From the NCBI GenBank assembly GCA_947085185.1, contig CAMTVK010000014.1:1-55005 (forward strand): a stretch of 55,005 nt of DNA, in the 5' to 3' direction. This stretch comes from Candidatus Fraserbacteria bacterium (lineage in GTDB: Bacteria; Bipolaricaulota; Bipolaricaulia; RBG-16-55-9; DRXL01). Within the stretch, counting starts at the first letter, position 1, and the number at the start of each line of letters is the position of its first letter. Positions 1 through 55,005 of the stretch are shown in pieces. The notes under the pieces were generated by a model. It worked only from the letters and a program-made list of their open reading frames with translations, ran no database searches and was not told where the DNA came from. The position numbers and the translations under genes are program-made.

Positions 1-101
1 GGTCTGTCCGTCAAGAATTGACCGACGACCAGAGCGCCAAAGGTAACATGGCCCAGGTCAATAGACTTCTCGGCGAAGACCTCACGCTGTTTCGGATTCA
101 T
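1..101 (-). CDS. Small hydrophobic hypothetical protein, running off the window edge
   Basis: ATG at 101 preceded by GGGAG and TATACT; reads MNPKQREVFAEKSIDLGHVTFGALVVGQFLTDR, open to the edge. Confidence 0.55.
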   Translation of the reverse strand, partial: MNPKQREVFAEKSIDLGHVTFGALVVGQFLTDR

Positions 102-138
102 CGCTCCCTAGTATAGCACACGCGTAACAGCCAAGCTA

Positions 139-222
139 GAACCACGGAGCACACGGAATCAGCCACGGAAAGCACGGAAGCGCTGTTCTTCCGTGCCCTC
201 CGTGGGACACTTCCGTGCCGTG
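139..222. repeat. CACGGA/TCCGTG multi-unit palindromic repeat, copy 1
   Basis: Four CACGGA units then four (T)CCGTG units; 139-178 matches the reverse complement of 13691-13730 at 35/40 nt. Confidence 0.8.
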
Positions 223-232
223 ATGCAAACCA

Positions 233-270
233 CCCTCTCCCTTGAAAGGGAGAGGGCCGGGGTGAGGGTG
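233..270. repeat. REP-like hairpin CCCTCTCCC..GGGAGAGGG..GGTGAG
   Basis: ccctctccct-tgaa-agggagaggg stem followed by ggggtgaggg; related element at 1415-1467. Confidence 0.6.
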
Positions 271-310
271 AAAAAACAACCGCCCCCGCGGGAGTCTTCC
301 CACGGGGGCG
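270..310 (-). terminator. Intrinsic terminator after the RTX-repeat gene
   Basis: GC-rich stem cgcccccgcggga/tcccacgggggcg followed by a T-tract on the minus strand. Confidence 0.7.
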
Positions 311-342
311 CCCAAGTCCGTCATTAAGCCAAATACAAACTA

Positions 343-1332
343 CTAATTGACCTGCTCGCAGTTTACTGTGGTGATCCCAGTATTGCCGTTAAGGTTGACC
401 GTGTCATTCCCTGGGCCACAGTCAATGATGTCAGCACCGGCGTTGTTGTCGCCGTTATTGTCAACATTGATCTCGTCATCCCCCGGCCCGGCGAAGACCC
501 GGTCACTAACATCACTTTGGGCGTTCAAATTGATGGTGTCATCGCCAGCATCGCCGTAGATGATGTCGCTGCCCTCGCCGTCGGCGATGATGTCATCGCC
601 CGTGCCGCCACGGATCGTGTCATTGCCATCACCGCCGTCGATGTTGTCATCGCCAATACTGCCGAAGATGACGTCATTGCCCGCGCCGCCACGGATCGTG
701 TCATTGCCCGTGCCGCCGTTGATCCAATCATTGCCATCGCCACCGCAGATCGGGTTATCATCGCCTGGGCCACCATCAATGAAGTCGTTGCCCGCTTCTT
801 CGCCAGCTTCGCAGTTTCCGTCATTATTGTCGTTGCCGATGATGTCATTGCCATCGCCGCCGCTGAGGGTGTCGTTGCCGGCGCCACCGCCGACCTCGTC
901 ATCCCCAGCGCCGCCGGAAACACGGTCATTGCCCGCGCCGCCGCGTAGGTCCATGACATCAGCTGTATTATCAGCATTATCACTGTCAGCGCCGCCGTCG
1001 ATGGTGTCATTGCCATCGCCGCCGTCGATGTCGTCTTGGCCAGCTTCCCCAAAGAGCCGATCGTGGCCCAGACAGCCATAAATTTCGTCATCGCCCGCGC
1101 CGCCACGGATCAAATCATTGCCCCCGCTGGTGGTGGCACAAGAACCACCGGATTCATCACCAATAATAGTGTCGTCGCCACCAAAGCCGTTGATGACATC
1201 GTTCCCTGTGGTGCCATTCAATGTGTCGTTGCCACTAGTGCCGTTGATGACGGCGGCATAGACAAAGAAGAAGACCCCCACTATAGCCATGAGCCCAAGG
1301 CTCACCAGCCCGATGATGCGCTTATTTCCCAT
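343..1332 (-). CDS. Exported Ca-binding protein made of hemolysin-type (RTX) GGxGxD nonapeptide repeats
   Basis: AAGGAGG RBS; N-terminal signal/anchor; many GGxGND repeats; C-terminal DCGPGND..NCE. Confidence 0.9.
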   Translation of the reverse strand: MGNKRIIGLVSLGLMAIVGVFFFVYAAVINGTSGNDTLNGTTGNDVINGFGGDDTIIGDESGGSCATTSGGNDLIRGGAGDDEIYGCLGHDRLFGEAGQDDIDGGDGNDTIDGGADSDNADNTADVMDLRGGAGNDRVSGGAGDDEVGGGAGNDTLSGGDGNDIIGNDNNDGNCEAGEEAGNDFIDGGPGDDNPICGGDGNDWINGGTGNDTIRGGAGNDVIFGSIGDDNIDGGDGNDTIRGGTGDDIIADGEGSDIIYGDAGDDTINLNAQSDVSDRVFAGPGDDEINVDNNGDNNAGADIIDCGPGNDTVNLNGNTGITTVNCEQVN

Positions 1333-1367
1333 TACTTCTGCCTCCTTTTCTGTTGAAGATGTCCCGA

Positions 1368-1396
1368 ATTATACAATCCATCTTGCCCAAAGTCAA
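1368..1396 (-). promoter_or_regulatory. Sigma70-type promoter for the RTX gene
   Basis: TTGACT-17 nt-TATAAT on the minus strand. Confidence 0.75.
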
Positions 1397-1414
1397 GTGG
1401 CGCTTGTTACATTT

Positions 1415-1467
1415 TCTCACCCACAAAACCCCCTCCCCCATGTAGGGAGAGGGGGTCTTGGGTGAGA
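1415..1467. terminator. Long REP-like hairpin / terminator after the beta-helix gene
   Basis: Imperfect inverted repeat tctcaccca..ccccctcccc / gggagaggggg..tgggtgaga just past the stop codon. Confidence 0.65.
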
Positions 1468-1473
1468 TTCCGT

Positions 1474-4400
1474 TTACCGTAACACCACGAGCTTGCTGAT
1501 CTTGCTTGTGATCGTCTGGCCGTCGGCACCCTGCACCGTCACTACGTACAGATAGACGCCGTTGGCCAGCTCCGCAGCGGCCGAGAACGGCACGACGTTG
1601 CCCTGAGCGGTCTCGTTGAAGACGAGCTTGCCGCTCATGGAGAAGACGCGCACCGTCGTCTGGGCGATCCCGACGCCCTCGACTACAAAGTACGCGCCGG
1701 AGCTGCGCACCGGGCTCTGCGAGAGCGTGATCGCCTTCACGGCCAACGCCACCGGCGCACCCAGCACCTCGATAGTGATGGGCTGCAGCTCGGCCTCGAT
1801 GCCCGGGACGGCAGCCTTGACCCGCCCGGCGATCGTGTAGACGCCCGGGCCGGCCGTGGCCGGAACGGTCACCTGATAGCTGAGCGTGACCGTGCCCTTG
1901 GCGTTGAGCCACAGCCACTTGTTCTCCGAGGCCTTGTAGTACGCGCCGCTCATCTGGACGGGCTTGGCCGACCAGCCCATCGGCAGCGCCTGGCTGAGCA
2001 AGAGCCCGCTGACGCCGTCCTTGGCGTCCACCGTCACGGTCACGGTGAAGGACTCACCGGGGCGGACGGTGCGCACGCTCGAGGCGAGCGTGGCGAACGC
2101 GGGCGCCGCGCTCAAAGCAGCGCTCTGCGCCGTGAACTTGCCACCGAGCGGCACGGTGAGCTGGCTGCCCTTCACCCACAGGTCGATCAGCTGGATGATC
2201 TGGGCATCGCTGATCTTCATAGCGGGGCTGCAGCCGGGGACATCGCCGTTCTTGACCCACAGGTCAATCGCGGTGATGATCTCGCCGTCGTCCAGAACTT
2301 TGTTCTTGTTGGTGTCCAGGGCGAACGGCAGGCATGTTGCCGGACCGGCCACGTTCACCGTGAGGTTCCTGGTGCTGCCGGAGGGCTGCGCCGTGACCGT
2401 CACGGTGTAGGTGCCGGAGGTCTGGAAGATGAAGCTGAAGACCTCTTCGCGGCTGCCCGCGGGGTTGACCGTGATCTGGCGGCTGGACTGGTTGACCACG
2501 TTGCCCAGGCCGTCCTTGATCACGACGATCACTTCTTGGGTGCCCTCTTCGGTGCCGTTGTTCTTGATAGAGTACCGGAACGTCACGGGGTCGCCCACGT
2601 TGACGTCGGTCTTGTCCGCGGTCAGGTTCTCCACGACGAAGTCGGTCTCGGTTGGGACCTTCGGCTCGCCGGAGAACGGCCGATACTTGACCTTCTGGCT
2701 GACGCGGTCGCCGATGCCGCCCGGATTGTCAGCGGCTTTGGGGCCGCTTGGCTCGCCCCACCAGTTGTTGGTGGCGTCGAACTCCTCGCCCGGAGCGAGC
2801 GCCGACGCATCAACGCCGAACTGCTCGTTGCGGGCGATGTTGTTGTCGTTGGCCTTGGAGCCCGCGGCCTTGTGCACCAAGATACCCACGGCGTTGTTGC
2901 GGATGTCGTTGCCGGAGATCGTGGTGTTAGAGGCCTTGAGCTGGATGCCAACGCCCGCGCCGTTCTTGCCTACGATCTTGTTGTCGGTCACCGACAGGTC
3001 GCTGCCGCGCTGCACGGCCTCGATGTAGACGCCGATGCCGTTGCCGGAGAGCTTGTTCTTGGTCACCGTGCCCTTGATCAGGTCGCGACCGGCGAAGAGC
3101 GAGACGCCCTCCTTGATATTGTCATTAGCTGTGTTGTTCTCGACCGTGATGCCTTGAGCGATCTGCCGTCCCGCCGCACCGACGCGGATACCAGCGTAGT
3201 TGCTGTTCGCTTGGTTCGAGCGGACGACGATGTTGCTCAGGTCCTCGTTGGCGTTCACTTGGACGCCGTCGCCCACGGTGTCGCGGTTGCGGTCGTTCCC
3301 GGAGAACTCGCTGTTCTTGATCGTGACGTTGCTGACGTTGCGGTTCCCGGTGACCTGGACGCCGTGGTCGTTGTTGGTGTTGGCTTTGGTCGGGTCAACG
3401 GTCACGTTGCGGACGGAGTCACCGGCAACCAAGATGCCCGAGCCGCGCCCGATTGCGCCACGCGTGCCGTTGAAGCTGAACGTGTTGTCCTTGACCTGGA
3501 TGTTATCAATATCCCCGGCCGTGACGGCCGCAGCTTCAGGCTTAGGGCCAGCGCTGGCGTCGGACTCCAGCCGCAGGCCGAAGGTGCCGTTGCCGTTTGC
3601 GATCGTGTTCGTGACCGTGATCATGCTGATGTCGCCGTTATCGGTGATCAGCCCGATCCCGTCGCCGTTGTCCCCAACGTCATAGTCATTGGCGAGGGCG
3701 AACCCGATCCCGGGCGCACCTTGGCTCTCCAGCGAGATGACGTTTGTGAAGGTGACCTCGCGGATGTCACCGGAGCGGTTGGCAGCTACATCCGTATCGG
3801 TTTCGAGGCGGAAGCCGCCGAGGAAGTTCCGGGTGGCCGTCTCGCTCTCGAACTTGATCCGGCCGATCTCCGCCCGCTCCACTCGCATGAAGACCCCGAA
3901 GCCGAGGCCGGAGCTACCGGCAGTCGACTCCGTTAAGGCTAGACCAGCGTTGTTCCCGCCGTTCTCGCGGTAGTCGTTCCCGCTGAAGGCGATGTCTTCG
4001 ATGCGGAAGCCGTTGGTGGCAGCGTCGCCGGTGATCGTATTATCGTGATAGACGCCGAAGCCGTCGCCATACGGCGCTTCAGCAACGCTGTTGATGTAGT
4101 CGCCCACACCGTTGTTGTGGAACTTGTTGTTGGTGACGGTGGAGCGGCTGAAGTCGCCGCGGTTGGCGATGCAGACGCCGTTGTTGAAGTTCTGGCGGAA
4201 GTCGTTGCCGTCCAGAGTCAGGTTCTCGATCCGCCCGCCGACCTCCATGCCCAGGCCGTTCCCGTGGCGGCAGGTATCAAGCCGGCCGTTACCATCAAGG
4301 TCGGCGGCAGCAGCGGGCGGGAAGGTGCCGTCCCAGCCGCGGTTGCTGTTGATCGCGTTGTTGACGATCTTCATCTCGCGGACTTCGCTCACCCGACCCG

Positions 4401-5511
4401 TGATGTAAATGCCGTTACCCTCAGCACCACCCGCAACCACAGCCGGGCCGTTGTGGGTGATCCCTTGATCAATAGTAACGCCGCGGTTGTTGCTGATCGT
4501 CACGTTCTCGCCCAATCGCCCGGCATAGTCGAACTTGATGCCGTTCTGGGTGTTGAACTGGATCAGGTTCCGATCGATCAGCGCGTCGCGGATCTCGGTT
4601 AGAGTATTGCCGGACAAGAGGTCATTGTTGAACAGGATGCCATCTCCGAATCCTGCCGCGGTTGTTCCAGCACGATAGATTTCGTTGTTGAGGATCGCGA
4701 GCTGCTCGATCGAGGTGTTGTTGTAGAAGTGGATGTTAGCAAAAGTGCCAGGAGCTACCCTAGGAGCCGCCCCAACTATGGGCGCACCATTACCATTGTC
4801 ATCGAAGAGGTTGCCGTCAATGACGACATTGCGATCCTGTCCACGCCGCCCGATCGCGCCGACGGTGTTGTCGAACGCCAGTCCGTCTCCGCCGTTATTG
4901 CGGATCTCATTCTTCAAGATGCGGATGGTGTCGATCGAGGTAACAACGCCATAGGTGAACAGGATGCCCTCGTTCACGTTCTGACGGAGCGTGTTGTTCT
5001 GGATCGTGATGTTCTCGACCGCTGCAGCGCCACCGGCGGCGACCACAACGCAGGTCGCGTTGGCCGGATCGGTGACGCAGATGCCTACACCACCACCAGG
5101 CGCAGGATTCGTGATCGTGAACCCCTGGTCCTTTGCAGGCCCACCGACGGTGACCCCGCGGTTGACGATGTTAACGAGGCCGCCAGCATAACCACCGGTG
5201 AACGTAATGATCGTGGCAGTCGCGCCGTTCGTGGACCGCAACGTCAGGTTCTCAATTACGATATCTGCCGGGGCACCGGGTATGGATAGATCATAAGTCC
5301 CGGGGAAGACGACGCAGGTATCGCCGGCCGCGGCGACCTTGCCTGCATCCGGCCCGGCTGCCAGTGCTACACCCGTAACGCAGTTCACCAGGTCAGCAGC
5401 GGTCGTGACCCGCAACTCCTTGGCGAACGCGTCCACAGCCGTTCCGATCAGAATAAACGCCAATACAGCGATGATAACCGTCCGCAAGTTCGGAGCCTTG
5501 CTCAACTTCAA
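1474..5511 (-). CDS. Large secreted protein: parallel beta-helix repeats, CARDB-like Ig domain, dockerin-like module, Ig/cohesin-like domain, T9SS type-A-like CTD
   Basis: AAGGAGG 6 nt before TTG 5511 (ATG 5580 is an alternative); signal peptide ending AFA; N/G-rich PbH1-like repeats; NNWWG motif; ends LANGVYLYVV..SKLVVLR. Confidence 0.85.
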   Translation of the reverse strand: MKLSKAPNLRTVIIAVLAFILIGTAVDAFAKELRVTTAADLVNCVTGVALAAGPDAGKVAAAGDTCVVFPGTYDLSIPGAPADIVIENLTLRSTNGATATIITFTGGYAGGLVNIVNRGVTVGGPAKDQGFTITNPAPGGGVGICVTDPANATCVVVAAGGAAAVENITIQNNTLRQNVNEGILFTYGVVTSIDTIRILKNEIRNNGGDGLAFDNTVGAIGRRGQDRNVVIDGNLFDDNGNGAPIVGAAPRVAPGTFANIHFYNNTSIEQLAILNNEIYRAGTTAAGFGDGILFNNDLLSGNTLTEIRDALIDRNLIQFNTQNGIKFDYAGRLGENVTISNNRGVTIDQGITHNGPAVVAGGAEGNGIYITGRVSEVREMKIVNNAINSNRGWDGTFPPAAAADLDGNGRLDTCRHGNGLGMEVGGRIENLTLDGNDFRQNFNNGVCIANRGDFSRSTVTNNKFHNNGVGDYINSVAEAPYGDGFGVYHDNTITGDAATNGFRIEDIAFSGNDYRENGGNNAGLALTESTAGSSGLGFGVFMRVERAEIGRIKFESETATRNFLGGFRLETDTDVAANRSGDIREVTFTNVISLESQGAPGIGFALANDYDVGDNGDGIGLITDNGDISMITVTNTIANGNGTFGLRLESDASAGPKPEAAAVTAGDIDNIQVKDNTFSFNGTRGAIGRGSGILVAGDSVRNVTVDPTKANTNNDHGVQVTGNRNVSNVTIKNSEFSGNDRNRDTVGDGVQVNANEDLSNIVVRSNQANSNYAGIRVGAAGRQIAQGITVENNTANDNIKEGVSLFAGRDLIKGTVTKNKLSGNGIGVYIEAVQRGSDLSVTDNKIVGKNGAGVGIQLKASNTTISGNDIRNNAVGILVHKAAGSKANDNNIARNEQFGVDASALAPGEEFDATNNWWGEPSGPKAADNPGGIGDRVSQKVKYRPFSGEPKVPTETDFVVENLTADKTDVNVGDPVTFRYSIKNNGTEEGTQEVIVVIKDGLGNVVNQSSRQITVNPAGSREEVFSFIFQTSGTYTVTVTAQPSGSTRNLTVNVAGPATCLPFALDTNKNKVLDDGEIITAIDLWVKNGDVPGCSPAMKISDAQIIQLIDLWVKGSQLTVPLGGKFTAQSAALSAAPAFATLASSVRTVRPGESFTVTVTVDAKDGVSGLLLSQALPMGWSAKPVQMSGAYYKASENKWLWLNAKGTVTLSYQVTVPATAGPGVYTIAGRVKAAVPGIEAELQPITIEVLGAPVALAVKAITLSQSPVRSSGAYFVVEGVGIAQTTVRVFSMSGKLVFNETAQGNVVPFSAAAELANGVYLYVVTVQGADGQTITSKISKLVVLR

Positions 5512-5595
5512 TTCGTACCTCCTTCTCTCTTTGGTGTCGAGTTGCTTTGCCGATAATGATGGAAACATGGCCGTTAACATGGTCTCGTACCCCTC

Positions 5596-6525
5596 TTACT
5601 GTGCGCCACCGAAGCTGAACGAAGCCGAGAGCACGATGGTGTCACTGGCACCCTCGCCCACGATCATGTTGTTCTGCAGCCACGCAAAGTCTACACCGAG
5701 CGTGCCCAATGCCAAGCCGGCACCCACGGTGAGCGCGAACTGCTCGCTGCCCGCAGGACGCACCGCCCCGGCGCGCACCGCCAAGGGCCCAATGCCCCGA
5801 AACTCCGCACCGGCACGGATCGCCATCTCCCCGCCGGCATAGAGGTCCACGCCCGCCGCCAACGTAAAGTCCGGCGAGAGCGCAAACCCAAACCCCACAC
5901 GGAAGAGCTGGTCTACTACCCCGACCGAGCCGGTGGACCACGTTACTCTGGTGCCGCCGATATCGTAGGCCGCTGCACCGATGCTCAGCCCGGGGATCAG
6001 CCCGTCAATGAGCAGCCCGCCGTCAAACCCAAACCCGGTAGCGGTCTCGTCCAGCAGCGTCTGGCTGTAGTACTTGCCGGCGCCACCGACGACGACGCTC
6101 AGGCCGTTGAGCGGCACAGGGAACGCCCCGCAGAGCGCCCCAAGCAGCTCGGTGTTGCTGCCCATCGTCCCGTCAGCAAGCGGGATGTCCGTGATTGAGA
6201 CCAACGAGACGCTCAAGCCCCAGGGCATCCCAAAGAGGGTCCAGGTCGCCCCGGCGAAGCTGTAGTTGATCCCCGCTCCAAAGAGATTCGTGTTCATGCC
6301 GCCGACTTTGATGGACTGATCGGCAGCGGCCTTGGCGACGCCCGCGGCGTTCCAATAGCAACTGGAGTATCCGTCGGCCACGCCGACGAACGCTCCGCCC
6401 ATGGCGAGCGCGCGTGCGTCCACGCCGTTCTTGAAGACTGGGTTGGCTCCCGTCGGCTCTTGGGCCACAGCCGTCAGGCCGGCTAAGAGCACAAGCGCCA
6501 ACGCCAGGATCGCAGTTCGGTTCAT
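5596..6525 (-). CDS. PorV/FadL-superfamily outer-membrane beta-barrel protein
   Basis: AAGGAGG RBS; signal peptide; N-terminal motif GVDARALAMGGAFVGVAD..YWNAAG; amphipathic strands; terminal strand LSASFSF. Confidence 0.8.
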   Translation of the reverse strand: MNRTAILALALVLLAGLTAVAQEPTGANPVFKNGVDARALAMGGAFVGVADGYSSCYWNAAGVAKAAADQSIKVGGMNTNLFGAGINYSFAGATWTLFGMPWGLSVSLVSITDIPLADGTMGSNTELLGALCGAFPVPLNGLSVVVGGAGKYYSQTLLDETATGFGFDGGLLIDGLIPGLSIGAAAYDIGGTRVTWSTGSVGVVDQLFRVGFGFALSPDFTLAAGVDLYAGGEMAIRAGAEFRGIGPLAVRAGAVRPAGSEQFALTVGAGLALGTLGVDFAWLQNNMIVGEGASDTIVLSASFSFGGAQ

Positions 6526-6574
6526 CGTTTGCTTAACCTCCTTATACATTCGTAGTTCTCCCATTAGGGTCTCC

Positions 6575-6602
6575 GCTGGGGCGAGGCGGTCCCCGCCCCA
6601 GC
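6575..6602. terminator. Intergenic GC hairpin (partial terminator or mRNA stabiliser)
   Basis: gctggggcg/cgccccagc 9-bp stem without a U-tract, just after the stop at 6615. Confidence 0.55.
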
Positions 6603-6614
6603 AGATGTGATGCT

Positions 6615-9600
6615 TTAGCGCAAGACCACGAGCTTCATGACCTTGCTCGTCTTGGTCTGCTGGCCCTTGCCCGTTGCCGTGATCATGAACAGATAGACGC
6701 CGTTGCTCACGTCCGAGACGGCCCACTCCAGCGACGCTCCGGCCCTGCTGCCATTAAACACGAGCTGGCCGGACAAGCTGTAGACGCTCACCGAGGTGCG
6801 CTCGATCCCTGAGCCCACCACCTGGAAGGTGACCTTCGTGGTAGCGGGGATTGGGGTCGCTTTGAACTCGCGCACCTCGAACCTGGCCGAGAAGAGCGAG
6901 GCGGTCGCTGGATCTGCGCCGGCGTACTCGGCCTTGAGGGTGTCGCCGTCTTGGGCCTCGATCGTGGCACCGCTGCCGGGCTCGCCCGTGGCGATGGCAT
7001 CGCTGCGGAAGACGCCCGCCTGTGCCGTCTGCCTCACGGTGACTTTGATGGTCTTGACGACCCGGCCCTCGCGCAGCTGGGTCAGCGTGACCGCGTCGAT
7101 GAGCGTGCCGCTGCGATTGGGATCGGTCACTTCTATGAAGAAGGTCTTGCCGATCTCGATCAGGGCGGGGTCGAACCGGACCGTCGGTCTGACCGGCGCT
7201 ACCGGCGGCTCAAAGAGCGGGATGATCCCGATGGACGTGGCCGCGTAGTCTTGAGGGTTATCGGCGGACTGGAAGTGCGCCTCGATGTTGTCGCGATCTT
7301 GCATCTGCAAGATGCCGTCGCCCTTCTTTATCTCATCGGGCAGGCCACGGCGCAGCGGCAACCCCTGCTGGTTCGCAAACAGCCCGGTATTGGGGCCGGT
7401 CTCCTGCAGAGTGACACACTCCTTGTCGCCGGTGTGGCGGTCGAGCACGATCACCGGGACCTGCTCCACTAAATCGGAGCTGAAGTTGAGCGTGGGGTCT
7501 TCTAATTGGACGAAGACGTCCATGCCCACCTTGTACTCGCTGATGGGCCGGCCGGCGTCGTCGACAAAGCGCAGCTTCTTATCGAACTGATCGAACGCAT
7601 AGGGCTTGATCGTCGCGGTGATCGCGATGACGTCGAAGGCGTCGAGGGCGCGCTTGATCTCGTCAATGCTCTCGATCTGGGCGACGTCATCGTCGAAGTA
7701 TGTCGCATAGATGACGTCGTCGCGTGCGACCGCGAGCTTGCCGTCGTTCTGCTCGTCCACCGTTGGGGTGAAGATGACCTCCGGGCCCTTGCCGAAGACC
7801 GTTAAGTCATCGGGGGTGGGGCAGGAGGCGACGGCCTTGGGGACGATCCTCAGCGGGCCGGGGTTTCTGAAGACGCCGGTGTTGACGCCCGTCTCGGTGA
7901 GGACTTCGAGTTCTTGGCCGCCGTTGACGTCGAAGATCATGACCACGACGCGCTCGACTCTATCGGAGTCGGCATTCTGGTCGCGGTCCTCGACTTGGAC
8001 GAAGACGTCCTCGCCGATCCTCAGCTCCGTCTTCTCGCGTCCCGTCGCATCGGTGAAGGAGATGCGGGCCGGGTTGCGATGGGCGACCTTGACCTGAGCG
8101 ACTGCGAAGTCATGGGGATCGTTGATGTCGCCCATGCCGAGCATCGCTGCGGGGACGGCCCCCACGGTGAAGCTCGAGCTGACGGTCACCGGGGCCTGAG
8201 CGCCCGCGGCCGTCACGGGAGTGACCGTGCCGGTGATGGTCACGGGCCCCTCAGGACAGGTGAGCTTATAGGTATGCTCGAAGGACTGCCCCGGGTTGAG
8301 CGGGCTGATCGTGCCCGCTTTGGAGACGGTCCCGCCCACGAGCGTGCAGCCATCAACGTTATCGTTGACGAGCAAGGCGCGCAGCGCTTGCTTGGCCGTG
8401 ACTTTCACCTTGACGGTGAACTCTTTGTTGGCAGCGATGACATCGGGGATGTCGCGGCTGACCGTCACCAACGGCGATTCGACGGTGGTGACTTTCAGCT
8501 CGGCGAACGCGCTCGCTCCCGAAGCAGCAGCAACTTCAATGTTCGATGTCCACGTGACGGTATCGGCCACGCCTGCTGCGGTAGCTGGGGTCGCCGAACC
8601 GGTGATGGCGAACCTTCCGGGAGCGGCTCCCGCGCGCACTCTGTACTTGATCTCGAACTTCTGGCCTGGGGCCAGCGGGCTGATCGTGCCGCCGCGGGTG
8701 TCACCGGTGACGGTGAACGCCGGATCGGGCCGATCGCTGATGATCAGTGCCGTCAGCGGCTGCTTGGCCGTACACCGCACGGTGATCTCGCTCTCTTGTC
8801 CGGGGTTCAGGCGCACCGGCACGACGCGCTCACAGCGGATCAGCGCGCTCTCGCCGACGTCGGTGCGGGTGCCTGTTGGTGGTGGTATTGTTACTGGAAC
8901 GAAGCCCGCCGGCACCTGATAGAACGCCAGGATCGTATCTTTATCGAGAGCTTCGAACTCGGTGGCGCCCAGAGAGCGTCCCTTGTTCTTGGGGTCCACG
9001 AGGACGATACCGTCTACATTTCTGAAGACGCCCGTGTCCGGGCCGGTCTCCACGAGCGTCAGCTCCAAGCTCTGCTTGGTGCGCGCGTTGACCAAGGTGG
9101 CCTTGACCGTCTCGATAGTGGTAGGGCTGGTGTTCTCATCCGCGTCGGTGACCGTGACGAAGATCGTGCGGCCGATATTCGTCACGCTGATCGGATTCCC
9201 ACCAGCATCGGTAATAGAGATGATAGCGCGAGCGCGAGTGCCCGGCGTGGTGCCGGTATAAATCTTGCCCAGATAAATGCTGATGTCGTTGGGGTTGGTG
9301 GGGTCTTGATAGCGCACGAAGATCGTGTCGGTGTCGAAGACTTGCAGCTGGAGGTCTCCGGCGTTGACGGGCTGACCGAGCATCGCCTTGGTGATGAGAA
9401 TGCCGGTCTGGCTCCGGAAGACCCCAGTGTTTGTGCCCGTCTCTTGCAAGACCAACCCGCTCATGCTGCTGACGTGATCCCCGCTGACCATTCCCGGGTA
9501 GTCCGGGCACGGCCCGGCACAGACTTGCACCACGGGGACCTCGTCCCCCAACTGGGTCACTAAGCTGCCTTGGAGGAACTCGACCTCGTCCGAATCACGG

Positions 9601-9797
9601 TTCTCATCAGGATCGATCACCGTGAGGAACATCGTCTCGCCCACGCGCCAATATTGCTTGGGCGTCCCGTTAATATCCGTGAGAAGAACCTGGCCCTTAC
9701 TGGCCAGCGCTGCTGGAGCCATCGCGGTGACGCCCACAATCAAGGCGATCACGGCGATCAAGCTCGCCACCTGTACTCTGCTCTTCTTCACTTGCAT
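6615..9797 (-). CDS. Probable S-layer-like surface protein: five ETGxNTGxF-type Ig repeats, two inserted Ig/cohesin-like domains, T9SS type-A-like CTD
   Basis: AAGGAGG RBS; signal peptide; ETGTNTGVF, ETGPDTGVF, ETGVNTGVF, ETGPNTGLF plus one degenerate copy; ends VSNGVYLFMI..MKLVVLR. Confidence 0.8.
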   Translation of the reverse strand: MQVKKSRVQVASLIAVIALIVGVTAMAPAALASKGQVLLTDINGTPKQYWRVGETMFLTVIDPDENRDSDEVEFLQGSLVTQLGDEVPVVQVCAGPCPDYPGMVSGDHVSSMSGLVLQETGTNTGVFRSQTGILITKAMLGQPVNAGDLQLQVFDTDTIFVRYQDPTNPNDISIYLGKIYTGTTPGTRARAIISITDAGGNPISVTNIGRTIFVTVTDADENTSPTTIETVKATLVNARTKQSLELTLVETGPDTGVFRNVDGIVLVDPKNKGRSLGATEFEALDKDTILAFYQVPAGFVPVTIPPPTGTRTDVGESALIRCERVVPVRLNPGQESEITVRCTAKQPLTALIISDRPDPAFTVTGDTRGGTISPLAPGQKFEIKYRVRAGAAPGRFAITGSATPATAAGVADTVTWTSNIEVAAASGASAFAELKVTTVESPLVTVSRDIPDVIAANKEFTVKVKVTAKQALRALLVNDNVDGCTLVGGTVSKAGTISPLNPGQSFEHTYKLTCPEGPVTITGTVTPVTAAGAQAPVTVSSSFTVGAVPAAMLGMGDINDPHDFAVAQVKVAHRNPARISFTDATGREKTELRIGEDVFVQVEDRDQNADSDRVERVVVMIFDVNGGQELEVLTETGVNTGVFRNPGPLRIVPKAVASCPTPDDLTVFGKGPEVIFTPTVDEQNDGKLAVARDDVIYATYFDDDVAQIESIDEIKRALDAFDVIAITATIKPYAFDQFDKKLRFVDDAGRPISEYKVGMDVFVQLEDPTLNFSSDLVEQVPVIVLDRHTGDKECVTLQETGPNTGLFANQQGLPLRRGLPDEIKKGDGILQMQDRDNIEAHFQSADNPQDYAATSIGIIPLFEPPVAPVRPTVRFDPALIEIGKTFFIEVTDPNRSGTLIDAVTLTQLREGRVVKTIKVTVRQTAQAGVFRSDAIATGEPGSGATIEAQDGDTLKAEYAGADPATASLFSARFEVREFKATPIPATTKVTFQVVGSGIERTSVSVYSLSGQLVFNGSRAGASLEWAVSDVSNGVYLFMITATGKGQQTKTSKVMKLVVLR

Positions 9798-9995
9798 ACC
9801 TCCTTCTATTTGGGGTCTAAAGTAGTGCCGACATGCTCAAAACAGAAGACGTTCGCGCCGCCGCGAACGCCCGCTTCCACAATCCGTGCCTTTTTCGTAG
9901 TTGCGACCACCTCCCGATCAGAATGATCAAAACGTCTCGCCTTGGTCTGCTGCGTGAAAGCACAAGATACACTCCCAAGGTGTGAATTTGCCGAC

Positions 9996-10024
9996 ATTCT
10001 AACACCCACTCCCACGTTTGTCAA
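9996..10024 (-). promoter_or_regulatory. Proximal near-consensus promoter of the surface-protein operon
   Basis: TTGACA-17 nt-TAGAAT with TGn extended -10. Confidence 0.8.
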
Positions 10025-10143
10025 GTCGAACGTCACCTGAGCTCGTGGAGTGAGGCTCCTGGTACGCCCCTGTTCCCGCCCGAGCTGAGAGAAGCTCGGC
10101 TCTGCTCCACGTCGTTGCTCCCTCCCTTGGAAAACTTGGTTGT

Positions 10144-10172
10144 ATCTTAGCATAATCAGGCCTCGCTGTCAA
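10144..10172 (-). promoter_or_regulatory. Distal near-consensus promoter of the surface-protein operon
   Basis: TTGACA-17 nt-TAAGAT with TGn extended -10. Confidence 0.75.
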
Positions 10173-10342
10173 GCGGGGGCTCTCGCCCCACCTTTGGCCC
10201 TAGTCTACTCTGCATTCTCTGCTCACCCCAAGGACATCCGTCCCTCAGATACTATGATCTCGGTGCGCTCCCTCTTGTTATGCCCATCATACTCGCGCCC
10301 CTTCATGACAGGGATCAGCACCGAAGGTGCCCAAGTTCCCTG

Positions 10343-11314
10343 CTACGGCGTCCCGGACGTCCGTCGTCTCAGGGTGTGCCGCGCCGCCTCCGCGATCTTC
10401 TCCGCGGTCAGCCCGTAAGTAGCTAAGAGCTGCTCGGGTTTCCCCGACTGCCCAAATGTATCGGGCACACCCACGCGCACCAACGGGATGGCATGCTCGC
10501 AAAGAATCTCTGCTATGGCCCCACCCAAACCCCCAATCACTGAGTGCTCTTCGACGCTCACCGCGCAGCCCGTCATCGTCGCATAGTCAACCACTCTCCG
10601 ATCTAAGGGCTTGATCGTGGAGACGTTGACGACTTGCGCCGAGACACGCTCGCGCTCTAAGAGCTCCGCCGCTTGGAGACTGTAGAAGAGCATCAGCCCA
10701 CAGGCGAAGATCGTCACGTCGGTCCCCGGGCGCACCACGTGGGCTCGCCCCAGCTCAAACCGATAGCTCTCGTCGAAGACCACGGGAAAGGCCGCGCGCG
10801 CCAAGCGCATATAGACCGGCCCGGCATAGTCCGCAATCGCGAAGATCGCGCTCTTGGTCTCATAATAATCTGCCGGGACGATCACGGTCATATTGGGCAG
10901 AGCTCTCATGACCGCGATATCTTCGACGGTCTGGTGCGACGCGCCATCTTCACCGACAGTGATCCCTCCGTGGGTCGCAATGATCTTGACGGGCAGCTTG
11001 TTATACGCGATCGTCTGGCGTATCTGTTCGAACGCCTTTTCGACGAAGATCGCAAACGTGCTGACGAAGGGCTTTTTGCCCGAGAGGGCCAACCCCGCCG
11101 CGGCGCTCATCATATTGGCTTCGGCGACGCCAAAATCCAAGAATCTTTCGGGGAACTTCTCTTTGAACCAACTTAAGCGTGTCGAGCCGGGCAGGTCTGC
11201 CGTGAGCGCGACGATATCTTTATCTTGAGCACCTAATTCTACGAGCGCTTCGCCGAAGGCATTACGCGTCTCAAGGAACTTCACTCCGTGGTGGGGAGGG
11301 ATCGGAGTGCTCAT
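10343..11314 (-). CDS. Transketolase C-terminal subunit (split transketolase)
   Basis: [18 protein letters not shown] and VEEHS motifs; 323 aa. Confidence 0.9.
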
Positions 11315-11727
11315 GGCTGCAGCTCTCCTTGGAGTCGCGTGCGCACAAACGAGACGACTTCATCGGCGAGCCGCACGGCCTGTTCGGCCGCATCGCGCGT
11401 GTAGACCCGCGCGGGAATGCTCCCTGGCAGACTATTAGGGTAGCGCGTCGGCACATAGTAGCCGTCTAAGATCCCCCAGTGACTGGCACGCTCGCCGAAG
11501 CGCGCGTCATAGCGGGCGGCTTCGTGGCAGAGCCGCTCGACCGAATGCCCCAGCACGATCTCTTTGCCCTGGGCATAGAGGAACGCCTTCAGGGCTTTCT
11601 CTGCGACTTGCTGGGCGAGAAAACACGCGATGTGATGGGCCCCCTCGTGGGCGAGATGGCGAGCCCATTTGAGATCCTCTTCGGCTTGTTCCAGCCAGCG
11701 CCGGCCCTCTTCAGTCGGCTCTCTCAT
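11311..11727 (-). CDS. HEPN domain protein
   Basis: [27 protein letters not shown] and YYVPTRYP motifs. Confidence 0.9.
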
Positions 11728-12109
11728 AGATCATCTGTCCCCCTGCCAGGGCGTGCTTGAGAAACCCGCGCTCCCGCGCCTGGGCAAACTCTTCAGGCGT
11801 GTACACGATAAGATCGAGATCGACCTCCAGCGCCACCAACGCGGCCACACGCTCATAGAGCCGCGCGGTGCGCGTGAGGATCTCGTCCTCCGACCGCATG
11901 ACGACGAGCAGATCGAGATCGGTGCAAAGATCGCGCCGCCCGCGCACATACGAGCCAAACAGCCAGACACGCTCAACCTCGGGAATCTGCGCGAAGACCA
12001 GGGGCAGAGCCTCCACGACGCGTGCCAGCGCCTTGACGTATCGGTGACGCTCTTGCTCCAGACCGACTTCGCTTCCCTCTCCGCGTCGACGAGGGGTCTG
12101 CACACTCAT
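11711..12109 (-). CDS. Minimal nucleotidyltransferase (MNT), partner of HEPN
   Basis: [15 protein letters not shown] and [10 protein letters not shown] motifs. Confidence 0.9.
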
Positions 12110-12750
12110 CGCTGCAGCTTCTCCCAGTCTGACAGAAATTGCTGCAACCCCAGATCCGTCAAGGGGTGCTCAAAGAGCTTCTCAAAGACGCTATAGGGCA
12201 TCGTGGCGATATCCGCACCGGCCAACGCCGCCTCCACGACGTGCAGAGGATGGCGCACACTGGCCACGATCACTTCCGTGTCAAACCCGTAGGTATCAAA
12301 GATCTGAAGGATCTTGGAGACGAGCTCCATACCGTCTTCGCTGCGGTCGTCCAGACGCCCTACAAACGGGCTGACATAATCAGCCCCAGCTTTCGCGGCG
12401 ATGAGCGCCTGGCTTGGAGAAAAAATAAGCGTCACGTTGGTGGGGATGCCCTCGTCGGCGAGCGTGCGCACGGCCTTCATGCCCTCGCGGGTCATGGGGA
12501 TTTTTATGACGATATTGTCGCTCAATTCGGCCCAGCGCCGCGCCTCTTTGAGCATCCCCTCACAGTCGGTGCTGATCACTTCGGCGTTGACCGGGCCGGC
12601 TACGATCTGACAGATCTCTTTGATGACGGCGACGGGATCGCGGCCCTCTTTGGCTAACAGAGTCGGGTTGGTCGTGACGCCGTCTAAAACGCCCATTTCG
12701 TGGGCCTGCGCGATCTCCTTGACGCTAGCTGTGTCGAGAAAGAACTTCAT
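12106..12750 (-). CDS. tal: Short-type transaldolase
   Basis: [24 protein letters not shown]; Glu (NAEV) and Phe (SPF) residues favour transaldolase over FSA. Confidence 0.9.
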
Positions 12751-12766
12751 GATGGCTGCCTCACCC

Positions 12767-13639
12767 TTAGCCCTCTGAGGTCCCTCCATCATATCGCAAA
12801 GCTCGCAGCCGCGCCAAGTTGATCGGATCGGACTGCTCGTCGTCCTTGGGGGTCTCTAAAATAAAGGGCTTGTCGCGCAACGCCGGGTGATTGACAATGA
12901 GGCGAAAGCCCTCAGTTCCAATGTGCCCCTGCCCGATGTGTTCGTGCCGGTCGCGGCGCGACCCCAGGGGGAACTTCGAGTCATTCACGTGAATGAGCTC
13001 GACGCGCTCCAGCCCGACCTCCCGATCAAGCTCTTGGAGGGTCTTCTCCAGCCCTTGAGGCGTCGTCAGGTCATAGCCGGCACAGAACGCATGGCACGTA
13101 TCGAGACAGACCCCGACTCGACTCGTGCCCTGGAGAGCTTTGAGTATAGCGCCCAGCTCCGCAAACGACGCGCCCAGCTCGGTCCCCTCACCCGCAGAAT
13201 TTTCCAGGAGGATCTTGACGGTGGGGGCGTTCTTCGCGTGAGGGCTGGCCAGCACCGTATGGAGCGCTTCGACGATGCGCTCCAGGCCCTTGGTGACCCC
13301 CTGGCCCATGTGCGCCCCAATGTGCGTATTGACGTGGGGGATTTTTAATGCTCCGGCGCGCTGCACTTCGTCCTGGAGGGCTTGGACGGAGCGCTTGAAA
13401 TTTTTCGGGTCGGGTGAAGCGAGATTGATCAAATAAATCGTATGGATGACGGCGTACTCGACGTGAGCGCGTTGGCGGCGCTCGATGAAGCGTTGCGCTT
13501 CGTCGGGCTTGATGGGGTCCATCCTCCAAGAGCGCGCATTGTGCGAAAAGATCTGGAGCGCGTTGATCTTGAGCTCTTCGGCGCGGGCGACGGCCCGCTC
13601 TAAGCCCCCCGCAATCGATAAGTGACAGCCCAACAGCAT
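12767..13639 (-). CDS. nfo: Endonuclease IV
   Basis: [40 protein letters not shown] motifs. Confidence 0.95.
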
Positions 13640-13648
13640 AAGCGTTTG

Positions 13649-13730
13649 GAATCACGGAAGATCCACGCGGAACACACTGAAAAAGACCAGTCCGTGCTTT
13701 CCGTGGCTCATCCCGTGAGTTCCGTGATTC
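13649..13730. repeat. CACGGA/TCCGTG palindromic repeat, copy 2
   Basis: Between tatD and nfo; homologous to 139-222. Confidence 0.8.
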
Positions 13731-13767
13731 AGATTCTCACCGAGTATAATCGCACCGGTGCATCCCG

Positions 13768-14523
13768 TCAAAACCCAAAGAGTGCTCGCGCGTTGCGCGT
13801 CGTCGCCTGAGCGACTGCGTCAAATGAAATCTTTTTCATCTGCGCGACCGCCTGGGCGACGTAGCGCACGAAGCTCGGCTCGTTGCGCTTGCCCCGCATG
13901 GGCACCGGCGCTAGATACGGGGAGTCTGTCTCGATCAATAATCTCTCTAAGGGGATCTGAGCTACGGCGTCGCGCAGCGCCTGAGACTTCTCAAACGTGA
14001 CGATCCCGTTCACCGACAGAGAGAACCCCAGATCGAGCAGCTCCTGAGCCAGCGCCCAGTCCCCTGTGAAGCTGTGCACCACCCCGCGCACACCAGCGTG
14101 CTCACTGAGTATCTGTAAGAGATCGTCGGCGGCGTCGCGCAGGTGAATCACGACGGGCTTGCCAAGTCCTAACGCCAGCGCAAGCTGCGCGCGAAATGCG
14201 CGCTGTTGAGCCGCACGCGGCGCGTATTCTTTGAAATAATCCAAGCCGATCTCGCCGATGGCCACGACTTCGGGCTCAGCGCATAGCTTCTGAAGCTGCG
14301 TGAGCGTCTCTTCCTCTGTAAAGTGTTCGGCTTCGTGGGGATGCACCCCGGCCGTGCAGCGCAGCTCATACTTGCGCGCGATCTCCAGGGTCTTCCAGCT
14401 TGAGGCGACGTCCGTCGCGATAGAGATAATCTTGACGTTGGCCTCCAGGGCCCGCCGGATGACGTGCTCCCTATCGGTGTCAAACTGAGAGCTGTCTAGG
14501 TGCGCGTGACTGTCAATGAGCAT
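13768..14523 (-). CDS. tatD: TatD family nuclease
   Basis: DSHAHL, GVHPH, GEIGLD, ETDSPYLAP..RGKRNEP motifs. Confidence 0.95.
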   Translation of the reverse strand: MLIDSHAHLDSSQFDTDREHVIRRALEANVKIISIATDVASSWKTLEIARKYELRCTAGVHPHEAEHFTEEETLTQLQKLCAEPEVVAIGEIGLDYFKEYAPRAAQQRAFRAQLALALGLGKPVVIHLRDAADDLLQILSEHAGVRGVVHSFTGDWALAQELLDLGFSLSVNGIVTFEKSQALRDAVAQIPLERLLIETDSPYLAPVPMRGKRNEPSFVRYVAQAVAQMKKISFDAVAQATTRNARALFGF

Positions 14524-16073
14524 TATCTCTCAAACTCTTTCAGTACCCCTGGCAGCGCTTTCAAGACGTCCCCGGCGATCATCCCGCGTTCCCCCAAGGT
14601 GGGCTTGAGCACATCCGCGGCCCGCCCATGCAGATAGACCGCACAGACGCTTGCGGTTATGCTGTCAAGCCCCTGCGCCAGCAAGCCCCCAAGACAGCCC
14701 GTCAGCACGTCTCCTGTGCCGCCGCTGGCAAGACCAGAATTCCCTGTAGAATTTATAAAAATCTCGCCGTCGGGGGTCGCGGTCACCGTGGGGACGCCCT
14801 TGAGCACCAGCACACTGTGAAGCTGTTTCGCTGTCTGACGAGCGATGCCGACGCGATCGCGCTCGATCTCGTCTATGCTCTTAGGAATCAGCCGGGCGAG
14901 CTCCCCCGGATGGGGCGTGAGCACCGTCGGGGCTGTGCGCTGACCAAGAATCTTTTCAGCGTCGGTCCCCAGGGCGTTGAGCCCATCGGCATCGAGGACG
15001 AGGGGCTTGTCAGATGTGGCGACAAGCTGGCGTACTGTCTTGACAGTGTGGGGGTGGCGGCCCAGCCCCGGCCCCACCACCAGCACATCTGTGTCGTGAG
15101 AGAACTCGACAATGCGCGCCAGGGCAGCGCTCGCCACAGCGCCGTCAACCTCGGGCAGCCCCAGCTTAATGACTTCAGTGAGCTTCGCTTCCATCGCGGG
15201 CAAGAGACTCTCTGGCACGGCCAAATAGACCAACCCTGCGCCGGCGCGCAGGGCCGCCTCGGCGCAGAGCGCCGCCGCTCCTGTGTACCCCCGTGAGCCG
15301 GCAATCACTAAGACTTTGCCGTAGTCGCCCTTGTGGCTGTAGGGCTCGCGCTGCGGCAGGCGCTCCCGCACCCAGCCTGCGTCCACAAGTGTCATCATGC
15401 TGGCATACTGGTCTATCAGCATGCGGGGATACCCGAGCGGCTTCACCACCAGCTCGCCTGCGTACTGGCGCCCAGGGTAGAGCACCAATCCCAGCTTGGG
15501 CAGCTCGAACGTCACGGTTAAGTCGGCGCAGACTGCCGGGCCGAGCACCTGCCCCGTGTCGGCTTCGACTCCCGAGGGGATGTCTATGGCACAGACGAAC
15601 GCCGCACTGAGATTGATGAGCTCGATCGCTTTGGCGGCAAGATCGTGCGCTGTGCCGCGAAACCCCGTGCCGAAGAGCCCGTCTATCACAATATCAGCAT
15701 CGGCGAGGGCGCGGGCAAGCTTGGGCACGTCCCGGGGCTTTGTGCAGTGCTTCACCACCAATCCCAACTTGTGCAATATATCAGCTTGCTTGCGTGTCTC
15801 CGGAGAAAATTCTTTAAGGCTGCCCAGGGCGTGCACGTCGACAGACGCGCCCAGATCAAGCAGTCCTCGCGCGACCACAAGGCCGTCGCCTCCGTTGTTC
15901 CCCTTGCCGATGACGATGACGATCTTCTTGTGGGCGATCTTGGGAAATCGCGCGCAGAGCTCTGCGAGGACGGCGCGTCCGGCCAGCTCCATCAAGACCA
16001 AGCTGGGGATGCCCAGCTTCTCGATCGCGTGGCGGTCGAGCTCGGCCATCTGCGTGCCGCTGAGGACTTTCAT
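14523..16073 (-). CDS. nnr: Bifunctional NAD(P)H-hydrate epimerase/dehydratase (YjeF)
   Basis: GKGNNGGDG, DIPSG, HKGDYG, DADGLN, TPHPGE, GGTGDVL motifs. Confidence 0.95.
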   Translation of the reverse strand: MKVLSGTQMAELDRHAIEKLGIPSLVLMELAGRAVLAELCARFPKIAHKKIVIVIGKGNNGGDGLVVARGLLDLGASVDVHALGSLKEFSPETRKQADILHKLGLVVKHCTKPRDVPKLARALADADIVIDGLFGTGFRGTAHDLAAKAIELINLSAAFVCAIDIPSGVEADTGQVLGPAVCADLTVTFELPKLGLVLYPGRQYAGELVVKPLGYPRMLIDQYASMMTLVDAGWVRERLPQREPYSHKGDYGKVLVIAGSRGYTGAAALCAEAALRAGAGLVYLAVPESLLPAMEAKLTEVIKLGLPEVDGAVASAALARIVEFSHDTDVLVVGPGLGRHPHTVKTVRQLVATSDKPLVLDADGLNALGTDAEKILGQRTAPTVLTPHPGELARLIPKSIDEIERDRVGIARQTAKQLHSVLVLKGVPTVTATPDGEIFINSTGNSGLASGGTGDVLTGCLGGLLAQGLDSITASVCAVYLHGRAADVLKPTLGERGMIAGDVLKALPGVLKEFER

Positions 16074-16513
16074 AGTGGGAGCTCAACTCCTGGCACAAAC
16101 GGGTTGAAGAAGCGCACCCCTTCGATACGCCGCCCATGAGCGAAGTCTTCGCTGAGCACCATGGGGATCTGGTTGAGCCGTGCTGTGGCCCAAATCTGGG
16201 CGTCCCAGTAGCTGAACCCGTGTGCTACCACTCCGCGTACCGCTTCCTGAACGATCATTGGTGTCACGGGGAGGATTGTCCACGCCCGAAGATAGCTTTC
16301 CACACGCTCCCTAGCGGTCTTTGGGGGGAAGGGCTGTTGCAGCTTGCGTGTGAGCACAATGAACAGCTCCCCAAGCACTTGGGTGCTCAACGCGCTGATT
16401 CCTATCAGCTGATCGAGCACCTCCAGAGCGCGCGCTTGCTTCTCCGGCTCCGATCGATCATAAGCATATGCGAGCACATTCGTGTCGATGAGAAAAGCAC
16501 GTTGAATTGGCAT
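16070..16513 (-). CDS. PIN-domain VapC-like toxin (start may be 16540)
   Basis: IDTNVLAYAYD, STQVLGE, SYWDAQI, SEDF motifs. Confidence 0.9.
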   Translation of the reverse strand: MPIQRAFLIDTNVLAYAYDRSEPEKQARALEVLDQLIGISALSTQVLGELFIVLTRKLQQPFPPKTARERVESYLRAWTILPVTPMIVQEAVRGVVAHGFSYWDAQIWATARLNQIPMVLSEDFAHGRRIEGVRFFNPFVPGVELPL

Positions 16514-16514
16514 A

Positions 16515-16772
16515 CTAGTGCTCGCCTTCGTAGAGCTCATCTCGGTTCCATCGTCGGCTGCCCGCAATGGGACCTTGAGCCCTTAGCTTGCGAATAAACG
16601 CCTTCTCCCTCTCCCATGCCCCTACATCAGAAGCCATCAAGATCGCATCGGCTTCCAAGGCTTGATCGAGGGCCTGACGGATGAGCTCAGCTTCACTGCG
16701 CCCAAGCTGCTTGGCCAGGCGCTTAAGCCGCACTTCGTGACGGCGCTCAATATACACTTGCTTGCGAATCAT
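16515..16772 (-). CDS. CopG/RHH-type antitoxin
   Basis: RKQVYI..SEAELIRQAL and C-terminal WNRDELYE; directly upstream of the PIN gene. Confidence 0.85.
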   Translation of the reverse strand: MIRKQVYIERRHEVRLKRLAKQLGRSEAELIRQALDQALEADAILMASDVGAWEREKAFIRKLRAQGPIAGSRRWNRDELYEGEH

Positions 16773-16812
16773 ACATCGCATTATACATCGTTGATGAAAA
16801 GCCCGCTACGGC

Positions 16813-17730
16813 TCATAGCAGCGCCTCGACGAATTCGTCGGCTTGAAATGCTCTTAAGTCGTCGGCGCGCTCGCCTACCCCAATGAGCTTGATGGGCAGC
16901 TTGAGCGCGCTCGCAATCTGAATGAGAGAGCCGCCCTTGGCCGTGCCGTCCAGCTTCGTCACCACGATCCCCGTCACCGAAACGGCCTCGTGAAAGAGCT
17001 TCGCTTGGGCGATCGCGTTCTGCCCCGTCGTGCCGTCTATGACTAATAAGCGTTCGTCCACAGGCCGCCCCAGGCGCTTCTCCACAACTCTGTTGATTTT
17101 TTTCAGCTCTTCCATCAAGTTGTGCTTGGTGTGCAATCGTCCCGCGGTGTCGATAAAGAGCGCATCGGCGTGCTCACGCAGCGCGCGGTCTACCGCATCA
17201 AAGGCAACAGCCGATGGGTCAGCGTTCGCATGATGCTTGACAAGCTGCGCCCCAACGCGCTCCGCCCAAACCCCCAGCTGCTCCATAGCTGCCGCGCGAA
17301 ACGTATCTCCCGCGGCAAAGATGATCTTCTGTTTGCCAAAATCTTCGCGAAGATGCTGGGCGAGCTTGGCGATCGTCGTCGTCTTGCCCGAGCCGTTCAC
17401 CCCTATTATTAAGAAGACCGTGGGAGCACCGTCGGTTCTGAGGTTGAGCGCTCCTTCGGCCCGACGCAGTCGCTCTTTGAGAAGCTCTTTGAGAAGCCCC
17501 AGGACTTCCGAAGAGTCGTGCACGCCCCGCGCTGCCGCGCGCGCCCTCAGCGCCCCTATGAGCTCTCCTGTTGCGTCCGGGCCGACGTCGGCCGTGATCA
17601 AGATCTCCTCGAGCTCGCTGAGCAGCGCTTCGTCGAGGCGCCGCCCCGGCTGGAGCGCCTGCGCCAAGCGCCCCACGAACTGCTCATGGGTCTTTTTGAG
17701 CCCATCCTTCAGTCGCTGAAACCAGCTCAT
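16813..17730 (-). CDS. ftsY: SRP receptor GTPase
   Basis: GVNGSGKTTT, DTFRAAA, DTAGR, TKLDGTAKGG motifs. Confidence 0.97.
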   Translation of the reverse strand: MSWFQRLKDGLKKTHEQFVGRLAQALQPGRRLDEALLSELEEILITADVGPDATGELIGALRARAAARGVHDSSEVLGLLKELLKERLRRAEGALNLRTDGAPTVFLIIGVNGSGKTTTIAKLAQHLREDFGKQKIIFAAGDTFRAAAMEQLGVWAERVGAQLVKHHANADPSAVAFDAVDRALREHADALFIDTAGRLHTKHNLMEELKKINRVVEKRLGRPVDERLLVIDGTTGQNAIAQAKLFHEAVSVTGIVVTKLDGTAKGGSLIQIASALKLPIKLIGVGERADDLRAFQADEFVEALL

Positions 17731-19554
17731 CTACATCCTTTCTGGGGCCACAAGCCCCAACAGGGCAAACGCCCTCTCTAAGACGAGCTGCACCGCGCGA
17801 CAGAGCACCAGCCGCGCCTGCATCCGCTGGGGATGCGCCTCATCGAGCACCCGATGCCTCTCATAAAAGTCATGAAACAGCCCGGCAAGCTCATGCACGT
17901 AGATCGCGAGAAAATGCGGGGCTAAGTGCTCCGTCGCATCGGACACGACCTTGGGGAATTCGTCGAGCTTCTTGATGAGCGCCAGCTCTTGGGGAGAGTC
18001 GAGAGAGTCTAGAGAGTCGAAAGAGTCGAAAGAGTTGGGAGAGTCCAGAGACTCGAAGATGCTCTTGATGCGCGTGTAGGCGTACATGACGTAGTAGACG
18101 GGATTCTCGCGAGACTGCTGCTTGGCTAAGTCTAAGTCGAAGTTGACGTGAGAGTCTGGGCTGCGCATCAACAGAAAGAATCTGACGACGTTGATAGAGA
18201 AATCTTCTCGCAAGGCTTCGCCTTGACCGTCTGTTTCAGCAAGTTCGACGGTGTTCTTGATCTCATCAATGAGTTCGTCTATGGTCACGAAGGTTGCGAG
18301 GCGCTTGGACATCTTGACCGGATGTCCCGAGCGCAACAGATTGACCCATTGGTGAATGAGCACGCGAATCTTTTCGGGGTTGCACTCCTTGGGGAGCTTT
18401 CCATGCTCCCACAGCGCGCGCACCGCTGCGAGCACATCCTGAGAGGTCTCGCGGTGATCCGCGCCAAAGATATCTATAATCAGATCGAAGCCCCGCAGAA
18501 GTTTATTGGCGTGATAGGCCATGTCGGGAAGCCTGTACGTTGGCTCACCGGCGGCAGGGCCGCTGCCACGGACCAGCACCCTGTCTTGCGGGCGTCCCAG
18601 CGCTGTTGCTTTGAACCAGATCGCCCCGTCTTTCTCATACGCTAAGTCCAGCTCGCGCAGCCACTGCAAGAGCGTCTGATTCGTCACAAAGACAAGCCTC
18701 GCTTGATCTTCCTCGTGCCGGCCTGCGGCTGGCACGAGGTACGGTCCAGGCGCAGCCTGGTAGAGCCAACTCTCGTTGTAGTACACGTCGAAGACTCGCT
18801 CTGGAGGCACTCGAAAGAGCCTGCTGAGCGTGTGCTTGATCTCCCCAAAGAGTTCTGCTTCGGCGAACTTGGTAAACTGTTCACGAGGTGCCTCGGCCCA
18901 CGTCCCACCGTAGAGACTCTGAATCTTTCGTGCAATCTCAAAGATATACTCCCCGTGATAGCCATCTTCGGGGAACTGCGACGGCTGCCCTAGCATCTCC
19001 AAGTATCGCGCTCGCACGGACTCGCCCAAGAGCTTCATCTGGCGCCCCGCGTCGTTATAGTAATACTCTCGGGTCACGGCGTAGCCCGCGTTCTCCAATA
19101 ATCTCGAAATAACGTCGCCCAAGACGGCTTGACGACAGTGCCCTACAGTTAAGGGCCCGGTGGGGTTGGCGCTGACGAACTCGACTTGGGCTCTCTTGCC
19201 TTGCCCAAAGCTCAGCTTGCCATAAGAATACCCCTGAGCCAAGAGCGCTTTGAGAGCTTGGTGGATCGTCTCTTTTTTGAGAGAGAAATTGATGAACCCC
19301 GGGCCAACGACATCAATCTTTTCAAAGCTGATCGCTGACTGCTGATCGCTCTTTATATAAGCAACGATCTCTTCAGCGATCTGCCGTGGGGCCCTCTTGA
19401 GCTGCGCTTTGAGCGCAAACGCGACAGTGCTGGAAAGATCGCCAAACTCGGGGTTCTCCGGCACAGCAACCAGCCCAGATGACACCTGGTCTGAGAGTCC
19501 ATAGAGTCTCAAGACCGTCTCACGGAGCTTCTCAACCACAAGTTCCCGCAGCAT
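17731..19554 (-). CDS. argS: Arginyl-tRNA synthetase
   Basis: GPGFINF, EFVSANPTGPLTVGH, GADH, KMSKR, ENPVYYV, APERM motifs. Confidence 0.97.
   Translation of the reverse strand: MLRELVVEKLRETVLRLYGLSDQVSSGLVAVPENPEFGDLSSTVAFALKAQLKRAPRQIAEEIVAYIKSDQQSAISFEKIDVVGPGFINFSLKKETIHQALKALLAQGYSYGKLSFGQGKRAQVEFVSANPTGPLTVGHCRQAVLGDVISRLLENAGYAVTREYYYNDAGRQMKLLGESVRARYLEMLGQPSQFPEDGYHGEYIFEIARKIQSLYGGTWAEAPREQFTKFAEAELFGEIKHTLSRLFRVPPERVFDVYYNESWLYQAAPGPYLVPAAGRHEEDQARLVFVTNQTLLQWLRELDLAYEKDGAIWFKATALGRPQDRVLVRGSGPAAGEPTYRLPDMAYHANKLLRGFDLIIDIFGADHRETSQDVLAAVRALWEHGKLPKECNPEKIRVLIHQWVNLLRSGHPVKMSKRLATFVTIDELIDEIKNTVELAETDGQGEALREDFSINVVRFFLLMRSPDSHVNFDLDLAKQQSRENPVYYVMYAYTRIKSIFESLDSPNSFDSFDSLDSLDSPQELALIKKLDEFPKVVSDATEHLAPHFLAIYVHELAGLFHDFYERHRVLDEAHPQRMQARLVLCRAVQLVLERAFALLGLVAPERM
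17994..18056. repeat. Seven 9-bp tandem units inside argS
   Basis: gagagtcga gagagtcta gagagtcga aagagtcga aagagttgg gagagtcca gagactcga. Confidence 0.85.
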
Positions 19555-19606
19555 CTTCTCTCTTTTCCCCCACCTAAGAACTGAGAACTGTCAAACTCAG
19601 AACTGT

Positions 19607-20239
19607 TCACGGGCAGGAGGCCCGCTCCGGGTTGTACGCGTCGATGAGCCTCTCCAAAAAACGAATGATCCTCTGCTCGATCTGTGGGGTGATCTCCTCG
19701 GCATCGAAGAGATCGAGCCTGCCCCACGCCGTAAGCGCGATCTTCTTGGGCAGCAAGGGATAGGGCGCGACGATCACTTTACAGTATCTCTCAAAGTTCT
19801 CGGTGCGCAGCCGCCCGATCAGTCTCTTCAATCCCTCGGCAACAGGGTCCTCTAAAGCCGGGCTCTCCACAGGACGATACTGCACGAGCACCCCTCCTAA
19901 GCGCAGCATATGCACCTGGATTTCGTTAGGGATGGGCAGGTCGTGAATGCCCCAGTCGGTCGTCGCCCCTGCATAGGGCCCGGACGTCGGAGGCACGGAA
20001 TTATACTGAACGGTCTCACCAACGCGCAGCTGATAGTTGGCGGGCTGCTGAATGGGGATGGCCGTGCCGGGCTTGGCAAAATAGATTCTGTACACGCCCC
20101 AGCCCCCCAGCCCCAAAATCCCGACCACTACCCCAACAATGATGCTCCAGCGCTGGAGTCCCCAAGAGAACGTGGCCCGCTGGGCAACGCGCCTTCTTGG
20201 AACGGCCATCGGCTTCTTCTTCGGGTTGCTCAAGAACAT
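19607..20239 (-). CDS. Membrane-anchored DUF3105-like protein
   Basis: One TM segment; YNSVPPTSGP, WG, IVAPYP, IALTAWG motifs; start uncertain (20239 or 20260). Confidence 0.75.
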   Translation of the reverse strand: MFLSNPKKKPMAVPRRRVAQRATFSWGLQRWSIIVGVVVGILGLGGWGVYRIYFAKPGTAIPIQQPANYQLRVGETVQYNSVPPTSGPYAGATTDWGIHDLPIPNEIQVHMLRLGGVLVQYRPVESPALEDPVAEGLKRLIGRLRTENFERYCKVIVAPYPLLPKKIALTAWGRLDLFDAEEITPQIEQRIIRFLERLIDAYNPERASCP

Positions 20240-20317
20240 AGTCTTGACGCCTGCGCGCACAGATTATATCATAGACCAAGAGAGCCAGTCCATTACAGTA
20301 GAGGAGGAGAACTCTCA

Positions 20318-20704
20318 ATGAGCCAATATGCACAGATTCTTCAGATGGCTGAGATCCCCTGGGAGAAGGGGATCTCGCCCACGATCTGGCAGAAGCCCAT
20401 CTGGACACGCGCGGACTCCAATTCCCACGCCCAGATGATGCTCGTCAAGATGGTCCCAGGGGGAACATCTCCGGCCCATCGCCATCCCCACCCCCAAATC
20501 TTCTATGTGATCTCTGGGACGGGGATCGTCCGTCTGGACGGCCAAGAGTATCCGCTTAGGCCGGGCTCGGTCGTGCGCGTGCTGGGGGGCGAGCTCCACG
20601 ACTTCGTCAACACCGGCACCGAAGAGCTCGTCATGATCGAGATGCAGATCTTCGATATTAAAATTGACTTGAAGAAGGTCTTAGAGCACGCAAAGCAGCT
20701 ATGA
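20318..20704 (+). CDS. Cupin domain protein
   Basis: GGAGGAG RBS; HRHPHPQIFYVISG..H cupin motifs. Confidence 0.85.
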   Translation: MSQYAQILQMAEIPWEKGISPTIWQKPIWTRADSNSHAQMMLVKMVPGGTSPAHRHPHPQIFYVISGTGIVRLDGQEYPLRPGSVVRVLGGELHDFVNTGTEELVMIEMQIFDIKIDLKKVLEHAKQL

Positions 20705-21597
20705 ACTTAAGAATTTGGCTGTTGGCGACGCGCCCGTGGTCGTTTACCATGACGGCGATCTCCGTAGGGGTAGGGGGAGCTATCGCTGCTCTTGATGGGG
20801 CCTTTGACGTATGGCTCTTTGTGATGACGCTGATCGGCGCGGTCTGCGTCCACGGCGCGACCAATCTCATCAATGACTATTTTGACTACAAAAGCGGGGT
20901 AGATCGTCCTGGCGCCCCAACGACGCTCTATCGTCCGCATCCGTTAGTAGAGGGGCTCATCTCTCCCAAAGCTGTGCTCGCCGTGAGCTTCGTGCTGTAC
21001 GGCGTTGCGGCCCTCATCGGGCTGTATCTTCTCCGGCTTGTGGGCGTTGGGCTCCTTTGGTTTGTGGGTGGGGGAGCGCTCGCGAGCTTCTTCTACACGG
21101 CTGATCCGATCAAATATAAATACTTTGCCCTGGGAGAGCTCTCAGTCTTTTTGATGTGGGGGCCGGTGATCGTGGGGGGAACGTACTTTGTCCAGCGGGG
21201 CTCGCTCAGTCCAGAGGCGCTCTTCATCTCGCTGCCGTTTGGGATGCTCGTCGCGCTCGTCTTGCTTGCGAATAATCTGAGAGACATTGAGTACGACAGT
21301 CTTGTAGGGATCAAGACGCTTGGGACGCTGCTGGGCCAGCGCCGGACCCTCTGGCTCTATCAAGGGCTGATCGGGCTCGCCTACGGAGCGATCATTCTCT
21401 TGATCGCATTCAAGATCTTGAGCCCCTGGGGCCTGCTGGTCTTCTTCTCCGTCCCGGTGGCGCTCAGATTGATCCGGACGATGCAGCAGCAGATCCCCAC
21501 GGACGCCGACGCCCGCACCTCCCAGCTCGATATGCTCTTTGGCGTCTGGCTCATCGCTGCGCTCGTCTTAGAGAAGATCCTCCCCTTACTCTCATGA
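20701..21597 (+). CDS. menA: 1,4-dihydroxy-2-naphthoate prenyltransferase (UbiA family)
   Basis: WLLATRP, NLINDYFD..GVD, NNLRDIEYD..GIKTL; multi-TM. Confidence 0.85.
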   Translation: MNLRIWLLATRPWSFTMTAISVGVGGAIAALDGAFDVWLFVMTLIGAVCVHGATNLINDYFDYKSGVDRPGAPTTLYRPHPLVEGLISPKAVLAVSFVLYGVAALIGLYLLRLVGVGLLWFVGGGALASFFYTADPIKYKYFALGELSVFLMWGPVIVGGTYFVQRGSLSPEALFISLPFGMLVALVLLANNLRDIEYDSLVGIKTLGTLLGQRRTLWLYQGLIGLAYGAIILLIAFKILSPWGLLVFFSVPVALRLIRTMQQQIPTDADARTSQLDMLFGVWLIAALVLEKILPLLS

Positions 21598-22208
21598 GCA
21601 GAGACTTGGGGCTCCTCGGGTTGACAGCACTCGTGTTTGCCCTGTGGTACTTCGCTTTTCAGACGGAGCTTTGGAACTTCTGGGTGCGCCTGGCGCTCGC
21701 TGCGGCCACCGTGGCGACGAGCGCTCTTGTGCTGACTCCAGATCGCAGGACGCTCTTTCGGTTTGGCCCGCGCGACATCGCGATCGGGGTCGCGTCGGCC
21801 CTCGTCTTGTATGGGGTCTTCTGGGTGGGCAAGCAGATCGCGATGGTGATCTTCCCCTTCACTTCAGATCAGATCCACAGTGTCTACGCGAAGAGAGAGC
21901 AGCTCGATCTCATGTGGATCGGGCTGTTGCTGTTCGTTCTTGTGGGGCCGAGCGAGGAGATCTTCTGGCGCGGCTATCTTCAGCGCCGCTTGAGCGCTTA
22001 TCTTGGCGCGCAGAAGGGCTGGCTGGCGACGACCGCGCTCTATGCGCTCGTACACATCTGGACGCTCAATCTCATCTTAATGCTCGCAGCAGGCGTCGCG
22101 GGGCTTGTGTGGGGCTGGATCTACCAGCGCCAGCAGAGTTTAGTCGCCGTGATCGTCTCCCACGCCCTCTGGGATATCAGTATCTTTGTGTTCTGGCCGT
22201 TAGTATGA
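21594..22208 (+). CDS. CPBP (Abi/CAAX) intramembrane protease family protein
   Basis: EEIFWRG, YALVH, SHALWD motifs. Confidence 0.85.
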   Translation: MSRDLGLLGLTALVFALWYFAFQTELWNFWVRLALAAATVATSALVLTPDRRTLFRFGPRDIAIGVASALVLYGVFWVGKQIAMVIFPFTSDQIHSVYAKREQLDLMWIGLLLFVLVGPSEEIFWRGYLQRRLSAYLGAQKGWLATTALYALVHIWTLNLILMLAAGVAGLVWGWIYQRQQSLVAVIVSHALWDISIFVFWPLV

Positions 22209-22288
22209 CAGAGCTCATAAAACGACATGACGCAGCTTATGGTCGAGAGCCATTCCAAGTCGGTAGAATCAACGGCACAGGAGGTTCT

Positions 22289-23401
22289 ATGAAGATCGCA
22301 GTTCCCAAAGAGACCGCGCCTTATGAGCGACGGGTTGCGCTCGTGCCGGAGACCGTCGCGAGGCTGGTTCAATCGGGGCTGGCAGTCCAGATAGAAGCCG
22401 GCGCCGGAGATGGGGCTTCTTACCCTGACGCTCAGTATCAAGCCGCCGGCGCCATAGTAGTCCCCGACAAAAAGACGCTCTTTGGCACAGCAGATATCTT
22501 GATAAAAGTCCAAAAGCCCTCCCCCGAGGAAGTGGAGCTCTTGCGCGAGGGCACCGTGCTCATCGGCATTCTGCAGCCGTTGCTCACCCCGGAGCTCCTG
22601 CAGCAGCTGGCCCAAAAGAAGATCACGGCCTGTGCCGTGGACATGATCCCCAGAATTACCCGGGCTCAGCCCATGGACGTGCTCTCCTCCCAGAGCACGG
22701 TCGCAGGCTATAAAGCCGTCTTGCTCGCCGCCTATTATCTGCCCAAGTTCTTCCCCATGCTCTCGACGGCCGCGGGCACGATCACCCCAGCGAAAGTCTT
22801 TATTATTGGTGCTGGGGTAGCTGGGCTCCAAGCGATCGCCACGGCGCGTCGTCTGGGGGCAGTCGTCCAGGCGTTTGATGTCCGACCCGCGGTCAAGCAA
22901 GAAGTCGAGAGCCTTGGCGCGAAGTTCGTCGGCTTAGCGCTCGAGGAAGCTGCAGATAAGTCCGGCTACGCCAAAGAGCTCAGCGAAGAACATAAAAAGA
23001 AAGAGCGCGAGCTCATCGCCCACTACCTCAAAGAGTCTGACGTCGTGATCACCACGGCGCTCGTCCCCGGCAAGAGAGCCCCGCTGCTCATCACCAAAGA
23101 GATGGTCGCTGCGATGAAGCCGGGCTCGGTCGTTATAGACCTAGCTGCCGAACAGGGCGGCAACTGCGAGCTCACCCAACCGGGCAAAGAGATCGCGGTC
23201 AACGGCGTCACGATCGTGGGCCCGATCAATCTGCCCAGCTCGATGAGCTTCCACGCCAGCCAAATGTATTCGAGAAATATCGCAAGCTTTCTCGGTCTGT
23301 TGATCACCAAAGAGCATCAGCTCCATCTCGACTTCACCGACGAGATCATCAAGGGCTGCTGCGTCACCCATGAGGGCAAGATCTTGCTCCCCAACAAATA
23401 A
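22289..23401 (+). CDS. pntA: NAD(P) transhydrogenase alpha part 1
   Basis: GGAGG RBS; ERRVALVP, RAQPMDVLSSQ, GAGVAGL, GGNCELT motifs. Confidence 0.95.
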   Translation: MKIAVPKETAPYERRVALVPETVARLVQSGLAVQIEAGAGDGASYPDAQYQAAGAIVVPDKKTLFGTADILIKVQKPSPEEVELLREGTVLIGILQPLLTPELLQQLAQKKITACAVDMIPRITRAQPMDVLSSQSTVAGYKAVLLAAYYLPKFFPMLSTAAGTITPAKVFIIGAGVAGLQAIATARRLGAVVQAFDVRPAVKQEVESLGAKFVGLALEEAADKSGYAKELSEEHKKKERELIAHYLKESDVVITTALVPGKRAPLLITKEMVAAMKPGSVVIDLAAEQGGNCELTQPGKEIAVNGVTIVGPINLPSSMSFHASQMYSRNIASFLGLLITKEHQLHLDFTDEIIKGCCVTHEGKILLPNK

Positions 23402-23410
23402 GGAGGCCCT

Positions 23411-23704
23411 ATGACCGAAGCACTCTTAGCAGCACTCTATATCTTCGTGATCGCGATGTTCTTGGGGTTCGCGGTGATTACGAAGGTCCCGCCCCTGCTG
23501 CACACCCCGTTGATGTCCGGCTCCAACGCTATTTCTGGGATCACGATCATCGGCGCGCTCATTGTCGCCGGGCGCCAAGAGGGCGCCCTCCAGACGCTCT
23601 TGGGGCTCATCGCGATCATCTTAGCTATGGTCAACGTCGTCGGTGGGTACTTGGTCACCGACAGAATGCTCCAGATGTTCAAGCGAAAGCCGGGTGAGAG
23701 ATAA
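23411..23704 (+). CDS. NAD(P) transhydrogenase alpha part 2
   Basis: LHTPLMSGSNAISG and VTDRMLQMF motifs. Confidence 0.95.
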   Translation: MTEALLAALYIFVIAMFLGFAVITKVPPLLHTPLMSGSNAISGITIIGALIVAGRQEGALQTLLGLIAIILAMVNVVGGYLVTDRMLQMFKRKPGER

Positions 23705-25101
23705 TGGCTCTCCGAGAGGTGCTCATTGCGCTCTCGTACATGGTCGCGTCGGCGTGCTTTGTCATCGGGCTGATGTGGTTGCAGTCGCCCAAGCGGGCCC
23801 GCGCGGGCAATCTCTTGTCGGCGCTGGGAATGCTCCTGGCAATCAGCGCCACGCTCTTTGTGTCGGGGATCACAGACTACTCGGTCATTATCATCGGGAT
23901 CATTATCGGGTCGGCGCTCGGCGCGGTGATGGCCCGCACGGTGAAGATGACGGCCATGCCGCAGATGGTCGGGATTCTTAACGGCTTTGGCGGTGGGGCT
24001 TCGGCGTTAGTCGCCGCCGCTGAGTTCTTCAAGTATGCTGCTGACCCCAGCACCCTGACCCTCGACGTCTCGATCTCCATCATGTTAGCGATGATCGTCG
24101 GGACAGTGACGTTCTCCGGGAGCATGATCGCCGCGGGCAAGCTCCAAGGGATCGTCAACGAACGGCCGATCACCTATCCGTCTCAGAATATTATTAATTT
24201 ACTATTCTTTCTGACGATCGTCGCTGCCGCGGTCTTCTTGGTCATGAGCTTTGGGCACCCCTGGGTCTTTCTCTATCTTACTCTTGCGGCATTGGTCTTT
24301 GGGGTGCTGTTTACGATCCCCATCGGCGGGGCAGATATGCCCGTCGTCATCTGTTTTTTGAACGCGCTGTCCGGCGTCGCCGCGGCGATGGCCGGGTTCG
24401 TCATCAAGAATAACGCTCTGATCATTGCGGGCTCGCTCGTTGGGGCGTCGGGTATCATTCTGACTCAGATTATGTGCTGGGCGATGAACCGCCCCATCAC
24501 CAATGTGCTCTTTGGGGCGTTTGGCGCCGTGGCGACTGTCGGCTCTGGATCGGCGACGGCGACGACGAAGACTGTCAAGCCCATCCAAGCCGACGAAGCT
24601 GCGATTCTGTTGGCCTATGCGCAATTCGTTATCATTGTGCCCGGCTACGGCATGGCCGTCTCCCAAGCCCAGCATGCCGTCAGACAGCTTGCAGATGAGC
24701 TGGCCAAGCGCGGCGTGACCGTCAAATACGCGATCCATCCTGTGGCCGGCCGCATGCCCGGCCACATGAACGTCTTGCTCGCCGAAGCGAACGTCCCCTA
24801 CGACCAACTCTACGATATGGACCAGATCAACGATGAGTTCCAGAACGCCGATGTGGCGCTGATCGTGGGGGCCAACGACGTGGTCAACCCCGCAGCCCGC
24901 TCCGATAAGAGCAGCCCGATCTACGGGATGCCCATTCTCAACGCCGACCATGCCAAGCAGATAATAGTTCTAAAGCGCAGCATGAACCCAGGGTTTGCCG
25001 GGATCGAGAACGAGCTCTTCTATAACGAGAAGACCCGGATGCTCTTTGGCGACGCCAAGGAGTCGCTCACCAAGCTCATCAACGAAGTGAAGAATCTATA
25101 A
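23704..25101 (+). CDS. pntB: NAD(P) transhydrogenase beta subunit
   Basis: MTAMPQMV, IGGADMPVV, HPVAGRMPGHMNVLLAEA motifs. Confidence 0.97.
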   Translation: MALREVLIALSYMVASACFVIGLMWLQSPKRARAGNLLSALGMLLAISATLFVSGITDYSVIIIGIIIGSALGAVMARTVKMTAMPQMVGILNGFGGGASALVAAAEFFKYAADPSTLTLDVSISIMLAMIVGTVTFSGSMIAAGKLQGIVNERPITYPSQNIINLLFFLTIVAAAVFLVMSFGHPWVFLYLTLAALVFGVLFTIPIGGADMPVVICFLNALSGVAAAMAGFVIKNNALIIAGSLVGASGIILTQIMCWAMNRPITNVLFGAFGAVATVGSGSATATTKTVKPIQADEAAILLAYAQFVIIVPGYGMAVSQAQHAVRQLADELAKRGVTVKYAIHPVAGRMPGHMNVLLAEANVPYDQLYDMDQINDEFQNADVALIVGANDVVNPAARSDKSSPIYGMPILNADHAKQIIVLKRSMNPGFAGIENELFYNEKTRMLFGDAKESLTKLINEVKNL

Positions 25102-25123
25102 ACATAAGATATAATTGGGCGTT

Positions 25124-26266
25124 ATGGACTACCCGTTCTCTGAAGAGCATCGCATCTTCCGGCGTACTGTCAGACGTTTCGTCGAAGAAGAACTCAACCC
25201 CAACGTAGACGAGTGGGAGGCCGCCGGAATCTTCCCAAAAGAGCTCTACCGAAGAATGGGGGAGCTGGGCTTTTTGGGGATTAGATACGACGAAAAGTAC
25301 GGGGGCGCCGGTGCAGATATCTGGTCCACCGTCGTCTTCTGCGAAGAGCTGGGGCGGTGTCGTTCACGAGGGCTGACGATGAGCGTCTTAGTTCATACAG
25401 ATATGTCATCGCCCTATCTGTATAAATACGGCTCCGAAGCCCTCAAACAGAGATATCTCCCGGCGATGATCCGCGGGGAGAAGGTCGGTGCGATCGCGCT
25501 CACCGAGCCTGGGGGCGGGTCGGATCTGGCCGCCATGCAGACCACCGCCAAGAAGAAGGGCAATCATTATATTCTGAATGGGAGCAAGACGTTTATCACC
25601 AATGCGCTCAACGCCGATCTCTTCGTGGTGGCGTGCAAGACCGAGCCGAGCGCGGGCCATCGCGGGGTCTCCCTGCTGCTGGTCGAGCGCAATACCCCGG
25701 GGTTCGAGATCCGAAAACTCCCGAAAAAATTGGGCATGCACGCCTCCGATACGGGCGAGCTCTCCTTCGACAACTGCCCCGTGCCCGCGGACCATCTCAT
25801 CGGGGAGGAGAACCACGGCTTCTATTATATTATGCAAGGGCTCCAGAACGAACGGTTCGTCTCGTCTGTGGCGTTTACGGCATCAGCCCAACAAGCCCTC
25901 GAAGACGCCATTCGCTATGCCCAAGAGCGCGAACTTTTTGGCAAAAAACTCTCAGAGTTTCAGATCACTCGACACAAGCTCGCCAAACTCCAGACCAAGC
26001 TCGAAGCCGCCCGACAATTACTCTATCACGCGGCACGGCTGATGGAAGCCCGCGAAGACCCTACAACGGTCATCTCGATGTGCAAGGCATTCTGCGCCGA
26101 CGTCGCCTGCGAAGTCGCCGACGAATGCTTACAGATCCACGGCGGCTACGGCTACATGGAAGAGTACGACATCGCGCGATTCTATAGGGATATCCGACTC
26201 TGGAAGATCGGCGCGGGCACCACCGAAGTGATGTACGAGATCATCGCCAAGAGAATGGGGATCTGA
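25124..26266 (+). CDS. Acyl-CoA dehydrogenase (LCAD/IVD-like)
   Basis: ALTEPGGGSD, NGSKTFITN, QIHGGYGY, IGAGTTEV motifs. Confidence 0.92.
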   Translation: MDYPFSEEHRIFRRTVRRFVEEELNPNVDEWEAAGIFPKELYRRMGELGFLGIRYDEKYGGAGADIWSTVVFCEELGRCRSRGLTMSVLVHTDMSSPYLYKYGSEALKQRYLPAMIRGEKVGAIALTEPGGGSDLAAMQTTAKKKGNHYILNGSKTFITNALNADLFVVACKTEPSAGHRGVSLLLVERNTPGFEIRKLPKKLGMHASDTGELSFDNCPVPADHLIGEENHGFYYIMQGLQNERFVSSVAFTASAQQALEDAIRYAQERELFGKKLSEFQITRHKLAKLQTKLEAARQLLYHAARLMEAREDPTTVISMCKAFCADVACEVADECLQIHGGYGYMEEYDIARFYRDIRLWKIGAGTTEVMYEIIAKRMGI

Positions 26267-26983
26267 CTACGGATCTACCTTCAGGGCCGCGACGATCTCC
26301 CCCGAAAACATCCATTCTGTCTGGCTGAGCACGGTGAGGCGCATATTCTGCACGTAGACGGAGCCTTCTAAGAGGGGATCGCGCCGATCGCGCTGCATAT
26401 GTTTCAATTTGAGAGTCGCCGTCAGCTGCGCCCCATACTGAATGAGCCCCGTGATTCGCTCTTTCTCATACGTCGCGGTGATCGCAATCGGCGCTGTCAC
26501 ATCGCCGACCATATTGATCGCGGGAGCGACGGCCTTCACATCAGTATGCCCATGAGCTGTGTTCTGGGACGGCTCGAGCATGAAGTGCTGCGTAGCATGG
26601 CCGAAGCTGCCAAAGTCTTGGCGCCCCTCAACCATCACCGGGCCGCTGACGAACGCCAGAGCGGCTATCTCAATGAGCACATTGGCCGGGACGAGCGCCC
26701 CAAAGATGAACCGTCCGGCCGGACGCCCTAAGTCATAGCCCATCTTGGTGAGCTTGTTCAGATCTCCCGCGAAGTACGCAGAGCCCGTGAATCTATAAAT
26801 TGTCGCTCCGCCGGAGCTGTACCCCGGCGCGATATCTATTCTGTACGAGGTCGCGTAGGGTGCATCGCCGAGAAAGACCATCTGGGCGAGGGTGAGCGAA
26901 CGTCCCTCCAGCGCCAATGAAAAACTTCCCGAGCCGATCACCATCATCCCCAGAACGAACACCAGAGACAACTTCCGCGCCAT
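26267..26983 (-). CDS. Hypothetical secreted beta-rich protein
   Basis: AAGGAGG RBS before MARKLSLVFVL signal peptide; no recognised family. Confidence 0.7.
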   Translation of the reverse strand: MARKLSLVFVLGMMVIGSGSFSLALEGRSLTLAQMVFLGDAPYATSYRIDIAPGYSSGGATIYRFTGSAYFAGDLNKLTKMGYDLGRPAGRFIFGALVPANVLIEIAALAFVSGPVMVEGRQDFGSFGHATQHFMLEPSQNTAHGHTDVKAVAPAINMVGDVTAPIAITATYEKERITGLIQYGAQLTATLKLKHMQRDRRDPLLEGSVYVQNMRLTVLSQTEWMFSGEIVAALKVDP

Positions 26984-27069
26984 CGTGGCCTCCTTTTTTT
27001 GAGAACTGATCGCGTAGGCTATTCTACCCAACGGAGCTCCCCCAAAACAGTGATATGCGTTACATTGGC

Positions 27070-27603
27070 TTAAAATTTCAGTTCTGTCACGGAAAAGCTC
27101 CATTCTTGCGCGGCAGCCGCCTTGGGGGCTGTGCCCGCAACGCCCCAGTTATACGCTATAGTAGCGACGAGGGCTGGCACCAAGGGGAGTTTCAAGAGAA
27201 AGATCTGGTGGCTGGCCGCCACCCACGCTTGCGTGGCCACAAACGCCGTCCAGATATTTCCCCGAACTCCGCGCATCACACTCATCAAGGCCACCCCCGC
27301 CAGCGCCCCAATGCCCCGCCCCATGTTGACCGTGTGAAACCCTGGCGAGTTCAGCTTGATCACCGATAACGGATCGCCTTCGATGGGGATGCGCTGCTGC
27401 AGCACCACAAGCTTATAGAGCGGATCACAGCTCTTCTCGAACCGCACGCACGTCGTATGCACTGTGCCCAGCCCGATCGCCCCGCCGATCACGGCTCCGA
27501 CTTCCGCGGCCAAGAACGCGTCGCCCCACGTGGGCGCCCTCTGGGCAAACGCGCTGCCTCCCACAAGCACAAGCATCGCTACGCTCACGGCACAGTATTT
27601 CAT
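27070..27603 (-). CDS. Hypothetical exported/membrane protein
   Basis: GGAGG RBS; signal peptide AFA-Q; Gly-rich hydrophobic segments; C-terminal Phe. Confidence 0.65.
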   Translation of the reverse strand: MKYCAVSVAMLVLVGGSAFAQRAPTWGDAFLAAEVGAVIGGAIGLGTVHTTCVRFEKSCDPLYKLVVLQQRIPIEGDPLSVIKLNSPGFHTVNMGRGIGALAGVALMSVMRGVRGNIWTAFVATQAWVAASHQIFLLKLPLVPALVATIAYNWGVAGTAPKAAAAQEWSFSVTELKF

Positions 27604-27672
27604 AAGCCCTCCCAAGCTTTTCTCGTCATTCCCAGCTTACCCAACAAGAGCAAGCCCTGTCGGTGATAGCAA

Positions 27673-28824
27673 TCACCGAAATGCTTCTATGCCCGTAATA
27701 TCGTGCCCGAGGATGAGCGTGTGGATGTCGTGGGTGCCCTCGTAGGTGTAGACCGTTTCCAGGTTCACCAAGTGTCGGATAGCGTGGTAATCGAGAGTGA
27801 TGCCGTTGGCCCCAAGAATATCGCGAGCCAGATGAGCGCAGCGCAGGGCCATGGCAACGTTGTTGCGCTTGGCCAGAGAGATTTGTGTGTGTTTGAGCGC
27901 GTTCTGCTCCCGCAGTTGCCCCAAGCGATAGCAGAGCAATTGCGCCTTGGTGATCTCGGTGAGCATCTCCACGAGCTTCTGTTGTACTAACTGAAAGCTT
28001 GCGATGGGCTTGGAGAACTGAATGCGTTCTTTTGCGTACTGCAGGGCTTCTTCATAGCAGGCTCGAGCGGCTCCTACCGCCCCCCACGCGATGCTATAGC
28101 GGGCTTGATTGAGACAGAGCAGTGGGGCTTTCAGGCCCTCGGCTCCGGGGAGCAAGTGCTCTTTGGGGACGCGACAGTTATCGAAGTAGAGCTCGCCGGT
28201 GTCCGAAGCTCTCATGGAGAGCTTGTGCTCGATCTTACCCGTAGAAAACCCCTTGGTGCCTCGCTCGACGACAAATCCCCGCACGACCCCATCGAGCTTG
28301 GCCCACACGATCGCGATATCGGCTAAAGTCGCGTTGGTGATCCAGCTCTTGACCCCGTTTAAGATATAGAAATTCCCGTCTTTGTGGGCGGTCGTCTCCA
28401 TGCTGCCGGGATCGGAGCCGTGCCCTGGCTCAGTCAGCCCAAAGCAGCCGATCAGCTTCCCGCGAATAAGCCCCGGCAGCCAACGGTCTTTCTGCTCTGG
28501 GGTGCCAAACGTATAGATGGGATAGATCACCAAGCCGTTCTGCACCGAACAGAAGCTGCGCACCCCTGAATCGCCGCGCTCCAGCTCCTGCATCGCCAGC
28601 CCGTAAGAGATCGAGTCTATTCCCGCGCCCCCGTACTCCTTCAGCGTCGCTCCCAACAGCCCCAATTGAGCCATCTTGGGGATGAGCTCGCTGGGGAAGC
28701 GTCCGGCTTCAAAAGCGTCTTTGATGATGGGCAGGACTTCTTCGTCTACAAAGCGCCGCACCGTGTTGCGAATGAGCTTTTGCTCTTCGGTGAGGAGCTC
28801 TTCAATATTGAAGTAATCGGTCAT
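27673..28824 (-). CDS. Glutaryl-CoA dehydrogenase-like acyl-CoA dehydrogenase
   Basis: ELERGDSG, GCFGLTEP.HGSDP, ILGANGI, TYEGTHDIH motifs. Confidence 0.85.
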   Translation of the reverse strand: MTDYFNIEELLTEEQKLIRNTVRRFVDEEVLPIIKDAFEAGRFPSELIPKMAQLGLLGATLKEYGGAGIDSISYGLAMQELERGDSGVRSFCSVQNGLVIYPIYTFGTPEQKDRWLPGLIRGKLIGCFGLTEPGHGSDPGSMETTAHKDGNFYILNGVKSWITNATLADIAIVWAKLDGVVRGFVVERGTKGFSTGKIEHKLSMRASDTGELYFDNCRVPKEHLLPGAEGLKAPLLCLNQARYSIAWGAVGAARACYEEALQYAKERIQFSKPIASFQLVQQKLVEMLTEITKAQLLCYRLGQLREQNALKHTQISLAKRNNVAMALRCAHLARDILGANGITLDYHAIRHLVNLETVYTYEGTHDIHTLILGHDITGIEAFR

Positions 28825-28832
28825 AGCTTTTC

Positions 28833-29222
28833 TTAGCGCACGATGATCTTGCTGACCATGGTTTTCTTCTCACAGATTCCCCGGATGGGATCGCGACAAT
28901 TGAGGGAATCGTAAAGCACAAACTCCCCACGGGGCAGCTCCACAAGAAACGTATGCATCTGACCGGCAGGCACGGCATCAAGCTGGCGCAGCACCTTTCT
29001 GTTCATATCCATGATCGCCAGGGCGTGAGACTGAGTCCCCATATTGAAGACGACCAAGCGTGCTGGGCCGGCCACAAGCTCGATGGGGTTTGGCGTGATC
29101 TTCCACTCGGTGAGCGTCACTTTGACCTGCTGGTCTACGACAGCTCCAGGCTGATTGCTCAAGACGAACACCGCACCGAGCACGACGACTATCGCTGCGA
29201 GAATGAGCCACACATATTGCAT
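28833..29222 (-). CDS. Membrane-anchored cupredoxin-like protein with atypical ligands
   Basis: VTLTEWKITP, N.G..SH, L.RGEF.LY..M pattern; TTGACA-17-TATCTT promoter upstream. Confidence 0.7.
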   Translation of the reverse strand: MQYVWLILAAIVVVLGAVFVLSNQPGAVVDQQVKVTLTEWKITPNPIELVAGPARLVVFNMGTQSHALAIMDMNRKVLRQLDAVPAGQMHTFLVELPRGEFVLYDSLNCRDPIRGICEKKTMVSKIIVR

Positions 29223-29280
29223 ACGCGCCTATCACCTAGGGAGTAAGATAACGGACGGGGCGAGCTTTGTCAAATTAAAG

Positions 29281-29317
29281 AAGAGCCGAGATTGCGATGA
29301 GGAGGCTCTCGGCTCTT
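29281..29317. terminator. Hairpin downstream of the CHRD gene
   Basis: aagagccgag/ctcggctctt 10-bp stem. Confidence 0.55.
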
Positions 29318-29341
29318 CGGTTGGAGCTGGGGGTTACTCTT

Positions 29342-29875
29342 TTAAAGCGGCGTGATCTGGCCGCGGATCTCCCCTGCGGGGTTGAGGGATGTATGGATGT
29401 TCACGTAGAGTCCACCCGCCAAGAGCGTCGGGACAAGAGTAGCTGGGACGGTCCAGGTCCCCGTCAGAAAGCCGCTGGTGCCTGCGGGACACGCTCCAAG
29501 CAGCGGGGTTTGCGCCGGCGGCCCACAGATCGTCTGGACGACCGGTCCGGCTACTCCTGTGGCCCCGTTATGGAAGTGTACCGCTGTGGTCCCACCGCTG
29601 AGCCCACGATAGGCAATGCTGAAGCTCAGGGTGTTTGTAGTCGGATCGAACACGAAGACCCCAGCGCCGATGGCGGCCGTCGTGACCGTTGGAGCGGGCA
29701 CTTCTTGGGTAGCAGTCACCGTCGCCGTCAGCACCACGTGGCTGAGTTGCGTTGTCGGCGGCGGTGGCTGCGGCGGCTGTGGCGGTTGCGGGCCGTATTG
29801 GCTGAGGCCGTACACAGCCAAGACGAGAAGCACTCCAGCACCAACTAGACCTGCCCACTTCACTCTCTTGCTCAT
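29342..29875 (-). CDS. Exported CHRD-domain protein
   Basis: QEVP, HFH.G..G..GPVV, LYVNIHT..NP.GEIRGQI motifs; Pro/Gln linker. Confidence 0.92.
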   Translation of the reverse strand: MSKRVKWAGLVGAGVLLVLAVYGLSQYGPQPPQPPQPPPPTTQLSHVVLTATVTATQEVPAPTVTTAAIGAGVFVFDPTTNTLSFSIAYRGLSGGTTAVHFHNGATGVAGPVVQTICGPPAQTPLLGACPAGTSGFLTGTWTVPATLVPTLLAGGLYVNIHTSLNPAGEIRGQITPL

Positions 29876-29900
29876 AGATAGTCACCTCCTTTCTGCTTGC

Positions 29901-30566
29901 TCATTGCCCCTCCTTCACGATGAGCTTGCTTACGATGTTGTGCCCGTGCGGCCGATGGCTGATAAAGAACGTCCCTGCTCTGTCAGGGGTGAACTCGACG
30001 GTCGTCAGCTTGCCCGGTTCGACACTGAAGGGCTTGACTCCAAAGACCGGGCTCTTGCCATCCTCATCGGAGCTGATGACCACCGATGGGTGCACTCCGT
30101 CGAGCGCGATATTGAAGAGCCGCACTTTGATGCCCTTGCTCACCGTGATGACTTCTGGGAAGGTCTTGCTCTCTTTGAGACTGTGAATGAGCGCCAGCTC
30201 TTGGACTTCTTCTTTCTGGTGTTCGACGATGACCGTGCCGGTCATGGACGGATGGATATTACAGCGATAGGGGAATTGCCCCGCGGTCGTGAACGTATGT
30301 TGGAACGAATCCCCAGAGTTCAGCGTGCCCGAATCGAACGCCTTGGGGCTGCTGGTGCTCGTCACCGTGTGAGGAGCACTGCCGTTATTGGTCCAACGCA
30401 CTGTGGTGCCGACCGGAACAGTGACCGTCTTGGGGGTGAACGCATAGTCTACGATACTGACGTTGACTGTCCCGCCCTGGCCGAACAGATTGGTATCTTT
30501 GCCCACCCCAAGCGTGAGCCCTAAGACAGACCCTATCACGAGCGCAAACCCTAGAAATTTCTTCAT
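29901..30566 (-). CDS. Exported plastocyanin/amicyanin-like blue copper protein with a second cupredoxin-like domain
   Basis: Type 1 Cu ligands PHTV and YRCNIHPSM; second domain FTPDRAGTF..HRPHGH. Confidence 0.88.
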   Translation of the reverse strand: MKKFLGFALVIGSVLGLTLGVGKDTNLFGQGGTVNVSIVDYAFTPKTVTVPVGTTVRWTNNGSAPHTVTSTSSPKAFDSGTLNSGDSFQHTFTTAGQFPYRCNIHPSMTGTVIVEHQKEEVQELALIHSLKESKTFPEVITVSKGIKVRLFNIALDGVHPSVVISSDEDGKSPVFGVKPFSVEPGKLTTVEFTPDRAGTFFISHRPHGHNIVSKLIVKEGQ

Positions 30567-30640
30567 AGACTGTGCCTCCTTCTGAAAGATAGATGTCCTG
30601 CCGAGATAGACAGACGCGCCTTCACCTCCTCAGAATTATC

Positions 30641-31186
30641 TTAGCGTCGCTTACGGAGATATTCTTGGATAGCACGCACGCCTCCGATGGAGAGGGGATC
30701 GTCAGCACACCCGAGAGCCGCCTTGAGAAACCCCAGCCCCAGCTGCACCTGCGCACGAATCTGCGCGACGTTATTGCTCGTGCGCCCGCTGACGATCTTC
30801 TCATCAGCAGCGCTGAGAAAGACGACCAGATGATTGCCCGCAGCCTCCAAGTCCATAGCAAACTCCGACTGCCTGAGGCGCTCTACTAACTCCTTTGCCA
30901 GGGGGATTGCCCCCGGCGTGGCCGTCTGAGCGCCGTACCGGGGATCGTACCGCGGAGATGAAGGGCCTTCTAAGATATTGATAGCGCTTTGGGCGTGCCA
31001 CTGCGCATCGCGCACCGTGAGCGCAAAGAACGAAAACGACGCATGTTGAAGGGCCAATTGGACGAGCTCCGCCGTCCGATCTGCAAGAGTGAGAAGCTCC
31101 GCGTGCGCAGGGCTTTGGGCTCCCCCCACCCCTAGCCCAACCAGCAGCCCCACCACGCCTCCTCCTAAAGCCTTGAACAATCTCAT
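30641..31186 (-). CDS. Hypothetical exported helical protein
   Basis: Signal peptide; sits between the regulator and the cupredoxin gene. Confidence 0.7.
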   Translation of the reverse strand: MRLFKALGGGVVGLLVGLGVGGAQSPAHAELLTLADRTAELVQLALQHASFSFFALTVRDAQWHAQSAINILEGPSSPRYDPRYGAQTATPGAIPLAKELVERLRQSEFAMDLEAAGNHLVVFLSAADEKIVSGRTSNNVAQIRAQVQLGLGFLKAALGCADDPLSIGGVRAIQEYLRKRR

Positions 31187-31302
31187 AGCGCGCTCACTTT
31201 AGCACCGGAGCCGCGCTCTGAGAATAGAAAGCCGGTGACGGCCTCATGACCCAACGGTGCTTGCTCGGTGCTGCTTCAGTCCAATGTCCGTATGGTACGA
31301 TC

Positions 31303-32256
31303 TTACTGTGGGGGCACGAACTTATACCCAAAGCCGCGCACGGTGAGGATGAGTTGGGGGTTTTGAGGGTCGCGCTCGAGCTTCCGGCGCAGCATATAGA
31401 TATATTTCTTGACGTCTTCACTCGACATAAACTTCTCCGTGCTCCATGCGCGCTCGATGATCTCTTGGGCAGAAAACACCCGCCCCGGCTCAGAGGCCAA
31501 GAGCCGAATCAGAGCATACTCACGCGGGGTCAAGGGAAGCGTCGTCCCGTCCAGCCGGACCTCCTTCGCCTGATCGTCAATGACCAGCTGTCCGAAAGAG
31601 AGCTGAGAGTTGGAAGCGCGAAGCTCTGAGCTCACCTGAGCACCGCTCAGCTCCGCCCTCCCATTGGCCCACCACGGCCACGCCAGATAGGCTCCCACGC
31701 CCATCACAAGAGCAAAGCTCACTGCCCATCCCAGCGCCAGTCGATACACCCCAGAGATTGATGCTCGCAACGGCGCCAGTGAGACCCCCAACCGCACATA
31801 GCTCTGCACTTCGCTCCCCTGGCCAGACCCGATAGCACGCCATAGATCGAGATACTCTTGTCCGCTCTCGAGGCGCTTGCGCTCGACGCGACGCGCGGGC
31901 ACTGCCCCCTCCGGCAAGGCCAACACGCGCTCCACCGGCTCGCCCCCCAGATGCTGATGCTGCGCGATCAGCTTGCCCTCAAGCACGATCTGCGCGTAGA
32001 TCACCGGATCCATGACGACAAACTCCTCCACCATGGTGGTGAAGACGGCACGCAGACGCTCAGGCTCCTCAGAAGAGCGTGTCCTCAGCTGCAGCCACAC
32101 TTGGTCGGCAAAGTTGCGCACCATCCACTCGCTGCGCTGGAAGAACTCACGCTCGTGCTCGTGCGCCACGCGAGAACTGAGCAGGAGCGCCGCAGGCACG
32201 CTCAACGCCACGGCAATCGCCAGAATAATTCCTGTGAAGGCCCGCCTTGAGATCAT
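31303..32256 (-). CDS. Membrane-bound one-component regulator: TM-extracytoplasmic-TM plus C-terminal OmpR/PhoB winged helix
   Basis: Two TM segments; LTPREYALI..PGRVFS..LRRKLE..ILTVRGFGYKF; no receiver domain. Confidence 0.85.
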   Translation of the reverse strand: MISRRAFTGIILAIAVALSVPAALLLSSRVAHEHEREFFQRSEWMVRNFADQVWLQLRTRSSEEPERLRAVFTTMVEEFVVMDPVIYAQIVLEGKLIAQHQHLGGEPVERVLALPEGAVPARRVERKRLESGQEYLDLWRAIGSGQGSEVQSYVRLGVSLAPLRASISGVYRLALGWAVSFALVMGVGAYLAWPWWANGRAELSGAQVSSELRASNSQLSFGQLVIDDQAKEVRLDGTTLPLTPREYALIRLLASEPGRVFSAQEIIERAWSTEKFMSSEDVKKYIYMLRRKLERDPQNPQLILTVRGFGYKFVPPQ

Positions 32257-32317
32257 ACTATGATCTTAAGTCAGGGGCTTTTGTGCGTCAACCGGGTTTG
32301 CTATAATAAAGAGAGCT

Positions 32318-32404
32318 GGAGGGATGGCCGAGCGGACGAAGGCGACGGTCTTGAAAACCGTAGCGCGATGAGCGCCGGGGGTTCGAATCCCTCTCCCTCC
32401 GCCA
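32318..32404 (+). tRNA. tRNA-Ser(TGA)
   Basis: Cloverleaf; anticodon arm acggt-cTTGAaa-accgt; long variable arm; GTTCGAATC; GCCA end. Confidence 0.95.
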
Positions 32405-32427
32405 ACGACACAGGTCAAAGCGACAAG

Positions 32428-32456
32428 TTGACAAATGGGGAATCACCCCTTAAAAT
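32428..32456 (+). promoter_or_regulatory. Promoter for tRNA-Ser(GCT)
   Basis: TTGACA-17 nt-TAAAAT. Confidence 0.75.
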
Positions 32457-32502
32457 GCCTACGAACTTGGTACTTGCAACTTTTAACGTGGAACTGTGCC
32501 CC

Positions 32503-32595
32503 GGAGGGGTACTCAAGTGGTCGAAGAGGACGGATTGCTAATCCGTTGTAGGGGCTAAACCTCTACCGTGGGTTCGAATCCCACCCCCTCCGCCA
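32503..32595 (+). tRNA. tRNA-Ser(GCT)
   Basis: Anticodon arm acgga-ttGCTaa-tccgt; long variable arm; GCCA end. Confidence 0.95.
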
Positions 32596-32641
32596 CCAGA
32601 CTTCGTCTGGACTGTTTGCCGTGCCGCCTCTGGCGGCACGA
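32596..32641. repeat. tRNA-flanking palindromic element
   Basis: ccagacttcgtctgg plus cgtgccgcc-tct-ggcggcacg; inverted homolog at 38748-38794. Confidence 0.8.
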
Positions 32642-32666
32642 TGTATCTAGTAGGGAGTGTGCAACC

Positions 32667-33113
32667 GTGCAGAGAATGTCTGTTGTTATAGGGCTTATCG
32701 TTCTTGGCACTCTTGTGCTTTCTGGCTGCGAGCTGCTCGCACCGCCGGTGCAGACCAAGCCGCGCACCGACATGGTCGAGAACGATCTGATAGAATTCAG
32801 CCGCACCGTGCTCACGCCACTTCGGCCCGGCCAAAAGTTCACGGTCTCTGTGAAGGTCACGGCAAAAGTCGATCTCAGAGTAGTTCTGATCAGCGAGAAT
32901 TTGCCAGAAGGGTTTGAGCTTACCGAGGGTTCTCAGCTGAAAGCAGCGCAATTGGGCCTAGCCGCCGGGGCGACGCTGGAGCACAACTATACTGTTATAG
33001 CCAGCACCAAAGCGGGATCGTTCACGATCACGGGGAACGCGATTGTCGCCACGGGTGAGGGGACGCAAGAGCCACTCGTGTTAGAATCGCCGGTGCGAGT
33101 GCAGGCTCGCTAA
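32667..33113 (+). CDS. Lipoprotein with a single Ig/cohesin-like domain
   Basis: GGGAG RBS, GTG start, lipobox LSGC; SRT..LRPGQKFTV..ISENLP.GF..Y.V..G.FTITG. Confidence 0.8.
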   Translation: MQRMSVVIGLIVLGTLVLSGCELLAPPVQTKPRTDMVENDLIEFSRTVLTPLRPGQKFTVSVKVTAKVDLRVVLISENLPEGFELTEGSQLKAAQLGLAAGATLEHNYTVIASTKAGSFTITGNAIVATGEGTQEPLVLESPVRVQAR

Positions 33114-33165
33114 TTCACCCCCCCCCTTGCAAGTTTGCCTGCTTTTCCATTAAAATTCTTTTATC

Positions 33166-33250
33166 AGGCTTCGCCTGGACCAGACTCTGTCTGGACTGTA
33201 TATCTTGCCCAGCCGGAGGCTGGGCAAGGCGAAGGTCAAGCGGAGCTTGT
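33166..33250. repeat. Palindromic leader upstream of tRNA-Arg(CCG)
   Basis: Hairpins caggcttcgcctg, ccagactctgtctgg, cttgcccagcc-gga-ggctgggcaag; homologous to 34121-34190. Confidence 0.8.
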
Positions 33251-33327
33251 GCGCCCGTAGCTCAGTGGATGAGAGCGCTGGCCTCCGGAGCCAGAGGTCG
33301 CTGGTTCAAATCCAGCCGGGCGTACCA
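33251..33327 (+). tRNA. tRNA-Arg(CCG)
   Basis: Anticodon arm ctggc-ctCCGga-gccag; ACCA end. Confidence 0.95.
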
Positions 33328-33329
33328 GT

Positions 33330-33419
33330 GGAGGGATGACCGAATTGGCTAAGGAGCCGGTCTCGAAAACCGGTACGGCCCACAAGGCCCTGGGGGTTCG
33401 AGTCCCCCTCCCTCCGCCA
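33330..33419 (+). tRNA. tRNA-Ser(CGA)
   Basis: Anticodon arm ccggt-ctCGAaa-accgg; long variable arm; GCCA end. Confidence 0.95.
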
Positions 33420-33463
33420 CCAGGCTGCGCCTGGACTGCTCGCCATACAGTTCGAGAATCGAG

Positions 33464-34000
33464 CTACCAGAAGCTAATATTCTGCTGGCCTGAGCGCCAC
33501 CATGAGACCACTATCAACACCAAGCCCAAGATGATCAGCACGAAGGGCCAGTAGGGCTCTCTGAACACAAACGCCCCAAAGAACGCCCCGAAGATCGCAA
33601 AGAGCACGACACTGATCGTGATCAGCCTGATGCCGCTGCGCACGGCCTCCGATATCCCCTCCCCACTGATCAGTCCAGAGAGTACGATCCCTACACCAAC
33701 GAAGCCAGGGATGAGCGCCCACATATAACTCCAGCTCTCCCATCGGTCGGTGATGTTCTGCCAGAGGAGAATCCCTCCAATGCCCCCGACGATCATCGCC
33801 GGAACGGCCATTCCCGGAGCGTTGATCAGTAACGCAAAAACGAGCAACCCCATGCCAACGCCAATGACAATCAAGGGCCAAGTATCTGTGATGGCGAGAA
33901 TCTTTTGCAGTTCCGGGACCGTCTGAAAGACGAGCAAGAGAACGCCGATGAGCACCAAGAGCACGCCGGCGGCCAGATACGAACGCTGCCGTTGATCCAT
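33464..34000 (-). CDS. Integral membrane protein with WP-helix repeats (LiaF/LiaI TM-like)
   Basis: About six TM segments; TWPLIVIG and YWPFVLIILG motifs. Confidence 0.75.
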   Translation of the reverse strand: MDQRQRSYLAAGVLLVLIGVLLLVFQTVPELQKILAITDTWPLIVIGVGMGLLVFALLINAPGMAVPAMIVGGIGGILLWQNITDRWESWSYMWALIPGFVGVGIVLSGLISGEGISEAVRSGIRLITISVVLFAIFGAFFGAFVFREPYWPFVLIILGLVLIVVSWWRSGQQNISFW

Positions 34001-34120
34001 ACGCTCCCCCCTTCGCAAGAAGAAGGATAGCATACGAGCGATGAGAAAAGCAAGACCGCTCCATCGCGAAGACAATCCCATACGCAGCTTGCACGTTGAT
34101 CTGTTATGCTCTAGAATTAA

Positions 34121-34190
34121 CCAGAGTCCGTCTGGACTATATGTTCTTCGCCAGCCGGAGGCTGGGCAAGACGAAGGTCAAGCGAAGCGT
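34121..34190. repeat. Palindromic leader upstream of tRNA-Arg(GCG)
   Basis: Homologous to 33180-33250; preceded by TTGCAC-17-TAGAAT promoter (34089-34117). Confidence 0.8.
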
Positions 34191-34264
34191 GCGCCCGTAG
34201 CTCAGGGGATCAGAGCGCTGGCCTGCGGAGCCAGAGGTCGGAGGTTCAAGTCCTCCCGGGCGTA
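34191..34264 (+). tRNA. tRNA-Arg(GCG), CCA not encoded
   Basis: Anticodon arm ctggc-ctGCGga-gccag; intact stems; followed by CTA instead of CCA. Confidence 0.9.
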
Positions 34265-34327
34265 CTAACCTCCTTTTGTTGGCCAGCGTCATTATTACAC
34301 CTCTCAATAGCTAAAGTAGGCTAAGAC

Positions 34328-34376
34328 TTGACCACGCCATACGATGGAGCTATATTGAGTATGACTCTGTTCATAC
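34328..34376 (+). promoter_or_regulatory. TA promoter with palindromic operator
   Basis: TTGACC-17-TATATT followed by GTATGA-6 nt-TCATAC. Confidence 0.7.
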
Positions 34377-34390
34377 CGTGAGGTGAGAAA

Positions 34391-34657
34391 GTGTCAGCCC
34401 AAACAATAAAGGTCGCGATCAGCCTCCCCAAGGAGGAGTTTCGGGCTTTAGAGAAGCGGCGTCGCCAACTCAAGCAGAGCCGCAGCGCGGTGATCGCCGA
34501 GGCGATTCGCCAGTGGCTCAAAGCGCAGCAAGAGTCAGAAGACATAAGGCGCTATATCAAGGGGTATCAGAGGCATCCCGAGACAGAGGAAGAATTTGCG
34601 GGTTTCGATGAGATTGCTCAGCAGTTATTAGCTGACACAGAGTGGGAGGAGAAGTGA
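34391..34657 (+). CDS. RHH antitoxin (NdoAI/MazE-like)
   Basis: KVAISLP..SRSAVIAEAI..YIKGY; overlaps the toxin start. Confidence 0.85.
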   Translation: MSAQTIKVAISLPKEEFRALEKRRRQLKQSRSAVIAEAIRQWLKAQQESEDIRRYIKGYQRHPETEEEFAGFDEIAQQLLADTEWEEK

Positions 34658-34968
34658 GGCGGGGAGAAGTCTGGTGGGCGGAGCTCGGCCCTCCGGCAGG
34701 GCGGCGGCCGGTGGTGCTCGTCTCCCGTGATGAAGCCTATCGTATTCGCGAGTGGGTAACTGTGGCGCCGGTTTCGACACGCATTCGTGGGATTCGCGCT
34801 GAGGTAGAGCTTGGCTCAGCAGACGGCTTACCACGCCGCTGTGCGGTGAACCTCGACAGCTTGATCACGATACGCAAGGCATGGTTGCGAAGACGGGTCA
34901 CACGGCTCAGCGTAGCGAAGATCCATGAGATCAACGACGCGATCAAATTCGCACTCCAATTGCCATGA
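34654..34968 (+). CDS. mazF: MazF/PemK family toxin
   Basis: RRGEVWWA, RPVVLVS, VTVAPVST, AIKFAL motifs. Confidence 0.9.
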   Translation: MRRGEVWWAELGPPAGRRPVVLVSRDEAYRIREWVTVAPVSTRIRGIRAEVELGSADGLPRRCAVNLDSLITIRKAWLRRRVTRLSVAKIHEINDAIKFALQLP

Positions 34969-35020
34969 TCAGCGCAGCTCGAGCTTTGAAGAAGCGCAGG
35001 CCAGCTATTACACTAGAGCT

Positions 35021-35980
35021 ATGAACTTCCGTATCCGTGAGTTTGCAGCTAATGACTACACGGCCATCGCTGAGATCGGCAACGCGCTCTATCCCGATTA
35101 TCGCTATAGTGCAGAAGAGCTGCGCTACGACGACGAACACTTCGATAGAACAAAATATCTCTTCAAGCGCTACGTCGCCGAAGCGGACGGGCGCGTCGTG
35201 GGCTGCGCCGAGTATCATCATATGCCCAATATGTTCCATCCCCAAAAGTTCTGGCTCTGGGGCGGGGTGCACCCGGATTTTCAAAAGCGCGGCATTGGCC
35301 GAGCACTCTATGAGAAAATCTTGAGCGATTTGGTCGCGCTTCATGTCGTGCGCGCCCTCACCAGCGCTCGCGAAGACTATACCCGCAGCGTGCAGTTCCT
35401 CACCAAGAACGGCTTTATCGAGATCATGCGCACCTGGGAGTCGCGCCTGCCCGTACAAACTTTTGAGCTCTCCAAGTTCGCACACTATCTAGAAAAATTC
35501 TCGGCTCATGGGCTGACGATCTCTACTCTTGCCGAAGAGCGCCAGCGCGACCCTAGCTGTCTGAAAAAACTCTATGAGCTCTATACTATTATCATGGCGG
35601 ACGTCCCGCACCCTGATCGCTACACGCCCGTAGATTTTGAGCACTTCTTGCGCTATACCATCGAGCACCCCGACACCATCACTGAGGGGTACTTCATCGC
35701 CAAGGACGGCGAAAACTATGTTGGGCTGAGCAACTTACGGCGGAGCCAGGACGAACCCAAAGACTTATATCAAGGGTTGACGGGAGTGTGCCGCGAGTAC
35801 CGCGGTCAAGGCGTCGCCATGGCGCTCAAGCTCAAGACGATCGAGTACGCCCAGCGCCACGGCTACGAAGTCATCAAGACCTGGAACGAGAGCACGAACG
35901 TGGGGATGCTCGCAATTAACGATAAGCTGGGCTTTGTGCGTCAGCCGGCATGGATCACGTTCGCCAAGGAATGCGCATGA
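35021..35980 (+). CDS. Tandem GNAT acetyltransferase
   Basis: VHPDFQKRGIG and TGV..EYRGQGVA.ALK..N..MLAIN.KLGF motifs. Confidence 0.9.
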   Translation: MNFRIREFAANDYTAIAEIGNALYPDYRYSAEELRYDDEHFDRTKYLFKRYVAEADGRVVGCAEYHHMPNMFHPQKFWLWGGVHPDFQKRGIGRALYEKILSDLVALHVVRALTSAREDYTRSVQFLTKNGFIEIMRTWESRLPVQTFELSKFAHYLEKFSAHGLTISTLAEERQRDPSCLKKLYELYTIIMADVPHPDRYTPVDFEHFLRYTIEHPDTITEGYFIAKDGENYVGLSNLRRSQDEPKDLYQGLTGVCREYRGQGVAMALKLKTIEYAQRHGYEVIKTWNESTNVGMLAINDKLGFVRQPAWITFAKECA

Positions 35981-37068
35981 CAACGCTCCCCGTGCTCGAG
36001 CTTGAAGGCACGCCGTATGAGCAAGGTCTTGCTCACGGCCGATATGCTCGTGAGCGCATCGCCCATAATCTGAGAGTATATTTCTCGCGCTTTGCGCGCG
36101 AGACAAAGCTCTCAAGGCCTGAAGTGCTGCGCCGTGCCCGGCTCTATCTTGACGTGATCGAGAGGCTCGCTCCCGATTATGCCGAGGCGATGCGCGGCAT
36201 CGCCGAGGGCTCCACGCTCGATCCGATCGAGATCGCGGCGCTCAACGCGCGCTACGAGCTGATCTACAGCGAAGAGACCCGCAAGGCTCTCACGGCAGAG
36301 CACGGCTGCACCAACTTCGCCGTCCTGCCCATCAAGACCGCCAACGGACACTTACTAGTTGGTGAGAACTGGGACTGGATTCCCGAGGTGCATGGAGTCA
36401 TTCTCAAGATCCGTGAGCCTGGAGTGCCCGAAATACTTTGCTTTACCGAAGCGGGGATCGTCGGGGGCAAGATCGGGCTGAACGCAGCAGGCTTGGGGTT
36501 GGCCATCAACGGCTTGAACTCAGAGAGAGATAATTGGGCCGTGCTGGCCAAGCCCTTCCACGTGCGCTGCTGGGAGATCCTGCGCTGCACAGAGTTTGAG
36601 CAAGCCGTGCGCACGGTCACCGAGGGCCAGCGCAGCGTCTCGGCAAATTTTCTCATCGCTCAAGTGCCCAATAGAGTCATTGATCTGGAGACTGCGCCAA
36701 CAGGCATCAGCAAGATCTTCGCGCACGACGGCTGGCTGGCGCACACCAATCACTTTCTCGATCTGCACTCTGCAGGACTGACGCGCAATATTCACACTGC
36801 AAAGCGTCCCAGCACCGAGCAGCGTCTGGCCCGCGTACAGCATCTGCTGCGCACAAGCGCGCAGGTCAGCTTCGAGAAAGCTCAAGAGATCTTGCGCGAT
36901 CACGACGATTTCCCGTACTCGCTCTGCCGCCATCCCGATGAGAATTTTCCGCCGGAAGAGCGCTACATGAGCGTCGTCTCGGTCGTGATGGATTTGAACG
37001 AAAGAGTTTTCGCTGTTGCCCACGGGCCGCCCTGCCAATATGAGTATCGCGTGTTGAAACTCTCCTAA
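35977..37068 (+). CDS. C45 family Ntn-hydrolase/acyltransferase
   Basis: LNARYE, G-CT autoprocessing site, ENWDW, HTNHF motifs. Confidence 0.9.
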   Translation: MTTLPVLELEGTPYEQGLAHGRYARERIAHNLRVYFSRFARETKLSRPEVLRRARLYLDVIERLAPDYAEAMRGIAEGSTLDPIEIAALNARYELIYSEETRKALTAEHGCTNFAVLPIKTANGHLLVGENWDWIPEVHGVILKIREPGVPEILCFTEAGIVGGKIGLNAAGLGLAINGLNSERDNWAVLAKPFHVRCWEILRCTEFEQAVRTVTEGQRSVSANFLIAQVPNRVIDLETAPTGISKIFAHDGWLAHTNHFLDLHSAGLTRNIHTAKRPSTEQRLARVQHLLRTSAQVSFEKAQEILRDHDDFPYSLCRHPDENFPPEERYMSVVSVVMDLNERVFAVAHGPPCQYEYRVLKLS

Positions 37069-37096
37069 GCTTGATATACACTGACATGAAGAACAC

Positions 37097-37339
37097 ATGA
37101 AGCGCATCGAACTCGACCTGGATGAGGAGACTCTAGAACGCGCGCAGCGGCTTGCAGCGGCGCGCCAGTGCTCCCTTGAAGAGTTGATCAAAGACTTGCT
37201 TCAGCAAGCAGAAGCCCACAAGCCCCCCCAGGACCCGTATCTGGGCATGCTGGCTGATGAACCGGAGCTCGTTGATCACGTGCTAGAATCCGTTATGAAA
37301 GCCCGTGAAGAACATCATTTGAGAACGCCCCGTGGATAG
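37097..37339 (+). CDS. Putative antitoxin
   Basis: 80 aa with RHH-like N-terminus; overlaps the downstream PIN gene. Confidence 0.75.
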   Translation: MKRIELDLDEETLERAQRLAAARQCSLEELIKDLLQQAEAHKPPQDPYLGMLADEPELVDHVLESVMKAREEHHLRTPRG

Positions 37340-37727
37340 GTCTTTACTCGACACGGATATCTTCTCCGAAATTCTCAAGGGAACCACAGCTTATCACGCT
37401 GCGTTTGGTCAGTATACGATCTCAGTGATCACGGTTATGGAGATCGTCAAGGGATTCCATAAACTGCACCGTGAGGATCGTATTCAGCAATTTCTCGCAG
37501 GACTGCCTACAATTGAACTCCTCACACTAGATGCTCAAAGTGCTGAGCTCGCAGGGCGGATCTATGCCGATCTAGAACGCTTGGGACAGCCGATTGGACG
37601 AGCCGACCCTATGGTGGCGGCGATTGCTCTGCGGCATGGCTTGGTTCTTGTGACAGGTAATCTCTCTCATTATCAGCGCATTCAAAACTTGGGCTATACT
37701 CTGAGACTGGAGAACTGGCGGGTGTAA
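37332..37727 (+). CDS. PIN-domain VapC toxin
   Basis: LLDTDIFSE, G.PIG.AD..AAIAL, LVTGN..HY, ENW motifs. Confidence 0.88.
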   Translation: MDRSLLDTDIFSEILKGTTAYHAAFGQYTISVITVMEIVKGFHKLHREDRIQQFLAGLPTIELLTLDAQSAELAGRIYADLERLGQPIGRADPMVAAIALRHGLVLVTGNLSHYQRIQNLGYTLRLENWRV

Positions 37728-37734
37728 ACGATAC

Positions 37735-38565
37735 TTATCTCTGCAGCCCCCTCAGCAACGCGTGGATATTCTTCCCCAAATCTTCGACACAATAGCCGCC
37801 CTCAAGCACTCCAAACGTCGGAAGCCCAAGCTTCCCCAGGCGCTCCCCAACTCTATAGTAGCCCTCCGTCGTCAGCCCCAACGACGCCAACGGATCTTTG
37901 TAGTACGTGTCAAACCCCGCCGAGATGGCGACGTGCTCGATCCCGGTCAGATCTAGCGACGCCAGTGCTTCGTCCAGCGTCCGCAGATAGACTTCGTCGC
38001 CACACGTGAAGGGCAACGGATAGTTATAACAATTCTGTTCGGAGCGCAGCCCCGTCCCCGGATAGTTGGGAAAGCTGTGCAACGAGAGATAGATCACCTG
38101 GGGATCGCCGAGAAAGATCGCTTGGGTGCCGTCGCCGTGATGGCCGTCTATGTCAACGATCAGCGTCTTTTTCTCGGAGGCGCGGACAGCAATCGCAATG
38201 TTATTGAAATAGCAGAACCCCGCGACGCGCTCTTTCGCCGCGTGATGCCCCGGCGGGCGCATCAGCGAAAATCCGTGCAGCCTCATGGCTTGGATCGCCG
38301 CGCCCGCCGCGAGCCGCGCGTACTCAAAGATCTTGGGATATCTAGGAGAATCGGGATCATAGAAGCGCAGCTTCTTCACGTCTTCGATGTGTCTTTCGGA
38401 GTGGACGCGCCGAAGGTCTTCTTCGGTCGCGGGCTCAGCGAGGACGAACCCATAGCCAAGCTTGGGATCGCTCAAGAACTCATAAGCTCGTTTGAGTCGT
38501 TCGGGGCTTTCGGGGTGCCCTGGGGCCCCGTACTCTAAACACTTGGGATGCCAGATGAGCGTCAT
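37735..38565 (-). CDS. Histone deacetylase family amidohydrolase
   Basis: HPESPERL, RPPGHHA, GFCYFNN, DIDGHHGDGTQ, EGGY motifs. Confidence 0.93.
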   Translation of the reverse strand: MTLIWHPKCLEYGAPGHPESPERLKRAYEFLSDPKLGYGFVLAEPATEEDLRRVHSERHIEDVKKLRFYDPDSPRYPKIFEYARLAAGAAIQAMRLHGFSLMRPPGHHAAKERVAGFCYFNNIAIAVRASEKKTLIVDIDGHHGDGTQAIFLGDPQVIYLSLHSFPNYPGTGLRSEQNCYNYPLPFTCGDEVYLRTLDEALASLDLTGIEHVAISAGFDTYYKDPLASLGLTTEGYYRVGERLGKLGLPTFGVLEGGYCVEDLGKNIHALLRGLQR

Positions 38566-38635
38566 CGTCCCGAAGTCTATCGTGTTTTTGAGGATTTTGC
38601 CAACGGGGCATCTTTGCGCTAAACTATATCCAAAC

Positions 38636-38725
38636 GGAGAGGTGTCCGAGCGGACTAAGGGGCGTGCCTGGAGAGCACGTACCGGCGAAAGTCGGTCGTG
38701 GGTTCGAATCCCACCCTCTCCGCCA
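38636..38725 (+). tRNA. tRNA-Ser(GGA)
   Basis: Anticodon arm cgtgc-ctGGAga-gcacg; GCCA end; TTGCCA-17-TAAACT promoter upstream. Confidence 0.95.
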
Positions 38726-38726
38726 G

Positions 38727-38794
38727 CAGGCTTCGCCTGCACCATTCATCGTGCCGCCTCTGGCGGCACGGCGAACAGTCCAGACGGAGTCTGG
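38727..38794. repeat. tRNA-flanking palindromic element between tRNA-Ser and ffs
   Basis: caggcttcgcctg, cgtgccgcctctggcggcacg, ccagacggagtctgg. Confidence 0.8.
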
Positions 38795-38797
38795 TTG

Positions 38798-38906
38798 GGG
38801 TCGGCTCGCCCTGGACGGCGGCGCAGGCCGTCGAACCCCGCCAGGCCCGGAAGGGAGCAACGGTAAGACGATCCCTGCGGGCGTCGTATCTGGGGCGGGC
38901 CGATCC
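38798..38906 (+). ncRNA. ffs: Small bacterial SRP (4.5S) RNA
   Basis: Helix 8 motif CCAGGCCCGGAAGGGAGCAAC inside a long hairpin closed by gggtcggctcgccc/gggcgggccgatcc. Confidence 0.93.
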
Positions 38907-38931
38907 GAGCTGACTCTCACAAGGAGGTCCC

Positions 38932-40134
38932 ATGCCGTCCATCAGTGGGCGAGCCCAAACCGTCCAAGCCTCGCCTATCCGCAAACTCAAACCCCTCGCC
39001 GATCAAGCCAAACGCGCCGGAAAGAGAATCTATCACTTAAATATCGGACAACCCGACATCCCCACACCCAAAGAATACTTCGACGGTATCCGTCAGGCTG
39101 CTCAGGGCGTCTTGGCCTACAGCCCCTCCCAAGGGCTCGACGAGACGCTCGACGCACTGACAGAATATTATCGAACTTTCGAGATCTCGCTCAGTCAAGA
39201 TGAGATGATCGTTACTACCGGAGGGAGCGAAGCGATCACGTTCGCCATGCTCGCTGTCACCGATGTCGGCGATGCTCTCTTAGTTCCCGAGCCGTTCTAC
39301 ACCAACTATAACTCCTACGCGCAGATCACAGGGGTTCAGATCGTGCCCATCGAGACGCATGCTGAAGATGGCTTTCGGCTCCCAGACAAAAAATCTCTCG
39401 AGAGCAAGATCACCCCAAAAACCAAAGCGATTCTCTTCTGCAACCCCGGCAACCCCACGGGCGTCGTCTACACCAAAGCTGAGCTCGAGATGCTCGCCGA
39501 GATCGCCCAACAACACAAGCTCTATCTGATCGCCGACGAAGTCTATCGGGAGTTCACTTACGATGGCACGCAGGCGATCAGCGTCTTGCAGCTTCCCGAT
39601 CTTGAAGATCGCGCGATCTTGGTCGACAGCATCTCCAAGAGATTTTCGGCGTGCGGGGCGCGGCTAGGGGTACTGGCGAGCAAGAACCCTGCCGTGATGG
39701 AGGCAGCACTCAAATTCGCCCAAGCGCGGCTTTCCCCACCCACGCTCGAACAGCACGGCCTGATCCATCTGCTAAGGTCTTCGCGCTATCGGGACTTCGT
39801 GCGCCAGATGATCGCCGAATTTCAGCAGCGCAGAGATCTCGTCTACGCGGCGCTCCAACAGATACCCGGGGTGATCTGTGCCAAGCCCACCGGGGCGTTT
39901 TATATCATCGCCAAGCTCCCTGTGGAAGACGCGGAGCATTTTGCCCGCTGGCTGCTGACGGATTTTGCTCTCGACAACGAAACCGTGATGCTCGCTCCCG
40001 CCGCAGAGTTCTACGCCACACCGGGCAAGGGTCGCGATGAAGTGCGCATCGCCTATGTGCTCAACGTGGACGCTCTCAAGAGAGCGATGAGCATCTTAAA
40101 AGAAGGGCTGCACGCATACACCCGAGCGCGCTAG
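38932..40134 (+). CDS. PLP-dependent class I/II aminotransferase
   Basis: LNIGQPD, TTGGSEA, NPGNPTG, DEVY, SISKRFSACGARLG motifs. Confidence 0.93.
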   Translation: MPSISGRAQTVQASPIRKLKPLADQAKRAGKRIYHLNIGQPDIPTPKEYFDGIRQAAQGVLAYSPSQGLDETLDALTEYYRTFEISLSQDEMIVTTGGSEAITFAMLAVTDVGDALLVPEPFYTNYNSYAQITGVQIVPIETHAEDGFRLPDKKSLESKITPKTKAILFCNPGNPTGVVYTKAELEMLAEIAQQHKLYLIADEVYREFTYDGTQAISVLQLPDLEDRAILVDSISKRFSACGARLGVLASKNPAVMEAALKFAQARLSPPTLEQHGLIHLLRSSRYRDFVRQMIAEFQQRRDLVYAALQQIPGVICAKPTGAFYIIAKLPVEDAEHFARWLLTDFALDNETVMLAPAAEFYATPGKGRDEVRIAYVLNVDALKRAMSILKEGLHAYTRAR

Positions 40135-40929
40135 ATGTCTCCAAGAAGACGTCTCGATCTTCTGCTTGTCGAGCGCGGGCTCTTCCGCTCCCGCGCCCAA
40201 GCCCAACGTGCCATTCTCGCCGGATATGTGCGCGTCAACAATCAGATCATAGATAAGCCCGGCGCACAAATCCCCAGCGACGCTCACATCGAAGTGAAAG
40301 AGAGGCTTCGCTATGTCAGCCAAGGCGGACTCAAATTAGAAAAAGCCCTGCGCGAATTCCAGATAGAGCTCAAGGAAAGAGTCTGTCTTGACGTCGGGGC
40401 TTCGACCGGGGGATTCACGGATTGTCTGCTGCAACACGGCGCTACGAGAGTCTACGCCGTAGACGTCGGCAAGGGACAATTAGACTGGAAGCTGCGCACT
40501 GATCCCAGAGTCGTCGTCTTGGAAGCGATCAACGCGCGGTACTTAACACCCGATATGATCGGGGAACTCGTTGATGTCGCGACCGTGGACGTCTCGTTCA
40601 TCTCGCTGAAGCTCATCGTGCCCCCACTCAAAGAGATCGTCAAGCCCAAGGGCGATCTCGTCGCGCTGGTCAAGCCCCAGTTTGAAGCGGGCCGAGAATA
40701 CGTCCGGCGCGGCGTGATCAAAGACCCACTCGTGCATCAGCACGTCTTAGAAGATCTTGTGCGCTTTCTTCAAGATCAAGCACAGCTTTCGGTCGTGAAC
40801 GGGACGTTCTCCCCCATCAAGGGCCCTGCAGGCAATATCGAATTTTTTATACACATCCGCAACGAACCATCTCGCAGTGTCCCCATAGACTGGGCACGAC
40901 TGGTCGAGCAAGCTCATCGCGCATTATAA
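40135..40929 (+). CDS. tlyA: TlyA family rRNA 2'-O-methyltransferase
   Basis: S4 domain; DVGASTGGFTD, DVSFISL, LVKPQFE, GNIEF motifs. Confidence 0.93.
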   Translation: MSPRRRLDLLLVERGLFRSRAQAQRAILAGYVRVNNQIIDKPGAQIPSDAHIEVKERLRYVSQGGLKLEKALREFQIELKERVCLDVGASTGGFTDCLLQHGATRVYAVDVGKGQLDWKLRTDPRVVVLEAINARYLTPDMIGELVDVATVDVSFISLKLIVPPLKEIVKPKGDLVALVKPQFEAGREYVRRGVIKDPLVHQHVLEDLVRFLQDQAQLSVVNGTFSPIKGPAGNIEFFIHIRNEPSRSVPIDWARLVEQAHRAL

Positions 40930-40936
40930 TAGCTTT

Positions 40937-41635
40937 ATGACTCAGCTCGTCCTCGATATCGAGACCGTGGGAATGCCCTTGGCATCGTTCGACGAAGCCC
41001 AGCAGCAGTATCTCTTAAAATTTGCCGAGCGCGAAGAGACCCCAGAGCGCCAAGAGCGCAAGCGCGAAGAGCTCATCGCGCAGCTCAATCTCTATCCGTT
41101 CACGGCCCGAGTCGTCGCTATCGGGATGCTCAACATTGAGAGCCAAAGAGGCCGCGTCTACTACCAAGCCCCAGAGAGAGAATCTTGGACATCTGAAGAT
41201 AATCGGATCGGGTACGAATCGGGCAGCGAGAGCGAAATCCTCAAAAGATTCTGGGAGGACGTGCGCCCCTATAGGCAGCTCATCACGTTCAATGGTCGGG
41301 GCTTCGACTGCCCGTTTCTGCTCTTGCGCTCGGCCATCTTGGGCGTCAAGCCCTCTCGCAATCTCATGGCCGCGCGCTTCGACCCTGAGCACATAGATCT
41401 CTTGGAGCAGCTGACGTTCTACGGTGCGATCCGACGGTTCAATCTCGATTTCTACTGCAGGGCATTTGGGATCGAAAGCCCCAAGGGGCGCCTCTCCGGG
41501 CCGCAGATGAACCAGCTCTTTGCCGAGGGGAAATATCGTGAGATCGCCCAATACTGTTTCGACGACGTGCGCGCGACCGCGGAACTCTACCGTCGTTGGC
41601 GCGAGTCTTTGAGCTTTGAAGAGAAAGCAAGCTAA
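40937..41635 (+). CDS. DEDDy 3'-5' exonuclease (PolB-exonuclease-like)
   Basis: LDIET, TFNGRGFD, YCFDDV motifs. Confidence 0.88.
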   Translation: MTQLVLDIETVGMPLASFDEAQQQYLLKFAEREETPERQERKREELIAQLNLYPFTARVVAIGMLNIESQRGRVYYQAPERESWTSEDNRIGYESGSESEILKRFWEDVRPYRQLITFNGRGFDCPFLLLRSAILGVKPSRNLMAARFDPEHIDLLEQLTFYGAIRRFNLDFYCRAFGIESPKGRLSGPQMNQLFAEGKYREIAQYCFDDVRATAELYRRWRESLSFEEKAS

Positions 41636-41639
41636 TAGA

Positions 41640-42251
41640 ATGCTGATCGTTGGTTTAGCGGGCGGCATCGCCACGGGCAAGAGCCTTATCGCCCAAGAAG
41701 CCGCCAAACTCCCCGGCGTCGCCGTGATTGATGCCGACAAGGTCGCCTGGGAGACGTATAGAAAGAGCACAGAGATCTATAGAAAACTCGTAGCACACTT
41801 TGGCGAAAAGATCCTCGCAGAAGACGGGGAGATCGATCGCAAGAAGCTCGGCGCGCTCGTCTTCTCTGATCCGTCAGCGCGCGAGTTCGTCAATGCTACA
41901 GTGCATCCGGCTGTCCAAGAAGCCCTGGAGAAGATAGCCGAAGCCCATCGCGCTCAGGACACGAAACTCTTAGTTATAGAAGCAGCTCTTTTGCTCGAAT
42001 CGTCCTCTGTGCAGCGCGATCTTTTTGATTATATTATCTTAGTGAGCGCCCCGCGCGATGCGCAGATCCAAAGACTTCTCGCTCGGAGCAAGCTCTCCCC
42101 TGAAGAGGTGCGTCGTCGAGTAGAAGCCCAAACGCCCCCAGAGCTGCTCGCTGCTCAGGCCGATTTCGTGCTCGACACCTCAGGGACAATCGAAGAGACC
42201 CGTGAGCGCGCGCGCACGCTCTTTGGGAAACTCTTAGCCCACGCAGAGTGA
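41640..42251 (+). CDS. coaE: Dephospho-CoA kinase
   Basis: GLAGGIATGKS, DAD, DRKKLG..VF, HP motifs. Confidence 0.93.
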   Translation: MLIVGLAGGIATGKSLIAQEAAKLPGVAVIDADKVAWETYRKSTEIYRKLVAHFGEKILAEDGEIDRKKLGALVFSDPSAREFVNATVHPAVQEALEKIAEAHRAQDTKLLVIEAALLLESSSVQRDLFDYIILVSAPRDAQIQRLLARSKLSPEEVRRRVEAQTPPELLAAQADFVLDTSGTIEETRERARTLFGKLLAHAE

Positions 42252-42571
42252 TCCCCATCACACGCCCTTGTCCCCAGAAAAAGTCCTGAGATCACGCACG
42301 CGAAGTAGACAGGGCTCCTCTCTCTCTGTCAGGTGAGCTCGTATACTGGAGCCATCTTCTAAACATTGGCGGAAACCTCCGATCAGCAGCCCCCTGGCTC
42401 ACGCACAGCCAGGGGGTCGCTCTCTTTCTGGGATTACCCCCAACCCCCTTCCCTACTCTTTAATTTTAGAAGATTGGTCTTCTGTCCCCCAGAAGAGTGC
42501 CGGACTTCGTCACAGCAGAGGGCTCTCGCTCATTTCGGTGAAGCTCCCTTTCATAGTATGATGGGTTCGCT

Positions 42572-43204
42572 ATGAAGAAGACCAAGCAAGCTCAACGCTG
42601 GAGCGTCCTCTTGCTCATCATGGGGACGACTGTGCTCATGGGGTGGTCCGTCTCTCGACCCATGCCCCAGCACCTCTCTGTCTTGTCACCTGCGCTCGCG
42701 GAATCCTATGAGAGTCCGCACGCCTCCAATACTTGGGACGGCTCGGACTTCATAGATCCGCTGCGCTTCCCCGCTCGACCCCCGGCCGAAAGGACAGTTC
42801 CAAGTTCGAAGTTCCAAGTGCCAAGGTTAGAGTCTGAGACGGAAGCCTCAGCACATCGCGCACAGGTCATCCCTGGGCGTGCCCTGCGCTTGGAACCGAA
42901 GGGCTCGCTCACCGTCTCTGCCTCGGGGCGGATCGAGTTCGTCGCCACCCTTATCAATATTCAGACGAGCGACTGGCGCGTCATCGGCGAGCTGTATGTC
43001 ACCAAGGGCGACGGGATCACCGAGAAGCTCTTTGGCCCGCGGGCGATCCGCCTAGGGCCTGCCCAACGCTTGCGCCTGCCCGTGGGCCTGGCCGCCACGC
43101 GCTTCCCCCAGGGACCAACGCAATTTCTCGCAGTCCTGAAAGACCAGACGGGCCAAGTCATCGACCAAGCGATCATCACGTTCCGCATCGAGCTTGCGCC
43201 CTAA
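42572..43204 (+). CDS. Hypothetical exported protein with C-terminal beta-sandwich
   Basis: Basic N-terminus plus hydrophobic segment; low-complexity linker. Confidence 0.65.
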   Translation: MKKTKQAQRWSVLLLIMGTTVLMGWSVSRPMPQHLSVLSPALAESYESPHASNTWDGSDFIDPLRFPARPPAERTVPSSKFQVPRLESETEASAHRAQVIPGRALRLEPKGSLTVSASGRIEFVATLINIQTSDWRVIGELYVTKGDGITEKLFGPRAIRLGPAQRLRLPVGLAATRFPQGPTQFLAVLKDQTGQVIDQAIITFRIELAP

Positions 43205-43295
43205 AATATGACGAAGAGCAGTTTTTCACCTGGCTGAGATCATTGAGCATCCCGCCCAAGCGACGCTAGGATGGTCATGACGGGAGTTGATCCCC

Positions 43296-43874
43296 ATGAT
43301 CGAAGTGCGGTTTCACGGGCGGGGCGGGCAGGGAGCGGTCGTCGCTTCTGAAATCTTAGCAACAGCCCTCTTCAAAGAAGGGAAATTCGTACAAGCATTT
43401 CCAGCGTTTGGGGTGGAGCGCCGCGGCGCTCCCGTGATGGCCTTCTTGAGATTCGACGACACCCCCATCCGCCGACGGTGTCACATCTACGAGCCCGATC
43501 ACGTCATCGTCCTCGATCCCACGTTGCTCTTGACCGTAGACGTCACAGCAGGGCTTGCCCCCCACGGAACTATCCTCCTCAACAGCGACTCGCCTCCTGA
43601 AAGCTTTACGGCGCTCCAAAAATTTTTGGTCGCGACGGTGCCTGCCGGGGAGATCGCAGTCACGCATAACTTGGGCACTCGCACGAACCCCATCGTCAAC
43701 ACTGTGATCTTAGGGGCGTTCGCGCGGTTGACGGGCTTTGTCAGTTTAGAAACGCTTCTCGAAGCGATCGCGGAAAAGATCCCGGAGCGCCAGCGCGAGC
43801 GCAACCAAGCCGCCGCTCGCGATGCCTACGAGCGCGTCCAAATTGCCACCATCCTCGAAAGGAGCTCGCGGTGA
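43296..43874 (+). CDS. 2-oxoacid:acceptor oxidoreductase gamma subunit
   Basis: IEVRFHGRGGQG and FGVERRGAPV motifs. Confidence 0.93.
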   Translation: MIEVRFHGRGGQGAVVASEILATALFKEGKFVQAFPAFGVERRGAPVMAFLRFDDTPIRRRCHIYEPDHVIVLDPTLLLTVDVTAGLAPHGTILLNSDSPPESFTALQKFLVATVPAGEIAVTHNLGTRTNPIVNTVILGAFARLTGFVSLETLLEAIAEKIPERQRERNQAAARDAYERVQIATILERSSR

Positions 43875-45520
43875 GCACGATCTTCACCAGCGCGCAAGAG
43901 ATGCCACCGATGGCCGTCTCGCTCGCCGATATGAGCCAGAATCGCACGGGAAGCTGGCGGTATCTCCGCCCGGTCTATAGCGAAAAGCTCGCGCCGTGCA
44001 AGAACGCCTGCCCCCTCGGCAACGATATTCCCAGAATCCTCTCTTTAGTATCTGAGGGACGCTATGAAGACGCCTGGCGGCGCTTTCGCGAGACGTCCCC
44101 GCTCCCCGGGGTCTGCGGGCGAGTCTGCTATCACCCCTGCGAGACCAAGTGCAATCGCAAAGATTTCGACGAACCCCTCTCTATAGCTTCTCTGGAGCGC
44201 TTCGTCGCCGATGCGTGCTTTGAGCTCACAGATAGAATCCCCGACCGCCCACACCGATCCGAAAAGATCGCGATCGTCGGCTCTGGCCCGGCAGGACTGA
44301 CTTGTGCATATTTCTTAGCCAAAGACGGCTACACCGTGACGGTCTTTGAGGCCGCAAGCCAGCCCGGCGGGATGCTCCGTCTGGGAATTCCCTCGTATCG
44401 CCTCCCCAGAGAAGTCTTGGATCGCGAGATCGAGCTCATCGTCCGCTGGGGGGTAGAGTTTCGTACTAACACCAAGATCGGCCAAGATATAGATATCGAA
44501 GAGCTCTGGGAGCAGTACGACGCCCTCTTCATTGCTACTGGGGCACATCGCAGTCGTGCTCTGAACATCCCTGGGGAGGAGTTCGCCCTGACGGGGCTGG
44601 AATTTCTCAAAGCCGTCAACGCCGGGCAGAGTGTAGTCCTTGGGAAGAGAGTGTTAATAATCGGCGGGGGCAATACGGCGATGGACTGCGCCCGCACGGC
44701 GCTGAGGCTCGGCGCTCGGCCCATTGTCGTCTATAGGCGCACCCGCGAAGAGATGCCTGCTATCGCCGAAGAGATCGAAGAGGCCGAGCACGAAGGGGTG
44801 CAATTTGAGTTCCTCGCCGCGCCGGTAGCTCTCCGTCCGCGGGACGGCACGCTCGAGGTGCACTGCATCCGCATGCAGCTTGGGGAGCCTGATACAAGCG
44901 GGCGCCGTCGCCCCGTGCCCGTCCCCGCATCGGACTTCGTCATGCGCGCGGATTCTGTGCTCAAGGCCGTCGGTGAGGAGCCCGATCTCGAGTTCTTGTC
45001 GGAACGTCTTGAGACGAGCGAAGGGATCGTGATCGCGCGTTCTGCAGGGCTGCTGGAGCGTGCAGGGATCTTCATGGGCGGAGATGCTCAGACCGGCCCA
45101 AGTACAGTAGCCCAAGCGATGCGCTCCGGCAGAGAGACGGCCTATGCTATCATGAGATTCTTGCGGGGAGCGCGCAAGCCCAAAGCCCACAAGCTCGACG
45201 AAGCGCTGCGCGTCAATTTCGATTACTTTACTCATAAGCCCAGAGTACCTACACCTCAGCTCCCAGGCGCAGAGAGAATCACAAACTTTGCCGAGACGAA
45301 GCGCACAATTTCCGCAGACCAAGCGCGCGCTGAAGCGAGCCGCTGCTTCTCGTGTGGCGTCTGCAATCAGTGTAACAACTGCTGGGTCTTCTGCCCCGAC
45401 GCCGCGATCACACGAAGAGATGGCACCTACGACGTGAACTATGACTTCTGCAAGGGCTGCGGGGTCTGCGCCGAAGAATGCCCGCGCAGCGTCATCTCTC
45501 TGATAGAGGAGGAGCTATGA
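43871..45520 (+). CDS. Delta subunit with an inserted GltD/NfnB-like FAD/NAD(P) oxidoreductase
   Basis: TGSWR..RP N-terminus, PC...CP, GRVCYHPCE..C, GSGPAG, GGGNTA.D, YRR, C-terminal 2x[4Fe-4S]. Confidence 0.88.
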   Translation: MSTIFTSAQEMPPMAVSLADMSQNRTGSWRYLRPVYSEKLAPCKNACPLGNDIPRILSLVSEGRYEDAWRRFRETSPLPGVCGRVCYHPCETKCNRKDFDEPLSIASLERFVADACFELTDRIPDRPHRSEKIAIVGSGPAGLTCAYFLAKDGYTVTVFEAASQPGGMLRLGIPSYRLPREVLDREIELIVRWGVEFRTNTKIGQDIDIEELWEQYDALFIATGAHRSRALNIPGEEFALTGLEFLKAVNAGQSVVLGKRVLIIGGGNTAMDCARTALRLGARPIVVYRRTREEMPAIAEEIEEAEHEGVQFEFLAAPVALRPRDGTLEVHCIRMQLGEPDTSGRRRPVPVPASDFVMRADSVLKAVGEEPDLEFLSERLETSEGIVIARSAGLLERAGIFMGGDAQTGPSTVAQAMRSGRETAYAIMRFLRGARKPKAHKLDEALRVNFDYFTHKPRVPTPQLPGAERITNFAETKRTISADQARAEASRCFSCGVCNQCNNCWVFCPDAAITRRDGTYDVNYDFCKGCGVCAEECPRSVISLIEEEL

Positions 45521-46689
45521 CGCCCACGCTCACCGGGACAAAAAGAGTCGTCACGGGCAATCACGCCGTCTCCTACGGGGTGATGCGCGCGCGCGTCCAG
45601 GTGATCTCAGCGTATCCCATCACGCCACAGACTCAAATCGTCGAACTTTTGAGCGAGATGTGCGCCAACGGCACACTGAGAGCCAAGTTCATCAAAGTCG
45701 AGTCGGAGCACTCGGCGATGGCCGCGCTCATCGGCGCGGCGAGCGCCGGAGCGCGAACTTTTACAGCGACGAGCGCCCATGGACTGGCGCTCATGCACGA
45801 GATGCTCCACTGGGCCGCCGGGGCGCGCCTGCCCATCGTCATGGCCAACGTGAATCGAGCCATGGGGCCACCGTGGTCCGTCTGGACCGACCAGAACGAC
45901 AGCCTCTCCCAGCGCGACACCGGCTGGATGCAACTCTACTGCGAGAGCAACCAAGAAGTCCTAGATACAGTCATCCACGCGTACAAAGTTGCCGAGAGAG
46001 TCTTGATGCCGACGATGCTCGTGCTCGATGCCTTCGTGCTCTCGCACACTGCGGAGCAGGTCGAGATTCCCGATCAAGCCCTCGTAGATCGATATCTGCC
46101 GCCATATCAGCCCGTCTATAAACTGGACGTGCACGACCCGCGCTCGTTTGGTGCGCTCGCCCCGCCCGATCTCTATATGGAGCTGCGCTACAAGATGCAC
46201 CAGGCGATGGAAGATTCTGTAGCGGAGTGGGCCCGCGCCGACGAGGAGTTTTATGAGCTCTTTGGGCGACGCTATGGGCTGATCGAACCCTATCGCGCCG
46301 ATGACGCCGAGATACTCTTAGTGACGTCGGGGACGGTCACAAGCACGGCTCGCGAAGTCATAGACGAGCTCCGTGCCGAGGGTCGTCGCGTGGGGCTCCT
46401 CAAGATTCGAGTCTTCCGGCCATTCCCCACTCTGCTGGTGCGCGAGGCCCTCCGAAGCGCCAAGAAAGTCGCTGTCATAGATAGAAATATCAGTTTCGGC
46501 ATGGGCGGGATCTTCGCGCAAGAGCTCAAAGCAGCGCTGTATAACAGCGCAGAGCGCCCGCCAATATTGGGATTTGTTGCAGGGCTTGGCGGACGCGACA
46601 TCACGCCCGCAGTGATCCGAGAGATCATTGACTACGCGGAGAGCCGCGACGAGCCCGAAGATCTCATCTGGGTGGGAGTGAAACGATGA
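45517..46689 (+). CDS. porA: 2-oxoacid oxidoreductase alpha subunit (POR/VOR-type)
   Basis: AYPITPQT, ESEHSA, NRA, GLGGRD motifs. Confidence 0.9.
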   Translation: MTPTLTGTKRVVTGNHAVSYGVMRARVQVISAYPITPQTQIVELLSEMCANGTLRAKFIKVESEHSAMAALIGAASAGARTFTATSAHGLALMHEMLHWAAGARLPIVMANVNRAMGPPWSVWTDQNDSLSQRDTGWMQLYCESNQEVLDTVIHAYKVAERVLMPTMLVLDAFVLSHTAEQVEIPDQALVDRYLPPYQPVYKLDVHDPRSFGALAPPDLYMELRYKMHQAMEDSVAEWARADEEFYELFGRRYGLIEPYRADDAEILLVTSGTVTSTAREVIDELRAEGRRVGLLKIRVFRPFPTLLVREALRSAKKVAVIDRNISFGMGGIFAQELKAALYNSAERPPILGFVAGLGGRDITPAVIREIIDYAESRDEPEDLIWVGVKR

Positions 46690-47567
46690 GCAATTTTACG
46701 ATACCGCCTGAAGAGCTTATGGGTTCAGGGCATCTGGGCTGTCAAGGGTGTGGGGCGGCTTTAGCGATGCGCTACACGCTCAAAGCCCTCGGAGAAAAGA
46801 CGATCGTTGTCATCCCCGCGTGCTGCTGGACGATCATCGCTGGGCCGTTCCCGTATACGTCCGTAAAAGTCCCGGTGCTCCACACGGCGTTCGAGACGGC
46901 AGCAGTCACAGCTTCTGGGGTGCGCGCGGCTTTAGATATTCAGGGCGACACCGAGACGACCGTCTTGGCATGGGCCGGTGACGGCGGGACGTTCGATATT
47001 GGGCTGCAATCGCTCTCTGGGGCTGCCGAACGCAACGAAAATATTCTCTATATCTGCTACGACAACGAAGCCTACATGAACACGGGGATCCAGCGCAGCA
47101 GCGCCACCCCGTACCTTGCGTGGACGACGACAACCCCCGAAAAGACCCCTAAGGCCGAACCCAAGAAAGACATCATGGCGATCATGGTCGCCCACGGTAT
47201 TCCGTATGCAGCGACAGCGACCATCGCTTATCCCGAAGACTTCATCCGCAAAGTCCAGAAAGCGAAGAGCATCTACGGCACGAAGTTCCTCCACGTGTTA
47301 GCGCCCTGTCCGCCAGGATGGAAGACCTCGTCAGAGTTGACGATCAAGCTCTCGCGCTTGGCCGTCCAAACGAGAGTCTTCCCCCTCTACGAAGTCGAAA
47401 ACCGCGAACGATATACCCTCAACGAGCCCAAAGCAGAGACCGGGCTGCCCGTGAGCGCGTATCTCCGGCTTCAAGGAAGATTCAGCCATCTCACTGAAGA
47501 CGAGCAAGCAGCGATCCAACGGCTCGTAGACGCGCGCTGGCAAAGACTGATGCGCTTGGTTCTATGA
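46686..47567 (+). CDS. porB: 2-oxoacid oxidoreductase beta (TPP-binding) subunit
   Basis: GCQGCG, GDGGT.DIG..DNEAYMNTG, PCP motifs. Confidence 0.9.
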   Translation: MSNFTIPPEELMGSGHLGCQGCGAALAMRYTLKALGEKTIVVIPACCWTIIAGPFPYTSVKVPVLHTAFETAAVTASGVRAALDIQGDTETTVLAWAGDGGTFDIGLQSLSGAAERNENILYICYDNEAYMNTGIQRSSATPYLAWTTTTPEKTPKAEPKKDIMAIMVAHGIPYAATATIAYPEDFIRKVQKAKSIYGTKFLHVLAPCPPGWKTSSELTIKLSRLAVQTRVFPLYEVENRERYTLNEPKAETGLPVSAYLRLQGRFSHLTEDEQAAIQRLVDARWQRLMRLVL

Positions 47568-50533
47568 GAGTGCTGATGTCGGGCAACGAGGCGATCGCTC
47601 GTGGGGCGTGGGAGGCGGGGGTGCGGGTCGGCTGCGGCTATCCCGGCACCCCCAGCACGGAGATCTTAGAGGCCCTCGCGCTCTACTCCGAAGTCGACTG
47701 CGAGTGGTCTACCAACGAAAAAGTTGCGCTTGAAGTCGCGATCGGAGCGGCGCTCGCGGGGGGACGAGCCATCGCCACGATGAAGCATGTGGGGCTCAAC
47801 GTCGCGGCTGATCCGTTCTTTTCGGTCTCGTATATGGGGGTCAACGCGGGACTGGTCGTGGTCTCTGCCGACGATCCGGGGATGCATTCGTCCCAGAACG
47901 AACAAGATAATAGACTCCTCGCGCGAGCGGCGCGCGTCGCCTTACTAGAACCTTCTACGGCCCAAGAGTGCAAGGACTTTACAATCGCAGCATTTGAGAT
48001 CTCTGAGCGCTATGACACCCCCGTCTTGTTACGCACGACGACGCGCATCTCTCACAGCAAGGGCTTAGTTGCTCTAGGGCAACGACACGAGGTCCCGCGC
48101 AAGCCCTATCGCAAGAACGTGCAGAAAAACGTAGTTCTTCCTGCACACGGGCGCGTGCGCCATCAGCTCATAGAGACCCAGCGCATCCCTGCTTTAGAGC
48201 GCGAAGCTGAGCGCTGGGCTCAAGTCTTCGAAGGCTCCGATGACTTAGCCATTATCACGTCCGGGGCAGCGTTCCTCTACGCCCGCGAGGCCTTCCCCGA
48301 AGCGACGATCTTGAAGGTGGGCATGACCCACCCGTTGCCTCGAGCACTGATTAAAAATTTCTGTCAGAACAAGAAGCGCATTCTCGTCATAGAAGAGCTT
48401 GAGCCCTATCTGACGGAGCAAGTTCGCACTCTGGGGATTTTCACCGAAGAGATTCACCTCCCGCGTTTTGGCGAACTGTCGGTTGGGCTGGTGCGGCAGG
48501 CGGTGCATCGCCCTCGTGACGGGGCCACCCCTCCCCCCGTCCCACTCCTGCCGCCACGCCCACCGATCCTGTGCGCCGGCTGCATGCACCGCGGAATCTT
48601 CTATGTGCTCAAACAACTCGACGCCATCGTCTCCGGAGATATCGGCTGCTACACCCTCGGAGCGCTCGCCCCCCTGGACGCCATGGACACATGCATGAAC
48701 ATGGGGGCATCGCTCTCCATGGCCCACGGCATGGCCAAGGTCTTCTCCGAAGACGAGAAGAAGAGACTCGTCGCGGTCATCGGCGACTCGACGTTCTATC
48801 ACTCTGGCGTCCCCGCCCTCATAGATATTCTCTACAATGGCGGCCAGATCGTTACGATCATTTTAGATAATCATACGACGGCCATGACCGGCCACCAAGA
48901 GCATCCCGGCACAGGGCGCACGATCAGGGGCGAACCCGCAAGAGCCATCGAGCTCGAATCGCTCGCCAAGGGCTTGGGAGTTCAGCACGTGCCGCGCGTT
49001 GATCCCTATGATCTCTTGACGGCCTGGCGCACCGTTGATGAAGCGCTCCATCGCCGGGAACCATCGGTTATCATTGCCGACGCGCCCTGCGTCCTCAAAG
49101 AGAAGCGCCGTTTCGGCGAGATCGTCTCGGTAGATCACACCAAGTGCACCGAATGCTACGCGTGCACAGAGTTGGGCTGTCCTGCCATAGAAATCCAAGA
49201 TGGGCACATTGAAATTAATAAGTTCCTGTGCATCGGATGCACCCATTGTCAACAAGTCTGCGCCGACTGCAACGCCGGGATTGACATCCCCCAAGTTTTA
49301 GAATTAGTGCACCAGAAGCGCTACGCCGAAGCGTTCCAAGTGTTATTGCGAGCCAATCCCTTCCCGGCGGTCGCCGGGCGGGTCTGCCCGCATCCCTGCG
49401 ATCACGAAGTGAATGCGCTCGGCTGGCCCCAAGAGAAGCGCTACGCCGAGCTCTACCCAGACCTCGTGCGCGAGTTTGCGACCCCAGGGCATCCGTCCAA
49501 GCTCTCCGTGCGCGACGTCGAACGATTCTTGGGGGATTATGGGATCGAGCGCTTCTCTGGAACGGAGTTTGCCCCCGCTGAAGAGCGCCCGGAGAAGATC
49601 GCGATCATCGGGTCTGGGCCGGCGGGATTGTCGACAGCGTTCTATCTCCGACGACGCGGCTTTCACGTAAAAGTCTTAGAATCTTTTGAGCACCCCGGCG
49701 GCATGATGCGCTACGGCATCCCCGCGTTCCGCCTCGATAAAGAGCTCTTAAGCCGCGAGATCGAGCGTCTCGTGATGATGGGCATCGAGGTTCAGTGTCA
49801 TGTGACTGTCGGGCGCGACGTGAGCTTCGCGGAGCTTCAAAGGGAGTACGACGCTATCGTCATCGCTGTAGGGGACTCCGCTCCGCAGGAGTTAGAACTT
49901 GAGTCCACCGGCGAGATCCAAGAAGGGCTGCTCTACGGGGTAGATTTCTTGCGCCGCCTCAATCGCGGGCAAGCCGTGAAGGTCGGACGCAGGGTCGCGG
50001 TCGTTGGCGGGGGCAATACAGCGATCGACTGTGCGCGCTCGGCCCAGAGATTAGGGGCCGACGTGACCGTGTACTATCGGCGCACGGCTCAAGAGATGCC
50101 CGCCATTCGCGAGGAGATCGACGCAGCGATCTTAGAAGGAGTGCGCTTTGAGTTCCAAACGAACCCTCTCAGGGTTATCGTCAAGGACGGGTGCGTCTGC
50201 GGGCTTGAGCTCATACGGATGCACCCAGGTCCTCTCGATAAAGACGGGCGCCGTCGGCCCGTGCCCATCCCCGATAGCGCATTCTACGTCGAGGCAGATA
50301 CTGTCATCTTAGCTATAGGCGAGCGCGCTGATCTGGAGTTTCTCAAAGGGAGTGGGGTTCGATTCACTCAAAAGATTCACACGACGTTCACCGGGGTCAC
50401 ATCGCAGCCAGGGGTCTTTGCTTGCGGAGATGTCGCGTTTGGCTATGGCACGGTGACGCAGGGCATTGCGACCGGGCGGCGGGTCGCGGAAGCTGTCACG
50501 CGGTATCTCCATCAGAAGGGCATGAAGCGATGA
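47564..50533 (+). CDS. iorA: Indolepyruvate oxidoreductase alpha subunit fused to a GltD/NfnB-like domain
   Basis: GNEAIARGA..GYPGTPSTE, SSQNEQD, LCAGC.H, GDIGCY, GDSTF, ferredoxin motifs, then GRVCPHPC, GSGPAG, GGGNTA.D. Confidence 0.9.
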   Translation: MRVLMSGNEAIARGAWEAGVRVGCGYPGTPSTEILEALALYSEVDCEWSTNEKVALEVAIGAALAGGRAIATMKHVGLNVAADPFFSVSYMGVNAGLVVVSADDPGMHSSQNEQDNRLLARAARVALLEPSTAQECKDFTIAAFEISERYDTPVLLRTTTRISHSKGLVALGQRHEVPRKPYRKNVQKNVVLPAHGRVRHQLIETQRIPALEREAERWAQVFEGSDDLAIITSGAAFLYAREAFPEATILKVGMTHPLPRALIKNFCQNKKRILVIEELEPYLTEQVRTLGIFTEEIHLPRFGELSVGLVRQAVHRPRDGATPPPVPLLPPRPPILCAGCMHRGIFYVLKQLDAIVSGDIGCYTLGALAPLDAMDTCMNMGASLSMAHGMAKVFSEDEKKRLVAVIGDSTFYHSGVPALIDILYNGGQIVTIILDNHTTAMTGHQEHPGTGRTIRGEPARAIELESLAKGLGVQHVPRVDPYDLLTAWRTVDEALHRREPSVIIADAPCVLKEKRRFGEIVSVDHTKCTECYACTELGCPAIEIQDGHIEINKFLCIGCTHCQQVCADCNAGIDIPQVLELVHQKRYAEAFQVLLRANPFPAVAGRVCPHPCDHEVNALGWPQEKRYAELYPDLVREFATPGHPSKLSVRDVERFLGDYGIERFSGTEFAPAEERPEKIAIIGSGPAGLSTAFYLRRRGFHVKVLESFEHPGGMMRYGIPAFRLDKELLSREIERLVMMGIEVQCHVTVGRDVSFAELQREYDAIVIAVGDSAPQELELESTGEIQEGLLYGVDFLRRLNRGQAVKVGRRVAVVGGGNTAIDCARSAQRLGADVTVYYRRTAQEMPAIREEIDAAILEGVRFEFQTNPLRVIVKDGCVCGLELIRMHPGPLDKDGRRRPVPIPDSAFYVEADTVILAIGERADLEFLKGSGVRFTQKIHTTFTGVTSQPGVFACGDVAFGYGTVTQGIATGRRVAEAVTRYLHQKGMKR

Positions 50534-51135
50534 ATACGAAAGATATCGTCATAGTCGGCGTAGGCGGGCAGGGGTCTTTGCTAGCGGGGCAGATCATCGC
50601 GCGGGTGGCAGCGCTCGCCGGGCTGTCCGTCGCGGCTTCAGAAGTGCATGGCATGGCCCAGCGTGGCGGCTCGGTCTTCTCCACCGTGCGCTATGGGGAA
50701 GACGTGCTCTCGCCCGCCGTGCCCGAAGCCTCGGCCGATGTGCTGCTCGCCTTTGAAAAATTAGAAGCCCTGCGCTATCTGAACTATCTGAAGTGTGATG
50801 GGCTGGCTCTTATCAACGATCAGCGCATCGCGCCCAGCATAGAATCTCTCAAGCTTATCCCCTACCCCGACGACAAGACGTTCGAAGAAGCACTACGTCG
50901 TCGCGCAGGCACGGTATTGATCGCGCCGGGGCTTGAGATCGCCCAAGGGCTGGGGAATCCCGCTCTGACCAACACTGTTATGCTCGGTGCGCTCTCACTC
51001 TTTCTCGACCTGCCTCACGCCAAATGGCGCCAAGCGATCGCCGAGCTTGTCCCGCCCAAGACAGTCGAGCTCAATCTCTTAGCGTTCGAAGGGGGACTCG
51101 ACTGGGCGAAGCGCCACGCCCACATCGCCGTCTAA
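50530..51135 (+). CDS. iorB: Indolepyruvate oxidoreductase beta subunit
   Basis: GVGGQG and SEVHGMAQRGGSV motifs. Confidence 0.93.
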   Translation: MNTKDIVIVGVGGQGSLLAGQIIARVAALAGLSVAASEVHGMAQRGGSVFSTVRYGEDVLSPAVPEASADVLLAFEKLEALRYLNYLKCDGLALINDQRIAPSIESLKLIPYPDDKTFEEALRRRAGTVLIAPGLEIAQGLGNPALTNTVMLGALSLFLDLPHAKWRQAIAELVPPKTVELNLLAFEGGLDWAKRHAHIAV

Positions 51136-51189
51136 TGGACATCCCTCGAGCAATCTGTTACAATATAGAGCCGTGTGAAAGGAGGCCGT

Positions 51190-51801
51190 ATGCCGTTCTC
51201 ACTACCGCCATTACCGTATCCGTATGACGCGTTGGAGCCGTATATCGACAAACTGACGATGGAGCTCCATCACACCAAACACCATGCTGGGTACGTCAAC
51301 AACCTCAATAAAGCTCTGGAGTCGGCTCCGGAGCTCGCCAATAAGAGTCTCGAAGAGCTGTTAGCCCACAATTGTGCTATTGTTCCGGAGAAGATCAGAA
51401 CGGCCGTGCGCAATCATGGGGGCGGGCACATCAACCATTCGCTCTTCTGGGAGATCATGGGCCCCAAGGCTGGAGGAGAGCCCCGCGGCAAGATCGCCGA
51501 AGCGATCACTCAGACCTTCGGGAGCTTCGAGAAATTTAAAGAGACATTGACTGAAGCTGCCCTGGGGCGCTTTGGCTCGGGCTGGGCCTGGCTTGTGAAA
51601 ACTCCCGATAAGAAACTCGAAGTCTATTCCACCCCCAACCAAGATAGCCCCTTGATGGAGGGGAAGATCCCTATCTTAGGGATCGACGTGTGGGAGCACG
51701 CGTATTATCTCAAATATCAACATCGTCGCGCCGACTACGTCCAAGCGTGGTGGAACGTCGTCAACTGGGCTGCGGTCGAGAAGCGCTTCACTTCCATTTG
51801 A
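51190..51801 (+). CDS. sodA: Superoxide dismutase, Mn-type signature
   Basis: [27 protein letters not shown] motifs. Confidence 0.95.
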
Positions 51802-52315
51802 TGGTGCAGCCGACGGGCTGCGTATCTTTGAGCCCAGGTTCTTTCCCAGCGAGCACGGCATCGAGCGCATCCTTGAAGTAACGCTTGGTCACTTTCGTTG
51901 CGTCTTCGTAATTATCATCGATCGCGCCGTGGTAGCGCAGCTTCATCGCTGAATCGAAGAGAAAGATTTCGGGAGTCCGTTGGGCTCCGTAGACTTTCGC
52001 GACTTGTTGGGTCTCGTCGTGCAGATAGGGGAAGGGATAGCCCTTCTCTTTGGCTCTTCTAGTCATATTGTCGAAGCTATCTTCAGGATATTTGGTGGGG
52101 TCATTAGAGTTAATTAAGAGAAATTGCACGCCCTTGGGCTCGTATTCTTTGGCGAGCGCGATCATGCGGTCTTCATACGCTTTCACGTAAGGGCAATGAT
52201 TGCAACTGAAGATGACCGCGATGGCTTTTTTGTTCTTATAATCTGAGAGCTTATAGATTTTCCCGTCTACACCCTTCAGCTGGAAATCCGGAGCTTGGTC
52301 GCTATATTTGAGCAT
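51788..52315 (-). CDS. Thioredoxin-fold redoxin (AhpC/TSA-like)
   Basis: APDF.L, CNHCPYV, TPE.F, GCTIKWK motifs. Confidence 0.9.
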
Positions 52316-52419
52316 GGAAAATCACCTCGTTGATCTCATTATAGACTCTGATACGCTCTGAAGCAACAGCTTCTTGCGTCGCTGGACGAGCCAGCTTCGG
52401 ACGTGTTACAATTATGACA

Positions 52420-52671
52420 ATGGCAAAACCTACGATCACTATCGAGTACTGCGACGAGTGTATGTATCTGCGGCCGGCCCTCGAGGCCGCACACAAGATC
52501 TTAGATATATACGCGGACAGGGTCGAGGCTGTCGCGCTCAAGCCCGGGCACGACGGGGTCTTCCGCGTCACCGCCGATGGCACTCTCATTATTCAGATGG
52601 GCGACGAGGGCCTGCCCAATGCCGAACGAGTCGCTCACGCCGTCGCAGAGTTTTTTGCTCAACTATCATGA
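52420..52671 (+). CDS. SelW/Rdx family protein (Cys form)
   Basis: ITIEYCDEC and PG..GVF.V motifs. Confidence 0.85.
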   Translation: MAKPTITIEYCDECMYLRPALEAAHKILDIYADRVEAVALKPGHDGVFRVTADGTLIIQMGDEGLPNAERVAHAVAEFFAQLS

Positions 52672-53207
52672 AGACCAAGCGCGGCTTATTTTTGGGACGA
52701 TTCCAGCCGTATCACAACGGCCACCACGCCGTCATCAAACAGATCCTCGAGAGCCGAGAGATCGACGAACTGATCATTGCCATCGGCTCTGCTCAGGAGA
52801 GCCACACGCTGAAAGACCCCTTCACCGCCGGCGAAAGAATCATGATGATCACCGAGGCGCTCGAAGACTTAAAGCCCCCAATCACGACGTATGTCTTGCC
52901 CCTCGAAGACATCGCGCGCAACTCGCTCTACGTCGCGCATATTCGTAGCTTAACACCACCGTTTGAGATCGTCTATTCGAATAACCCGTTAGTGCAACAG
53001 CTCTTCGAGGAGCAGAAGATCACAGTGCGCTCACTGCCCTACGTCGAGCGCGACCAGTGGGACGGCACAAAAATCCGCGAGCTGATGCTTCACAGCGATG
53101 CATGGAAATCGTATGTGCCCTCGGTCGTGGCCCACGTCATCGAAGAGATCGGAGGCGTAGAGAGATTGCGTCGGATCCATAAGACCGATAAACACCATGA
53201 CGCTTAA
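52668..53207 (+). CDS. nadM: Archaeal-type NMN adenylyltransferase
   Basis: GRFQPYHNGH, GSAQESH..PFTAGER, NNPLV, GT.IR motifs. Confidence 0.9.
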   Translation: MKTKRGLFLGRFQPYHNGHHAVIKQILESREIDELIIAIGSAQESHTLKDPFTAGERIMMITEALEDLKPPITTYVLPLEDIARNSLYVAHIRSLTPPFEIVYSNNPLVQQLFEEQKITVRSLPYVERDQWDGTKIRELMLHSDAWKSYVPSVVAHVIEEIGGVERLRRIHKTDKHHDA

Positions 53208-53967
53208 CGTCCCCACGCGCGAGAACAAGAAGCTCGAAGCTGTGGTCGCTCGCATCAACGAGCACGTCACGCTCAATACGTATTGGTACTGCTCCAACGT
53301 GAACGCTATAGACAGATTGGGGATCAACGATCACGGTCCGGTGCATATCAGAATTGTTGCCAATCTGGCGCTCAAAATTCTGCGAATGCTCATCGAAGCC
53401 GGGGTGCAGCCCAGCGTCGAGAAGCACCATAAACTTACGAAAGACGACGCCGAAGTGATCGTTGTGTTGGGGGCGTGCTTGCACGACATTGGGCATATCG
53501 TCCATCGCACCAATCACGAGCCGTTCTCCGTCGCGCTCGCTGCGGATCTCCTGCCCGATCTGTTAAGGGATATCTACCCAGAACGTGAGCGCACGATCAT
53601 GATCTCCGAAGTCCTGCACGCGGTCTACGCTCACGAGACCGAAGTCGAGCCGTTTACGGTCGAAGCAGGGGTGGTGAAGATCGCCGATGCGCTCGACATG
53701 GAAGAGGGGCGGGCGCGCATCCCTTTCAAAGCAGGTTCGATGACGATTCATGCCGTCTCGGCATTAGCCATAGAAGACGTGCAGCTGCGCAAGGGTGAGA
53801 AGCGCCCCATCTGCATTGAGATCAAGATGTCCAACTCCGCGGGGATCTTTCAGATTGACAATCTCTTAAAAGAGAAGCTCCGACGCTCTGGGCTTTCAGA
53901 GTATTTTGAGATCCGTGCGGAAATCGCTGAAAAAGAGAAGAAGCTCATCGAGCGCTATGAGTTGTAG
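53197..53967 (+). CDS. HD-domain phosphohydrolase
   Basis: NDHGPVH, LHDIGH, ADALDM..GRAR, IH.VSA motifs. Confidence 0.88.
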   Translation: MTLNVPTRENKKLEAVVARINEHVTLNTYWYCSNVNAIDRLGINDHGPVHIRIVANLALKILRMLIEAGVQPSVEKHHKLTKDDAEVIVVLGACLHDIGHIVHRTNHEPFSVALAADLLPDLLRDIYPERERTIMISEVLHAVYAHETEVEPFTVEAGVVKIADALDMEEGRARIPFKAGSMTIHAVSALAIEDVQLRKGEKRPICIEIKMSNSAGIFQIDNLLKEKLRRSGLSEYFEIRAEIAEKEKKLIERYEL

Positions 53968-53984
53968 CCAACCCCCTTGACTTC

Positions 53985-55004
53985 TTATTTTCTGAACCCC
54001 GGCGGCCAGGGGTAGTCGGGCGGGCAGAGATCTTGACCGTTGGTAGAAAATTCATTCCCTCCCCCAAAGATCTGAATTGGAGCACTCTTGGGTAAGGGTA
54101 GCTCTGGATAGATGGGACAAGCAGGATCTGCAATAGCTACCCCATACCGTTCGTTCTCAACAAAACGGTTATTCGCTATCGTGATCCAGTCTTCTTTTAC
54201 CCTGCCGCCCAGGTACATACCCACACCGTTCTGCCTGAATTCGTTATCAGTTATAGAGCCCATGAACCGTGGCCTAGCAAAAGGATTGCTGGCTCCTCCC
54301 AGCGCGATGCCAACAAACCGATTCTTACTTACTGAGCTTTGAGAGAGGGAGAGTTGATCTGATGATATACCAATCAGGTTCTCCTCGATCTTGGAGCGGA
54401 TAACTAATAGTTGTGGTGACTCAAGCCCTGCCCCATTCTCAAGCCCTGTCCCATTGCGTACTAGATTGACCTCCTCCAAGATTATTTGAGGGGAGAGCCT
54501 GGCCCATAAGCCAACAACTCCAAAGAGCAGTCCGCCCACCGTCACCCGTCGCAAGAGTGTTTGAACAAGTCCAAATATTTGCAGGCCTACACCCGATAGC
54601 TTAGGGCTTGTTGGAGTGAGTGGCACAATGACCTGCTCAATTGGGAAGGTTGGATCGCCGATGGTGAGATCCTGAATATGGATCTGTACAGTGGCTTCGG
54701 ATACAACGTGAATGATGGGACGATCAGGGTCTTTATATTGGATTTGCACACGCTCTTGCCCAGCCCCTATGAGGCGCAAGCTCTTTCTGACCTGCAGATT
54801 TTCTTTGTACATACCTGGCCCAATAAGCACCATGCCCCCATCAGCCACTGCGTCAATGGCTGCTTGGATAGTAGAAAACTCCTCAGGCACGCGCACAACA
54901 AACCGCTCTTGCTGGCCTCTAGCCCCAGGGTGCTGCGGCACGAGCCCCTCCCCCAGCACCAGCAGCCCTACTACACCCAACGATAAGAGTGCATACTTGA
55001 CCAT
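53985..55004 (-). CDS. Secreted pectin-lyase-like right-handed beta-helix protein
   Basis: Signal peptide; VP..F.TIQAAID..G.Y.E cap motif; Asn-ladder repeats; start at the window edge. Confidence 0.8.
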   Translation of the reverse strand: MVKYALLSLGVVGLLVLGEGLVPQHPGARGQQERFVVRVPEEFSTIQAAIDAVADGGMVLIGPGMYKENLQVRKSLRLIGAGQERVQIQYKDPDRPIIHVVSEATVQIHIQDLTIGDPTFPIEQVIVPLTPTSPKLSGVGLQIFGLVQTLLRRVTVGGLLFGVVGLWARLSPQIILEEVNLVRNGTGLENGAGLESPQLLVIRSKIEENLIGISSDQLSLSQSSVSKNRFVGIALGGASNPFARPRFMGSITDNEFRQNGVGMYLGGRVKEDWITIANNRFVENERYGVAIADPACPIYPELPLPKSAPIQIFGGGNEFSTNGQDLCPPDYPWPPGFRK

Positions 55005-55005
55005 A

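Follow-up and report, generated by a model that had tools for sequence, protein, structure and literature searches.

Module M, a 56-residue helical hairpin, and domain B, a predicted beta-sandwich that follows it in the same protein, probably constitute a docking pair that is dockerin/cohesin-like, orthogonal to and separate from the classical pair, and clips surface proteins together. M and B are discrete domains, M has been shuffled onto many secreted proteins, and the two are genetically linked in Bipolaricaulota and in Halobacteria; docking itself is suggested by sequence comparison and predicted folds. New here are B as the candidate partner of M and the haloarchaeal M/B gene pairs.

The host protein and its locus

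Both domains lie in a stretch of 55,005 nucleotides (the window) from a Candidatus Fraserbacteria bacterium. They belong to a 1368-residue protein composed, in this order, of a likely signal peptide, a beta-helix, an Ig spacer, M, B, and a T9SS-like C-terminal sorting domain (CTD) (Table 1). By its profile score, the protein marginally carries the type A CTD of a T9SS cargo. Homologs bear the source labels Candidatus Bipolaricaulota, Acetothermia, and Fraserbacteria. Across 95 orthologs, the M-B-CTD block is better conserved than the variable beta-helix passenger: median identity was 76% for M, 83% for B, and 89% for the CTD, versus 54 to 68% for the beta-helix.

TABLE 1 Features of the host locus (window coordinates)
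Feature	Position	Strand	Remarks
Host ORF	1474..5580	-	Encodes 1368 aa
Right-handed beta-helix passenger	2656..5418	-	PF13229, E 7e-25
Ig-like CARDB/DUF11 spacer, N-terminal to M	2338..2649	-	DUF11 E 8e-7, CARDB E 3e-6
Module M, aa 1083-1138	2167..2334	-	Helix, EF-hand-type loop, helix, hairpin linker, truncated repeat helix
Single predicted Ca2+ loop, D1089-E1100	2281..2316	-	Loop pattern in 44/54 class A members
Truncated second repeat, I1123-K1137	2170..2214	-	Loop positions 8-12 plus helix; invariant Trp, Asp at position 10
Cys pair C1083/C1117	2230..2334	-	Likely optional disulfide staple
Domain B, aa about 1157-1277, beta-sandwich, candidate receptor of M	1750..2112	-	pLDDT 92.6; M linkage
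T9SS-type-A-like CTD	1477..1749	-	TIGR04183, 23.8 bits vs. cut-off 23, marginal
PorV-like beta-barrel gene, directly upstream of host ORF	5596..6726	-	NF033709 E 5e-15, below cut-off
Large CTD protein gene	6615..9797	-	Two short-type B-like domains, 8541-8840 and 8172-8468
RTX-repeat Ca-binding protein gene, downstream of host ORF	343..1332	-	PF00353

The product of the downstream gene consists of RTX nonapeptide repeats and is secreted or anchored. In relatives this gene is syntenic, located between the M-B-CTD gene and an M-only beta-helix gene, and the locus comparison showed CTD-less beta-helix-M and X-M genes after it. Among the same-genus relatives, M-only, CTD-less genes come after the M-B-CTD ortholog in five of six; in the sixth, the contig ends. 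The distant genome G145 has an M-B-CTD gene and four M-only genes on one contig (C40). An approximately 80-bp palindromic intergenic repeat occupies window positions 139 to 219, and copies of it on contigs C1, C7, and C32 often lie near surface-protein genes. Joining the window start to C32, which holds a beta-helix-M gene, was considered and rejected, the shared DNA being a dispersed repeat.

M is a helical hairpin with one predicted calcium loop

The original prediction for this DNA was a dockerin-like duplicated EF-hand module at positions 2160 to 2336, with a DxNxNxxxDDxE loop, internally repeated helices, and a Cys pair. The motif is present within this span: CLPFALDTNKNKVLDDGEIITAIDLWVKNGDVPGCSPAMKISDAQIIQLIDLWVKG (residues 1083-1138, nt 2334-2167) is the 56-residue module M. 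The loop was found as D1089-x-N-x-N-x-x-L-D-D-x-E1100 and fits the 12-residue EF-hand pattern, with Lys replacing the usual Gly at position 6. The repeat is real, too: LDDGEIITAIDLWVK and ISDAQIIQLIDLWVK match at an offset of 27 with a BLOSUM62 score of 50, which none of 20,000 shuffles reached, and the Cys residues are C1083 and C1117. The designation "duplicated EF-hand," however, was wrong. Positions 1, 3, and 5 of the second copy lack ligands, and because the duplication is limited to loop positions 8 to 12 plus the helix, M has one predicted calcium loop.

M comes in two kinds: class A keeps the calcium loop and tags cargos, and class B, located after a B domain, no longer has the loop ligands. 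All 54 class A members have E21, W29, and W56, and at least 90% have D10, D18, D19, A25, and D46. Loop position 12 is Glu in all 54, and the pattern D-x-[DN]-x-[DN]-x-x-[LIVM]-[DNSG]-x-x-E is present in 44. The second repeat has W56 in 54/54 and D46 in 52/54, with no ligands at loop positions 1 to 7. Both halves share D10, a hydrophobic residue at 14, D/Q18, W20, and a hydrophobic residue at 21.

AlphaFold2 modeled M with a mean pLDDT of 92.7 and placed helices at positions 4-9, 19-30, and 46-58 of the 64-aa model. Short variants with a Trp-Trp spacing of 17 (3 of 54 class A members) imply an antiparallel hairpin and not a paired EF-hand. The Cys pair was rejected as a defining feature of M, since it is absent from 41 of the 54 class A members and from 75 of 312 B-M units; in the class A alignment A2, seven members have both residues and six have one only. 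Within the B-M units the two residues occur together or not at all (both 237, neither 75, single 0), and they form the second-strongest covariation pair (z 11.5). Because of this coupling, C1083 and C1117 are predicted to form a disulfide, likely an optional one. We conclude that M is a real helical-hairpin module that is uncatalogued and has a single predicted calcium loop. The literature search, which covered neither subscription papers, supplements, nor InterPro/CDD/SUPERFAMILY models, returned no description of M or B.

M lies outside the dockerin family

Dockerins have two Ca-binding loops with D/N at positions 1, 3, 5, 9, and 12, and each loop is an F-hand, with Asp at position 12 and no entering helix. 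M shares with them the internal 2-fold repeat of recognition helices. It departs from them in that the second repeat has no loop positions 1 to 7, position 12 is consistently Glu, and the predicted helix 4-9 precedes the loop. As for EF-hands, M has a first canonical 12-residue loop between two helices (44/54 fit) and no paired second helix-loop-helix, there being neither second-loop ligands nor an entering helix. EF-hand Pfam models matched weakly in up to 15/54 class A members (EF-hand_7).

Profile searches were in line with this. PF00404 matched none of the 54 members at an E value of ≤1; in the genome scan it gave seven dockerins elsewhere, M not among them. An hhalign comparison with a regex-collected dockerin set, in which 4 of 20 loops were non-dockerin, gave a probability of 10%. 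The PDB sequence search with M alone yielded no match at an E value of ≤10, a search with the M profile found only EF-hand loops covering profile positions 2 to 26, and NCBIfam gave nothing meaningful. Thus, the claim of a dockerin with 2-fold calcium loops fails on the profile, the hhalign result, the single loop, and the invariant Glu12, and the structural match is weak.

Structure searches were less clear-cut. Foldseek returned nothing significant for M, its best row being a dockerin at an E value of 1.6. In the VIA comparison, dockerins made up 7 of the top 50 matches (Z 3.0 to 3.7, rmsd 3.1 to 3.6, 45 to 57 residues aligned), tied with unrelated bundles; the best Z, 3.9, belonged to an unrelated DUF910 protein. 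In the ESM Atlas, which we use for leads only, the top clusters for M had no name (0.92 to 0.93; Hydrogenedentota and Bacteroidota labels), and one match below 0.9 was a Dockerin_1 cluster. The modeled fold thus gives a family-level hint of a dockerin, below a match.

These recurrent dockerins, together with canonical cohesins (PF00963) in four of five genomes tested, could be taken to mean that M belongs to the dockerin family as a divergent member and binds the genome's canonical cohesins on contig C7. We find this very improbable in view of the PF00404 and hhalign results, and also because the genome has dockerins of its own and genome G001 has M and B with no PF00963 match. M is therefore outside the dockerin family by membership, and indirect evidence suggests that it may nevertheless be dockerin-like in its working.

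Canonical cohesin-dockerin genes and the secretion route

Canonical cohesin, dockerin, and cohesin-dockerin-CTD genes lie beside PorV-like genes on contig C7 of genome G000 (positions 108219-127723; L124, L126, and L130). This cluster is a classical non-cellulosomal system, of which no description was found in the literature searched. The genome has six PorV_fam matches, all below the cut-off (window positions 5596-6726 and contigs C7, C19, and C12), and 14 CTD-like T9SS-type-A domains; two CTD-like domains lie near the N terminus (C6:54046 and C19:28616). Searches for SprA/PorU (TIGR04189; PF01364, C25 sortase) remained without a match, and the controls were equally silent.

M is a mobile terminal tag of secreted proteins

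An iterated profile found eight M copies in seven proteins of the source genome. M was present in 141 of the 151 genomes of the Bipolaricaulota sample, with 61 matches in G145, 18 in G055, and 2 to 5 per genome outside the source genome's order. Clustering at 50% identity gave 563 clusters of matches, and the 150 best of these were examined. M is located no more than 30 residues from the C terminus or directly before a CTD in the majority of the 151 tabulated proteins, on cargos that include beta-helix, PKD, S8, astacin, and FecR-like proteins. According to the original prediction, the host protein docks onto a partner, as part of a non-cellulosomal assembly. The large expansions and the mobile, terminal position of M on diverse secreted cargos favor this claim indirectly.

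Other arrangements were also seen. A 99-aa secreted protein (L002:5154-5453) conserved across the genus is roughly a signal peptide plus M; it could be a cap or a competitor for binding sites. Seven tandem paralogs with N-terminal M and variable C-terminal parts are encoded on contig C17 of G145 (L220, positions 1-8856). At L001:2699-4213 (C15), a lipoprotein-M gene continues in frame into IS605 OrfB-like sequence (weak match), probably an insertion at its 3' end.

Twenty-eight of the 151 tabulated proteins carry a CTD of their own but lack B, and thus need no dock for sorting. Such M-CTD proteins would suit a tag that docks or anchors to a ligand other than B, be it another M, an envelope polymer, the membrane (given the two invariant Trp residues), or an unrecognised receptor, and so would the excess of M over B in G145 (61 versus 9 matches). 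The haloarchaeal loci described below bear on this possibility.

B is the candidate partner of M

Eleven relatives of B occur in eight proteins of the source genome, and the domain carries a conserved G-A-x-[YF]-K-x4-[EQK]-W motif. Its predicted fold is nearest to CLIPPER and pilin CnaA domains (Z 12.5 to 11.3); cohesins score lower (Z 10 to 11.2), in alignments of 113 to 117 residues. Foldseek matched B to a cohesin at an E value of 1.5e-5, with 5n5p at rank 4 (TMq 0.66). PF00963 matched none of 45 B members at an E value of ≤0.1, and its three matches in the genome scan were elsewhere. DUF11 matched weakly in 23/45 members; the window's B reached 18.7 bits (cut-off, 24.6), and some haloarchaeal B domains surpass the cut-off. 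In CLIPPER domains, the isopeptide residues are a Lys in the first strand and an Asn in the last. At these positions, the edge strands of B have no conserved Lys or Asn. The top ESM Atlas clusters for B had no name (0.93 to 0.96, with recognition below 2300; leads only).

Shorter B-like domains were also encountered. Those of the large CTD protein have no GAxFK..W motif, and neither have the predicted lipoproteins encoded at window positions 32559-33110 (+) and, in G000, at C17:29071-29832 and C5:66229-67083. It is possible that these lipoproteins are membrane anchors or an unrelated subfamily.

M and B are linked in Bipolaricaulota

B was also present in 56 of the 151 tabulated M proteins, in the fusion orders B-M, B-M-B-M, M-B-CTD, and M-B-M-CTD, and 312 distinct B-M units were collected. 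No protein with more than three B domains was seen, which argues against a large scaffoldin. Among six M-negative genomes tested, three (87 to 90% complete) had B without an M match. Mean-field covariation on the 312 units (Neff 158) recovered intradomain pairs and no clear interface; 1 of the 20 top pairs was between B and M (z 4.5).

The missing interdomain signal would suit a scenario in which M and B travel together as surface-protein cassettes or pack in cis as a didomain, M being a Ca2+-stabilized cap or spacer with no binding in trans. The dominance of B-M tandems in the phylum core, where genomes outside the source order have 2 to 5 M, fits as well. This scenario is at odds with the existence of both fusion orders and with the occurrence of M alone on dozens of cargos and in the 99-aa protein.

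M and B are linked in Halobacteria

We extended the search to 201 genomes of the Halobacteria, the class to which a Natronomonas locus belongs. Of these genomes, 18 had M and 25 had B; both were present in 15, M only in 3, B only in 10, and neither in 173. B was thus present in 15/18 genomes with M versus 10/183 others (odds ratio, 86; P = 1e-13; related genomes do not count as independent). With profiles refined on the loci, B adjoins M in the three "M only" genomes also. Several of the ten "B only" matches are visibly other subtypes, and in one such genome (G305) the protein with B also has a weak M. Profile alignment of haloarchaeal M and B with their bacterial counterparts gave a probability of 99%, and a named Haloarcula protein carries B-M.

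Twenty loci covering all 22 M matches were fetched. In 17 of them, the next open frame has B among its first 140 residues; in 1, B was fused to M, and in 2 it was not nearby. Eleven of the 17 are cassettes of a large M protein followed by a B protein, and probably descend from one cassette; malectin/PKD domains were present in the two M proteins scanned, and in nine of these loci a B protein has a C-terminal PF00404 match, eight above the cut-off. Five of the 17 next-gene B proteins end in a hydrophobic segment (anchor), and four of these have a PGF motif that scores under the PGF-CTERM cut-off; in these anchor-type pairs, four of five M-bearing ORFs have no signal peptide by eye, and the fifth ORF has a long upstream part fused to it. 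In the seventeenth locus (L191), which may be a split fusion, a single stop separates PKD-M from an in-frame B-propeller. L194 encodes a chain, M followed by B..M and then B-B..dockerin. Separate-gene arrangements were malectin giant plus B..dockerin, CARDB-M plus B-PGF, CARDB-M plus B-Big_9-TM, and PKD-M plus B-propeller.

The docking claim is again favored indirectly, in that M is tightly linked genetically to a single beta-sandwich family across two domains of life. The part of the claim that gains is a partner of the B type, following M in the same protein; a canonical cohesin as partner does not. Cassette transfer can also produce gene adjacency. Separate genes for M and B, in at least four arrangements with unrelated flanking domains, nevertheless argue against joint travel or packing in cis, which we judge unlikely. 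A ligand other than B would agree with the two loci without a nearby B, but it leaves unexplained both the B at the start of the next gene in 17/20 loci and the enrichment of B in M-positive haloarchaea; we regard it as quite unlikely.

A proposed model for M-B docking

In the docking pair that we propose, Ca2+ would order loop 1 of M, and the two near-identical helices (positions 10, 14, 18, and 21 of each repeat) would provide a binding face, possibly usable in either orientation, through which M would bind B in trans. Cargos with M alone, the CTD-less beta-helix paralog among them, would dock on the B of anchored proteins, the anchors being the M-B-CTD protein in Bipolaricaulota and B-PGF/TM proteins in haloarchaea. 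Adaptors or chain links would be provided by proteins that have both domains, and B...dockerin proteins may join the M-B system to the canonical cohesin-dockerin system. Covariation without an interface, the excess of M over B, and the M-CTD proteins lacking B speak against docking of M on B. So do the three Bipolaricaulota genomes with B and no M match, the tie of dockerins with unrelated bundles among the fold matches of M, the greater likeness of B to CLIPPER and pilin CnaA domains than to cohesins, the lack of a visible signal peptide in four of five anchor-type haloarchaeal M ORFs, and the probable descent of eleven haloarchaeal loci from a single cassette.

Only tentatively do we go further and suggest that Bipolaricaulota and haloarchaea share an M-B ligation system, a second one of the cohesin-dockerin type, that builds branched surface assemblies from anchors (B-PGF, B-CTD), adaptors (B..M, M-B, B..dockerin), and B-M-B-M chain links. 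Within such assemblies, the nearly phylum-wide B-M-B-M protein could polymerize into part of the Bipolaricaulota envelope, which is unusual, and specificity classes could lie in the choice of F/L or D at loop position 10.

Cohesin-dockerin pairs are a model for modular surface assembly and a protein-engineering tool. If the proposal is true, a second docking pair, missed by Pfam profiles, exists in a mostly uncultured phylum, in 141 of the 151 genomes sampled. It would offer a handle on the decoration of the Bipolaricaulota envelope, whose type PMC6092417 leaves unresolved, and M-B also occurs in culturable haloarchaea. A concrete cognate pair is named that is open to a binding assay, and M-B may supply thermo- and halo-stable orthogonal protein connectors.

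Comparison with known systems

The first helix-loop-helix of M resembles a canonical EF-hand (PF00036, PF13499) in having D1, N3, N5, D9, and E12, but M has no second helix-loop-helix. B resembles the CnaA-like stalk domain CLIPPER/DUF11 (bioRxiv 10.1101/2025.04.25.650565): its top match is 9ifr (Z 12.5, rmsd 2.3, 111 residues aligned). Unlike the stalk domains, B does not form long tandem stalks and has its own GAxFK..W motif. It also differs in that the window's B scores under the DUF11 cut-off and that the first-strand Lys and last-strand Asn are not conserved.

An uncultured lineage, tagged secreted proteins, and a T9SS-like CTD on the partner-bearing protein are also features of the cellulosome-like cohesin/dockerin/CTD system of Ca. 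Stygibacter (Cloacimonadota; PMC8542988). That system has canonical domains and a 3,755-aa multi-cohesin scaffoldin, whereas M and B are non-canonical and at most three B per protein were seen. A further difference is that the cargos of M are mostly adhesin-like or of unknown kind, and not glycoside hydrolases.

Type I dockerin-cohesin includes non-cellulosomal archaeal pairs, according to PMC9012536. M differs from a dockerin in its one Ca loop, the helix entering it, the invariant Trp pair, a repeat spacing of 17 to 31, and Glu12 in place of the Asp12 of dockerins drawn from these genomes, and M and B match neither PF00404 nor PF00963. Like a type I dockerin (PF00404), M has about 60 aa and an internally repeated loop-helix, serves as a terminal tag on secreted cargos, and aligns structurally, if weakly, over its full length. 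Furthermore, as in dockerin-cohesin systems, its likely partner is a beta-sandwich of related topology, found in anchor and adaptor architectures.
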